NCBI GenBank assembly: GCA_010093705.1 | Contig: MU006110.1 | Location: forward strand, 1 to 64,000 | Reading direction: 5' to 3' | Source of the DNA: Patellaria atrata CBS 101060 | Lineage: Eukaryota | Length of the DNA stretch: 64,000 bases | In this document: one piece after another, positions 1-64,000 of the stretch | How the letters are laid out: each line of letters begins with the position of its first letter | Numbering within the stretch: the stretch's first letter is position 1 | Position numbers and translations under genes: made by a program | Notes under the pieces: model-generated | What the model was told of the DNA's origin: nothing | The model's database searches: none | The model's input: the letters and a program-made list of their open reading frames with translations, nothing else

Positions 1-16
1 ATTTGCAGCAAGTTTT

Positions 17-105
17 TTAAATCAGTAATACCCCTGCTCTTCAGGTGCGCACGGTCCACATTTAAATCAGTTATACATTTACTGATTTAAGCATTGTAGT
101 TAGGA
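17..105. mobile_element. Putative transposon terminus 1 (TAAATCAGT repeats, ends ATTGTAGTTAGG)
   Basis: TAAATCAGT, GC-rich spacer cccctgctcttc...gcacggtccaca, TAAATCAGT, inverted ACTGATTTA, then ATTGTAGTTAGG (93-104). Confidence 0.5.
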
Positions 106-700
106 GAGAATACTTTTAAAGAGGTTTACTCTCTCTTTAAACTAGAAGATAAAGGTCCTTAATAGTGTATATAGATAGAAATTTACCTTATTTAAAAAAT
201 TCTAACTTAATATATTAATATAATAGTTTAATATTAAAAAACTAGCTAATAAATAAATCTAACTTTATTAGAATATTTATTTAAGTTAATTATATTCTTT
301 TATCGGTTTATATTATAATATATTTAAAGATTTTAACCTTAAAACACTTTTAAAAATAAGAAAGTGTTTTAAGTTCCCGGTTTTTAGAATCTTAGCACTA
401 AAAAAAAGTGTTTTAAATCTTAAAACACTTAAGTATTATAGTTAGGGTTAAATGGCTATATTTTACTACTAGATATATATCGTAATATATTACTAAATAT
501 CTAATCTAGCACTCCTTATAGATAATAATACTATACTTTAACAAAATAGTAAAGAGTTAATAGAATTGGTCCATATCACTAGGACTAATTAGTAAAATAT
601 TATGTAGTAAAATGTGGTCTAGTACCTTAGTTCATAAATTATATAGAAGTAAAACTCTTATAAGGAAGGTAGGTACGTCGTACAGTAATTTGGGGGCTCA
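106..700. repeat. AT-rich, RIP-like degenerated repeat tract
   Basis: Far more AT-rich than the rest of the window, with abundant TA and few CA/TG dinucleotides and no long ORF. This matches repeat-induced point mutation of TE copies (inference; RIP indices not computed). Confidence 0.7.
337..451. mobile_element. Putative transposon terminus 2 (AAGTGTTTTAA repeats, ends ATTATAGTTAGGG then TTAA)
   Basis: TTAAAACACTT / AAGTGTTTTAA / spacer / AAGTGTTTTAA / TTAAAACACTT, then ATTATAGTTAGGG (435-447), a G>A variant of the shared end motif. Confidence 0.5.
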
Positions 701-897
701 TTTTATGCTTGGCGCTTCAGGTGCATGGACCAGGAAAACCAAAACATCACTCCAGCTACCTAAGATTGAGGCGAACCAACAATAGAGGGTGCATCTCGAT
801 AATTAGGTAAGATATCAAGGCTACGAGCGCATCGATGGATTCTCGAAGCTTGCGCGCAGGATATTATCAACTTAGATTCCCGAAATTCAATGGTTTA

Positions 898-1011
898 GGG
901 CATATATTATTTTGGAGAAAGATGTAAATAATATATACCCCCTGTCTTCGCCAGGCACGGGCCACAATTAAATAATTTATGCCATATATTATTTAGGGAT
1001 TGTAGTTAGGG
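898..1011. mobile_element. Putative transposon terminus 3 (AAATAATATAT repeats, ends ATTGTAGTTAGGG), abutting the hAT coding remnant
   Basis: CATATATTATTT / AAATAATATATA / spacer ccccctgtcttc...gcacgggccaca / AAATAATTTATG / ATATATTATTT, then ATTGTAGTTAGGG (999-1011). The hAT reading frame begins immediately after. Confidence 0.55.
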
Positions 1012-2593
1012 CAAAGCTTTGGACGAAACTTTGGAGACTCTGAATTCAACTTATTCGCAACAAGATTTGGATAGCGACAACGCCATCTGGAGATGTTATG
1101 GAGCGGTTGGAAGGCTTCATAATATCGTCCGCTATATTCGCCTGACACCTCAGCGTCGTCAGGAGTTTAAAGAGATCAAAATAGGTGGTGAGTTGATGAA
1201 ATACGACGATCTTGAGGTAAGTCAAAATCATCAGGTTCAAGATCCCGAAAATACTAAGTTTCCTTGGCTTCAACTAACGTCATTTTGTACTTCAGCTTAT
1301 CCANNNNNNNNNNNNNNNNNNNNNNNNNNNNNNNNNNNNNNNNNNNNNNNNNNNNNNNNNNNNNNNNNNNNNNNNNNNNNNNNNNNNNNNNNNNNNNNNN
1401 NNNNNNNNNNNNNNNNNNNNNNNNNNNNNNNNNNNNNNNNNNNNNNNNNNNNNNNNNNNNNNNNNNNNNNNNNNNNNNNNNNNNNNNNNNNNNNNNNNNN
1501 NNNNNNNNNNNNNNNNNNNNNNNNNNNNNNNNNNNNNNNNNNNNNNNNNNNNNNNNNNNNNNNNNNNNNNNNNNNNNNNNNNNNNNNNNNNNNNNNNNNN
1601 NNNNNNNNNNNNNNNNNNNNNNNNNNNNNNNNNNNNNNNNNNNNNNNNNNNNNCGAAAAGTACTATAATATGGCTGATTCTAATCCGGTATATTATGCTG
1701 CTCAGTTTCTACAGCCCGGGCTTAAATGGTCATGGTTCAGCGATAAGATGGATGGTCATATTGAAAAGAAACACTGGCTTAGGGGGAACCCGAGAATAGC
1801 TGGAGATACGGGCATTCAGGGCAAAGTTCGACAGCTATATACTGACGAATATAAGGGTCGCTACAGCCAAATCGAGGTCCCTTCCCAATCCACCCACCCC
1901 CGTAGGCACGGCGACGACTTTGGTGGCCTACAAGCCCATCAGGCTGTTCGCAATCGATCATCACAAGCCATCGACTTCTTCGACGAATACTCAGCCCACG
2001 ATACACGCGAAATCGAAGCTCTGATATACTGGAACGAACGCTACAACAGCCAACCGGATCTAGCCCGGATGGGGTTAGATATGGCTGCCCTTCCGTGTAT
2101 GTCAGACGAGTGCGAGCGAGTATTTAGTTCAGCAAAACACCTCATCTCCGATGCCCGAAATCGCCTTCAAGCAGATATAATTGAAGCATCTGAGTGCCTA
2201 CGGAGCTGGTTTGGGCCACCCATAAGCGACGAGGCTAATCAGAGCAAAAAGAACGGTAGCAATACAATAGATAACACGGAAGATATGGTTAAAGAGGCAT
2301 CTATTGACGAACAAGGCGACGGCAGTGAAGCCGAAACGGATATCAACTACACCTTAGAGGAGCCGTAGTAGTAGCAATATATTGTATTCGACCATCTATA
2401 ACACCACAGTCCTTTAAAATACTACCTATACAAGCCCCATCCATGCCTTAGACTCTACCGGAACGGATTCGCCATACAAAATATCATGGATTTGATGGAC
2501 TGGACTGGATCTGGATTAGACCAGAGGTCAAAACGTGGACCGGATCTGGATCAGAGGTCGATCCAGTCCAAATCCAATCCACGGCCATCACTG
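1012..2593 (+). mobile_element. 5'-truncated hAT (Restless/Tfo1-like) DNA transposon with right TIR
   Basis: Translation has GRLHNIVRYIRLTPQRRQEF and the hAT C-terminal dimerisation region YWNE..PDLARMGLDMAALPCMSDECERVFSSAKHLISDARNRL..IIEASECLRSW. Intron 1217-1295 (gtaagt..ctaac..cag) gives DDLE/LI. Subterminal TGGAT/TGGAC repeats at 2487-2580; end ..GGCCATCACTG (reverse complement CAGTGATGG, hAT-type) at 2593. Confidence 0.88.
1304..1653. other. Assembly gap (N run)
   Basis: Run of N inside the hAT transposase. Confidence 1.
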
Positions 2594-3134
2594 CCGTCCG
2601 GCAGATTCAACTTGAGTGCTAATTCAGACTCTACTGTCTATTTAACTAAATATGTATAGGTTCGTCTCTTTAAAGATATCAACACTGACGAATTAACGTT
2701 GAATAAAGTTGATAGGAAAAGTATCGGCTCCGAATACTCGGCCTAGGCCGGTCCCTGGCCCGAGTCTCTATTGGAATTCAGTGTCCGACCGTGCGGAATG
2801 TTGGAAGTTGAAGCTGTATATTTTAAAATTTACTATCGTATGATACGTACTTTTTGATTTAACATGTACAGTGTAGGACCTCTCTACCGAAGGTAGACGG
2901 CTATACAGAAGCCATTAGACAATAGTGAATAAATATAATGTTTCTGAAACGTTTTCAGAGCCACCTGTTGGAGCCTTAGGGACACCCGGTGACCTTGACA
3001 AACATGCGGTTTGAACGGAAGAGAGATATAGATTGTTCTGATGTGAATGATGCGGTAGTCTGCATAATTGACGGGAGGATATTGATAGTTGTGAAACGAT
3101 AAGAACATTTGCATGCAATAGATATACGGTAACC

Positions 3135-4091
3135 CTACCCGAAGGCGATAAGTCTCCGTCCTTGAATGACATCTCCTACGTGCTCCTGGACCCTCTCAAA
3201 CCTCATAAAGGCACACGACTCACTCTCCAGATGGTTAAATAAGCCAGCCAACGTCACGAACTGCTTTCCACAGCGATTCATGGCGTTGGGACAACGGTAT
3301 GCTTTCTCCTTGTGAAAATCCGAATCCAGATGGGAAGTCAAACCCTTCGCAGTAGTAAATCCATTGTGACAGATGTAACACTCCCAGTATGAACCGTTGT
3401 TGGCTAGGTCATTAACCGAATAGGAAACACGCTCTTCGTTCGGCCCTTCGAGGAGCTTGGTGGTGATAAGACGATTGGGGTCTCGTTCACGGATCTTGTG
3501 CAAGATGGTTTCGCGGTTCAGCATTGGAGCTCGTGAACATGAGCCAGTTTCAAGATGACGACTTAGTCCGCTCGCGGTGGTGAAGTTGACTTTACAGAAC
3601 GGACAGGGGATGTTACTGCCACGGTGGACCTCGGAGTTCAAGTGCTACACACTGATTATCAGCATTTAACGTTCTAGAGAGTTGAACAATTGAGATTTTA
3701 CCATCCGAAGATTGTTCTCGTTCGGGAAATTCCTCTCGCAGGCCCTACAATAGTTTCGGTAGTGACCTAGGGCGCTCATATGTTGCTCGGCAGCTTGCTG
3801 ACTATGAAACATCTTCTCGCATGTCTTGCATTCGAATTTGGGAGCCCAGTGTCCACGAGAATTCATATGCTGGTTCGCAGCATGCTGTGATCGAAACTTT
3901 CTAAAACAGCTCTCGCACTCAAAGAGGGGTGCCCAGTGATCTACCGCATTCATGTGTTGATTACATGCTGCTTGGGTTCGGAAAGTCCGAGTGCAAGTTT
4001 CACATTCAGGCCAGTGGTCTTGCGTGTCCATATGCGATTTACAGTCATCCCAAAACGTGAAGGTCGCAGTACAGGTCTCGCATTCAAACAT
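3135..4091 (-). CDS. Multi-C2H2 zinc-finger protein (2 exons; intron 3645-3701)
   Basis: Repeated CxxC-x12-H-x4-5-H units (FECETC..HMDTQDHW; ECETC..HMNAVDHW; FECESC..HMNSRGHW; FECKTC..HMSALGH), then CPFC..HLETGSC, WECYICH..HLDS..H, HLESESC. Splice gives LRM/HLNSEVH. Confidence 0.88.
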
Positions 4092-4356
4092 GTTGACAAT
4101 GGACAGCAAGAAAGGAAAGGGAAGATGCCAGGATCGTTGCAGTAGCTTAGTGATAAGTCACTTTAAACCCTAACCTTAGGGCAAGTGTGATCGACGTTGT
4201 ATTGTTACGAAGATTTGATTTTAGTCGTCGACTTTTGTGTATGGAAGTCGTTGGGACTTAAAGAGGACTGCCATATTTGTGAGTAAAGAGTAAGGGTAAG
4301 AGCTACTAAGGTAATTACTACTTCCTGTTACAGTCAGAGATCACCTGTAGAGCGGA

Positions 4357-4609
4357 TGTTACAAGGGGAGTCTATACTTATCGAGCCGGAACAAGTCGAA
4401 TTTAGAAACGCGCAACGCTTCTCACTAATGTGATCCTCCTTTCAGGGTAGGTTTCGCTAATGATAGGAAAACGTGAACGTGTTACTGACGGGAGTCTAAA
4501 CATCTCAAGACGGAATCAGACAAGTCTAGAAACGCGCAAGGTTTCTCACTGGTGAGAGACCTCCTTCGAAAAGGGTAGGTTTCTGCTTCGTGATAGAATG
4601 TGTAAAGGT
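4357..4609. repeat. Degenerate tandem duplication, period about 123 bp
   Basis: tgttac..gggagtcta..cggaa..caagtc..tagaaacgcgcaa.g.ttctcact..cctcctt..agggtaggtttc..tgatag occurs from 4357 and again from 4480. Confidence 0.8.
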
Positions 4610-4747
4610 TTGCACTTCAAGTTAACGATATAATTTGCTGACTCCTTAACTCTCTCCTCTGGAGGGCTTCACAATAGAGACAAGATATACTGTACGAACA
4701 CAGTGTGACAAAAGGGGGCTAAGTCGAAGACCGTAACATCCGATTTT

Positions 4748-5445
4748 TAAGATATGTTGGTAAGTACGAGGAATCTAAATACATGTGCACAAGGAGCGTC
4801 CTTAAGTATCCCTTCTTCCCAGTTCCATGTTTGCTGTCAGACGTAAGGGTGCTGAAAATGATCAAGATAATCGCTCGATTGTTTAATGACTGTTCTAAAG
4901 AGCGTTTTAATACATGAGAACATGCAAGTAACAGCGTTTATGCCTACTAGGTAACAGAGAACATGCAGGCAACAACGTTGATACCTACTAGGCAGCTGTG
5001 TTAAAGGAATGATGCTAACTAGCGTAAGGCAGTAGGAGATATACTTGATTATCCTTTCCACCAAGATTTTCAGTCTAACAGGGGACCCATACTTCAACAA
5101 TATAACAGCTAGATAGAACCTCTCTTTTGAGAATCAAGCGACATACTCCATGCATCTGCAGATACAGTTTATCTCACAGCTACTTATTGTTATGGCCACA
5201 AATTGTAAGGACATGCAGTTAACGAGTGAGGGGAAGAAAGAAGGACCACTCGGGGAAACTACGGGTAGCTTGAGCAACCGAAATCACGTGACTTGGACGT
5301 TTGGACGTTTCGGGCGTTTAGTCGTAGGAAACGACCAGACGACCAAAACGACCAGTATGAAATGGGCTATGAGGAAAGGAATACTAAGGACGCTCCTTCG
5401 CGCATGTATTTAGATCCTTCGTAGTTATTCTTACCATCAATCTTA
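4748..5445. mobile_element. Non-autonomous or degenerate TIR element (Tc1/mariner-pogo-like), imperfect TIRs of about 80-90 bp, TA at both ends
   Basis: 4748-4830 (taagatatgttggtaagtacgaggaatctaaatacatgtgcacaaggagcgtccttaagtatccctt) matches the reverse complement of 5360-5445 (taagattgatggtaagaataactacgaaggatctaaatacatgcgcgaaggagcgtccttagtattccttt). Internal short repeats GGACGTTT and ACGACCA. No intact transposase. Confidence 0.75.
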
Positions 5446-5498
5446 CCTATAGATTCGATGTTACAGTTTTGAACTTGACTTCACTTGAGGAAACCCAC

Positions 5499-5696
5499 AC
5501 TTAACGCCCCGATGTAACCTTTGACAACCTCAATCGTCTCATTCGGTGAGTACAGGAAGAGATAGCCATTTTTAAGGCAAATGGAACAGTTGCATGTTGT
5601 GACCTTTTGGTCCCCGAGCGCAGGACTCAGCTTAACCCTGAATTGGAGGGCTCCGCAGTTGCAGTTGGCATCATATATTCCAGTTGTCTGAGTCAT
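5499..5696 (-). pseudogene. GFA/CENP-V (Mss4-like) family gene fragment; only exon 1 intact
   Basis: MTQTTGIYDANCNCGALQFRV..VTTCNCSICLKNGYL has the CxCG and CNCSIC Zn motifs. Intron 5447-5498 ends one base before the TIR element, and no intact HxFCxxCG exon follows. Confidence 0.7.
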
Positions 5697-6757
5697 TGGA
5701 GAGGTACTGGTTGATGGGTCTGGAATGTTGTCGATAAGTAGAAGACATACTGGGTAAGGGATATCGAAACAAAACAAAAGGTGAAAGGGGGCTTTCGCTT
5801 GCGGGATTGCTGAACTAAGCAATTGAAGACTGGACTGCAGTTCGGCATAAAGAAAGACTTTGGAAGTTTATGGCTATTCGGTTGCTTTTGTACTCAACTT
5901 TCACATTCTAGGCTTGTAGATACCAGCTTCTCTATTTGCCCGGCTATCACCGTAGTACGACGGAGCTTTCATGTCTCTTCTCAGGCTGTAAGTCGCAAGT
6001 CGAAACACTTCAGATCGCATCTAGCCACCACGCAGACTCCCATAGTAGAGGATTTTGATCATTCGGCGGTGAGTTATATTCATCATCCATACAGATTGTT
6101 GAAAAATTTGAACCCCTGTGAGGTTGGCAAGCCACACAGCTGATATCGCGTAGCCAACGCGACCTCGTGAGAACCAATAGCCGTGTGCGGGAACACCAGT
6201 AGGAGGATTTCAGAAGGAACTAGACGATTTTCATTAAGCACGGTAGAGTACGGTCAATTCAAGACTATCAAACTTTAATACGAGAAATGCGGGAAATGCG
6301 CGAGGGGCTCAAGTGAAACTCCGTAGTACTTGTATAATCATTGCACATCCTGTTATTCCCTTATCATATCAAAAAAAGAGTCAAAATTATGCTGAGTTTT
6401 GCTTTTAAGTATTAAGATGGTGGATTTATGTTCCTAGCTTCTATACCAGTTGCAACATCAGGCATCACGAAGGGATATTAGGTGTGGCCGCATAGGCAGA
6501 AGCTAATAAGTACTTTACAAAAGTCATAACGGGTCATGAACAAAACCTGATCAGTCCGGGATCACCCATATCCACCTATACCGCCGTCTCTTGTGAGTAG
6601 ACCTGAACCTTTCCCTTTTAACTCCATAAATAATAGCCCTAGTATGTAGCGGAAGAAAAAGCGGAGCATACTCTCCTCATTCCATCTTGGAATAGGAGGG
6701 GCTCCAAGATCATATTGACGGGAGATGTGCCTGATGCATCGTCCATGCTATTACTCC

Positions 6758-7914
6758 TCATTGGTACCTTGGAGGTGTGCCCCTCAACACTCCTTGCCCC
6801 ACGTTTCCCGTGGTTGCCCCATTCTGCCTCGAGCCGGCCTCAAGTTCACGTCTCATTACGTCCAAGGTAGCAGGAAAATATGGTTCAATCCCGAAGCCTC
6901 TCAAATAGGCAGCTGTCTTTTCAATCCTCTTCACTTCCCTTTGGACTGCCCATTCCTCATTTTCTGCAAATCGTCCCCTGACGACGTCAACCATTGCACC
7001 ATCTAATTTGGTGTAGAATGATCTTCTCGCTTCAAGGTCCTCTTGATCACCCGAGTCTAAGCCGCCGTGGCTATTCAAATTACCCCCGAGTTTGAGGATA
7101 AGGTCAAATGCGTAGCGAGACCCGGTTGGTAGAGCAGCCAGTCGAGCGATATCGGGGAGGAATTTCGACATCGCTGAGGCAAAGTGGGAAGCTGAGATAC
7201 TATCATTGAGATCATCCTGGAGGCGATGCAGATCAAAGTTTACAATTGTGATCTTACGATCAAGCTGTGCGTTAAGGGTTTCCGCCGCATGTGTGGGAGA
7301 TGGTAGACTATCCATAGTTTTGGCGATTGAAGGGGGTACATCTGTAAATGGGTGTCAATGAGATATTGTCGACTGAGCGAGGATGTAAAGGGAAGCTTAC
7401 CAGGTCGCAGACCCCTCTTATCGATCCATGAGTGCACTTCGGCTCTTTGTTGTTCCAATTGTTCCACCCAGGATTGTAGATCAGCCACTTGGTTCTCCAA
7501 TTGCTCGATACGATCGGTGTAAGGTCGTACGGCTTCGTTGAACGCTCTCGCCAGTAGATCCGGCATAGGTTCTGTCTTTCCTGCGTTCATCTGCGTGGGA
7601 TCGCTCATAGGTAGAGCATTATGACTCATCCCATTCGCGTAAGTCGTGCCATTTGTACCACGACCTACATACGGTTCTTGAGCTGCGGCGCCACGGGGAT
7701 ACATCTCGGGGTTGTTGGAGTCGGAGCTTGAAAGTAGAGGCCCGGAAGGACTGTTGAGTATATTGGTATTGTGCTGTGAGACAGGTTCGTGTTGACCTTC
7801 TGAGTGAGGGCGCTCGGGTCCGCTGTCGTGTTTGGAATCCCGCTTGGAATTGGGCGAGTCGTACTCGTCGACGTAGGAGTTCGTGCGGGATCTAGAAAGA
7901 CGCTTGAAGAACAT
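6758..7914 (-). CDS. Fungal hypothetical protein with coiled coil (2 exons; intron 7342-7400)
   Basis: Two long ORFs join in frame through gtaagc..ttgac..cag (DKRGLRP/DVPPSIAK). Coiled-coil IEQLENQVADLQSWVEQLEQQ and a helical C-terminal domain. Function unknown. Confidence 0.75.
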
Positions 7915-8742
7915 GATAAAAAGAGAAAGGAACTGAGGCTAAAGCACTAGAGGAGCGAAATATATGAAAAGAACTGAGATATAGTTGTGGAAGAAAGTGA
8001 TTGGTGAAAATAAAAGAAGGTTGGGTAATTGGGGTGGTGAGTGAGACGTGAGTACCTCCAACCGCGGTGGCTGGTATGAAGGGTGTCTGAGGTGGCTAGG
8101 TAGTCTTCAAAGTCGCGTTGGCTTGAACAACTACATTCGAATATCAAAATCAAGTAAACTGCTCAAAGTATAAAGCGGGCTCAGTAAAAGATCAACTGGA
8201 ATAAACTCATTACTGGAAGAATTGAAAAGTGGGTAGCTATTAATAAGAACAGGAGAAAAAAGTGAGGTCGTCGTACTTGAGTTGCACAATCGCGAAGTAC
8301 GGCAGACGATAACTATGGCAGACGAAAACAACGGCTAACGTCCCGCGCCGCTAAACCCAATAAGCGCTTAGATCCCGGTCTCCAGCCACAACAGTGCAAC
8401 CAGCCATCTCGATGCCGACATGCTGAGGAACCCCTTGAAGAGACCCCGAAATACCCCCTAATATCAAAACGAATCGCAACAAACCATCCTCTAGATGTGA
8501 GCACAAGTAAAACGAGGCGGGTAAGGACTTAGGATAGGTGAATGTACTCGGTATAAGTACGAAGAACAGAGTAGCCAGGACTTCCGTACGTGTTCATATA
8601 ATTATCTATGCTTACCTCAAGGCTTCCCCCATGCTTTCCCCATCCTAACATGCTTATGCACATTTTGCGGTTTCATATGTCTAACGACGGTGAATCGCGG
8701 AGTATAATTTTCAGGAGAGACAAAAAAGGAAACAATATTATA

Positions 8743-11700
8743 TCACTCTAACCTATCCTTGCCATGTCCATTAGCGGCTCTTGCTATAACTCCGTTTGGA
8801 TCCCCCTTCGCGCTATAGTCACTTTCAAACTCGATGCCGCTAACAAACACCTCGCTGATCGTCTCCAAGGCCGCGACAAAGACACATAATCCACTCGCGA
8901 TGCAGAAATGACTGATAGTCGTCCCGATATCAAGCCAAGAACCCTCATCTCTCACCATGTAGAAGAAATTCAGCGTCATCACGTCCCCGATTGCCATGAC
9001 TATCATAAACAAAGCGCTAGGTGCGACGCCGAGTCGCCGATTGAGTATACCCAAGTTTGCGCTAATAACAGCAAACGGAATTAATATTTTGAACATGAGT
9101 AGCGCTCCTTGCGAGAATGGATCAAACACCGGGATGAGACGGTAGACAGCATCAAGTGAAAAGGACGATACAGATGCGATATTACCGGTGCTGAAGAAAG
9201 CCGATTGAAGAAGAAAGAGGAAGAAAAGTGAGATTCGGGCATCAGCAAGGCTAAGTGCCCTATATTCTCCGTTTCCAGCCTTGTTTAATCGATTGCTCGC
9301 CGAGCTCAATGCCGGTTTAAGTAATTCCAACCCCTTGGGAATAGTTATCTGATCAGCTGCGGATGACCTCGGGGAGATATAGGAGTATATCCGATGTTCT
9401 AGACGAACCCATGTTACAACAGTGGTAAAGTACGCAAAATAGAATAAGCCCTCGTAGGATATAGTGAGCAAAATAAATATAGGGGAGAATGAGAGAAATA
9501 TCACTACGAGTCGATGTATGTAGTTATTATTCGGTTGGAGCCCGTGTAGAAATGGTACCGTAAACGATGCAACTGGAAGGATGTCAGTCCGCCGTACGTG
9601 CTTAAGGCAAGCTTCCGGACTCACTGAGCACCACCCATCCCACAATCTGTGTTCCAAGAGGCAAGCCCGACTTAGCTTGAATAGACGCAACACTGGACCG
9701 TGTAACAAACATCGCGAGGCCCACAAGGCCAACCTTAACCTTGTTAGCTTATGAGCAATTACTATACCATAATTTACTAATTACCTGAACTCCAAGGATC
9801 GTACGGGAAAACCCATCAGCCTTTGGTGTCGCTGACGGTTCCTTCGTCGAGGTAGTGTGTACAAGAATACTCTTCTCGAAAAATAGATACATCGTTCCTA
9901 CGGTAAACATAATTCCGCCCCCCAGCATTCTACTTTTCGTCAGGTCCAATCTGCTATCAAAATCACTTATGGTACTCACATGAGATTTATATCTTCCACC
10001 TTATTAGCCGGAAGAAGTGTGAATACGCTCATCAAAGCACAAGAGCAGGCCCAAGTGCCCACCAAGAATCGGTTCTGTTTGATAAAATCCAGCCCATAAA
10101 ACGCAGGCCAAGTGATGGCGAGAAAGTAACAAACTGTGTATATTTCTCTTCGGAAATAGCTCTGCACCTAAGGAAAGTCTTAGCTTAGTTGGTTGAATAG
10201 AGTTGGAGAGGGCGCCTTACAAGAGCTTCAAGGACACCGATAAAGCCCAGTCCTCTAATTACTAAACTTGTAACGTCTTTGGTTGCCATGACATGCCCGA
10301 ACAGTACTTCCTTCCCTTTGGTCAATGCAGCCCTACTCGCCACCACCTCTTCCCAAAACATTACCGGAAAAATAGCATATGCGTAATATGTCCATGAAGA
10401 CTTTTGAATGTACAGAAATGCATAGAGTATAACCAGAAGAGATGAGAAGAACAACATACTGGTTACTGACCTGGAAGGCTGTGTTTGCCCATTGAGAACA
10501 TGTAGATCGATAACGGTGGTAATAGCAAACACTATCCAGCCCAGGTAACCCACTGTAACCAAAGTTCGGAGGAAGAGCCAGTCATAGGTTTGAAGATACC
10601 GTAATCCCTGAAGCCCCAGTTGGATGAGTTCATCTGTGTCCTTGATAGCTTTACCATATTTTCCACTATCGATGGATCTCCTGATATCTGTGATTCTACG
10701 CTCACTTGAATGACGCTCGTCGCCCAGTCCTGGGAATGGTTTGTAGCGCAGTTCAGTTGACTTCTTTTTCTCTTCCTTAACACGATACATCTCTAGTATG
10801 CTTCTCGCATTGACTAACAATGCTTCGGCTTTAGTACGAAGGTCCCCCTCAATATATGCGAGGGGCAATTCTCCGACAGAGTTCACAGGAAATGCAAGCC
10901 CAACCAGATAAGCCATCAAGGCGGCTACGTCAGCCTGTGCCACATCATTTCTTTGCACCTTAGAAAGTCCCCAATCCGCTGAAAAGCCGTCTTCATGTCC
11001 GGAAGCTACCTTGTTAATGATGGGTTTTGCAACACCGGAGCCCCAAGCTACCAAGGGCGTTCTGGTGTTATCTGGATGTCCATCGCCGTGACTTCCCCAA
11101 TCGCTCATTCCGTGATCGGCTGTAAAGACAAAGGCAGTTTTACCGTCTCCGTAGAAATCTTCCACTAAAGTTGTAATCTCTTCAACTCCTTGGTCGACGA
11201 CTTTGATGTTATGTAGATATTCTTTGGAATATGGACGGAATGAATGGCCAGTAGTATCCAGTCCGAGGAGATGGAGGAAAAAGACAATTTTGTCTTCCCG
11301 AAGTTGGCCATTTAAAGTGGCATTGGTCTTCGCATTCTCGAATAGTTCTTTGACTTTATCAAAAACCCATATATCTAGGTGTGTGGCGTCCTGAGTGAAA
11401 TCCTCCGCCTCGGCCCCATAGGTATCCGCATCAACCCTTCCTGGGACCGCACCTTGTTCGAACATGGGAAGAATATCCGGGCTGCCCCAGCTCCAGGTAT
11501 GCCTGCTCCTATTGAAAACACTGTCAAAATTGACCGGATTGAGTTTCCAGCCAGTCATGACGGCAGAGACATCTTCATATAGACCTGCGATTAGTGCCAC
11601 ATGCCCAGGTCGTGATTCGGTAGGAACGCGGGTGTGAGAAACCCCAAAGGTACCGTGTTCAAGTACCCGAGATCGAAGAAATGGGGCCAGGGGTCGGGGT

Positions 11701-12012
11701 ATAAGAGCATCGGTAGTGTCATTGCTTGAAGGCGATGGGTCAGGAAAGGATTGGAAAGCTTTATCGGCTCTGAGGCCGTCCCCTATAAATCGCACGTCAG
11801 TACAGAGCGGCTGTTGAAGCAGAGGGTCTTAATGGTAGTATACCGACAAACAGTACCAATCTTCTAGCAGGGGCTTCCTTCTCATCAACACTGAACTCCC
11901 GCATTCCACTAACAATAGGGCTGACGAAGTAGATATCAAAAATCGAGTAACAGTACATCAAATGGAAAACTACTGCGATGGCTAAAAAGCCAAATCGCCC
12001 CAGTTGCGCCAT
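8743..12012 (-). CDS. MCD4: GPI ethanolamine phosphate transferase 1 (PIG-N)
   Basis: LVLFV(G)[65 protein letters not shown] and the PigN membrane region (FFSTGNIASVSSF, RDEGSWLDIG). Multi-exon. Confidence 0.97.
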
Positions 12013-12696
12013 GATGCGAAACTAAGATATTGTAATGAGTGGCACGTCGAGCACGACGTAGACTGGGAGATCAAGTTAGCAATTGTGATGGCATTATCAT
12101 GCGCTGAGAGATTAGAATCGCAGAGTAAACTTTCCTCCTGTACAATAGAGTGCCATCAGTGTATCGCATTCGCCAAGCACACAACTAATACCAAGTAAGT
12201 TAGAGCTCTAGTACATTACCTAACCTACCTTACCTATAAAGGTGCTTTATTCATACCTGACGATATAAGGTGAAGAGTTTCAACCTTCCAGGTCCTTTTT
12301 AAACCTCATTGACTCGCGGTTCTACATTGGAAAACCTACGAGCCCTCTATTTCCCCTGTACAGGTAATTTACTTACTCCTAGAATTTTCTCTGTCTCTGA
12401 ATAACTTTGAACTTCTAGTTTGACTTGAGGTTACAATGGCGACCTCCACGACCCGAGGAATATGATCCAAAGACCATCTCATAGATTGCCCAACGGAGCC
12501 ATAAGTCTTAATATTTGCCCAAAGCCCCCTAGAAATTTTATGATAGCGTCACCAAGTCTGTTTTCCCCTTTCCTCAAGCTTCCTAGTTGTTCATCTCCTT
12601 TCATGCAATTCTTTGCTCAAGGGGTGGTTCCAATCAATACCTTTACTTGTACTCTACCGTCAAATCTTATCAACTGCTCTCTCACTAAAATTCGAA

Positions 12697-14178
12697 ATGA
12701 TTGTTCCGGGAACGTCAGGGGACAACCATTCCGACATTATTATAATTGGTGCTGGACTCTCGGGCATCAATTGCGCATACCGCATTCAGTCCACGTTCCC
12801 CGATCTCAGATATAACGTGCTTGAGACTCGTTCCTCTATAGGGGGAACTTGGGATCTTTTCCGCTACCCTGGTATACGCTCCGACTCAGACTTGCATACC
12901 TTTGGGTTTCAATGGAACCCTTGGACAGAATCCCGTGCTATCGCAGATGGATCCTCTATTCTCTCTTACATTAAATTGTCTGCAGCCAAGTACGGTATTG
13001 ATAGGCATATCCGCCTCAATCATAGGGTTACCACAGCCGACTGGTCATCAGACCAGCAGATGTGGCGACTGAGTGTAGTTCACAATGGTGCAACACAGCA
13101 CTATTACTGCACCTTTCTCATATTCGGAACAGGTTATTACGATTATGACCAACCTCTACCGGCAGTGATTCCTAACCTTTCTTCATTCAACGGGACGGTC
13201 ATCAACCCTCAATTCTGGCCAACGGACTTTGATCATACCGGCAAGAAAATCGTCATTATCGGCTCCGGTGCCACGGCCGTAACCCTTCTCCCGAATTTAG
13301 CCACCAGGGCTGCCCATGTGACAATGTTGCAGCGAAGTCCATCTTACATATTATCTCTTCCTCAGCCACCAAATGGAGATTCTCTTCTCAAACTTCTGTT
13401 ACCTACACGCATGTACTTGCGTCTTCTTCGTCTGTTAGCGCTGCTCGTTTCATTTTTGTTTTTCCAGTTCTGTATATTGCTTCCCGGCGCGGCCAAGAAG
13501 GTTTTGAAAAATCATACCTTAAAACAGTTGCCTCACTCTGTACCTTTTGAACCTCACTTCAAGCCCGAATATAATCCTTGGGAGCAGCGCCTTTGTGTAA
13601 GCCGAGATGGCGACTTCTACCGGGCGCTTCGCTCGGGTTCCGCATCCATTTGCACTGGAATTATTGACTCCGTCCACGAAAAAGGAATCAAGTTGACTTC
13701 GGATGAAGACATCGCCGCAGACGTTATCATCACCGCTACAGGGCTTGATATCAGTCTATTCGGTAAAGTCACCATCTCTGTCGACAATAACATCGTCGAT
13801 CCGTCACGCTCACACCTTTGGCACACTACTCTGCTGACCGAGATACCTAACCTCGCGTTCATGATTGGATATACAAACACATCATGGACCCTCGGAGCGG
13901 ATGCGTCTCAACTCCTGCTCAACCGCATTTTAAGGCACATGATACAGAAAGGGTATGCTGTGGCAACTCCGAAGTTGAGAAAACAGGACAAAGGAATGGC
14001 AGATACAAGCGCTTTCGGACTAAGTAGTACTTATTTGCAACGAGCTCAAGAGAGAATCCCCAAAGCGGGCAGCAAGGGCCCTTGGAAAAGGCGCCAAAAC
14101 TACTTTTCAGATTTGTGGGGCAGTTGGTGGTGGAGTGTAGACGATGGCATAGAATATATGGAGTCGAAGAAAGGTTAG
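12697..14178 (+). CDS. FAD-dependent Baeyer-Villiger monooxygenase, EthA-like (intronless)
   Basis: IIGAGLSG, GGTWDLFRYPGIRSDSD, FNGTVINPQFWP, IIGSGATAVT, MLQRSPSY, PWEQRLC, ITATGL, GYTNTSWTLGAD. Confidence 0.92.
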   Translation: MIVPGTSGDNHSDIIIIGAGLSGINCAYRIQSTFPDLRYNVLETRSSIGGTWDLFRYPGIRSDSDLHTFGFQWNPWTESRAIADGSSILSYIKLSAAKYGIDRHIRLNHRVTTADWSSDQQMWRLSVVHNGATQHYYCTFLIFGTGYYDYDQPLPAVIPNLSSFNGTVINPQFWPTDFDHTGKKIVIIGSGATAVTLLPNLATRAAHVTMLQRSPSYILSLPQPPNGDSLLKLLLPTRMYLRLLRLLALLVSFLFFQFCILLPGAAKKVLKNHTLKQLPHSVPFEPHFKPEYNPWEQRLCVSRDGDFYRALRSGSASICTGIIDSVHEKGIKLTSDEDIAADVIITATGLDISLFGKVTISVDNNIVDPSRSHLWHTTLLTEIPNLAFMIGYTNTSWTLGADASQLLLNRILRHMIQKGYAVATPKLRKQDKGMADTSAFGLSSTYLQRAQERIPKAGSKGPWKRRQNYFSDLWGSWWWSVDDGIEYMESKKG

Positions 14179-14369
14179 TGAAGCCCCATGTAATCTTGCG
14201 ACTTCTAGTTCAGAGCGTGGTGTTTTTACTCATCTAGAATAAAAGGCTATCGGATGGACATCCGACGGTGGGTATAACAATATCATTTGGAATTAGAAGA
14301 AGCGGAAATATAGAGGTTATGCTTTGAGTTTGTTACATATCTGCGCATCACGCCTTAAATGCATCAAGA

Positions 14370-15624
14370 CTACAGTTTGGATCTCCCACCACCGACGATA
14401 TATCCGTTCCCTTTATTTAGCCAAGCTACAGCATCCCCTACCATTTCATCTACGATTGCTTTTGCGCTCTTCTTTTCATTCACAACGGCGGCGGCTTTAC
14501 CCATGAGGAATGGACGTGCATTATCCATCGTATCATCATCGATATCGTCTCCCATGGTCTCGAGATCATGTTCGACAGGTATCTTTCCTTTAGAAGTCAG
14601 CTCCTTGATTTCAGCTTGGCGGTTCTCTTCCCAGTTTTCGATATAGGGGTTTCGTCTAACACGTAGGGGGCGGCCCTATTATGAGTTATTGTTAGTATGA
14701 GCGCGGCAATTAATACGTATAACGTTGAGTCCTACCGTGAAGATAATCGTACGAACATTATCGTCAAACCCACTGGTTCTTACAGCCTCTTGGTGTGCCT
14801 TCGGTGCTCCAGCCTCTTCCGAGAGGATAAACCTCGTCCCTACCCAGACGGCACCGGCACCCAACATCAATGCCGCCGCTAGACTCTGTCCATTGAACAA
14901 GCCTCCGGCTGCAATAACTTGAACCTGTGCGCCCGTCATCGGGCTCTTCTTCCCTTCAACCATCTTTACAACGGTGGGGATGAGGACCGTCGTGGGGACG
15001 TCTCCTGTATGACCGCCACCTTCGCCTCCCTGCGCACAGATGATATCCACGCCGACGTCAAGACATTTCTGTACATGCTTAGGGTGTCCGATCATATTCA
15101 TGTAAAGAATACCTGCTTTGTGCAAGCGGTCTACAACAGCCTTCGGGGGCACGCCGACGGCGGAGACGAAGAGTTTGGCCCCAGAGTCGATAATGATCTC
15201 GATCAGCTCATTTAGTTTTCCTTTAGTATAGTCGTAACTATGAATGTGTTAGCGGCTGTCATCTAGGCCCTAGAGGAATAGATCTATTTACTTTGTTTTC
15301 CGCGCGCTACCTCCGACCTGTGGTAACAACAGATCGACTCCAAACGGCGCATTCTTATCTTTTAAGAAGCCTTTGAGCTCTGCTATTTGTTCTCGAAGCA
15401 TGTCAGGTGTATAACCTACTCCACCGATGACACCCAACCCGCCTGCATTGGTAACAGCTGCTGCCAGTTTGGGGCCAGCAGCGACGTTCATACCAGCTAG
15501 CAGAACAGGATGGTTGATCTTGAGGAGATCGGTTACGGTAGTTCTAAGCTGTTCTATAACAGCAGTGGTCAACTCTTGAGCTATACACGCATGTGACAGG
15601 GGAGGCCATACGAGTAGAGGCCAT
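14370..15624 (-). CDS. Nitronate monooxygenase (2-nitropropane dioxygenase) family protein with C-terminal PTS1
   Basis: HPVLLAGMNVAAGPKLAAAVTNAGGLG, CAQGGEGGGHTG, VIAAGG, LGAGAVWVGTRF. Ends GRSKL*. Multi-exon. Confidence 0.93.
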
Positions 15625-16180
15625 GATGACGGACGTGGGCAAAATATGTACGTGTCTAGGTTATGATTAGAGGGCAGCGAAGCAGTTAGTAGCTAAAGAG
15701 ACAAAGAGCAGTTTAAAGAAGTTCGATGAATGTAAAGGTAAGATAGACAAGCAGGGAGATAAAATGGTCTACATCAATGATATACCGCGGCTTCTCGTCC
15801 TTGAACTTTGTCACGCGTAAATAAACTATGACAGTTTGCTTGTTCCGCCACTTACTATTACAAAACAGAACCTAAGTGGCTACCGGTTGCGCCGAGACAA
15901 AGCTTCAAGAAGCCGAGGTACAACTTACAACTACGTCAACCCCAGATATAACAAACACTGCAAACTTCACAAGTAACCCCTTTTGCCCCTGAACAATCTT
16001 AGCAAAGGACGTCAGGTGTGATAACAGACTCGACGTTGGAAGTCACAACCCGAGCTTGAGATGGATCCTGGCTGCGCCGGTACTCTCCTGTACTGTACTT
16101 TATCAATACAATTACTACCCGCTACTGGTTATCACGAACGATTCGAGAGAGAGAAACGCACTATCTAGTTTCATTCGGTA

Positions 16181-18552
16181 TCAAACAGCCTCATCACTAT
16201 TTACTGCCTCATATCTCATACCTGCATCGCCTCTCCTTCTTCTTACCTGACGCGGCGGTGGTTCATACAGTCTTGTGTAGTTCACACTTTCACCCCCGAT
16301 CATGGCGGATCCATTCTCCCGTGCTTTGAAGATCGGAGAAGGATCGCACCAGAAATCCCGACAGTTACCGATAATACCTCTCGTGTACGGGTTACCACGC
16401 TGTCTTGCTTGAACAGCGGCAGTATTAGATCCATGAATAGCAGTAGCCATGAATGTGTCAAGACCAAGCAATCTTTTCCAGATCTCCCAGCCATTCGGCT
16501 TTTTGTGAACCGCCGTGCCTCCTGCATTCGGACCTGCGCCAGAACCAGTGAGCTGACCGCCCTCTGCAGATGACGAACCGGTAGTTACGAAGGACGTTAC
16601 CGTGTCTGCGAATCGATGGTCATGGGTATGGCCGCGCATAACTTCGAAGGTTGTGATTGCCCTAGCAATTTGCAGTAGTTGGACTATAAGGAGTATTGTG
16701 ACCCAGACTAACTGAAGACTTGCCCACAATGCTAAGACGAGAGTAAACGGATCTTTACTAACGGCTGCACACAGTTCGGGTGAGAGAATATTGCAAGTTA
16801 CGTCTTTAGATGAGGGGTATTGTTCAAGGTCTAGGAGCAGTCAGTTACGCGTAAGGATAACAGAAGGTGGCTTCGCACATGAGAGTACCAGCCTAACGAA
16901 TAGTAAAATTCCGATTTCCATGGACAGAATGTACAGCAGAAAATGCCTATGGTTATTAACAGCCACACAATTGTTAACCCAAGGGCAATGACTATCAAAT
17001 CATCAGTACTGCTTGTAACAAAGTCGAATTTCACATACTGGTCTTCCTTTGCAACGCACCGATTGCATCTCTTGCAATGCTTGCTCCTTACTGGTCTCCT
17101 TACCATACAATGAGAACAGAAGTTTTGCTCGTCAAATTTCCTTGTTTCAATTAATTCATCGATAACCACTTTCTGTGAAGTGCGGCTTCCCATCTTTGGG
17201 ACATAACCAGGATCCAGCATCATGGTTTGAACGTAAAAAAAGGTACATAGTGCGTAACAAGTCAGGAAAACCATATTCAATACGGGGTTTGAACCTAGTG
17301 TTCCTGTAGTTCATTAGCGGGTACTCGTGGCGTCCTGATTGTGAGCATACCCGGTAGTATATGAGAGAAGTACCTTACACCAACCCAAAACAGAGTACCA
17401 GCAAATATTCCAGCAAGAAAGGGCTAGAATAGCCCTGTAAGTTCTTGGAATTCCATAGAGATTATAGCACATACCGTCTTGTGTATCGTTTTCATATCAG
17501 ACGGAGCCCATCTCAGTGTTAGTTGTGCAACCCATTGCAAACTCCATCCCACAAAAATCGTAATTGGAACGGCCGCATAGATCACCATATGGCTAAGAAT
17601 ATAAACAGTGGATATGATGATTACGAATGGCCAAGCGAAAAAAAACCGGGATAAAAATAGTCTTTTGTCGTTGACCAACGAAGAAAGGGGAAACTCTCTG
17701 GGAGTGCCGTCAGAGTTGTATCCTGCATCATGTAACGCTCGATGCCACTGACGAACCGAATTCATTTCCTGTGCACAAACCGCCGGAGTGTTGCCCTCAT
17801 TATTTTCTGCAAACCTATCGGAACCATATTCGAGCAATTTTTGGATAACGGGCTGTGATCCTCGCACAAGTGCCCAATGCAATGCAGTAAAGCCTTGTTC
17901 GTCTCTAGCGTAGACATTCGCCCCCCATCGAAGAAAGAGGTCTACGCATGCAGGAAACCCATTATATGACGCCCACATCAAGCTCGTGTGTCCTTGTGCA
18001 TCCTGTATATCTACGGGGATGTCTTGGTGTAAAAGTAGAATCAACTGGAAGACGTTCCCGTCAAGTGTGGCCGAATGGAGAAGGTTGAAACCAGAGTCGT
18101 CAGTCATGAGGGGATCGGCACCGTGCTGGAGAAGTAGGTTTACAATGTATATATTGCATCGCTTCGCAGCCCAGAGTACGGGAGTGGCCATGGCATCTCC
18201 ACCCTTTGCGTTAACTGGAGCTCCAGATTGGATTAGGAAATGGGACAACGCGTAATGATTGTTAATAGCTGCCCACTACATTTGAAGAGTCAATATTATA
18301 GTTAAGACTCGAGGGGACTATTCTTACATGAAGAGGTGTGATGCCCTGCTCATCCCTATATGATGCATCGAACTTCTTAGAGTTGAATAGCTTCTGTATG
18401 GCCGCGATCTCTCCTAATCGCGAAAGCTGCATGATATCCTCTTCGATGGGGAACCTCCGCGACGAAGGAGAAATTTCATCTAGTTCAACAGTTTGAGCGG
18501 AAGGTGCAGTAGTTCCATTTGCGGTCTTCGAGGTCGGAGGTGAAGCCGACAT
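16181..18552 (-). CDS. AKR1: Ankyrin-repeat DHHC palmitoyltransferase Akr1
   Basis: Ankyrin repeats ([31 protein letters not shown]), TM segments, and [26 protein letters not shown] with the DHHC motif split by an intron. Confidence 0.95.
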
Positions 18553-19055
18553 GTTCGACCTTAAGATATTCGCTATATGCAATGGTCCAGATGGATTAAG
18601 AGGCACTTAATTACGATCATTTCGAAGAAAAAGGTACAACACTTGGAAGAGATCTGCCATCCAACCTTGAAGAAAATACTATCAGTTATCAAGCATTGGT
18701 TTAGTTGGAGTAATCTCACCCCGACCTCCTCCGCTGTCACCTCAAGGCGCATCCCGTTTCGGCTGACGTAAGGCACCACGCGCGTCGGGTAAACTACCGA
18801 ATGCTTATTAAGTTACTCCATATGCCATTAAAAATCATTTTGCCAAAGTTTACGTGGTATAAGTTCAAGCGGCATTATTTCACGTTGATTAGTTCGGTTC
18901 ATCTGCATGGTTTTGTTCACATAGACAATTGAACTCGCAAGAGCCAGATTTCATACCCCGAGCTTGCCTTTCAGCTTCGTTCTACCAAGACAAATATCTC
19001 ACAATAGAAGACCAACTCCCATCATTATGCATATCCCATCATCCGTATCCATAAT

Positions 19056-20056
19056 TCAAGTAGACTTCCTTGCAAACTCAACCCGTAAAATTAAATGTCC
19101 AAAGCCGTCTGTCAAGTCGATAAGCATGGGTTTGATGAGCAGGTTGATACTACACTTACAGCCATCCATTTTCTCACAAGCTTTGGCAGCGTCTGCCCTA
19201 TCAGCGAAACTAACAAATGCAAAACCCTTCGCCCGTTGAGTTTCACGATCCTTCGCTAAGAACACTCTTGTGACATGCCCAAATCTTGAGAACATGTCCC
19301 GAAGGTCGCCTTCCTCGGCAAATTCGCTGACCTAAAAGATCCCTTCAGCATAATCACTCAAGATGAAATGATATTGGGTCTCACATTTGTAACTCTCAGT
19401 GTAGCAAGATCATCCCGTTCATATTTGCCACCCATCCTCTCCCCAGACCCGGCACCGCCCTTTCTCAGATGGGGAGGGACGTAACTCGATCCACCGGCTC
19501 CAAGCCCCCCAGCAGGCTCTGCATCGTCCAACCCTAAGTCTGCTGGAGTATCTGCTCCCTCGGGAGCCATGGTATCCTTGAAAGGGCACTTCGTTGTCCA
19601 GTGATCACCACTGCAGATACGACACTTGATCTTTGCATCTTTCACGGCTGCCTTTTTCTTCTCATGTTCACTCTTGTCATCCGCCGAGGCCTTCCAGTTC
19701 GCCATAGGTCTGAACACTATATTTTCTGCAACACTGGTGGTGTCGGTTTGGGGACCAGCAGCCTTGCCTTTCTCGTTGCCGAATTTGGCCCATTGTTTTC
19801 GTTCGGCAACTCGCGGGTTTACGACCTGTTTGATGACCGTCTTCTTGATGCGCCGTGTAGTTTTGACCTTCTTCCCGTCCTCTCGAATGTGGTAGGTGAC
19901 TATGGTTTCTGTACCATCTTTGTTTTTGGTGATTTGGGGTGGTGGGATACCGATATCCTCATCTTCCTCCTCGGCCCAGTCTGTTCTTCTGTATAGAGTG
20001 TGAGTATGAACAAATCTGCGGAAGAAAGTCAGAGCTTACCCTGCAACTTTGGACAT
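19056..20056 (-). CDS. TIF35: Translation initiation factor eIF3 subunit g
   Basis: [20 protein letters not shown], zinc knuckle [26 protein letters not shown] ([28 protein letters not shown]). Confidence 0.96.
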
Positions 20057-20669
20057 ATTTCAGGTACTGTGTTGAGATATTCGAGGTTACTTTTATTGCA
20101 CCTCACCGTGGTGGGATTAGAAAATATTCAAGGGCATATAGTTCTAAATCGCCGCATGCCTTGGCGCCAATTTTGTGGTCAATCCCCACTGTGGATAGTT
20201 CCGCTAGAACTTCTGGCTTCACTCTTGATCTTTACCTTCCTCCTCTTTTTACTTTTTGTATTGTCCCATCAGACGGCGAGAAATAGCATTTCCTTATAGA
20301 GTTTACGTATCATATGCAGAATTTTACCTTTCTTTGGGCGGCTTCTCCAGCTCTCCCTCATCAGAAAGAAACGAGGGGGAAACCATGTATACGTAAGCCG
20401 TCATGGGAAAATTCCACTCAAACCCACTCAAGTTGCCCTCTTGAGCTATCTCTTCATGCATGGAACCCGTTACTTATTACTAGGTCCCATGTTCGCATCA
20501 AAGAAAATTCAGGCAGCAACTTTCTATATCTTTTTCTCTTTTAATGCATCTATCAATTGAAATGGTCTTGATCTTAATCTCATCCCTCAAAACTGGTGTG
20601 AAGTTACAAAACGTTCCAGATACTTTTGTTTGAAATTCCCACGAAGCGTCCTAGTAACTGTCTCCGATC

Positions 20670-21177
20670 ATGTCAGCAATTAACAAGTCTCTACTAGCTC
20701 CCGTTGTTGGCCTAAACCTATGGACCTTCGCCATGGAAGCTTGGATGTATGGGACTCGGGTTCCAGCCATATCGCGATACAACGTCAAGATCGATAGTAA
20801 CGCGACCAGTAAGCTGATAGTCTCCTATAAAGGCTCATATCTGTTGTTATAATCTGCTAAAATCCGTAACAGAGGCGCAATTCGACGCCCAGTTGCCAGG
20901 TTTTGTTCGCTGGAAGGCGGACAATTATAATCATCTTTTGGAACAGCCGACACAGTTCTACGCTATCATGGTCACCCTCGCCGTACTTTCGGCCGGTGAC
21001 AAGCGTGTTGACCTTCGAATGGAAGCCAAACTAGCTTGGGTTTACGTCGGTTTACGGATCATCCACAGCTTGATCCAGTCCTTGGGAAACACTATCTGGC
21101 GAAGATTTTGTGTCTTTCTAGCGTCGAGTGGTGTGCTTCTTATTCTAACAATCCGGACTGCGATGCTTGTCTTCTAG
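20670..21177 (+). CDS. MAPEG-family membrane protein (2 exons)
   Basis: LLAPVVGLNLWTFAMEAWMYGTRVP..VRWKADNYNHLLEQPTQFY..AWVYVGLRIIHSLIQ. Confidence 0.85.
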
Positions 21178-21534
21178 CCATCTTACAGAAGATGAATTTA
21201 GAGAATGATCCGTGTATACGTTATGGAACTTTGGTCAGGAGCATGTGGAGTTCCTGAACCCCTGGTACAAAATACAACTACAAAGCTTGAGCTTTCGTTC
21301 AAGACAAGGACGGGCTTCGTAGGTCTAGATTTAGTCTGCTTTTGAAAAACGATGTCGATGTTTTCTTCGAATATTGAATCAACAAACTTTGATATTAAAC
21401 GCATAACCCCTATAAGAGCGGGTATTTAGAACAGTCCATTTCGACAAATGTACAAAGTAAAAATGATGAGCCACCACTCTCCAGTTCCGTGCAGAATTCT
21501 ACATATGAGTAGTTAATATCCTATCCGGGACCTA

Positions 21535-22710
21535 TCAGCTTGCTCCCGCCGCAACAGCGACCACGGGCTTAATCTCACTATTAAAACCCGGTCTTTCAGA
21601 CCCAACCGGATTCTCTCCCCACGCGAAGCTTCCTCCATCATGTACCGTCGTCCGTCGCAAATCTCGCCTATACTTACCCTCAAAGGTGCCTCCAGCTGCG
21701 CGATGCAGGACACATCTGTTGTCCCAGATTACGAGATCGCCTGGTTGGTTCCAGGGAACCGTGAATACGTATTTAGCTTGCGTGGTATGCTCTAACAAAC
21801 GCTTGATCATTGCGGACGATTCGGCTTCGGGAAGCCCCTCGAGGTGATGTGTGTGGGCTGCCACATATATGTTCATCCTGCCGCTCTCTTCGTGCTGCTG
21901 GATTAGTTTATGTTTGGACATTGGGAACGCAGTGGGATCGAGATCCTTGAAGAATTCGGGTGATCCGAGCTTGCGGCTATGTGCGATTGAATGAGCGGCA
22001 ACGTAGTCGTTCTCGAGAAGTTCGGTTTTCAGGGGCTCGGGAAGCTCTTCAAAAGCCGTGCGTGAGTCGGCAAACTCGGTGTTACCGCCCGTTTCCGGGG
22101 GAGGTATCTCCACTGCGCGAAGGATAGAATATGACGCTCGACGAGGGTTGAACGACGAATCCACATGGAAGATGGTATTACCCTATCAATCATATCTTCG
22201 TTAGATCTACGGTCTAAAGCTCAAGGGTGACAGGCAATTGACACGTACTCGATTTGCGTGGGAACGATGATGATTGCGATCAAGTATCTTGTTCTCAGGA
22301 TCCAGATTACCGGCGTCGAAAAGTTCAACATAATCATATCTTGGCTTACGACCGCCAACCAAGTACGGCTTTATGTCATCCAGCTCACCAAATCGCCTAG
22401 AGAATTCGACGTGGGACTTGTCATCAAGTCCTGTGTTGCGAAATACGCAGACGCCGTACTATAAGTCTCAACAGTTAGCCCCAGCTTTAACCGATTCAGC
22501 AAAACAACGATGAACAACTGGACGCAAAAGGGATTTATGCACAGATATGACAGGGTTAGCACTGACCTTTGCCAACGCCTTCAAGATTTCCTCAAACTGT
22601 TCATCCGAGATGTGTTCGAAGTCGATTCCTCGTACTTCAGCCCCGAATGTAGGGTGTAATTCGTTGACCGTTAAGGTCTTGAATTCCGGCTCGGTCACTA
22701 ATCCAGGCAT
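21535..22710 (-). CDS. Fe(II)/2-oxoglutarate dioxygenase, TfdA/TauD family
   Basis: LHPTFGAEVRGID, FHVDSSFNPRRASYS (HxD), GGNTEFAD, WNQPGDLVIWDNRCVLHRA, RDLRRTTV. Three exons. Confidence 0.93.
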
Positions 22711-23836
22711 GATTCAATTGGGAAATTTGTCAAGTTCACAGAATTTTCGTTCATAGAAGAGGTATCAATATGCCACTGTCAACGTTGGTGGCTGAGAAGA
22801 ACGTGCGAGCTAACGGTACAGGACGATGAGACTCATAGTATCGGCTGAACGCTTCGCTATATCATATACTGACTTTCAGAATGCGGGGTAACAAGGATCA
22901 GAACGAATTCCCTATCAACCAGTTCTAGGTCTTCAAGCAGTTGTATATTTGGATCTACCAAGACGTAGCCTAGTTACTGGGAAGCCGTTGGGTGAAAGCG
23001 TGATCCATGAAGCCTTCTGAGCTCTTGACGGGGCGACGGTCTAAAGTTATGTAAGCATGCATCAAGTGGATCTAATAAAACTATAGTATATGAATCTATT
23101 CCTTAACTGAGTATCTCTTCTGATGTTATACTATGTTTATGCGATCCGCAGGAACGATGAAATAGTTGTCGATGGACTACAAAAACATACAGTGCCCAAC
23201 GATGGTATTTAGGCCGACCAAGCCCTATGGATTGGCATGAACACATCGTCTATGAAGTGTCTCCTAGTCGAAGCTAGAGATATCCAGCAACAGTCGTTCC
23301 ATGAAGTATCATTTACCCATAAGTAGCCGCATAGAAAGAGCGGATCCGAGACCCCAGGAAAGGAATGCCTCCATGGCCCAAGGTCGCAATAGGAGTAAAG
23401 GTAGGGACGGGGATAATAGTGTTATGTCAAAAAAAATATCCATAAGTATAGAGCGCGGCATATGTCCCTTTTGTTTATTATTAACAGTCTGTTCGGTAGT
23501 TATATTCGAGCGCTCAGACCATGAAGTTGGCCTTTAACTGGTCCGCTTCGCTAGATGACACGATGTACACTCTAAGTACCCAGATACTAATACTACACTG
23601 ATCTTTTTCGACTCTTAGAACGCCCATTAGCATTAAGGTCATTATTTCGTTTATAAATGCATCAGTGTCGTCTCTAAACCATCAGGACGGATATTAACCT
23701 TCAAATCCCCACACCCGTTCTGAAAGCGGGAAGCTGCATTCCCATCTTATAGGTGGCGGGGAAACATAGCCATATGGCCCACGGCATCCAATTGAAAATT
23801 CTAGAGTCGCTATTGAGCCAAAGGTATGACAATATC

Positions 23837-25468
23837 TCAATTGAAGCCGGAATTGCTCCCTGTACCTCCTCCCCCAAGGCCAGGATCACCGAAAGGATAT
23901 CCTGGGGGGCTTTGATACTGAGCGGCACTGGTTGATCCGGAATGGTAACCTTCACTGCTCTCAGGCACATTTTCTGGAGCCCATACCGCGAACTCTTTAG
24001 GTTGAGATTCTCCAGATGGTTTGCCTCTTGAATATTGAGCAAGGCTACCATTGATGCCGGTCAAAGCCCACGCAAAGACGGCTACATCGCGAATACTATT
24101 CATAAAATCATCCCTGGATGGACCGCCGAAGTATTGAGGTTGATTTTGGTATGCCATATTCACAGGTTGACCGAATGCGGCACCAAATCCAAAAGCGGCA
24201 CCATAAGCCGCCGGGGGTTGTGGCAAAGCAGGGAGGAACATTGGCTCCGGAGCCCAGGGTGCCGCAAACATACCATTTGCGAGCTGTGCTGGCTGAACGG
24301 GAGGTTGCGCCGAGATCGGGATCATGGGCCGGGCACGACGAAGAATCACAACAAGTCCGTCCGAAGTGCAAGATACAACAGCCTCAAGTTCGACTGGACC
24401 ACCGGCTTGTTCGTTACGGTTACCTGTTTCAGTAGAGTCTGTGGTGCTTCTACTACCCGTGTTCCTGGAAGAGTTGGAGGTACGGTCGCGCCCAGAGGAA
24501 GGTTCAGATGATGTTGGATTTCGTACCTGGCGCCTAGTGGAAAGCTCACCGGTGTCTCGTGAGATACCTTCCTGGAGATCATCATCCGATGCACGGTGAT
24601 CGGTCATTTCCGCATCTGTATCTTGTTCTCCTTCCGTTTCCGTCCCCGTCTCATCCGAGCTCTCATGTGCATCGTCTTGACGCGGATCACGGAACCAGAA
24701 ACGAAGATAGGCTATGGAGTCATTGCCTTTTGCCGATTCCAAGCACCGTACGGCATCTTCGAGGCAATTCTCTTGGATACAATAGTAGAAGCTTCGGCCT
24801 TTCATCGCCTCCCCGGATATGCCTAAGATTTGCTCAACGCCACTGGTGGCGTACATAATGGTCAGAGTGCGAGTGAAACGGTTTAGGAAGAGAGCTGCAC
24901 GAGGTTCGTGGCTCTGTTCTAGTGGAGTTTGCTTGAATTTGTTCGATAGGTGAGACAGCATATGATAACGAGGATCCTTAGGCGAGGATGAGAACAATCG
25001 GCGCACAATTGGCGCTTCGACCGCCCGTTCTGTACAGATCAGCAAAAAAAAAAAACCGTATTAGGATTGACTTGAGACTTCTCACTCTGGCTTGACATCC
25101 CACGACGGTAGATGCTGGTACAAACTACCATCACATCGTACACTACCGTAAAGCAGCACTCGCAACCAACCCATTGCCCATCACGGTTCCTGATCTGGCA
25201 ATAAGCAAGGACTGCGGCCTTGTCTAGTTTGACACCACGACTATGGAATTCTCGAGCAAGAGGGATTTCGTCTGGGTGGAAGAATTCCCAACAAGACTTG
25301 TTCACCACCTCGTCGGGCGTATGACCAAGAATATCGACAATTGAATCGGAAGAATAGAGAATCCGAGCGTCTTGAGAGAGATCTGAAGGGCCGGATTAGC
25401 GTAATGAATCATTCGACGAAGAACATATGCCACTCGTTACCATGAATGGTGATGAAGGTAGTCTCCAT
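23837..25468 (-). CDS. Fungal two-PAS-domain protein
   Basis: METTFITIH/DLSQDARILYSSDSIVDILGHTPDEVVNKSCWEFFHPDE..WVGCECCFTVVYD; second PAS EPRAALFLNRFTRTLTIMYAT..GRSFYYCI; ELEAVVSCTSDGLVVILRRA. Confidence 0.88.
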
Positions 25469-26469
25469 GGTGTCGACTACAGATGACGTGTGTCCCTGAG
25501 GAAACAGGTATCAGTAAAATAGGTAGATGATGATTTTATGTGAACAGTAGTTAAGAAGTTTTTGAAATCAGCTGCAGTTGTGTTACCAGCACTGGTGGGC
25601 CAACAAGCAGAATGCTGAAACCGGATATAGCGACCAAATGAAGGAGTACCAGCTCGCTTGATAGCTTGTACTCCTACACTCTCCAAACTCTTATTACGGT
25701 GTTACAGGCCCTGGAGCAGGTCTGGAAGTTCTTACTGTTGTCTCAAGATGCTGGGTATATTGAAGGTAGGATATAGGTCTATGGAAGGGTATATGGAACA
25801 AAACTCAGGCGGGGCAGATGAGGTGAGCTCAGCGAAATATGAGCCGCAGCTTGCACAAGGAGTACAGTACCGAAATTTTATCGACTGGCGCTTGCACACA
25901 AAGCATGCACTGTCAGTCAGGTTCCAGTGGAGGCCAGTAGGGTACGAGAGAGGCAATGCAAGAAAGCCGTTGGCTGGTTCAACAACGTCGACATGCAGAT
26001 AGCGTCGCCTTACACCAAAAGACCCGGGGGAGTTAAGACGAATAGTTAAGCTTGGGGTGAGCGGGTTCTCATACAGGAGGATTGGCGAGGCGTGTTTATT
26101 GCAGCAATGACCGCATATGCAGGCAATGGGCTAAAGTTTCTTTCACAGAATTCCAGAGGCCGGATAGTGGACTAGAAAAAGAGGGGGATAAGACTCCATA
26201 TAGATATTCGGACAAGTACTGTACAGGACAAAGAGAAATTGACTCTAGGACTGGATTTTGAGCAGGACTATATGGGTGGGATTAAGGGGTATAAGGTGGG
26301 AAAGTGAAAAATGAACAGTGCCTTTCAACGTACGATAGAAATAGACTAAGGAATGCCGAAGGAAGGGGGGAAAAGAAGCTCAAGAAAGACGGTGCAATTA
26401 AATAAATGGTAGGTTCCCTGACTGTCTTTAAAGGAAGTGGAACATAGTACACAGTAGAACTATACGTCG

Positions 26470-26581
26470 GTGGGATATAGTGGGATATAGTGGGCTGTAG
26501 CGGGTTGTAGTGGGTTGTAGCGGGCTGTAGCGGGCTGTAGCGGGCTGTAGTAAGCCTGTAAAGCCCGTAAGCAGCGCGTAG
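26470..26581. repeat. 10-bp minisatellite (GYGGGHTRTA)n
   Basis: gtgggatata x2, gtgggctgta, gcgggttgta, gtgggttgta, gcgggctgta x3, then decaying copies. Confidence 0.9.
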
Positions 26582-27271
26582 GTAACCAGTTAAGAGGCTG
26601 TGGTGTGCCCGAGCAAGGGGCCGCAGAGGCCAAGCCATAGGTAGGGGAGCATCGCTGCATCAGGACCAAGGGGACTCAGGAGCAGACTTTCTGTCATTTT
26701 GACACGTTTATCAGTAGCGAGCAGCACGTGGCCTACCGAATCATAGGCCCCTTGGGCGGTCCAAGTACCAAATTCTTAGGGGGCAAAGGGGGCCTTCACT
26801 ACCGGTTCACTAGGTGATTCTTCGGGGGCTTCGGGTCCTTCGTTATCTTCTTTTAGGGCTGAAGGGGGGGCTCGTTCGGGAATTGAGTGCAAGCAAAAGG
26901 GGTTCCAAGGGAATTCTACCTTTAAACTGCTAAAATTACTTGTCAGGGCTTAAGAACTTGTTCTTAACCGTAGGACTACCTCTATGACTACAGTCACATA
27001 CTAGAAGCTATCATCCATTTTGATATTGAGCTGTTCATGAGGTGACAGAAACTTCATGATGGCTGGAGGGGCACCATTCGGCTCCACCTTCTTCCTCGCT
27101 TCTCCACTCGTTTCCGGGCAATTTGAGCCGACGACCACCCGCCTTTACCACCAGTTCCATTTCAAGGTTCCCGTCTGTTTCGTTCACAGTGGAAGCCTTC
27201 GCGAACTCTATCTCAGCGTTTCCGATACAATAAGATAGATATGATTGATTGAATTACTTGCAGACTGAGAA

Positions 27272-29324
27272 ATGTCAGTCAAGAACCGCCCTACAGAATT
27301 TCCACAACCAAAGGCATATATTAGACTTGTATATCCCCCTTAGCTTTAACGCTCCCAATCAACCTCACTAATACCTTAATCAGGGCAAGCATGTAAACTC
27401 AGACCGTCAGTCGTCTCTCATAATACGATGGGATTCGTTGTCAGTCTCCCTCTTGTTCGCCTAGGCTTACCAATGGGTCAGAGAAATGGAATGATGTGAA
27501 GTTCTATCCCTACACCAAACCCGGCGTTGATCCCGTCTTCGCTGTCGTTGGTGGACGAGATGTGCGTCCCTAATTCTACCCATAAGTCAATTCGGTCACG
27601 AGATCTAAACCTCTTTCCAGGTGGTCGTGTGTCGTCCCACTCTCGATAAAAATGAACCCATTCAGATCCTTCGATGGTTTTCTGATCCCGAGGTATGACC
27701 GCTATCCCCCTCCCCCCCCCTTTTCCGCCCCTGAATGCTGACTGATAACCTCTAGCTTGGTCAATCAGAAGAAGACGACTTTTTCACCGTTGACTGGTCC
27801 AAAGATGCTGATACTGGAGACCCACTGCTACTCGTGAGCGGCAAGAATCCGAAGATCAAAATCTTAAATGTCCGAGCCGACAAGCTCGAACGGGTGAGGT
27901 GAACTGTTATTCTCAGGATACCAAGTAATAATTTGGACTTATGTTTTAGACGCTTATAGGTCACGGTGATGTACGGTCTGAAAGACATATAGAATGTACA
28001 TAAGTATTAAACATAATAGGCCGTCAACCACGTCGAAGTCTCTCCGCAAAACCCGTCCATAGTAGCTTCCGTGGGTCGGGATCATTCAGTCAGAATATGG
28101 AATTTAGATAAAAAGTATGAGAAGAATCCATGCTGCGTGATTTGTGTTGGTCACCAATGGGACATCCAATCCACCGTCAGTTTATGAGTCTCCCAGGTCC
28201 TTTTAGTTAGCTAAGGTGAGCAAAAGCATACTTACTCGTTATAGGGATTCCACCAAAACGGTCGTTATCTTCTCACTGGCGGCATGGATGAAATGATAAA
28301 TCTTGTGGGCCTTACTGAAGACTAAACTTCCACCGCTCGATATTAACGCTAATTGTTCATTAGTGGGCGTTGCCCGAGTTGCCAAACGCGCATACAGGAA
28401 CTGATACGGTGACAAGAATAGATTTCCCACATTTTGCTAGTACAGAAATTCACGGGGAAGGGGTGGACTGGTATGCAAACCAACTTTGCCTCCCGCTGTC
28501 ATTCTTCTAATGCACGTTTGGTTCTCAGTACGAAATTCTATGGTGACCTTATCCTCTCGAAATCGGCATCGAACAATAAGATCGTTCTCTGGCGTATTGC
28601 TGGTTTCAATTCTAACGTTCCAATCCCGGGCCCTTCGGCGGCTCCACCACATATACCTACTCCAGGGCTTTTCACCTGGTCTGCCTTCTCCGATTCAAAA
28701 CACGGGGCGTTCGAACGCCTGCGCACATTCGATATCCCGAACACGGAATGGTACTTCATGCGGTTTAGTTTGTTCCATCAGCCATTCAAGCGACCATTGC
28801 TGGCAATCGGGAACGCCGGCTCCAAGATATACTTTTGGGACATGCAGAGATTAGAAGAAGGGGAAACGTTGCAGGAGCGTGAAGGAACTGTCTCCAGAGA
28901 GTCGTCCGGAAATTCTCTCCCTCCCGATACACATGCTGGTGTGTCTTATCCGAGCAGAGTTAGAGCTTCATTGAAACCCGGAGTGGCACGCCCGGTGCCG
29001 AAACGCAAAGCCTCATACCCGTACTCCGCACAGGCGCGAGAATCTTCTACAGCATCTGCAGCATCGACTAATGTGGGTAGCGAGTTTTCCGTATCCACAT
29101 CTGCCCCGTCCCGACTGTCACACCCTCCACCATTAGCTCGCGGCAGCAAAGGTCCGAAAGTGGATATCGGCGCTGATCCCTTCTGGCCTATCCCACCTCA
29201 CAAGTCTTTTATGATGCCTAAAGTGCAGTACACACATCGCCAAGTAGCATGGAGCGTAGGGGGTGAATGGTGCGTCGCATCGGGAGAGCAAGGGATGATT
29301 GGGCTATACCGACGTTGGGAATGA
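27272..29324 (+). CDS. eed: WD40 Polycomb (PRC2) subunit EED/ESC homolog; 5' exons uncertain
   Basis: WNDVKFYPYTKPGVDPVFAVVG, FFTVDWSKD..PLLLVSG, TLIGHG, SVGRDHSVRIW, FHQNGRYLLTGGMD, FPHFASTEIH..VD..FYGDLILSKS, WYFMRF, RQVAWSVGGEW. Confidence 0.88.
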
Positions 29325-29680
29325 TAGTATTTTGATTGGCAGCTTGGTCGGTTCAGTCATGAACAAAGAAAACGTATGGATCAACCGTCAACGTACCCGA
29401 GAGAAATAGGCACATACCTACCTATACGTGCATTCTGTCAAGTAGTTAGGTCAGGGGTATTATCAAATCACACTCGTAGGAAAAATGACATCAAGTGTAA
29501 GAATGGCCTGACATTCATAAGACATGCAATCTTCATGGAGTATTCGTTTTCTTTGATACGCCTCTTCCGTTAGATATACGTCCTGTCCATCAACTTCCGG
29601 CTGTTTTCCAGCGCGCTTCCCCTTTCTTTCTTTTAACACCGACTCCTAACAATTTACTATTCTATCGATGCCTAACCCTG

Positions 29681-30920
29681 TCATTCAGTCTCCAGTGGCC
29701 CTTCTTGTCCCCCATAGTCCGGAACTTCAAGACTATACCCATAACTATCGCTAACATCATATCTGACACTATCCCTCCATTGCCCGAAGTTCGTCGCATA
29801 CTCTTCACCCCATGACCTACTGTAAAAGCTACAGTACGTCCCGAGCGGCGCATTGCTCTTGCTCAAGATATAGCTATTAAAGAAATTACACGGCTTGTAG
29901 ATTCCGTCAGTTGCATGGCGTTTGTTGTACGCGGTTTGCGCCTGACATGCCGCGGCGCATTGTGATGGATCGTAGGGACCGTCTGGATAGATTTTCACTC
30001 CCATGTAAGTGTCGACACCGTTATAAAGAGGCGCGTTGATAGCGCCGGGCAATGGTACTGGAGTGGTGAAATTTGTTGCTGGTGGAGGAGATTGGTGCCT
30101 GTTATAACCTGAAGCATATGTAAGGGACGCAGGTTCAAAATTTCAAGGGATAACCGTTGTTTGGGGGCACGAATGAAATCTTTGGCTTTACACACCATTG
30201 GATCCCGCGATGACAACTCTAAAGTTACCTCTCCACTGACCATCATTCGTGGCCGTTTCAATCGCCACAGGGTAACCGTAAAATGTGCAGACAATGTTCG
30301 TCATCGACGCCGGATTACCGTCTTCAACGCAAGTAGAGCTGGTCACGGGATCGCGCTCAAAATAAATCAGAAAGGCGCGACAGTACGGGTTACTGTCGCA
30401 TCTGGCAGCACATAAAGCCGGATCATAAGCCGAGACGGTTCTCAAGCCCAGAAAGCCGATCTCGTTCACCGACGCTTGCGCATTTACGAAAGCAGGCGTA
30501 TAACCTACTGGAGCTAGTGCATCATTCGCTGCTGAAGCATAGATAGGGTTCTCTGAAAAAGCTTCAGGGGTGTCGGGTTCTGATGAAGGGCCTGTCCTGT
30601 GAAAGAGGTCAGGATAGAGCAATGATATAATGGTCAGACGCGGAATCAGACCCTGTCTTAGGTGTACAATCTTCTGCCCGTTTAATGGTTTCACGCTTGT
30701 CGGGAGTGATGGGATCGAAGCTTATTTCTGCTGCTGCTTCCTGAGCAGCGGCTGTAGGATCGTATTTAGATATTGGGAAAGCCGTGTCGATCGCGAGTGG
30801 AACAGAGACTGTCGGTGTTTCGACCGTGTCTACTGCTTCAAAATCTATCTCCTGTGGTAATGGTGCTGGAACGGCTGTCGCGAGCGTGGAAAGCGCCAAC
30901 AGAAGGGTGACTGCGCGCAT
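29681..30920 (-). CDS. Secreted Cys-rich protein with two related (PAN/apple-like) modules
   Basis: Signal peptide MRAVTLLLALSTLATA and Kex2-like KR sites. Module 1 YDPALCAARCDSNPYCRAFLIYFERDP..ATNDGQWR..VIAGSNG; module 2 YDPSQCAAACQAQ..CNFFNSY..YCSFY..ATNFGQWR..SYGY. Three exons. Confidence 0.8.
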
Positions 30921-32523
30921 TCTGGAAGATAATAATAGTCCGAAAAGAGATCAAGTCAAGTGAAATCTAAGGGAAGTGACTTGGGGTGAGCTCGGAGGGA
31001 AAAGAAAACCTCAAATTTATATAGAGATAGTAAGGAACCTGGCAGAAAATATGTGAATGGTTGCCAACTATGTACCAGACATGTCATCGGCTGAGGCTTG
31101 CATTTAACTTATGGAATGATTTCCCCAAATGAGTATTGAATTATTGAATATCGTCCCTTTAAGTCCACTGCATGGCTCGACTTCCAATCTCTCAGGTGTC
31201 TAGATGCACGTTCTGCAAGAGAAAGCACAACGTAGGCGCAAGGTAGAAAGCTAGGACGCTGTCATGGAGTACAGTTTGCAACTGTCGGATGCTTTCAAAC
31301 GAGGGATACGGCGTGTCTACGAAGTTGAGTAACAGAACCCTTGACGTGCGAGGGCTAAGTGATTCGACTTCGTTATACTCCAAATGCATATACGGGGTGA
31401 TTTATGCTGAAAAAGAACAAGGAGAATCAACTTCTTACAGGACTTGGACAAGGATGAGAAGGTGTGGCTAGATAATAGAGATTCACTTACTCCAATAGTT
31501 CGAAAGTGGTGATGGTTGGCTAGTCCAAGTTGGGGATGTTCATCACGATTTCGCTGGTAGGCACATGTGCAGGTGTGGCAGGGTAGATGTCGTTGAATGA
31601 AAGGGGTCCTAATCGGGAAGTTCTGCATATTGAAAACTAGGCTGGAAATAAGCTCAATGGCGTATAATCACTATACTTTTGTATGATCATGTTCACTGTA
31701 CTATTGTAAGACCCAATTATAGATCCACGGCACCACCACATTGCTTCCAATATATCCACTGTGACACCAGCTTCCCAAATATGCGGTCTCGCGTATCGGA
31801 CTAGGAAGCTAGAAAAAAAGAAAAGGTAACATCTACTAGAGCTTTGAGGTGTTTGCTGTCTGAGAGCTAGAGAATATATTCAGTTGGCATTGTCCATACA
31901 CATACGACATAGCTACTATCTTTTTCAACTAACCCGCTGACCATTTGATATTGATATGTGGGCCGTTGAAGAGAAAAGTAAGGAGCGAGAGATAGTTGAA
32001 AGCACAATGCAATGAATAGTAAAATATCTGGAGGTAACAAATAAAAAGGTAATGAAAACTTGACGGGCTGGGGAGAATGTATCAGAACTCAAAAATGCAT
32101 CTCTGTACCAGGAAAATCGAGATTTAAAAATCATCATTTGCTTGCAAAGCTTGAATGCTATCTTCTGCCATAAAATGCAGACAGCCAACTCCCTTGAAAC
32201 GACCTCTCTTAGTATCCCTAATGTCAAAGGGTGTTCCGATCATCCGTGGTGTCACTGGTGGACAAATGTTTTGTTATAGAACCCCACCGGCGGGGAACTA
32301 AACCGATGGTATAAAATCATTTGGACGTTCGGGAATACTAGAGCGCTTACGTAGACACTTATGCTTACATATCGTTCGTATGGACGCTCAATAAGATATC
32401 GAAGAGGGTCCTGAGTAAGCATATAGTATTGAGTGCATGACCATACTTACCCTCGAAGGCGATATCTACCTTCGAGGGCGGGTCATGCAAAATAGGGGAC
32501 TGTCGAGTGATATCCTATCCGAA

Positions 32524-34839
32524 CTATCTAGTATCATTCAGGAGTTGTTGAATTTCTACGCTGGCCCGAGCGGGACTGGACTCTTGCGACCGCATCAAAG
32601 AGTCCTCCAACTCCTCCGCACCTGATCCTGACCCGCGATTCTCGATGAATCGTTGCCAATTATGCTCTAGCTGTTCACTTATCGAAGCATCCAGCCGCCC
32701 CAGTAATATGTCCACCGGCTGCGCGTACGTGACACGTTCGCACGCGTCAAGTAGCTCTTCCGGTCCGTATTCCGTCCGACCTCTCATAAGCTCAGAGAGA
32801 TTCTCGGGCAGCTCGAGGTTGAGGTCTTCCACCGTTTGGCAAAACATTGCTTGCAGAGCGCCAACAAAGTGAAAGCCTTCTAAAGCTTCCCCAAGCGACT
32901 CCAAGCATAAGCGAATGACAGCTTCCCTCTCCCCCCGCCGTTCATTCCCTATTGCGAGTATGGTCTCGCAAAGGTGGACAATACAGAAGGCTTGAAATGG
33001 GGTCTGGTATCGATTACTGAAAAGTTGTCGACTGCGTTGAAAGATACGGAGTCCCTTTTGTGCGCTCTCTAGGATAAGGTTTCTCAGATGCGCTATGGAT
33101 TGTGGTGACATGTGCTTGGACTTTACGAGAGGTCGAAATAAATGGCATAGGGCCACTTGATAGACCATACTGCGGAAGTTGTCAGCGACCCAATTGGACA
33201 AGGAAGCACTCGAGGTAACTTACTGTAGAAAGTAGATATGAGGTAAACTCTCCGTATTTGAAGGGTCGTCCATCGCCAATGCAGGGGGTAATGTTGCTTC
33301 CCAATTTATGTAGCGGCGATAGAGATCGATGATGGACCGACCTGATACCCTATTACGGCTTCCGCAGTAGATGTTGATAGTTTCATGAATAACTTGATTT
33401 AAAGTGGCATAATGCTTCGCGGTTTCGATAGCATGACTTTGAACCTCCTGCAATGCATTGTCACTGGGGAATCGGTACGGTTGCCAGTACGCATCTTTTT
33501 GGTCCATGCTGACGTTACTGAAGACTAACGCATGCGGTGAAATGGGAGCAGCGGGTTTCTGGTAGGTAAATGCTGCCCAAGCACTTAACGAAAAGTATTA
33601 GTTGACTCTATATCTCTCAAACTCGAGACTGGATGCGACATTTACTCACGTATTCAATGTGTGAATACCCCAACTAGTGATCTCAACTGCCTCGGTTGAA
33701 TACCGATCTCTGTCTACCTCTTGGAGTGATTCCACGGCCAGCCTCAAGTGCGATGCTGCTTTTCTTGCTTGTCCAGAAGAGAGTTCTACGAGGAATAGGA
33801 TGGCATAAGTCGTGCTATAGGTCAAGCTCTGGATGTTTTCCTTCGTAATCTCCAGCTGTGCTTCCTCTGTGAAACGCATGCCAAGAGCTTCTCTATCAAT
33901 GGCATCTCCCCCTTGATCTACCAATAACGTGCATCCCATAGCACACATAACATTGACCATTGCAGAAGTGCAATATTGTTGGTCTTTATCCCCGAAGCTC
34001 GACATGAAGTGCTTCTCGCTGAATAGCATATGTGTAGGATAGATCCAAGTGAAATACAGCGCCATCAGGTGATGCACCAACTGTTTGTTGGGGGTCACCA
34101 TCGTCCATTGGTCCTTGCCATCCATATTTAAATCGGAGAAGTAAGATAAGGGGGGTTCCCGTTGTTTTTTGATCGACGGTTCGCGGTCGGACGCCCGCGA
34201 TTGATCGGCACTCTTATCCAGAAAAGGCTTCTCCAGAAAGGGCTTCTCCAGAAAAGGACTCTCTGGGAGAGTTTTCTTTAAAGGAGGCCTCCCTAACCAA
34301 TTGACAATGTTTTTATATGATAATTCCTGCGTTTGTCCATGGCTTTCTTCTCGTTCTCTCAAGGTCTTGACAAACGATTCTATCCACTGCTCTTTTTCCC
34401 TCAGGGACCCTTGAAGGCTTGTATTCTTCTGCTCAAGGTCCTTGATCCGCCGAAGCATCTCCTCCTTCGCTTGTCTAGTGTGGACTTCATATATGCACGT
34501 ATCGGCGGTCTTCCGGGCAACGCACCGAGCGCATGGCTGTGGTTCGTGACCCTCGCACTGCGTGACGGGATTCCGTTAGCGCGACAGCTAGCTCGTGACA
34601 GTGGAGGGTGTTTGAAGAAACTCCGTTTCAAACGCACGTACCTTTGCGCGAGCCTTCTTGCAGTTGGTACACGCGTTTTGGGAGACATGAGCAGGGGCTT
34701 TTCTAACTCGCTTGGAGCATTTTCCAGCTGTACTCTCGTTCTGTATACTGCCTTGGTCGGTATTGTCGGAGGAGATGGAAGCTTGCCTTTCTGAAGAGCT
34801 CTGAGTTGCTGCAGGACGTAGTGGGCGGTAGTCCGACAT
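32524..34839 (-). CDS. Zn(II)2Cys6 transcription factor with fungal-specific TF domain
   Basis: ACTNCKKARAK/CEGHEPQPCARCVARKTADTCIY across an intron, a coiled coil, and WTMVT..HLMALYFTWIYPTHMLFSEKHF..YCTSAMVNVMCAMG (middle homology region). Confidence 0.92.
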
Positions 34840-36647
34840 GAATATGTAGGGTGGTACGCGGTCAATGTTAAGACAGTATGAATATATGATGGGAGGACGT
34901 AGAGCGGTCGCCGAAAAGGTTTTTTGATTGTTCGGGAACACAGGTGAATATACGATTGGCCCAAGGTGTCAGAGTTTCTATAAAAAAGCGGCAGCAAACT
35001 TGAGAGATATCAGGACTTATAATTCTCAACGTCGATTGTAATAAGCGGGGCTTTTCTTTCTTCGAGGGAAGTGGGTAGATTTCTGTGAAAAGTATCTAAT
35101 TTATGTGGTATAGTAAAGAAAAACGGGAGGCAAATTAGTCATAGGGCACATGAGCAGAGAGGAAAGGGCTATCCAGCAATGTAAACGAGGTACCAGCCAC
35201 CGAGGCCATTATCTAGAACGCGAGATGCAGAACAAGACTTCAATTTACAGGAGTACGGGAGTACGCTGTAGACGTATTTCAAAGGCTTTCACTTACGAGG
35301 GTATTGCTGTAACGTAAATCCACCTCAGTCAAGAATCCGATAGCCTTTAGTTCTACTCCGGGTTTCTATTCGGGTCCGAATAATAATGGCGAGTAAAAAG
35401 GGTATACGTAATAGGCGTATTCCGCCGCGGAGGAGGAATTAAGCTCCGATTTGATTCGAATATAACGATAAGGTGGTACGGTACCGATGGGTTGATTGGA
35501 AAATTCAATTTCGGTATTTTAACATTGAGATCTACCTTTTTCAAGGTAACAAAAGAGTTGAAAAGAGAGGCGGTGTGACCATTTCTATTCCTATCAAGGC
35601 ATCATCTTGGATTTCCGTATCTCGATCTTACCGAGCGCAGTGTTTTCCGGTGAGGGATATTAAGGAGTAGAAAGACGCCGGGACGTTTTATCATAGAGGG
35701 TAATAGGGGGGTAATCGGGCATGAGGGGAGGCTCGTCCAAAAAAACAATCAGCCGTAAGGTAATCAATATATCATGCCAGATATACTATAGCATGATGGT
35801 GAAGCCAGAACCTCGTAGAGCACGCGTTATTCCCTTAATCTAGGATAAAATGTAACCTAAAGTGGAGGTGCGGATTTGTACTGTTAGAGTAAGATAGAGC
35901 CCAGCTCAGTAAGGTAAGTTATCTTTTACTTTCCTGTTCAAGGTAAAGGGAAGTGATGATAGCTTGACGTCGACTTTTTCTTTTCCGCATCGAACCTTTC
36001 CCACCTCTAGGCATTAGCCCTTCTCGCTTATTCGTTTAGGGTTGAAGTTACGGAGTATCTTCCGCGTTCAAGACCCTGGATCCTTGTATCTCCGTACACA
36101 CGGTTACCAGAACCTTACACAACCACGTGACCTGTTCGCCCCTTTCTTTACAGTACGAGGGTGGCAGGGCAAATGAAACTCCGCTTTATCAGTGATAAAT
36201 TTCATACATGTTATCTATATTATTCGACCTTATCCCATCTGCACAGCTCAGAACTAATGGAAAGGGGATAGTTTGTACAATAAAGTTCAAAACTTCGAAA
36301 TTAGACAAAAAGGGGAGGGTACAAAGAGGTCCGCGGAAGGTAAAACCAGTTAACCCTAGAACAACCCCGTCTCTGTTTGTCGGGAGGAAATATGCCGGCA
36401 CATTGCAAAAGGGTGCTGCACACCTCACCTCGTTCTCGTTGATCTTGTTACCTTCATAGGTCCATCCAGCATGGAATCAAAAAGGAATAACTTCAGAAAA
36501 TACGGCAAGGCACATCATTATATCAACATGTCTATCATCCAGAGGACAGAACAAGATGTCTATCTTTAATCCAATTCAATTATACACCCGCAACCTAAAA
36601 TATGCACTCCTGAAGCCTTCCCAACTGCGGCACTCCTGTAACTCTCT

Positions 36648-38895
36648 TCACGCCTTGATGCCTAACTCCCTATAAAATGCATCCGGCTCAGGCTTACGAC
36701 CCAGGAAGTCAACGAGTGTCTGCATTTCGTCTTGGCTACCACCACGCTCCAGCACCGTATGCCGATACCGCCGTCCTTCAGTGCCATTCATAGGGTCTGA
36801 TTCGAAGACCGTATAGAACATGTCTGCTGAATAGACTTGCGAGCTGGAAAATGATCATTAGCCATACATCCAATCTACCCGACGGAATCAATCAAATACC
36901 TTAGGTATCCGTAGTAACCTGCATCATATCCACCAATGAGATGTCCGAACGTCGCCTGACCGTGGCCCCAATCCCAACCCTCACCAAGACTTTCTGGCCC
37001 GTCTAGTTTAGAGATTTCACTACGAAGTTTGTTGTACGTCTCTGAGATTTTTAAGTCCTCGATGTTCTCATGACTCGAGGGCTCATGTACCGTCATGTCG
37101 AAAATACCGAAGTGCAGCTGCCGAAGATTGAACAAAGCATCGTTAACGTGCTTCGTCTTGATCAAGTTCTCGATAAGAGAGTCCGGGATGTGTTCCTCTG
37201 GTTTACTCGAATCACCGGATGACTCCTGGTACGCTTTTGCGTAATCCTCCGAGAGATAGGAATAATGATGGCTCAAAGATTTGAGTTGAGAAGGAGTCCA
37301 ACACCAGTTCTCCAACATTTGACTTGGCGCTTCGACAAAATCCCGGACTGTACTTGTACCATGGAAGCGAGAGTAGATCGTGCGGGAAACCAGATCGTGA
37401 ATCCCATGGCCAAGTTCGTGGAAGAGTGTGACGACTTCATCATGCTTCAAAAGACTAGGCTTCTTAGGCGTAGCTTTGGAGAAATTGCAAACTAAAGCGG
37501 TGGCAGGATATCTCCGATTACCGTTCTCGTCCATGTAACCGGGTTGGAGGTTGAAGTTAGCAGCATGACCGTACTTACCCTCTCTCGGGAATAAATCCAG
37601 GTATAAATATCCTACAAAGCCGCTACCCTCGTCTTCGTCGTCCCAGACACTAAAGACTTGAACGTCTTCATGCCAAACGATATCAGACCCCTTTCCAGTA
37701 TCTGACACCCGGTCACGCTCTTCGCCAGTAATCTCCACAAAGACCAGGCCAAAGAGCTGTTCAAATATTTGTAACATGCCGCGGATGGTTGGGCCTAGGG
37801 GAAAGTACTCTGCGATCTTGTTGTGATCTAGTTGATAGTCTTTTTCCAGCATTAGACGATCGTAATAACGATGATCCCACAAGTAATAATGGCCATCCTT
37901 ATTTCCCTCAGCCGCTTTCAGAGCAAGGAGTTTGTTGATCTCCTCCAACCCCCCTGCAGCGAGTCGTTCACGAAGATCACCAAGGAATTCATCCACAGTC
38001 TTTGGAGTTTTTGCCATTTTGTCCTCAATCCTAAACTCCGCATGATTCTTGTAGCCTAATAAGCGTGCAGCTTCATCGCGCAGTACCACTGCTTCCCGGA
38101 AAAGAGGTATGTTCTGAGGTAATTTGTTCTCGTTCGCTACAAATACCGTCTTACGTGTCTCGGCGTTTGTGGCATACTTCAGAGTGGGAAACAGATCAGG
38201 ATATTTGAAGCTCAGCCTCAACTTTCCCTCATTTTCCCCTTGACCTTTTGCAAGGGTCTCGAGGACATCGTTTGGAACACCATCCAATTGTTCTGGCGTA
38301 AACCATAGCCCACCAGTCTCCTCATTCAGGTTCTTCTGAAAGATAATACTGATCTCGCTCAATCGTTTCTTGATGGCTTTGAATCGATCCCTCTTCGGCC
38401 CTGCCGGTAGTCCTAAGCCATTAGTGATATAACTCTTACGGTCTTTCTCTAGAAGCCGCTGAGACTCCGGATCCAGATCTTCACCCTTCTTGAGCGCAGA
38501 GTCCACGAGTTGGAAGACATCCTCACGCATGCTCGACTCGATACCCCAATCATCAAGAAGCTTCTCCGCCTCGGTGGATGCGTCTCTTAAAGCTTGGTCT
38601 GTAGACACTGCTTGATAGAATCCAATGATGTGTGACTCAATTGCCATTTTATTATCATCCAGCGCCCTTAGTAATACGACATTTTTGAAGGAGGCGGTTT
38701 CGGCGGTGACAGCAGCGACGATAGAATCCTCAACCTGCTTGGATTTCTTGATCTGAAAAGATAGTCAGCACAAATTGCAGACATGTAAGACGCAAGAACC
38801 CGTACAAGTCTCTTAGTATCTTCTATTAATGAAGAGGGCGTCGCCGTGAACTTTGGCGGGGCTTGGGGAGGGTTTCGGTAACGGTCCGGGGCCAT
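36648..38895 (-). CDS. mepB: Metallopeptidase M3A (MepB/saccharolysin/thimet oligopeptidase)
   Basis: YLDLFPREGKYGHAA, VVTLFHELGHGIH (HExxH), DFVEAPSQMLENW, FGHLIGGYDAGYYGYL, QVYSADMF..FLGRKP. Three exons. Confidence 0.95.
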
Positions 38896-39610
38896 GGTAA
38901 CGTTTGTAAACGGCCTGTAAGACGTATAGTTTAAGAGCCGTGAGGGCTTTAGGTGGTCAAGAATAGCGGTGACACGGTATCCGAGGCGGGAGGAAGCCAG
39001 TATGTATATTGTTGCAAGGAAAAGTATAAGGCTCGCGACGATGAGCTTGAGAAAGCGTGCTTTCGCCAGACTGTCGGCTTGTACTGTACTGGAGGATGTT
39101 TAGGGTCCACTTCGAAAAAACTTTAGGATTAGGACTGGTTCTATGACATAATAAGAGACAGATACGGATTGTTGAACGAAGGATATGGGCACACGATTCT
39201 ATCTGTATCTCAGTTACAGAGTTCTCTGTTCGAGGGGAGTTGTTATGCTGTACTGGAAAGATGAGTGAGATGCTGTTGGTGGAGGAACAGGTGCTTGGGG
39301 AGGAAAGCTCTTGTGCTCCGTTTCACCTATAGAACTACGCTCTACAGTACAGTACAGTACAGTACAGAGTGCTCAAGCTGTATTCACTTCACCACTTTCC
39401 TTGTGCATGAACTCCAAGATATCATCAATAATCAGATGAACATTTTCCGGTATAAATTACTATCACTCATCGCGCGACATCCATCTCTTAACCCGCAACT
39501 TTCCTTGGTCCAACTATTGCTACAGGACTGCGGTATCAATCACTCTCTCAATCAGCCCTTAACCTCGTTCAAAGTTTGACTCCCGTATATAAACTGTAAC
39601 CCAAACCCCA

Positions 39611-40273
39611 ATGTCTTCCTCAGACCCTCGAATATCTCAGCTAGTCTCCTCAACCTTGTGTCAGAAGGTTTCGGGCGACATTTCCGATAAGAGACTATAC
39701 TATGGCTATGGTAGTAACATGTGGCTTTACCAAATGGCCAACCGCTGTCCTACATCCTCGTTCGTAGGGATAGCACGTCTACCAGGTTACCGTTGGATTA
39801 TTAATGATAGAGGATATGCTAATATAGTCTTAACATCCAAGTCTGCCAGTTCTGGACCTGGCGAAAAGAGCGAGGAAGATGAGGTTTGGGGAATGGTGTA
39901 CACCTTGAAGGGGAAGGACGAGAAGCGGCTTGATCGAAATGAGGGCGTACCGTATTGCTATGTCAAAGACGACACTATTGAGGTCGCCCTCTGGAAGTCA
40001 GATAAGGACAAGAATGGTGGGTTTATCGATATAAAGGAACCATCGAAGGACGTCAAGGTGCTTGTCTACATTGACCGAGATCGGGTAGAGCCAGATAATC
40101 CGAAGAAAGAGTATATATACAGAATGAATATGGCCATTGCAGATGCCGTAGCCTACGGTATCCCTCAAGATTATGTGGACAAGGTGATGAGACCTTTTAT
40201 TCCGAAGGACGAAGCCAAGGACCAAGAGATTACTGCTGTGGGTCAAGCTTTGGAGTTCAAAGATGAGGACTGA
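39611..40273 (+). CDS. Gamma-glutamylcyclotransferase (GGCT/AIG2-like)
   Basis: LYYGYGSNM..RCP, GYANIV, VWGMVY, LDRNEGVP, YIYRMN..GIPQDY. Confidence 0.88.
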   Translation: MSSSDPRISQLVSSTLCQKVSGDISDKRLYYGYGSNMWLYQMANRCPTSSFVGIARLPGYRWIINDRGYANIVLTSKSASSGPGEKSEEDEVWGMVYTLKGKDEKRLDRNEGVPYCYVKDDTIEVALWKSDKDKNGGFIDIKEPSKDVKVLVYIDRDRVEPDNPKKEYIYRMNMAIADAVAYGIPQDYVDKVMRPFIPKDEAKDQEITAVGQALEFKDED

Positions 40274-41625
40274 ATATTTCACTTCGAACCCAATGTTTAC
40301 CAGTGTACATGATCAGCATTCCAAGCTAGAAGACATCGTTTTGCTACTACGTCGGGTATATGATAAGATATCACTATAAACGCGCCAATCTCCGAAATAT
40401 TACAGGTTCGACAGCATATGGCCCATTTCTAGGTTATGGCAATTCCCCTGATTAAACGGACAAACATACCGCCAAAATCGCAGAAACAAAAAGTCATAAA
40501 CACTGTACCGTCGAGCAAATTAAATCCGCGTCGATTGCCCCATACTGCTTAAGAGTCGTTTCGAGACTATTATATGTAATCATTCGAACCATCATAATGT
40601 ATTAAGCTATTTATATCAGAAGCAAGTTTACAACCCACTTCAAAGTACAGTGAAGCTGGACCGGAGAAGTCGAATACTTTTGCACCTGCAGCTTCTGAGG
40701 TGATGACCAGTTCCAAAATCCCACCAGAGCGTAAACTATCTGCATAAATACCCCTATGGATGCCAACGGGTAGCCAAATATTTCCCCTAGGAATATACAT
40801 GAGAGGTAAGTTTAGGTCAGGTCCGTAAGTGGGCGATGGAACCAGATGGAATCCACGATTTTGAAACCGAAAGATTACACTGAATATCGAGAGGCATATG
40901 CAATGTTTGATAGTTCATAGTTGTTTAGTTTCGGATTTGGAGCTACAATAACAGTGGTAATCATGTATATTCATTCTCGTATTAGTAAATCAACAAACAG
41001 GACTCATTTGCTCGTCAAGAATAATAATAAAATCATGCTACTTGATTCAATGTGATACGCTACCCTATCTATAATACTAATATAGAGTGGGAGGGGTAGG
41101 TCGTGTATTCAGTGTGCAGTACTCCACTACCTCATGTCGGTTACTTCATCTAAGTAATCCTAACTTGTCCTTTATTCTGTTACTACGCTCCTTACGCTAT
41201 CTATGCAAAACTTGGTTGATAGAGCGGTTGGGTGAAACAAGTCAAATTCAGTAGCATACCATAGACTATGATGTGTACCTAGATGTTCTTATACAACGAA
41301 TAAGGGAAATTTACTATAGCGAAGAGAGTAGGACCCATCGAACCTCAAACGCCAGACCGAATATAAATAAGCAGTTTCCAAGTGGAAACTCCCAAGGTAC
41401 TTGTTTTTTTTTTTTTTTTTTTTTTTTTGGATCTCTTAGGCATCAGTGTTACAAACCGCTAGCATTCGAAGAACTTCCACAGATCAATTTGGCAAACAAC
41501 AAAGGCATTTGACCTTCCATAACGATAGACGACATATTCATTCACAGAGTGTAGATCCAAAAATCGAAGAAGTAAGTATTCTAAATCTCACAATAATTCC
41601 AACACTAACCGTTCCCAGACCAACC

Positions 41626-42276
41626 ATGAACCACATCGTGGCCCTCCAAAAGATCACCACCCGCGATCGGTGGCCCAAACCTCTAGAACCAACCGTCGCA
41701 GGTCTCGCCCGACTATTCGACACCGCGATCTCCGAAGCACGAGAGGAGCAACGGTCACAGACCGTCATTAGGACCGGCCACCCGACCCAGCCCGATTCCG
41801 GCCCACTACGGCCAGAGGAGGAGCCAGATCCTGTAAAGAGGATGTGGAGGGAGCGTGCGGAAATGTTTTCTAAAACATCCGCCAGCTCTATATCAAGGCC
41901 GGGTATATCATCAACATTAACATCAACGTCCTCCAACCTCAATCCCGGTCCCTCCATGGGCCCTCCCAATTCCACCTCCGCAAACGCCCATACGCAAGAA
42001 AACCCTAAAACTCTCGTGTCCTCCGCGCTCAAGGAAACTCACACCCTAATCTCGCTCACGCTCTCCAAACTCCACGATGAGCGGCAAGCGTGGTGGGCGT
42101 CTAAGAGCGCGCAACGGCGGGCATGGGAGGAGGCGGGCGAAGTTCAGAAGCTCACGCGGCTCCAGGTGGTCAATCAAAAGACGGCGGAGATGATTGCGGA
42201 TGCGAGGGCAAGGGTTGGGGCGTGGGGGAGATATGGATTGGGTTTGGAGGGCGGGATGGCGGAGGGAAGGGTGTAG
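41626..42276 (+). CDS. Hypothetical protein (5' intron 41571-41618 precedes the ATG)
   Basis: Open frame with coding-like composition; ATG in ACCATG context after gtaagt..ctaac..cag. No family recognised. Confidence 0.55.
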   Translation: MNHIVALQKITTRDRWPKPLEPTVAGLARLFDTAISEAREEQRSQTVIRTGHPTQPDSGPLRPEEEPDPVKRMWRERAEMFSKTSASSISRPGISSTLTSTSSNLNPGPSMGPPNSTSANAHTQENPKTLVSSALKETHTLISLTLSKLHDERQAWWASKSAQRRAWEEAGEVQKLTRLQVVNQKTAEMIADARARVGAWGRYGLGLEGGMAEGRV

Positions 42277-42528
42277 GACTGAGGTATTTAATAGATCATT
42301 CTTAGCGACAGAGTGGTGATTTGGGAAGGTGGTGATGAAACGAAGTTTTGATATCGGGACCGCAGGAGTTGGAGAGTATGATGGAAGATGTTGATTTATT
42401 GAACTACAAGGACAAGCTATGCTATGATTACGCCAGCAAGCGCATATCAGATGAAGAGAATAGAAAGGCAACAAACGATTTGTAAAGATGATTCATCACG
42501 TTCTTACAGAAAGACGCCCCTCATCGCT

Positions 42529-43756
42529 TCAAACCATCCCATAAAGTGGTCTGGGAAGTTGGATAGCGGAACCTCTCTTCACTGTATGCGTCTTCTTCAC
42601 CTTGATCCCCACGTAGGCCTCCCGTCGTGCAGGATTGCCCTTCGTGACCGACCACGTCCGGAGTCCGTAGTAGGCGCCAATGGAGTGAACAAGCCAACGT
42701 CTACATCATATCGTCAGTGAAAACTCTGCTGTATGAAAAGTGCAGCATACGAAATGAATACGCACCCGAAACTAGCTCCCTTGTCATCTGCTAAGCTATC
42801 AAACACCAATTTATCCTTAGGCAAAGGTTCTCTCTCGTCCCTTTTCGGAGAAGGTGGCATATCGCTCATCTGTCCATTCCGTCCCACGAAGACAATCTCT
42901 TCATCTTCCGAGTCCGGATCGAACAGGCCTTCTTTCTCCTTCTGGGCCTCCTGCTCATCCCAACGTTCCACGAAGTTGCGAACCTCTTGCTCAAGGTCCA
43001 TCAGGAGACCCTTGGCACCACGTGCACGCTTCAGCTTCTCGCGCACTTCCTTGGAAACCTTGTCTGTCGCATCTTCAGCTGTCGCTCCCGTGGTCTTATA
43101 ACTGCCGGCTTTCTTGAGGTCTGCACGCTCCGCTGCACGATCCGCTGCCAACTTCGCATCCCAAAGCGGAGCGAGATAGTATGGGACATGGCGCACCGGG
43201 CATGTCGGACGGACCTCCCAGTCACTGGATAAAGGTGGTTGCGCATACGGATTGTGCAAAAGGCGATCTAGACAGAACGTCTTGTCGTTAGCACAATGCG
43301 GATTGATAATGGCTTGCAGAGTTCAGTCTGTATTATGTCCGTTTCTGTCCAACAGCACTTGTATTCCTACCCCGCAGTAGAGATGCAGTTTCATCTCTAC
43401 ATATCCACAGAAGTGAAACAAGAAAATGTGAACCCACCATTTTCCCACCTCTGTCTTCGTCTGCTCCCCTCCCTTCCCATCTTAAGAGCCTCCCGCCTCT
43501 TCAGGCTATCGCGGCGCAAAGGTTCTTTGCGCTTGACATAGCCATCTAGAATATCGTTCGCAATAGGAGCGGGCGCTATACGCTGTTGTCTTTCATGCGC
43601 ATCGAGCGGTATTTCCAAAGCAACAGGGGTTGGAATTGGAGGAGCGGAGATGGTGATTCCAGCAAGGGCTACAGCGGCCTGTTCAGTCCAGGCTTCGATC
43701 TGCGCTGCAGATGGGGTAGATTGCGCTGGAGTAGGATTGCTCGGATGAATGGCCAT
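42529..43756 (-). CDS. R3H-associated N-terminal domain protein (3 exons)
   Basis: RRDSLKRREALKMGREGSRRRQRWEN/DRLLHNPYAQPP..DWEV, DSEDEEIVFVGR, FG/RWLVHSIGAYYGLRTWSVT (R3H-like). Confidence 0.85.
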
Positions 43757-44424
43757 GGTTGATGAGGGTCTTGATGAAGGTTAGGAGTCAGTATAAGCTA
43801 CAGAGGTGATAAGCCACCGGGGGTGCTAGAAATCAATTGGTGTACTGCAAGTTGACTGATTATACTTGTGTTGAGAGAGAAATGGAGCCGAGACGGCGAT
43901 CTTAGTATTTTCTATACTCGCCCTTTGTGATTGAGTAGACTTATGATGTGGGAAAGGGGAAAGGTGACATGATGAGGGTTGAGGTGAGATATATAGAGTC
44001 ATGAATCATGGTCCCGCGGGATAGCGCTAAAGTTACTTACAGTAAGGAAAAGCGAATGGCCGATTGTGAGGTGAGACCGTGGGATAGTGAGGTGCTTCCG
44101 TAGGTTCCAAGCTTTATGTACAAAGTCTACGAAGCTATACGATACATACCTTGTTATCCAATGCTGTATGCTATTCCACAGCATTTAGTAGACTGAGACG
44201 GATTAGGGCACACAATATCATCTCATCATTGCGTTGCTACAATGTACTTACTGTACCGTACAAAGTATGATGCTAGAAAAAAACCCGACATAATCAACCT
44301 CATGAATCCATTCTTCATTCTTTGCGAAACAATCTCCGAGGCTAGACATAAGATACGAGTTGTTTCAAGGCCTCCCCCTGAGTATAAATACAATAATAAA
44401 GCAATTGTACAGTACATCCTTTTC

Positions 44425-45670
44425 CTAATCAAACTTCGCAAAAGCAAGTTCATAGGCCAAACCGAGCGTGAGCTTTGCATGCTGCAACATATGATCGAAA
44501 TCCAAGTACTCGATCTTATCCTCGGTCGTATGAATCTTATTGTCAGAGTATTTGAAGTCACTTTCGATAACGAAGGCTGATGGGTAACCCGCCTTGGATG
44601 CGCTTGCGTGGTCGCTACAAGCATATCCGCATTTCGTCAAGACGAAAGGTATATCGCAATACACTGTGATGACCTTCTTGATGAATTCCGTTAACCCTGG
44701 GTCGACATAGTCGGTGATCACTCCAACTGATTCTGGTTCGCCGGCATCGATGGTTCTCTGGGTGAAGCCGGTCATGTCCTGCTGTAACATCGCTTTGATG
44801 TCTCGGCCTTCTATCTCATAACTGCTAAAGATGGCTTGAGAACCTAGCAGGCCACCCTCCTCAGCTGAATACCAGTGGAACTCGATTGTATTCTCCGCTT
44901 TACCTTTCAAAACATCATCAGACGTCAAGAGCACCCGGAGCGCTTCCAAAATAGTGACTGTACCGCTGCCATCGTCGTCGGCACCAGGTGCAGCCAAGAT
45001 GGAGGGAAGGAATAAGTTTATGCTGTCTTGATGGGCGCCAATCACCACCGTCTTGTGGCTCTTGCCAGGTATCGTGGCAATAATACTGTTCTGACCCCAG
45101 GGGTGCATGAAAGGTTTGACAGTTGCACCATGTTCGTGTGCACCAGCATCAGCAAGAGTTTTATTGACTTGACCTAACAGCCAGCGTGAGGATTCCGCAC
45201 CGTATTTCGATTTGTAGTACCGAGTATGGAAGGAAGTAAAGTGCTCCAGATTCCTGTGCATGTTCTTCTTCTCTAGCTCTTTCAGCATCGACTTCACCGT
45301 CTCATTATAAGCGGTCTTCGACGGGAATGTGACAGATTGAACACCGTTGGACCTTGTTTGCGACCCGAAGTCTGGGGTCGCAGTAACATCGAAAAAGTTC
45401 ACGCCTTCCTATGTGCGCCTGGTCAGTCGTGAAGCACATATTGTGAGGCATCATTAAGCCCGCAGTGAGGAAACTTACCCTTCTCAAAGCCCACTTCTCA
45501 TCTTCAGTCACCCACCTGGTTACTCCGGGAGATGTCTCGATGAGATATTGCTCAGCGTCAGCGGCCTCCGCCTGGGGATTGCGCAACGGCGCTTGCTCCG
45601 GAAGCAACAGAGATCGACCGGTTACGACCGTTGCGGCTGTGGATAGCGTGAGGAGAGAAGTGACCTTCAT
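44425..45670 (-). CDS. LAP1: Secreted leucine aminopeptidase 1 (M28)
   Basis: Signal peptide, [57 protein letters not shown]. Two exons. Confidence 0.94.
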
Positions 45671-46244
45671 GATATATTTGAGCTTGAAAGCCTGTTCTAT
45701 TACTTTATTTTGATATGGGGAGCTGGAAAGAGAGAGCTATATGTTGCGGGTTTGAGTGTTTACGGTAAGTAGCTGACGTCGGAGTTGCCTTGGAGATATA
45801 GGTAGCTCCGGCACAGCTCGCACACGGTTCAGTACAGTAACTCATATCCTTGTACTGGAATTCTATTGTACGGTAACTTTTGAAGGATGGGTCAATCTAG
45901 GTAGATACATTACCTACCCTATACTTGCTCGAAATATGTTATATGAAAAGCTTTCAAGGTAATACGGAATATAGATTCTGTAGCTATAATGTTCTCACTT
46001 GATTCCCTTCCCTGAACCCCAAGATAATTGAGACGGGAAGATGACGAAGACATCCCTTAAAGCCATGGAACTTATTATTACTCATACCTCTTACATAAAC
46101 ATAGTCCATCATTTCATCAGCTCGCTGGCCAGATAGACATTGAAGCCGGTATGTAACGCTATGCAACATTCCCCCTGACGCTAATACACCCTACAAAACA
46201 GACGAAATACCGCTCAATCCTGCCCATGATTACATCTAGACAAT

Positions 46245-47951
46245 TCATCGCCATGGACTGGATCCTTCACCTCCCATGTCCACGCTCTCAAACTCCATCT
46301 CCCACTGATCAACATCCTCAAACTTCTTCGCCGCAGCTGAAAGCTCTTTACTCTTCACTTTGTGCTTCTCAATCTCGGTTGATGGTTCTAGAGTATCATC
46401 TTCATCTTCCTCACCTCCATCAGTATTAAACACCGAAGATTCATTCTCCTTATCTGATGAACGTCGTGAGTAAGTCTTCTTGGATGTTTTAGTAGACATA
46501 AGAGCAGTCTTGCCGGTTGTCGGAGCTGCAGGAGTCTTCTTGGGTTGGACTTTCTTTTTCCTTGCTGGTGTCTTTAGTGCCGCCTTCTTCGACGTACGGC
46601 CTTGTCTTGTCATTGGTACAGCAAGCTCATCTTCATCGGAATCCGGCTCGATATCAAACTCCTGATCGGAGCTGTTTAGGATATCGAATTCGCTTTCCCG
46701 TTCATCTCTTGCTTTTTGACGCCTCTGAGGGAGCAATGACTGAAGTGCGGCCGTAGACAATGGTGGAGCATTGTGCTTTTTTCGTGTGGATTTCCTTGCA
46801 TGGCCCGGAGTAGGTGTCGCATCAACAGTTAAACAGTCTTTCCGTTGGCGGCTATGAGCATGCGATCTATCTGGTAACGTCTCTCCTCCTTCACCAAGTG
46901 TAGTTTGCAACGGGCTACTAGACCTTGGAGGAGCCATAGTCTCACTGAAAGTTTCTTCATTAGGCGTGTATTGGACCTCGGCATCTACGGGGTCTTCTGG
47001 TAGGTGATCTGTGCTAGAACTGGATACTATCTCCGCTTCAACCTCCTGCGGAGAATCAATCAATGGTGGTGGCGATGATTGCGGGACTTGAATCTTTGAT
47101 CGAGGAGATGCTAACTTTCGTTTCCGAGAAATCGATGTTCGAGGGTCAGATAAGGATAATCCGGAAGCAGAGTCTAGCGACAGTCGTCCCTTCGACTTAT
47201 CGTGATTCAAGGGTGTAGATTCATCATCGGGATTGAAATCATCAAACTCGCCTAAATCATCATCCAGATCACCTAGATCATCCAGATCACTTAGATCATC
47301 CAGATCACTTAGATCATCCAGATCGCCCGCTTCGCTAGTACCTGTCCGTTGCACCATATGTAAGATACTAGGCTGTCGTGGTCGTCTCTTGAAATTCGCA
47401 AGCGCCAGTACTGTTGTTTCACCGGCCGGAGTTCCTCGAACCTTCACCATAGATGCGGGTGGACGCAATGCTGTAGGAGAGGACAAGAACCTAGGACTAC
47501 GCTGTGATCTGCTATTTCGTGTTGTTGTCGGTCTTGTGCCTACGGCGCTTCTGTCCGCCTCTTTTTCAGCGCTATCTTGTTCCTGATCTTCCTCATCGAC
47601 CACACCTCGTTCTTTTTGCAAGGATTGAGTCTCTGCACACTGCCTTCTCGACTTACCCTTCTTTTCCCCCTGTACCTTTGTAATCGCTGTTACAGGGCCG
47701 TCATCTCTCAATAGTGCTCCTGACATCATCGATTGTGTATTCTCATTGCGGCGCGGTCGGCCCGGAGCCCGTTCTGCAAATTTCGTGGCCGATTTTCCAG
47801 AATCACTAGGAGATCCACTACCACTATTTTGTTGATCGTGTGCATTGTGATCGTCTTGTCGAATGTTGCGCCTGTTGGTCGCATCCGTTGCTGTTGATGG
47901 CTGCGCGACGCGTTTCGTGGATGTAACCTTCGTGCGCTTTGGCCGAGGCAT
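46245..47951 (-). CDS. Low-complexity, probably nuclear hypothetical protein (568 aa)
   Basis: Intronless long ORF with basic NLS-like patches (PRPKR, RKRK) and islands LANFKRRPRQPSIL, LSTAALQSLLP, KKTYSRR..DKEN and AAKKFEDVDQWEMEFE. Confidence 0.75.
   Translation of the reverse strand: MPRPKRTKVTSTKRVAQPSTATDATNRRNIRQDDHNAHDQQNSGSGSPSDSGKSATKFAERAPGRPRRNENTQSMMSGALLRDDGPVTAITKVQGEKKGKSRRQCAETQSLQKERGVVDEEDQEQDSAEKEADRSAVGTRPTTTRNSRSQRSPRFLSSPTALRPPASMVKVRGTPAGETTVLALANFKRRPRQPSILHMVQRTGTSEAGDLDDLSDLDDLSDLDDLGDLDDDLGEFDDFNPDDESTPLNHDKSKGRLSLDSASGLSLSDPRTSISRKRKLASPRSKIQVPQSSPPPLIDSPQEVEAEIVSSSSTDHLPEDPVDAEVQYTPNEETFSETMAPPRSSSPLQTTLGEGGETLPDRSHAHSRQRKDCLTVDATPTPGHARKSTRKKHNAPPLSTAALQSLLPQRRQKARDERESEFDILNSSDQEFDIEPDSDEDELAVPMTRQGRTSKKAALKTPARKKKVQPKKTPAAPTTGKTALMSTKTSKKTYSRRSSDKENESSVFNTDGGEEDEDDTLEPSTEIEKHKVKSKELSAAAKKFEDVDQWEMEFESVDMGGEGSSPWR
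47259..47326. repeat. 18-bp coding tandem repeat encoding (S/G)DLDDL x about 4
   Basis: atcatccagatcac(c/t)tag repeated in tandem inside the 46245-47951 ORF. Confidence 0.9.
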
Positions 47952-48685
47952 CTCTTTTTCTCTTTTGAAAGGATTAAAAGGAACGAAAGACGGATAAGTC
48001 AGCTATGCGAAAGGGTTTGAAAGATGTCACGTCCGTTGACAGCGCATGGGGAATCAAAAGTGTTGGTCATTCAGTAGAGGTAGACGCGTTGTTACTCGTT
48101 AAAGTGTGCTGCAAGCTTCCATTGTTTGGAGTCATTGCTTGGCATTTAGAAGAACGTGACTTCACTAGCTTGAATTCCGATGGGCAAAGAACACAGTTAT
48201 AGCTCACTTCACGTGCGTATTGAAATTCAAATATAACCTATTTGCGTCTACCTGTTCTAAGGTATCCATCCCCCTTCGTCTTCGGTCTTTAACAGGAATT
48301 CAACTTGAGATGAGTAGATGCTGTCAATCAGTTTCCCTCCCACCAGATTCATGAACACTCCTCGTGAACACCCACCCCTATACATGACTGCCAAGAAGCT
48401 TAAGTGTGAAATGAAGGTACCTTAGACTCCAATGGAAAGGTCTCCATGAACTTAAGTATAGCTAGTATTTTGTTACGCCCAGTACTCCACGCTGGTGAAA
48501 TTGTCCAGTACCTTATCCCGGTCACCTAGACTTGAACCCATGGAGAGCTCCCTTTAAATAATTAAGAATTCCCACCCCGTACCGTCATGAAAAATATCGT
48601 ACAAGAAGTGATGCTTACCAGCTGGCTGAACGCGAAAGTTTTGGGAAAGTTTTGAGAAAATAGAAAAGGGATTGAATGAGTGAGA

Positions 48686-51600
48686 TTATATATGTCCGGA
48701 AAGGGGTTCGGTGGAAGGAACAGTGTGCTCTTGCTCGGTAGAATCCTCTACAGCGAGACTTTCAGGAGGTCGTAGCATCTGCGGAACAATTACCCCCAGC
48801 TCCGATGGCGGAAGAGAAGATTGCGCAGCGCTGCTAGCCTCGGGACTCGATGTTCTCACAGAACCTGGCGAGTTATGTGAAATAATGCCAGTTGGACTGG
48901 TCGCTCTCAGAGAATCTGATTGTGACGCAGCAAACAGAGCCTCGCCCTTTTTCTGGCTTCTAGCTTTGTATTCACTCAGACTCATCTTCTTAATTTTCTG
49001 GCGGGGTGTTGAAATTGTCGGATTAGTGATAGAAGGTGAAAGGATCTGTAATTGGGAACCCGGTCCACTAGGAGATACTGCTGCATGTGCACCAGCATTC
49101 TCACCTAGCGTGCTAGCAGCAGATGGGGTGGTAGGGGATTGCGTGGAGAATGTGGGTACAGGCGGAAGTTCCACTTGCAGTCCATACGACCGGCGTGAGA
49201 GTTGGGGTACTTCTGGACCGGGCATTGTTGGAGAGGAGGGCTTTGATGACCAGGGAGGGGCCGGCGGTTGAATGGGTGGATGTGATGTATCAGATGACTT
49301 CTCATCAGTAGACTTCGTAGCTACGATATCCACACCATTGACCCCGGAACCGGGTTTTGTGGTTTGCTGGTCTTCAGCAGCATTTTCCATTTCAACATCA
49401 CTGACGGGCGGAACCTGCAACGAAGAATCTTCTGAGGGATGCTGTAGTTGTTCAAGACCATCAGTAACTTGCGCATCCGAGGCTGCGGTCGTAGAAATGT
49501 CATTATAGCCAACATCAGTCATCGCCTCATCCTTTGCACTTTCATTCGTTGAAAGAGGTTGCTGTCTATCTTCATAATAAGCGTGCATCTCTGTGGTTTG
49601 TCGTAATAACATATTCCTCAATGACGACGTATGCTTCTTGCGTTTCTTTGGCGGGAACTCAATTTTTTCGTTCGCGTCTTGATCTGTCTGCACAGACGAG
49701 TCAGTGTAGACAGGCCTGACGATCAGTTCCGACCGGTGTCGGGCAACACCATTGGCGTTATGGGTCTGGGTCGAATGTTTCCCCAACAGTGCGCGTCCGT
49801 TTAGCTGGCCATGTTTGTGATTGCGAGGGATATGGGACTCCGATGTGCGATCTTTCAAGTTCGTCGGAAGGAGGACAGGAGGATCAGGAAAACCGAGTTG
49901 TTTCTGTTGGGTGTTAGTCATTGGGCGATTTCTCGTCGAGTCTTTGAGTAGCCCTACAGATGTCGTAACATTTGGTGTATTAAGAGTCGATCCACCACTG
50001 TTCCGTTTGCGTCGCTTTGGCTCGTTTTCCATCTGCTCGAAGAGTTTCTGTTCTTGCAGGAATTTCCTCTTCTCTCTATCTGACATCTCCACACCAATTC
50101 CAGCGGCGGTATCACCAGATACATGTGTAGCAGGTGTGATATCACGACTTGCAACCTTACTGTGCGCCGAACCAGAAGTAGACCTACTATCAGCATTATC
50201 TTCCTCTTTGTCCCCACCCATGACGGCTTCACTTCCTGCTCGACTATTCGTTGCGCGGCCAGTACTCAGCGGTGAGACCTGTGTACCTTGTTTCTTAGCC
50301 TTTCTGGACGATTTTTGAGTATGAGTTGTTTGGTCAGATATTTGCCTGCCACTGCGACGATAAGCGAATTTCCGCATAGCGCACTCATCCAAAGGGCGAT
50401 TGCACGCACAACCACCAAAGTTCGCGAGAACTCTGGCGGACCATCGAGCGAGTTCTTCATTAGCTTGACTGATACCTTCATTTTTGAATTGCCCATTAGC
50501 TAACGAGGAAGATAGCAAATCTCTAACACTCTCGTGTATTTCCCATGGTATGGTTATCTCTTCTCCGGGATGAATCTCGGTCTTAGAAAGGAAGCAGAAA
50601 TGCCATTCATTCCCATCAACGATAAAGACTCTCATTTCTAGGTTGGGAGCGCAACTTCGACGGACATATCGAAGGTCTGTTCCCTCTCTTCGAGCGTCAA
50701 TGTAGATTGGGAGATGAGGTGGAAAGAAAACGAAAGGCTCGGGGTGACGCAAGGTTGCCCATCGGTTTGAATGAATTTGAAAATATTCCTCCTTCCGCCC
50801 CACATGACCTTTCAGTTCACCAATATAATTTCCCTTGGGAACCTGTGACTCCACGGTGAGAAACTGGTGAACGGGATGGTTGCCTTCAATCACAACTCCT
50901 TTATCCTCACGGGCTTCCTTGACAATGTTCGGCGCAGTTTCAGCAAGCTCGTCCATAGACAGGTCCGACCTTTGGAAGACCTCACTAGGACTTCTTCCGT
51001 TGGTAGCAGCTGCAAGTGCCTCCGGGTCCTTTAGCCAAGAAAACAGATCATTCGTCACTCCAATATCATTGAGAAGATTTGCTTCAATAACTCGAAAATC
51101 GTTTTGTTGGCGACATAGCTGCATGAATTCTGGAGCATAGTATTCGACTAATGAGCCATTGAGACCAGGTGTTATAGGCGACTTGGTAGGGCTCTGTCTC
51201 GAGTGAACTGTGGAACTTGCGCGTTTCCGAGAATGCGAGATCGAAACAAGTTGATGACTCAGAGAGGCTACTGAACCCGAAGGTTTATGGTTGGTCTTCG
51301 GACGCTTGTTTGGGGGAGGTTGCTGATCTCTTGGACTACCGCTTTTTCGATCTATAGCAAAGTAAGAATTTTGTTTATCTGAAAGAGGCCAGCCGTTCGA
51401 CTGGACAGCACCTGTAACTGGATCTTTTATCTTCTTTTTGTGGCTCTTGGTCGCAGGGCGTCGTGGCTTCGACTCAGCTTGTCGTAATCTATGATCCCTT
51501 TGTATTTCGATGGCCCTCTTCTTATCGACCGGCCTCGGAACGCAATCGATGCACTCGTGAATTTCCGGCACTCCATCAGGATTAGTGACTCCATAATAGC

Positions 51601-51835
51601 ATGCGATGTGCTGCCAGGTATTACACCTTTCACACAAAACAGTGGCGCCATCGTCGTCTGTAAATTCACAAATGCATTTGATGGTAGAAGACTCCTCATC
51701 GTCGTTGGCCGTATCTAAGGCAAGCGCACCATTAGTATGAGCGAAGGTACCGGGTAGAGCGGCCACCGAGGTCAGCTGAGTATCAGCATGGGTTCTCAGT
51801 GACGGAAGTTCTGTCATAATCCGATCGCTGAGCAT
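48686..51835 (-). CDS. SET3: PHD finger + SET domain protein, Set3/Set4-like (start may be 51817)
   Basis: PHD: IKCICEFTDDDGATVLCERCNTWQHIACY..HECIDC. SET: YIDARREGTDLRYVRRSCAPN..GEEITIPW, with RRSC in place of NHSC as is typical of the Set3/MLL5 clade. Confidence 0.9.
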   Translation of the reverse strand: MLSDRIMTELPSLRTHADTQLTSVAALPGTFAHTNGALALDTANDDEESSTIKCICEFTDDDGATVLCERCNTWQHIACYYGVTNPDGVPEIHECIDCVPRPVDKKRAIEIQRDHRLRQAESKPRRPATKSHKKKIKDPVTGAVQSNGWPLSDKQNSYFAIDRKSGSPRDQQPPPNKRPKTNHKPSGSVASLSHQLVSISHSRKRASSTVHSRQSPTKSPITPGLNGSLVEYYAPEFMQLCRQQNDFRVIEANLLNDIGVTNDLFSWLKDPEALAAATNGRSPSEVFQRSDLSMDELAETAPNIVKEAREDKGVVIEGNHPVHQFLTVESQVPKGNYIGELKGHVGRKEEYFQIHSNRWATLRHPEPFVFFPPHLPIYIDARREGTDLRYVRRSCAPNLEMRVFIVDGNEWHFCFLSKTEIHPGEEITIPWEIHESVRDLLSSSLANGQFKNEGISQANEELARWSARVLANFGGCACNRPLDECAMRKFAYRRSGRQISDQTTHTQKSSRKAKKQGTQVSPLSTGRATNSRAGSEAVMGGDKEEDNADSRSTSGSAHSKVASRDITPATHVSGDTAAGIGVEMSDREKRKFLQEQKLFEQMENEPKRRKRNSGGSTLNTPNVTTSVGLLKDSTRNRPMTNTQQKQLGFPDPPVLLPTNLKDRTSESHIPRNHKHGQLNGRALLGKHSTQTHNANGVARHRSELIVRPVYTDSSVQTDQDANEKIEFPPKKRKKHTSSLRNMLLRQTTEMHAYYEDRQQPLSTNESAKDEAMTDVGYNDISTTAASDAQVTDGLEQLQHPSEDSSLQVPPVSDVEMENAAEDQQTTKPGSGVNGVDIVATKSTDEKSSDTSHPPIQPPAPPWSSKPSSPTMPGPEVPQLSRRSYGLQVELPPVPTFSTQSPTTPSAASTLGENAGAHAAVSPSGPGSQLQILSPSITNPTISTPRQKIKKMSLSEYKARSQKKGEALFAASQSDSLRATSPTGIISHNSPGSVRTSSPEASSAAQSSLPPSELGVIVPQMLRPPESLAVEDSTEQEHTVPSTEPLSGHI

Positions 51836-53801
51836 GTGAAGGTGGTTTCGTTTCTCTAGGAAGCAAATGTAAGTCTCGAGCTATCGGACGGGCATGACGA
51901 CCGTCGCGCTCGCGACGACTTCGTAGCCGTTTTCAACGCCGATTATGAATGTCCGAACTCGATGGGATGCAAAATGGACGATTTCCAGTCGCTTTGGTAC
52001 GTCGTGAGAGAGTTGCGCAGTGAGGCGTGAAGAGGTTCGCGCAGATGAGGAGATTGTTATAGGTAGTGGATAGCGATGATAAATTGGCTGATGCAATTCT
52101 ATCGAATTTTAATTCCAAAACTATCATCAGAAGCGATATTCGCATCCAATATTGTTGCGAGGCAAGCGATGGTCTCGAGGTTAAGGTAGTGTTGAGCAAG
52201 GCACGGTTGGGTGATTGGCGTTCAGCTGGTTGGCAGTAACAAGGGGTGTGGATGGCCAGTCGAGATGAAGGAAGAAGGGTCGAGTTGGCGATGAAAGGGT
52301 ATGCTTGAATTGACGGCAGGAAGAAGGTGTGTAGGAGAGGAAGATGAAGAGGAGAAGATTGCGCTTGAGTGGGTAGAGACCTGAGGGTGGGAGGAGGGTT
52401 GAAGGGGAAGGAAAGAGAGCAGACAAGCAAAAGGCGCTTTCCTTCTTTCTCATTGCAAGAGAACGAGGATTCCGGCTAATCCTAAACGGGACGAACATGG
52501 GCCCCTCCAGCGTCCGAAGGGCCAAGCGTGAAATCACTGGGAATATAAGGGGAAAAAAAAGGTTCAACCAGCGATAATAAGAGCATAACATGAGAAAAAG
52601 CTGGTTGGATATGAACAGAAAGGATATACTTTTTACAGTAGGAATATATATATATATATAAAAAACGAAGGTCGAATGGAGGATGGGAGTAGAGTAAAAG
52701 ATGAAGATAAAAGGTCCACTGTTGTTCGCTTGCGCCGCATATGTTGGTTATGAGGGGAGCACCACAGAACACCACCTCAAGAGGCAGCGTCGTTACCTTA
52801 CCAGCAGACCTCTTCTCAATATAATATCTTCTCCGCAGTTTTGCATGAAAAGTAGATGTAGAGCAGAGTATGAAAGAGCAAACAGAAATACCGTTACAAA
52901 GTATACGAAATTTTATCGAGTAAATAACAACGAATAATAATAAGAAGTGTTTTTGTAGGAGCAAGAGGTAACGGATGCAAGGTGGAGAGAAAGTGGACAG
53001 GCATGGAGTGAATAAAAGCGGCTAGGGAGGGCTGGCAAAAGTGGCATGAAAGACTTTTCAAGGATCAACAAGGCCGAAGTTTAACGAATCACAGTGCCCT
53101 CATACCCTTGTCTGGTTTCTCTTCGCCTGAGTTCGGGCGCATCGTTCGCTCCTTGACTGTTCAGTTTTTGAAAGGATTCTTAGAACTAGTTACGAACTAA
53201 TAAATCATGTGATGTTTCATCTCCAATTTACACCTGTATGCTTAAGGTAGGTAAGGTAGCTAGGATGACCGGCCGCTTATTCCTTCCGGCTGGACTTCGA
53301 AACTGGTAAAGTACCGTATGGTAAGGTAGAGGTATGGACTCAGGAGTTTAAACCTCTCTTTGGAAAAATCACCTGCCAGAATGATGTGTGAATCACCGAT
53401 AAGTGATGAACACCAAGTAACGACTACAAGTATAGATCGAGACTCATGTTGCCTACCTCTTCCAATTCTTCCCTTTATCGTCTCCAGCCCCCTCTTCTCT
53501 AGTAATCGTTGCAAACCAACCTGATAGGTGCTGCATGCTGATTATCAGTATTACTGCATGTAGACACATCGGTTTGAAAGACGGAAGGACCTTGAACAGC
53601 AGCGCAATTCATCACAATGTATTATCAACGCTCCTATTGGGTTCCAACCTTGTGGTGTACTATACTCTTGCCTTACAACCCGCTCTTGACCAGTCAGGCA
53701 TTTTATAGCTTCTGAAATGACCCGTACAGCCGCGTCTACTTTCGTTTGAGAATATCCCTATTTCTGGATGGCCGGATAACCCCATGGTTCGGATCGTGGA
53801 T

Positions 53802-54835
53802 TCATCCTCGGAGAAGACCAATATGAACTACAAAACCAGAATTCTCTCCAAGTTCTTTCGTTACGAAGGCATCTGGAAGTCTCCAGGTTCTGAACCGTGC
53901 GTGGAAACTTGTCAACCACGACTCGAAGACATCTGGAGACCGCAGTTGTTGGGCGATGATACAGACAGTCGGTTCTGCAGCGGCACCTCCTATTTGACGG
54001 AGTTCACAGATATCAACGCAAGTACTCACGAAGGGTTCTATAAGAGCCTCGTTGTAGATGCAGTCGCATGCAATCACGACGTCAAATCCTACATTTGGAA
54101 GTTCGGCCGGACTCTGACTTGGCCCTTTGAGCACCCTTTGAAGTGAAGAAACCGCATCCATCTCCCAGTCCAGGGGAACTACTGATACGTTCGAGGGAAG
54201 ATCATCAGTCTCAGCCCTAGCTGGGCGTTCACGAGTTCGCCTGTTTCCATTGGATCGTGCCGGGACGGATGATGGAGTGTTTTCCGCAATGTTTTGTTTC
54301 AACAACTTGAGAGCATAAACTTGATCCGTTGCAACGTATGCTCTTACACTCGATGCTAAGCACGATGTGACCATGCCAGAAACGCCAGAACCTAATTCTA
54401 TGACTGATGAGTTTGGTCCAAGGACCTCATATTCTTTGAATATGTTTTGTTGGCTTAGCCACTCAGCTAACAAGGGTGTAACCTTCCATAATACTGTGAA
54501 CCGTAAGGTTAGACGTCGGGGAAATAGGGAGATGCATTGTAGACTCACCAGCGCCTGTTGTCCCCTCCTTTTGATTAGAAGATAGAACCGTAGGTGACTG
54601 ATATATGACAAAATCTCTACCGGCAACAGTGATATCGAGGACAGTTCGTTTTGGATCAACCATGCCAAGACCATGGGACGGAATCGGTTGTGAGAATGTG
54701 ATAAAGGCCTCTAGTCAAAGCAGAATAAGTTACTGCTTGCGTGAAATATTCGTGCCTAGTAGGATCAAACATGTGGTCACCTTCTTCCGGATCCCGTACT
54801 TCGTCGCCGAGAGCGCCAATCAATCGATCAAGCAT
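53802..54835 (-). CDS. Seven-beta-strand protein methyltransferase (family 16), Rkm5-like (3 exons)
   Basis: IYQSPTVLSS..GTTGA/VLWKVTPLLAEWL, VIELGSGVSG, YVATDQ, LDWE, VVIACDCIYNEAL, QQLRSPDVF. Confidence 0.88.
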
Positions 54836-55819
54836 GGCTGCGCCTCGTTCTCTTCAGCGCCAGTTTTGTTGACAAGTATGAAAATGGAAGAGATGCAATA
54901 ATAAGCAGGAGAAGAACAGAAGTAAAGATCCAACCGTCTCGGTTTTTAGCTGTTTATGAAAGCAGTATATCTGAATCAAGAGTAATCCAACTGGAGGCAG
55001 GAGATCCAGCCTTACAGTAAAGTCTGGCGAACAGCTAGTTCTACCTAATAACCTGATAATGAGGGATACTTTGTTCAATACCAGATATGTCCTTTTCAGT
55101 TCTAATGTAATACCAAGGCGAGATATCCAAGGGACTATCTGGGGCACCAAGAACCGGGCCCGCTTTAGGTTGGTCGCCTGGAGGGTTGTGACTTTTGTGA
55201 TTGCCCCAAGGTAGGTAGCCGTGGAGGTCCTCCACCATACGTAAAGTTCTTGTACAGGAGTGTCAAAAGATACTCGGAGTCGGGGTTTACTATACGTTAA
55301 AAAGCTACGTCAGCTCGCTTCCAACCCGACGGAAGGTTACCGGAGAGGTATCGTACAAGTACAATACAGTACAGTACCCATTCAGATACGGAGTAGTTAT
55401 CCACGCTTACGGTAATGGTTATTCGTCTAGCCCAAGATATCCTGGTTCTAGACATTCCCCCTGGTCGAAAGTGCAGCACCAGCTTTGTGCCAGCCTCAGG
55501 TCTTGTCCCAGCTACTTGTCCAGCTAATTGTCCATCAGCTTGGAACTTTCCAACTCACTTATTATTACGAGAATCTCCTCGCAAGAAACTCTCAATCTAG
55601 CTTTCTCATCCTCAAGCTGATACTCATCTCATCACCTGCATCGTTTAAACCTTTACCCCTACACCACATCTGACCATCTTACTTCGTCATAACCTGCCCA
55701 GAGCTCCGAGACAGTCTCCATATCAACGACTCCCCTACAAATACCTGCATCTAAACACCTGCAGTTGATCTTAATCCCTCGAATCCCTCGCGACATCGGG
55801 ACACTATTAGATCTGAAAC

Positions 55820-58259
55820 ATGGTCAACCTGAAGACCTTGGCTCCCCAGCCCAAGGCCTCAAAATCCGGGCCTTATACCGCAGAAGCGCCTGGTTACCAG
55901 AAGGTTGATGGCGAGACCATCCCTAGGCGCAATGTAAAAGCCAAAGATCAGCTCCTTACCAAACCTAATGATAATGTCTCCACCATCTTTGAGCTGGTCA
56001 AGCACAGCTCTGCTAAGTTCGGCAATGCGAAAGCTGTGGGATACCGTACTATGGTCCATGTTCATAACGAGACCAAGAAAATCAAGAAAATCGTAGACGG
56101 CAAAGAGCAGGAAGTTGACAAGAGCTGGCAATATTTTGAGCTTAGCGGATACAAATACCTCAGTTTCGTAGAATATGAGCAGCTCATGCTGAAGATTGGT
56201 GCTGGCTTTCGAAAGCTAGGCATTGCCAGCCCCGAGAGAGTGCACATATTTGCTGCCACCAGGTAAGGTTTTAATAAGAGCTTTCTGATACTTGGGTCAC
56301 CTTTCTAATTTAAATTAGCCCCCGCTGGCTTGCTATAGCACACGGTGAGTCCCTAAATTCAAACTCCGTTATAAACTAGCCTAACGAATTAAAACAGGAG
56401 CCATCTCCCAGTCAATACCCATCGTAACTGCATATGACACCCTAGGAGAGGAAGGTCTCAAGCACTCTCTTTTGCAAACAAAGGCAAAGTTGATCTATAC
56501 CGATCCTCACCTTCTAACGAAGCTCATCCGACCACTCAATGAGGCTAAATCCATCGACTTCGTTGTGTACGATGACCTTAATGGGGTTAAACAGGAGGAT
56601 ATCGATAAATTGAAAAAGGCTCACCCACACCTCACCATACATAGCTTTGACGAGCTGATAAGGTTCGGCGAGAAAAACCCAATCGAACCTACACCCCCAA
56701 AGCCAGATGATTTAGCCTGCATCATGTTCACCAGTGGGTCTACGGGAACTCCCAAAGGAGTTATGATCAAGCACAGCAACATCGTTGCCGCAGGTAAGTG
56801 GAGATTGACCCATCTTTACTCTGTTGTTATTATGTTTCATGAGCAATGCTGACACCCTCCTCTCCATCAGTTGCTGGGGTTGATCTCATCGTTGGTCCAT
56901 ACCTTGGCCCTGGTGATGGCTTACTCACATACTTACCCCTTGCGCACATTCTAGAGTTTGTCTTTGAGAATGCAGTGCTGTACTGGGGTGGCACCATGGG
57001 GTATGGAAGTGTCAGGACCTTATCGGACACAAATGTTCGTAACTGCAAAGGCGACATCCGCGAATTTAAACCTACAGTCCTTGTTGGCGTCCCTGCTGTT
57101 TGGGAAACAGTCAAGAAAGGAATCCTTACTAAGGTGAATGCTGGCAGCGCTCTCACCAAGAATGTCTTTTGGGGAGCTATGGCTACTAAGAGTTTTCTCC
57201 TGTCAAATGGCCTCCCCGGAAGTGGTGTCCTCGATTCTATTGTCTTCAATAAGGTCAAAGAAGCTACGGGAGGTAAGCTAAGAATTTGCATGAATGGTGG
57301 GGGGCCAATCGCAAAGGAAACTCAACGCTTCATTTCCATGGCTATTACTCCTATGATCAGTGGCTACGGTCTAACGGAGACGTGTGGGTAAGTGCTAGGA
57401 AGGAGTACCTATCATGCGTATCAAATCTAACGATCATATAGAATGGGTGCCCTGATGGATCCGTTAGCCTGGACTGATACTACTCTTGGCGAACTTCCCG
57501 GCTCTATTGAGGTTAAACTCGTAGATTTTGCAGATGCTGGATACTTCTCGACGAACAATCCACCACAGGGAGAAATCTTGATTCGTGGCGGTGCAGTTAC
57601 AACTGGCTATCTTGATCTTCCAAAGGAAACCGAGGAGTCCTATACTTCCGATGGATGGTTCAAGACTGGTGATATTGGAGAGTTTAGCCCAAAGGGTGAC
57701 CTCCGTATCATCGACAGGAAGAAGAATTTGGTCAAGACCCTAGCAGGAGAGTACATCGCTCTAGAGAAGGTATTTAATCACATGATTGTGATACGGTTAT
57801 TTACCGAAATTGACATCTTTTAAGCTCGAATCCACATATCGTGCTGCTCAGGCAGTTGCTAACATCTGCATCTATGCTCGTGCCGATAAGCATAAACCCA
57901 TTGCAATCATTGTCCCGGCCGAGCCAGCTTTCAAGAAACTAGCGGCCGAAAAGGGCGTGAAGGGCGAACACCTTGAAGAATTAGTTCACAGCGATGTTCT
58001 CAATAAAGCTGTTCATCAGCAGCTCCTAGATGTCGGAAGGAAAGGGGGCCTCGCATCATTTGAACTGATTGATGGTATTGTCCTCGCAGATGAAGAATGG
58101 ACTCCTCAAAATGTGGGTAGAATCATGTCAATACTATTTTAATAACGGTCGCTAATCATCACCTAGGGGTTCACCACTGCTTCCCAGAAGCTCAATCGCA
58201 AGGTTATCCTTGACAAGTACCAGAAGGAGGTTGATAAGGCTTATTCGGGCAGCTCGTAA
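55820..58259 (+). CDS. Long-chain fatty acid-CoA ligase (Faa1/Faa4-like)
   Basis: IMFTSGSTGTPKGV, YLPLAHILE, GYGLTET, DGWFKTGDIG, IIDRKKNLVK..GEYIALEKLE, TASQKLNR. Multi-exon. Confidence 0.96.
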
Positions 58260-58783
58260 TCATCTCTATGCTATTAGGATGTTATTCTACCTGTTGGGAC
58301 GTAGAGCTTTATGTATAGCACGAAGCTCTGCGTCTCATGGCGTTTCTATCTGGAAATTTGGGGAATCTTAATTCGGTTCCGGCTGTATTTAATGCTTAAG
58401 TTTGATTCATTGCTTCGTAGGCCTGAAAATGTTTCGAGCTTATACTAAATGGTTCGATCGTTCCATGTCTGCTTCGGCAGTATGAGATCTTAACCAAACG
58501 AATGTTGAAGTTTCGAAAATTTGATCCTGTAACCTTGATAGTCGTGCCTCTAATTGCTTCGCTCTTCGATCGGGGGAGAGCAAAGCGAGTTATGCTTTGA
58601 TTTTGTGTTCATGGCTTGAATTATAATTACATTGCGTTAATCATCTTGATAACAATTCTTATGAAAGTATAGAGTATTGAAGTGATTGGTTCCAACATGG
58701 TTTTTGCCTCTTAAATTTGAAGTGCTAGACGAACATCAGGAACAACGTAACGATGCACATCTGCTCTTCCCATTGCTAGATCT

Positions 58784-61051
58784 ATGTTCCTTTGGCAAAC
58801 ATTTAGTCGGTCAACGAAAAGATTTCGTTCTAAATTCTTGTTTTTACCATATTCAAAGATGCATCGGGCACCGCAAGCCATGATAACTCGGCCGATGGCC
58901 ACAGATATCACCGTGAACATACCACGGGATCCGAATACACTATCCAACTACCACAACTTTGTCACTACCCACGTAACGGCCAACCTCGAGATTGACTTCA
59001 ACAAGAAGATTCTCACTGGGAGCGTTTTCCTAACCTTGAAGTCTGTAACTCATTCGGAAACCGATGAGATCAAACTTGATACCAGGTAGGGCAGCTTTCA
59101 CCAACAAAGTTCTTGAATAGAACTATAGTGGCCGAGCGAGTTTATACAGTACTAATACGCTTGTAGCTACCTCGAAATTAAGGACGTCAAGGTTGAAGGT
59201 AAAAGCTCAGAATGGAAGATTGCTCCGCGCCTTGAACCCTATGGGAGCGCGCTCTCGATCAAATTAGACCAGGGAGTGGAGAAGGACAAGGACGTGGAGT
59301 TAGAGGCTCGTAGCTTCTACTGCACTGCAGGTCCGTTTAACTAACATAGGTAGATTTTATTGAGTACAACTTCACAATGCACTGCTCTTCAATGGATGGG
59401 CCCAGAGCAAACGTCGAACAAAAAGCATCCTTATCTCTGTAAGAATCCCACTTAATTGATTTAGCAGGAACGCAGCACCTCTAATATCTTTGCAGTTTCC
59501 CAGTGTCAAGCCATACATGCGAGATCTGTATTCCCATGTCAAGACACACCGGATGTGAAGTCAACTTTCGAATTCAATATAAGGTCGCCGCTACCAGTGC
59601 TTGCCAGTGGTCTTCCGACTGGATCTAGAGACTATCGACCTGGAAATGATGGTGATAGTGGCACGTTGCTCTATACTTTCAGACAGCAAGTACCCATTCC
59701 AAGTTATTTGTTTGCTCTAGCAAGTGGTGACCTTGCATGTGCATCTATTGGCCCCAGGAGCACAGTATGGACGGGTCCGGAAGAACTCTCCGCGTGTAAG
59801 TGGGAGCTCGAACGTGATATGGAAACATATATGGAAGTAGCAGAAAGGATTGTGTTCCCATACGCATGGACTACGTACAATGTCCTTGTATTGCCTGCGT
59901 CCTTTCCCTATGGGGGCATGGAAAATCCAATTTTCACATTCGCTACGCCGACTATAATAAGCGGCGACCGTAAGTTTTCCTGTATCTGCATTAGTTGATG
60001 CCCACTGACTGATCCCCTAGGCGAGAACGTTGACGTTATTGCGCACGAGTTATCCCATAGCTGGAGCGGCAATCTTGTCAGCAATGCTTCCTGGGAACAC
60101 TTTTGGCTCAATGAAGGCTGGACAACCTACCTGGAACGACGTCTTCAAGCGGCGATTCATGGCGATTCTCACCGTGACTTTTCAGCGATTATCGGATGGA
60201 AGGCTCTTCAGGACTCTGTTGAGAGATATGGTGAAGGTCATGAATTTACAAGACTGGTAATTGACCTCAAAGGTAAAGACCCGGATGACGCTTTTAGCTC
60301 AATTCCATATGAGAAAGGTTTCATATTCTTGTATTACCTTGAAAAGCTCATAGGAAAAGATTCATGGGACAAGTTCATCCCACACGTACGTTATACCACT
60401 TTTCCGCATAAGGGTATATATCTTACATATTTACAGTACTTCAATAAGTTCAAATACAAGTCCCTCGACTCGTATGACTTCAAATCCACTCTACTCGACT
60501 TCTTTGCGTCTGACGATGCTGCGTCCAAGAAGCTTACCGATATCGATTGGGACAAATGGTTCTACGCCCCGGGCTACCCTCCTAAACCCGACTTTGACGA
60601 AACCCTTGTGAAAGCGTGCTACGCCCTAGCCGATAAATGGGAAGCTCACACCCAGAATCCAGACGATGGTTTTAAGCCTCGTTCCTCGGACATTGCGTCC
60701 TGGACCGCGAACCAGAGCGTCGTATTTCTCGAGAAGTTACAGAAGATGGATTACCCACTGCGTACCGACGATGTCACTTTGATGGGTGATACGTATGGAT
60801 ATGCCGAGAGCCAAAATGTAGAACTTGTCAGTAGGTTCTTTGGACTTGGCTTGACGGCAAAATGTGAAAAGGTCTATGAGCCGACGGCTGAGCTCCTTGG
60901 GAAAGTCGGTAGGATGAAGTTTGTGAGGCCTCTTTATAGGCAATTGAATCTGGCAGACAGGGCACTGGCGCTGAAGACATTCGAGAAGAATAAGACCTTC
61001 TATCACCCGATCTGTAGGGGTCTGTTAGAGAAGGACCTTGGATACAACTGA
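58784..61051 (+). CDS. LTA4H: Leukotriene A4 hydrolase / M1 aminopeptidase (Lap2)
   Basis: [42 protein letters not shown] (HExxH), [24 protein letters not shown]. In-frame ATGs at 58784, 58859, 58880 and 58895. Confidence 0.96.
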
Positions 61052-61559
61052 TAGATAGGACAAGTGGAATCCGAAATGGGATTCTCTGGAAACGGCTTGT
61101 TGGGTCTCTATTCAGATAAGAGTTGCGACCTGTATCTGGCTTCCATACTTATCGACCCATTAGCATAGTTCTAAGCATAATGCAACCATCCTACGAGTGC
61201 TGATGTACTTTTATCCTCACCACGTAAATACACACGATCATCTTCTCAGTTCATGAGCTTCCTATGATCAACCTCTTTCTTGTGATATAGGTTTCATTCT
61301 CGTAGTCTTCTGTTGTTAGAACTCAGAAGAGATTCTTCCCAGTCAAGGTTAGTTTTCTAATACTAGTCCCAGAGCGGTGAAGCGCAAATACCTTAGTTCT
61401 ATCAGTTCAGGGGCTGCAATGAATTCGAACATCAACAGGATCCTTTTCGAAGCAACAACTTTATATGGGTATACATACGTTATTAGTAAAGGATATAATG
61501 ATTGTATGATTTATTAAATTGGTTTAGAACTATACGGGCTACTCTCTTCCTGGCGCACG

Positions 61560-63422
61560 ATGCGCCTTACACTAAATCGCCTAATACAAGCTTGTGTCGT
61601 TGCTGTTATTATTGTCATATGCTTATATTCCCCTTTAAGCGGTTCTGCGAGAAATGATGTCGAGCTTCACCGATCTCAGAGCGCTCACAGAAGAGGGAAG
61701 ATAAAAACCGCGTTCCTTCATGGCTATCGGGCGTATAAAACTTATGCCTTCCCTCATGACTCCTTAAAACCGCTCAGCAAAACGTATCGCGATGACAGGT
61801 ATGGACTTCTGTCTACTTTATCTGTCTACTCTATCTGTCTACTCTATCTCTTTAGTTGCGCGACAAAAGTCGAGATCATTACGTTCCACTAAAGCTAATT
61901 TATTGATCTAGGAGCGGATGGGGACTAACAGCAGTAGACGCCTTGACTGGTGCTATTCTACTTGAGATCCCTGATGTGGTCCATGAGACATTGGATCATG
62001 TAAATTCAATCGACTTCGATGTAGTCGAAGGGGGAAAGTATGCAGTTTTCGGCACAACAATCAGATATCTGGGTGCTCTCCTTTCAGGTACAGTCTCACT
62101 GTTCGCGGTCAATATAGAAATCCCCTAAACGACGCCCAGCATACGACTTGTTAACTACAACTCATAAACGCTTGGTTTCGGACCTACCTCCAGCGAAGAT
62201 TCAAACTCTGTTGTCCCAAGCAGAAAGGTTAGGTATGAGACTGGCACCCGCTTTCAGCACCCCCTATGGTATAAATCATCATACTCTATTTCCAAACGGT
62301 TCGTTTGAGAATCCCCATAATGACCATACTGATATCACCTCCATATCTGGGCTTGTCCTCGAGTTCACCCACCTCTCTTCTCTAACAGGCAATTCTACAT
62401 ACGGCACACTGGCCCAGAAGTCTATGTTGAATCTCTTGAACCCTAAACCCGACCCCGTATCCTCGTACCCAGGCCTGCTCCCCAAACACGTCAACATCAC
62501 CACTGGTGTCTTCGAAACCGAGGACTTGGGCGGCTGGTCACACTCCGGTGGCGGTTTCTACGAAATGCTAATGAAGAACTACGTCTACGACCCTACCGGT
62601 TTTTCTGACTACCGAGATACCTGGATCCACGCGGCCGATTCCACCATCAAGAACCTAGCCTCGCATCCTCTGCAACGGCCCGATCTCACCTTCCTCGCCG
62701 ACTTCCAGGGTGACAAACTCATCTACCGCGCTGACGCGAGCGGAATGTTTGCCCCCGCGAACTTCATTCTCGGCGGGGCCGTGACGGGAGAGAAGCGCTT
62801 CGTAGATTTTGGTCTTCGGCTCCTGAAATCGTACGTCTCGTTGTACGAGGCCACCACCTCAGGGCTAGCTCCCGACGTTATTTCATGGATCCCTGCGACC
62901 TGTACTTCGGATGATGTCGACACGAAACCCGAGTGCCGTGTCCCCGAGGAATACGCGACACAAGAGGAGAGCGGGTTCGTCAAGAAACACGGGTTTTGGG
63001 CCACAGATTCCAGATACCTTCTCCGGCCCGAGGTGCTAGAGAGCTTATACTACGCCTACCGAATCACCGGGGATCGGAAATACCAACGAATTTCCTTCGA
63101 CCTGGCAACGAAAATCATCCACGCGTGTTGGGTCGAGTCTGGGTTCGCGGAACTGAAAGACGTCAACGTAGCTCTGAATCAGACGTTGACGGAGGGTAAG
63201 AATGATTGGATGAGCAGCTATATGCTGAGCGAGGTGCTGATGTATGCGTATATTGTGCATGTTGAGGTTGGTGAACTGATGCTTGAAGATGGGCAGATTA
63301 TGAAAATGGCTGATGATGGTGAGCAGGATGATCAGTCGTGGCATGTGGGGCGGAAGAGGATGGAATGGGTTTTTAGTACGCAAGGGCATCCGTTGAGAGT
63401 GAAAGCGAGTGTGAAATCATGA
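61560..63422 (+). CDS. Class I alpha-1,2-mannosidase (GH47) homolog with a degenerate active site
   Basis: N-terminal signal or anchor, AFLHGYRAYKTYAFPHDSLKPLS, GWGLTAVDAL, VFGTTIRYLGALLS, LVLEF, YLLRPEVLESLYYAYRITGD, WVFSTQGHP. Confidence 0.9.
61809..61849. repeat. 13-bp intronic tandem repeat (TCTGTCTACTYTA) x3
   Basis: Seen directly in the first intron of the GH47 gene. Confidence 0.85.
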
Positions 63423-64000
63423 TGTTGTAACGTGATAGGTGGAAGAGGCGGTAATGGTTTTGATCCCCAAGTCTTCGATTTCAGTTCCCTTGAATATGAA
63501 ACTTATTTCTGAACAATGGTGCTCTGATAATTGCAGTATGAAGATCACTGGATGCACAGTTTCTTGGACAATGATAGTAATGATATCTGAATAGCTAATG
63601 TTGCAAGCTCTTTCCTTTGTAGACTAGCTATGCATGTATTGCTCCCTCCCAGAGGAAATGTCCTTCAAGTACTGCGTATAGAGCCAGAAAATGAGAGAAA
63701 CAGAAGGATAAAGACCGTGTAAAACATGAATACATCAATAATACAGAGGCACTTATCAAATTGGAGTCGAACCTTTATCCGTTTTTATGATACCCTACCC
63801 ATCCCTATCCCATTGATTATGACCCATCTCTTGTGTGTAACGCCGAAATCCATGCATATACTGATTGAACCCACACGACCATGTAGCCCCTTAGTATGCT
63901 CGAAAACGCCCATCTTCCGCTGAAGTGCATGAAATTACTCAAGAACGCCTCATTTGCCGCTGAAGGGTGTGGAAAGAACTTCAAGAGAGAATATCGCTAA

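Follow-up and report, generated by a model that had tools for sequence, protein, structure and literature searches.

The 64,000-nucleotide stretch of DNA analysed here, referred to as the window, carries a three-exon mepB gene on its minus strand. Exon 1 (38806..38895, 30 codons) is separated by a 53-nt GT..AG intron (38753..38805) from exon 2 (36900..38752), which was assigned to Peptidase_M3 and includes the sequence HELGH; a second intron of 56 nt (36844..36899) precedes exon 3, which ends with the TGA stop (36648..36843). The annotated AUG (38893..38895) lies in a strong context, accATGg, and translation of the three exons from this codon gives a form of 712 aa. In a Pfam search MepB was identified as PF01432 Peptidase_M3 (E = 1.4e-120), with HELGH corresponding to the HExxH zinc site, and the homologues among the protein matches were named MepB, thimet oligopeptidase or saccharolysin. 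Two public runs with this DNA (X1 and X2, from one sample of one study) were genomic contigs in which 36500-40400 was covered with the introns in place.

The annotated 5' leader had been predicted, from the window sequence, to hide an N-terminal extension of MepB, and each of the sequence features named in the original prediction was found in place on the minus strand. An in-frame TAA (39100..39102) ends the leader frame on its 5' side and is followed by 68 sense codons up to the ATG at 38895-38893, with the translation as first given. The 250 nt 5' of the start are free of ATG in any frame, and the interval 39400-38896 holds a single ATG on this strand (39149-39147), the nearest upstream, which opens a three-codon mini-uORF, ATG TCA TAG (39141..39149). 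Two in-frame CTG codons have A at -3 and G at +4: a distal one, agtCTGgcg (39067..39069), proposed as the main near-cognate start, and a proximal one, ataCTGgct (38998..39000), a possible second start that would bypass the hydrophobic stretch described below.

Read from the distal CTG, the frame encodes a short basic tip, AKARFLK (39046..39066), then a hydrophobic stretch of transmembrane or signal-anchor type by Kyte-Doolittle and AlphaFold2, LIVASLILFLATIYILA (38995..39045), and then a basic, acid-poor, Ser/Thr/Pro-rich segment of 33 residues (38896..38994). Within this segment are RVTAILDHL (38950..38976), a PTS2-like amphipathic nonapeptide that is also a phi-x-x-phi-phi element, and, directly before Met, the junction RPFTNVT (38896..38916), a candidate MPP/Oct1 processing site of the R-10 type. 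A Pfam search of the leader together with exon 1 returned no family.

From the window's own triplet frequencies, the chance of 68 open codons was ~0.04 and that of no ATG across 250 nt was ~0.011. RVTAILDHL fits both the loose PTS2 pattern by which it was originally recognized and a stricter nine-position pattern. The loose pattern had 21 matches in the 127,296 six-frame residues of the window and the stricter pattern 2, giving 0.010 and 0.0009 matches expected per 60 positions, respectively. These single-sequence values are all post hoc, and the decisive test against chance is conservation in relatives.

Conservation of the leader frame in relatives

The leader extension was found in 5 metagenome loci and ~40 distinct protein clusters, including annotated Fusarium, Aureobasidium, Sphaceloma and Thermoascus models. 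The frame was open in 5/5 confirmed metagenome loci, and for P0001 and P0009 it was open and similar, with 56-57% identity over 92% of the 98-aa query. In a profile search of 1.84 billion cluster representatives, 37/62 matches covered the leader part. Among long proteins it was covered by 14/90, for example those of Fusarium graminearum (770 aa), Aureobasidium pullulans (840 aa), Sphaceloma murrayae and Thermoascus crustaceus. The relatives were retrieved via called open reading frames, to which closed-frame lineages are invisible, so these counts do not give the share of fungi keeping the extension.

In the codon alignment of the leader, every indel consisted of whole codons. Between lineages, pN in the leader was 0.23-0.46, with pS saturated at 0.66-0.81. 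Over the ten codons 5' of the distal CTG, the two values were approximately equal in five of the six between-lineage comparisons; the closer pair L004-L005 was the exception. By both alignment and pN/pS, the distal CTG marks the 5' edge of amino-acid conservation. The Met of the annotated AUG is absent in 7/45 relatives, which makes the extension obligatory in those lineages.

The expectation that orthologues would share the frame and the near-cognate starts received strongly positive results, the frame and both CTGs being kept. The central claim of the original prediction, a hidden near-cognate-started extension missed by standard annotation, was likewise borne out by the conserved frame, purifying selection beginning at the distal CTG, conservation of the CTG codons and the absence of ATG between them and the annotated start. 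There is strong support for reading the annotated mepB leader as a conserved protein-coding N-terminal extension, apparently CUG-started, that resembles an organelle-targeting signal, and it is very probably translated. Most database models of mepB are N-terminally truncated; in others the open leader frame has led to a false extension or to fusion with the neighbouring gene.

A chance open frame was also considered as an explanation and is ruled out by the comparative data (alignment, selection, CTG codons and absence of ATG).

The two CTG codons as candidate starts

The distal and proximal Leu columns were both CTG in all four DNA lineages (6/6 sequences). As a control, conserved Leu columns of exon 2 were occupied by CTG as the single codon in 1/39 cases (Fisher p = 0.0037 vs the leader), and one codon was common to all sequences in 4/148 conserved degenerate columns of that exon. 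Both CTGs had A-3 and G+4 in every one of the 6 DNA sequences. The number of ATGs in any frame from the distal CTG to the AUG was 0 in 6/6 sequences, for which shuffles gave a P(0) of 0.14-0.23 each. At the protein level, the distal column held L in 26, M in 6 and V in 3 of 45 relatives, its codon being known from the six DNA sequences of four lineages only, and the next residue was Ala in 34/45. The proximal column held L in 37, V in 7 and F in 1 of 45 relatives, and the surrounding site, AT[AC] CTG GCT TC, was identical in all four DNA lineages.

The status of both CTGs as candidate starts is upheld by this codon-level conservation, the A-3/G+4 contexts and the ATG-free interval. Initiation is likely at the distal CUG (39069-39067) and probably occurs at the proximal CUG (38998-39000) as well. 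Part of the scanning ribosomes would start at the distal CUG, and probably part at the proximal CUG; the remaining ribosomes would leak through the ATG-free stretch to the strong AUG and produce the M3 oligopeptidase of the cytosol (712 aa). Forms started at a CUG would bear a targeting extension in three parts, namely a short basic tip, a hydrophobic stretch (~19 residues) and an amphipathic segment (~32 residues, basic and acid-free), the last ending in R-P-[LIF]-T-x-x-T right before Met. From the observed frame, selection, CTG conservation, ATG absence and architecture we infer initiation at the CUGs, together with the isoform ratio, destination and processing of the products. The mepB leader would be a clean and widely conserved test case for fungal CUG initiation, possibly with two alternative CUGs.

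An upstream AUG exon spliced into the frame would make CUG initiation unnecessary, and the conservation could instead be that of a regulatory upstream reading frame, or of an element acting as RNA or DNA, with no protein isoform being made. Entry from an upstream exon would be compatible with the genomic nature of the public runs, with the AG dinucleotides present between the TAA and the distal CTG, and with some annotated relatives (Fusarium graminearum, Aureobasidium) beginning at ATGs further upstream. However, these annotated long models differ from each other in their upstream parts, and similarity and selection start at the CTG, not before it. The window and L005 both have in-frame stops 10 codons 5' of the CTG, and in 8 called proteins the first residue, M or V, falls exactly on the distal CTG column. 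Synonymous sites that are saturated while the protein is conserved speak against an RNA element. Taken together, these explanations are very unlikely, and protein-coding extension from the CUGs is preferred.

RNA structure was considered separately, both as a cause of the conservation and as an aid to CUG initiation, and was rejected: the four-lineage consensus fold had 6 pairs with 0 covarying, and folding of the leader was no better than that of shuffles (z = 0.10).

Architecture and possible destinations of the extension

The best 19-residue Kyte-Doolittle mean was 2.50 in the window and ranged from 1.26-2.81, mostly 2.0-2.6, in 38 scorable relatives. The stretch is flanked by basic residues, with 0-3 K/R and nearly no D/E in the tips of relatives and an R after the stretch in nearly all of them. 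AlphaFold2 predicted a helix at residues 5-50, with a mean pLDDT of 89-98 at residues 11-30. The suggestion that a form started at the distal CUG adds a basic patch and a hydrophobic stretch of membrane-spanning type agrees with this conserved architecture.

In the segment following the hydrophobic stretch, K+R made up 13.4% and D+E 0.7% of 1616 residues from 47 non-redundant sequences; the window's own segment has 5 K/R, 1 H and 1 D in 32 residues. The segment is amphipathic, with muH of 0.51-0.69 over 11 residues in 8 sequences, and falls within the AlphaFold2 helix. At the junction before Met, R was present at -7 in 37/45, P at -6 in 33/45 and L/I/F at -5 in 40/45 relatives, in which the junction reads R-P-[LI]-T-[TN]-S-[TS]. 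The R-10 motif is described as R-x-(F/L/I)-x-x-(S/T/G)-x-x-x-x (PMC7996597), and the R, [FLI] and S of the junction sit at -10, -8 and -5 of the residue after Met-Ala-Pro, matching its register. The presequence-like segment lies at the extreme N-terminus in the proximal-CUG product only, as the hydrophobic stretch precedes it in the distal-CUG product.

The published PTS2 consensus is (R/K)(L/V/I)x5(H/Q)(L/A) (PMC7214817). In the nonapeptide column of 42 relatives, R was found at position 1 in 36/42, L/V/I at position 2 in 32/42, L/I/V/F at position 5 in 38/42, H/Q at position 8 in 31/42 and a hydrophobic residue at position 9 in 38/42. The published consensus was found in 8/45 non-redundant relatives, or 16/45 when F at position 9 or Q at position 2 was allowed, and the nine-position pattern was also found in 8/45. 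Departures from it in several lineages were A/S/T/F/G at position 2, Y at position 8 or I/V at position 9. The nonapeptide occupies residues 9-17 of the proximal-CUG product and residues 32-40, behind the transmembrane-type stretch, of the distal-CUG product. The original claim of a perfect peroxisomal signal is upheld in part: the nonapeptide is a conserved motif column in which R1 and H/Q8 are kept in most lineages, but the strict consensus is confined to a minority of them, and the peroxisome is a candidate destination only.

On this evidence, one mepB gene would probably make both a cytosolic and an organelle-bound enzyme. A mitochondrial presequence is favoured because the segment is acid-free, its junction resembles R-10, and yeast Prd1 resides in the mitochondrial matrix, where this soluble enzyme breaks down presequence peptides (PMC5561175); near-cognate-started mitochondrial extensions do occur in fungi (PMC7049704). 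The chances that the extension supplies an organelle pool destined for the mitochondrion appear close to even. MPP, with Oct1 possibly acting after it, would remove the presequence-like part at the R-P-[LI] junction, leaving a mature N-terminus at the Met or three residues beyond it; in the longest form, the hydrophobic stretch would serve as a membrane anchor or sorting element. Against a mitochondrial destination, the full R-x-[FLI]-x-x-[STG] motif was found in 23/45 relatives only, and in the window's RPFTNVT the S/T/G position is taken by V. That R, phi and H/Q are each conserved at a fixed position of the nonapeptide is likewise unexpected for an ordinary presequence and fits a PTS2 better. 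A very hydrophobic N-terminal stretch before a presequence is not a classical matrix signal and is more usually associated with ER targeting or a membrane anchor. The distal-CUG form could be imagined as the functional one, simply an N-terminally anchored membrane protein (of the ER, vacuole, Golgi, or outer mitochondrial or peroxisomal membrane) or as a secretory protein, with the basic helix setting topology only. Such a function would suit the hydrophobic stretch, which is the most persistent element of the extension, kept where Met and the nonapeptide consensus are lost, and whose 19-residue hydrophobicity of ~2.0-2.6 is well over transmembrane thresholds; it would also suit the single unbroken helix that AlphaFold2 gives from the tip through the nonapeptide. 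N-x-S/T sequons are common just before Met, although a composition rich in Ser/Thr/Asn, together with the A at -3 of the AUG, may be enough to account for them. A simple membrane-anchored or secreted form is nevertheless unlikely, as it leaves unexplained the codon-level conservation of the proximal CTG, the long acid-free segment and the R-P-[LI] junction, and the M3 family is described as cytosolic or organellar-matrix in the literature consulted.

The form started at the proximal CUG (Met-Ala-Ser-Ser-Arg...) could also be a Pex7-dependent PTS2 cargo and hence a peroxisomal M3 oligopeptidase, alone or beside a mitochondrial or membrane form. H/Q alternation is the hallmark of PTS2 and forms part of the nonapeptide column, whose conservation as a motif is real; RVTAILDHL fits both patterns against low chance expectations, the proximal CTG and its flanks are nucleotide-identical in all four lineages, and there is precedent in the non-AUG-initiated PTS2 isoforms of fungal Pgd1 (PMC7214817). 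We regard this as rather doubtful: even the relaxed consensus reaches a minority of relatives, with off-consensus residues at positions 2, 8 and 9, and of the 7 lineages lacking the canonical Met only 1 has a consensus nonapeptide. A PTS2 would account for neither the acid-free 30-residue segment, the R-P-[LI] junction nor the upstream hydrophobic stretch, and the orthologue is known from mitochondria (PMC5561175). Neither a peroxisomal M3 peptidase nor a link of saccharolysin with non-AUG initiation turned up in a literature search, and the portion of PMC9291397 consulted on Prd1/saccharolysin addresses neither isoforms nor peroxisomal targeting. A search on mitochondrial proteomes of filamentous fungi likewise yielded nothing of use. 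The fullest version of the original idea, with three conserved starts on one mepB mRNA across Pezizomycotina (a distal-CUG membrane form, a soluble proximal-CUG form with a working PTS2 and a cytosolic AUG form), is improbable. If peroxisomal import did occur, the proximal-CUG product would be the first M3 oligopeptidase known from peroxisomes, and mitochondria might share it via the overlapping presequence. For MepB, the choice between peroxisome and mitochondrion could be reduced to a simple reporter experiment. CUG-started forms with a targeting extension, most likely mitochondrial, beside the AUG-started cytosolic form were retained as the best explanation of the whole, albeit tentatively.

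Relation to known dual-localization systems

Non-AUG-initiated PTS2 isoforms have been described for fungal 6-phosphogluconate dehydrogenase, Pgd1/Gnd1 (PMC7214817). As in that system, targeting information in mepB would be encoded in the annotated 5' UTR, in frame with the AUG and without an upstream in-frame AUG, and the peptide is conserved among related fungi, with a cytosolic and an organellar form expected from one gene (PMC7214817). The Pgd1/Gnd1 extension is short, contains only the PTS2 and begins 39 nt 5' of the AUG (PMC7214817), whereas that of mepB has 58 codons from the distal CUG and adds the hydrophobic stretch, the acid-free presequence-like segment and the conserved junction motif. 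The PTS2 consensus is also held by a minority of lineages in mepB, unlike in Pgd1/Gnd1. Import has been demonstrated experimentally for Pgd1/Gnd1 (PMC7214817), whereas that of MepB is predicted from sequence.

The arrangement also resembles that of Cryptococcus ArgRS, LeuRS and other tRNA synthetases, in which near-cognate or weak-AUG extensions add a mitochondrial targeting sequence (PMC7049704). Common to both are an upstream near-cognate codon in strong context, leaky scanning to a strong AUG and the presequence character of the extension. Unlike those extensions, that of mepB begins with a transmembrane-type stretch and has two conserved CUGs, and mepB/PRD1 is not among the near-cognate mitochondrial-extension cases in the portion of PMC7049704 consulted. 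A parallel for the predicted processing is provided by peroxiredoxin V, which has two in-frame starts and in which the R-10 presequence of the long form is trimmed by MPP and then by MIP/Oct1 to approximately the short form (PMC7996597). In MepB, an R-P-[LI]-T-x-S junction placed immediately ahead of the Met would follow the same logic. Peroxiredoxin V differs in being an animal protein with AUG at both starts and demonstrated processing, whereas the processing of MepB is suggested by a motif complete in about half of the relatives and incomplete in the window.

The closest enzyme for comparison is Saccharomyces cerevisiae Prd1 (saccharolysin), an orthologous Peptidase_M3 with an organelle pool that is soluble in the mitochondrial matrix (PMC5561175). 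Prd1 is comparable to MepB in enzyme family and in the organelle pool proposed for MepB; the hydrophobic stretch and CUG starts come from Pezizomycotina-type sequences only. If the extension acts as proposed, it would explain the organelle pool of the Prd1/MepB oligopeptidase in filamentous ascomycetes despite an annotated product that has no targeting signal.

The mepB gene and its leader

The mepB gene on the minus strand comprises three exons (38895–38806, 38752–36900 and 36843–36648) separated by introns at 38805–38753 and 36899–36844. It encodes an M3 zinc oligopeptidase, with a Pfam Peptidase_M3 match in exon 2 (E = 1.4e-120) and a translated AUG form of 712 aa containing HELGH. Relatives are annotated as metallopeptidase MepB, thimet oligopeptidase or saccharolysin, and the best matches were from Dothideomycetes. 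Upstream, a divergent gene with AIG2_2 and GGACT (gamma-glutamyl cyclotransferase-like) domains (39611–40273, plus strand) shares with mepB an intergenic region of ~710 nt, in which a (TACTG)n pentanucleotide microsatellite was present at 39334–39373. A run of 350 N at 1304–1653 represents an assembly gap or masked stretch.

Translation confirmed the 68 open codons preceding the mepB AUG back to a TAA at 39100–39102, from which the original prediction had proposed a hidden CUG-started extension. The leader peptide, the distal and proximal CTG codons (39069–39067, agtCTGg, and 39000–38998, ataCTGg) and the nonapeptide RVTAILDHL (38976–38950), predicted as a peroxisomal PTS2 signal, were all exactly as described. 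The closest same-strand ATG was 80 nt 5′ of the distal CTG and belonged to a three-codon mini-uORF. As a single sequence considered alone, the leader was only mildly unusual in its open frame (chance in the window, P about 0.04), its lack of ATG (P about 0.011 for 250 ATG-free nucleotides in the window) and its PTS2 match (about 0.010 chance matches to the predicted pattern expected per 60 positions).

Conservation of the leader frame and its CUG codons

Relatives were all found via called open frames, and these searches are blind to lineages whose leader is closed. A 98-aa query of leader plus exon 1 was searched against longer proteins, where P0001 (173 aa) was one of 8 matches at E ≤ 0.01 in 423 candidates, and against proteins of similar length, where P0009 (160 aa) was one of 2 matches in 7 candidates and the product of the window itself was the second. 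Both P0001 and P0009 had 56–57 % identity across 92 % of the query and one single-codon gap. The leader frame was also open in all five metagenome loci confirmed from 577 pattern-matched stretches in a contig scan. With a three-sequence profile searched against 1.84 billion cluster representatives (E ≤ 0.001), 37 of 62 matches aligned from the leader part on, and with a 33-sequence profile 14 of 90 long-protein matches spanned at least 55 % of the query. Conservation of the open frame, which the original prediction had left to be checked in relatives, was observed in these sequences. Annotated models covering the leader include Fusarium graminearum (770 aa), F. longipes, Aureobasidium pullulans (840 aa), Sphaceloma murrayae and Thermoascus crustaceus, which represent three classes of Pezizomycotina. 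The remaining 76 long-protein matches, as seen in examples, started at the canonical Met or a few residues from it, the expected output of gene finders that require ATG.

A codon alignment of the window and the five metagenome loci (L001–L005), representing four lineages, contained only whole-codon gaps. Between lineages, leader pN was 0.23–0.46 against a saturated pS of 0.66–0.81, with exon 1 pN at 0.06–0.21. In the ten codons 5′ of the distal CTG, pN approximated pS (0.5–0.76) in five of six between-lineage pairs, the exception being the closer pair L004–L005, and in-frame stops lay ten codons 5′ of this CTG in the window and L005. This contrast, together with the upstream stops, indicates that protein-level constraint begins at the distal Leu codon. 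RNA structure as the cause of leader conservation was rejected, as none of six predicted pairs covaried and the leader fold had z = 0.10.

The candidate near-cognate starts were likewise conserved in relatives. The distal codon was CTG in all six DNA sequences, each with A at −3 and G at +4, and the Leu of a conserved I-L-A-S was CTG in all six, inside an invariant AT[AC]CTGGCTTC. In exon 2, used as a control, only 1 of the 39 columns that are Leu in every one of the four lineages kept CTG throughout, compared with both leader codons (Fisher p = 0.0037), and just 4 of the 148 conserved degenerate columns there used a single codon. In a set of 45 non-redundant proteins, the distal column held L in 26, M in 6, V in 3, R in 3 and a gap in 7, followed by Ala in 34. 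This column was also the precise start of eight called proteins, five of them beginning with M and three with V; as callers of the prokaryotic type recognize no start other than ATG, GTG or TTG, we infer that those lineages have a cognate or near-cognate start in the distal codon itself. The stretch from the distal CTG to the AUG was free of ATG in every frame in all six sequences (P(0) 0.14–0.23 each by shuffling), which is the exact requirement of leaky scanning to a strong AUG (accATGg). The canonical Met column was not Met in 7 of the 45 relatives, in which the extension must therefore belong to the protein.

By all comparative tests available, the hidden CUG-started extension is real, the original prediction being supported by frame, selection and CTG conservation, and the extension is very probably translated. 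Immediately 5′ of the distal CTG (39070–39078 and homologous positions in L002, L004 and L005), A-[AG]-C-C-G-x-A at −12 to −6 was conserved while the encoded residues were not; these nucleotides may form an extended start context. The seven relatives without the canonical Met (P0023, P0038, P0040, P0041, P0042, P0064 and P0066), only one of which had a PTS2-consensus nonapeptide, may be organelle-specialized paralogues or decaying copies.

Architecture and possible destinations of the extension

Read from its distal start, the extension consists of a tip of 4–10 residues with 0–3 Lys/Arg and hardly any acidic residues; ~19 strongly hydrophobic residues on the Kyte–Doolittle scale, ending in I-L-A-S; S-x-R-[FL]-G-x and the nonapeptide; [KR]-P with a variable linker rich in Ser, Thr and Pro; and R-P-[LI]-T-[TN]-S-[TS] immediately 5′ of the Met. 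This junction motif was well conserved (R 37/45, P 33/45, L/I/F 40/45). The best 19-residue Kyte–Doolittle mean was 2.50 in the window and mostly 2.0–2.6 in relatives. Over 1616 residues from 47 sequences, the segment after the hydrophobic stretch held 13.4 % K+R and 0.7 % D+E, with 4 of the 11 acidic residues coming from two sequences later removed as doubtful alignments. AlphaFold2 with a 33-row alignment predicted a single helix at residues 5–50, with the linker disordered (mean pLDDT 79.9, pTM 0.35). These features strongly suggest a targeting signal.

A mitochondrial destination is close to an even prospect. The acid-free basic composition and an amphipathic helix (muH 0.51–0.69) are accounted for by a mitochondrial presequence, and the nonapeptide also holds a hydrophobic-x-x-hydrophobic-hydrophobic element, the Tom20-binding pattern. 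Junction R, [LIF] and S sit at −10, −8 and −5 relative to the residue after Met-Ala-Pro, matching the spacing of the R-10 motif, described in PMC7996597 as marking MPP and then MIP/Oct1 processing; the full motif was present in 23 of 45 sequences, and the window has V at the S/T/G position. Cleavage there would yield a matrix enzyme nearly identical to cytosolic MepB, as in peroxiredoxin V, whose long form is trimmed to nearly the short one according to the same source. The yeast orthologue Prd1 was shown in PMC5561175 to be soluble in the matrix, where it breaks down presequence peptides. Counting against the mitochondrial reading, a transmembrane-type stretch before a presequence is non-classical. 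The two could be reconciled if the distal CUG gave an anchored form and the proximal CUG a soluble imported form, or if the extension were imported in the manner of Bcs1, which enters as a hairpin. That the extension is instead a plain membrane anchor of another compartment appears improbable.

A working PTS2, which would be compatible with a mitochondrial destination as well, is a rather unlikely explanation. The window nonapeptide fits the pattern, and the nonapeptide is a conserved, PTS2-like motif (R at position 1 in 36/42, L/V/I at position 2 in 32/42, L/I/V/F at position 5 in 38/42, H/Q at position 8 in 31/42; position 9 L 13, F 13, I 8, V 4) whose H/Q alternation is hard to account for otherwise. 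However, only 8 of the 45 sequences had a match, at any position of the extension, to the consensus (R/K)(L/V/I)x5(H/Q)(L/A) quoted by Kremp et al. (PMC7214817); tolerating Q at position 2 or F at position 9 raised this to 16, and a stricter nine-position pattern again gave 8. Nor does a PTS2 account for the acid-free basic segment, the junction motif or the hydrophobic stretch.

The literature searched contained no account of the MepB extension and none of a peroxisomal M3 peptidase. Non-AUG-started targeting extensions in fungi are a known class, as discussed in PMC7214817 and PMC7049704; that of MepB is unusual in its two conserved CUGs and in the hydrophobic stretch ahead of a presequence-like segment.

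Variation in gene models was also observed. The L004 orthologue (L004:2848–5265) lacks intron 1, so that leader, exon 1 and exon 2 form a single open frame, and in L005 (L005:400–2622) intron 1 is present and by chance open and in frame. Models P0085 (Fusarium longipes, 944 aa), P0088 (Sphaceloma murrayae, 1136 aa) and P0034 (Aureobasidium melanogenum) run from an upstream neighbour, with EF-hand or other domains, through the leader into mepB and are probably annotation fusions, arising probably because the leader is stop-free. Annotated models of Byssothecium, Lindgomyces, Lentithecium and Clohesyomyces (P0002, P0092, P0094 and P0096) start MNSSMAP; their ATG lies four codons 5′ of the Met generally used and coincides with the conserved junction-motif Thr.
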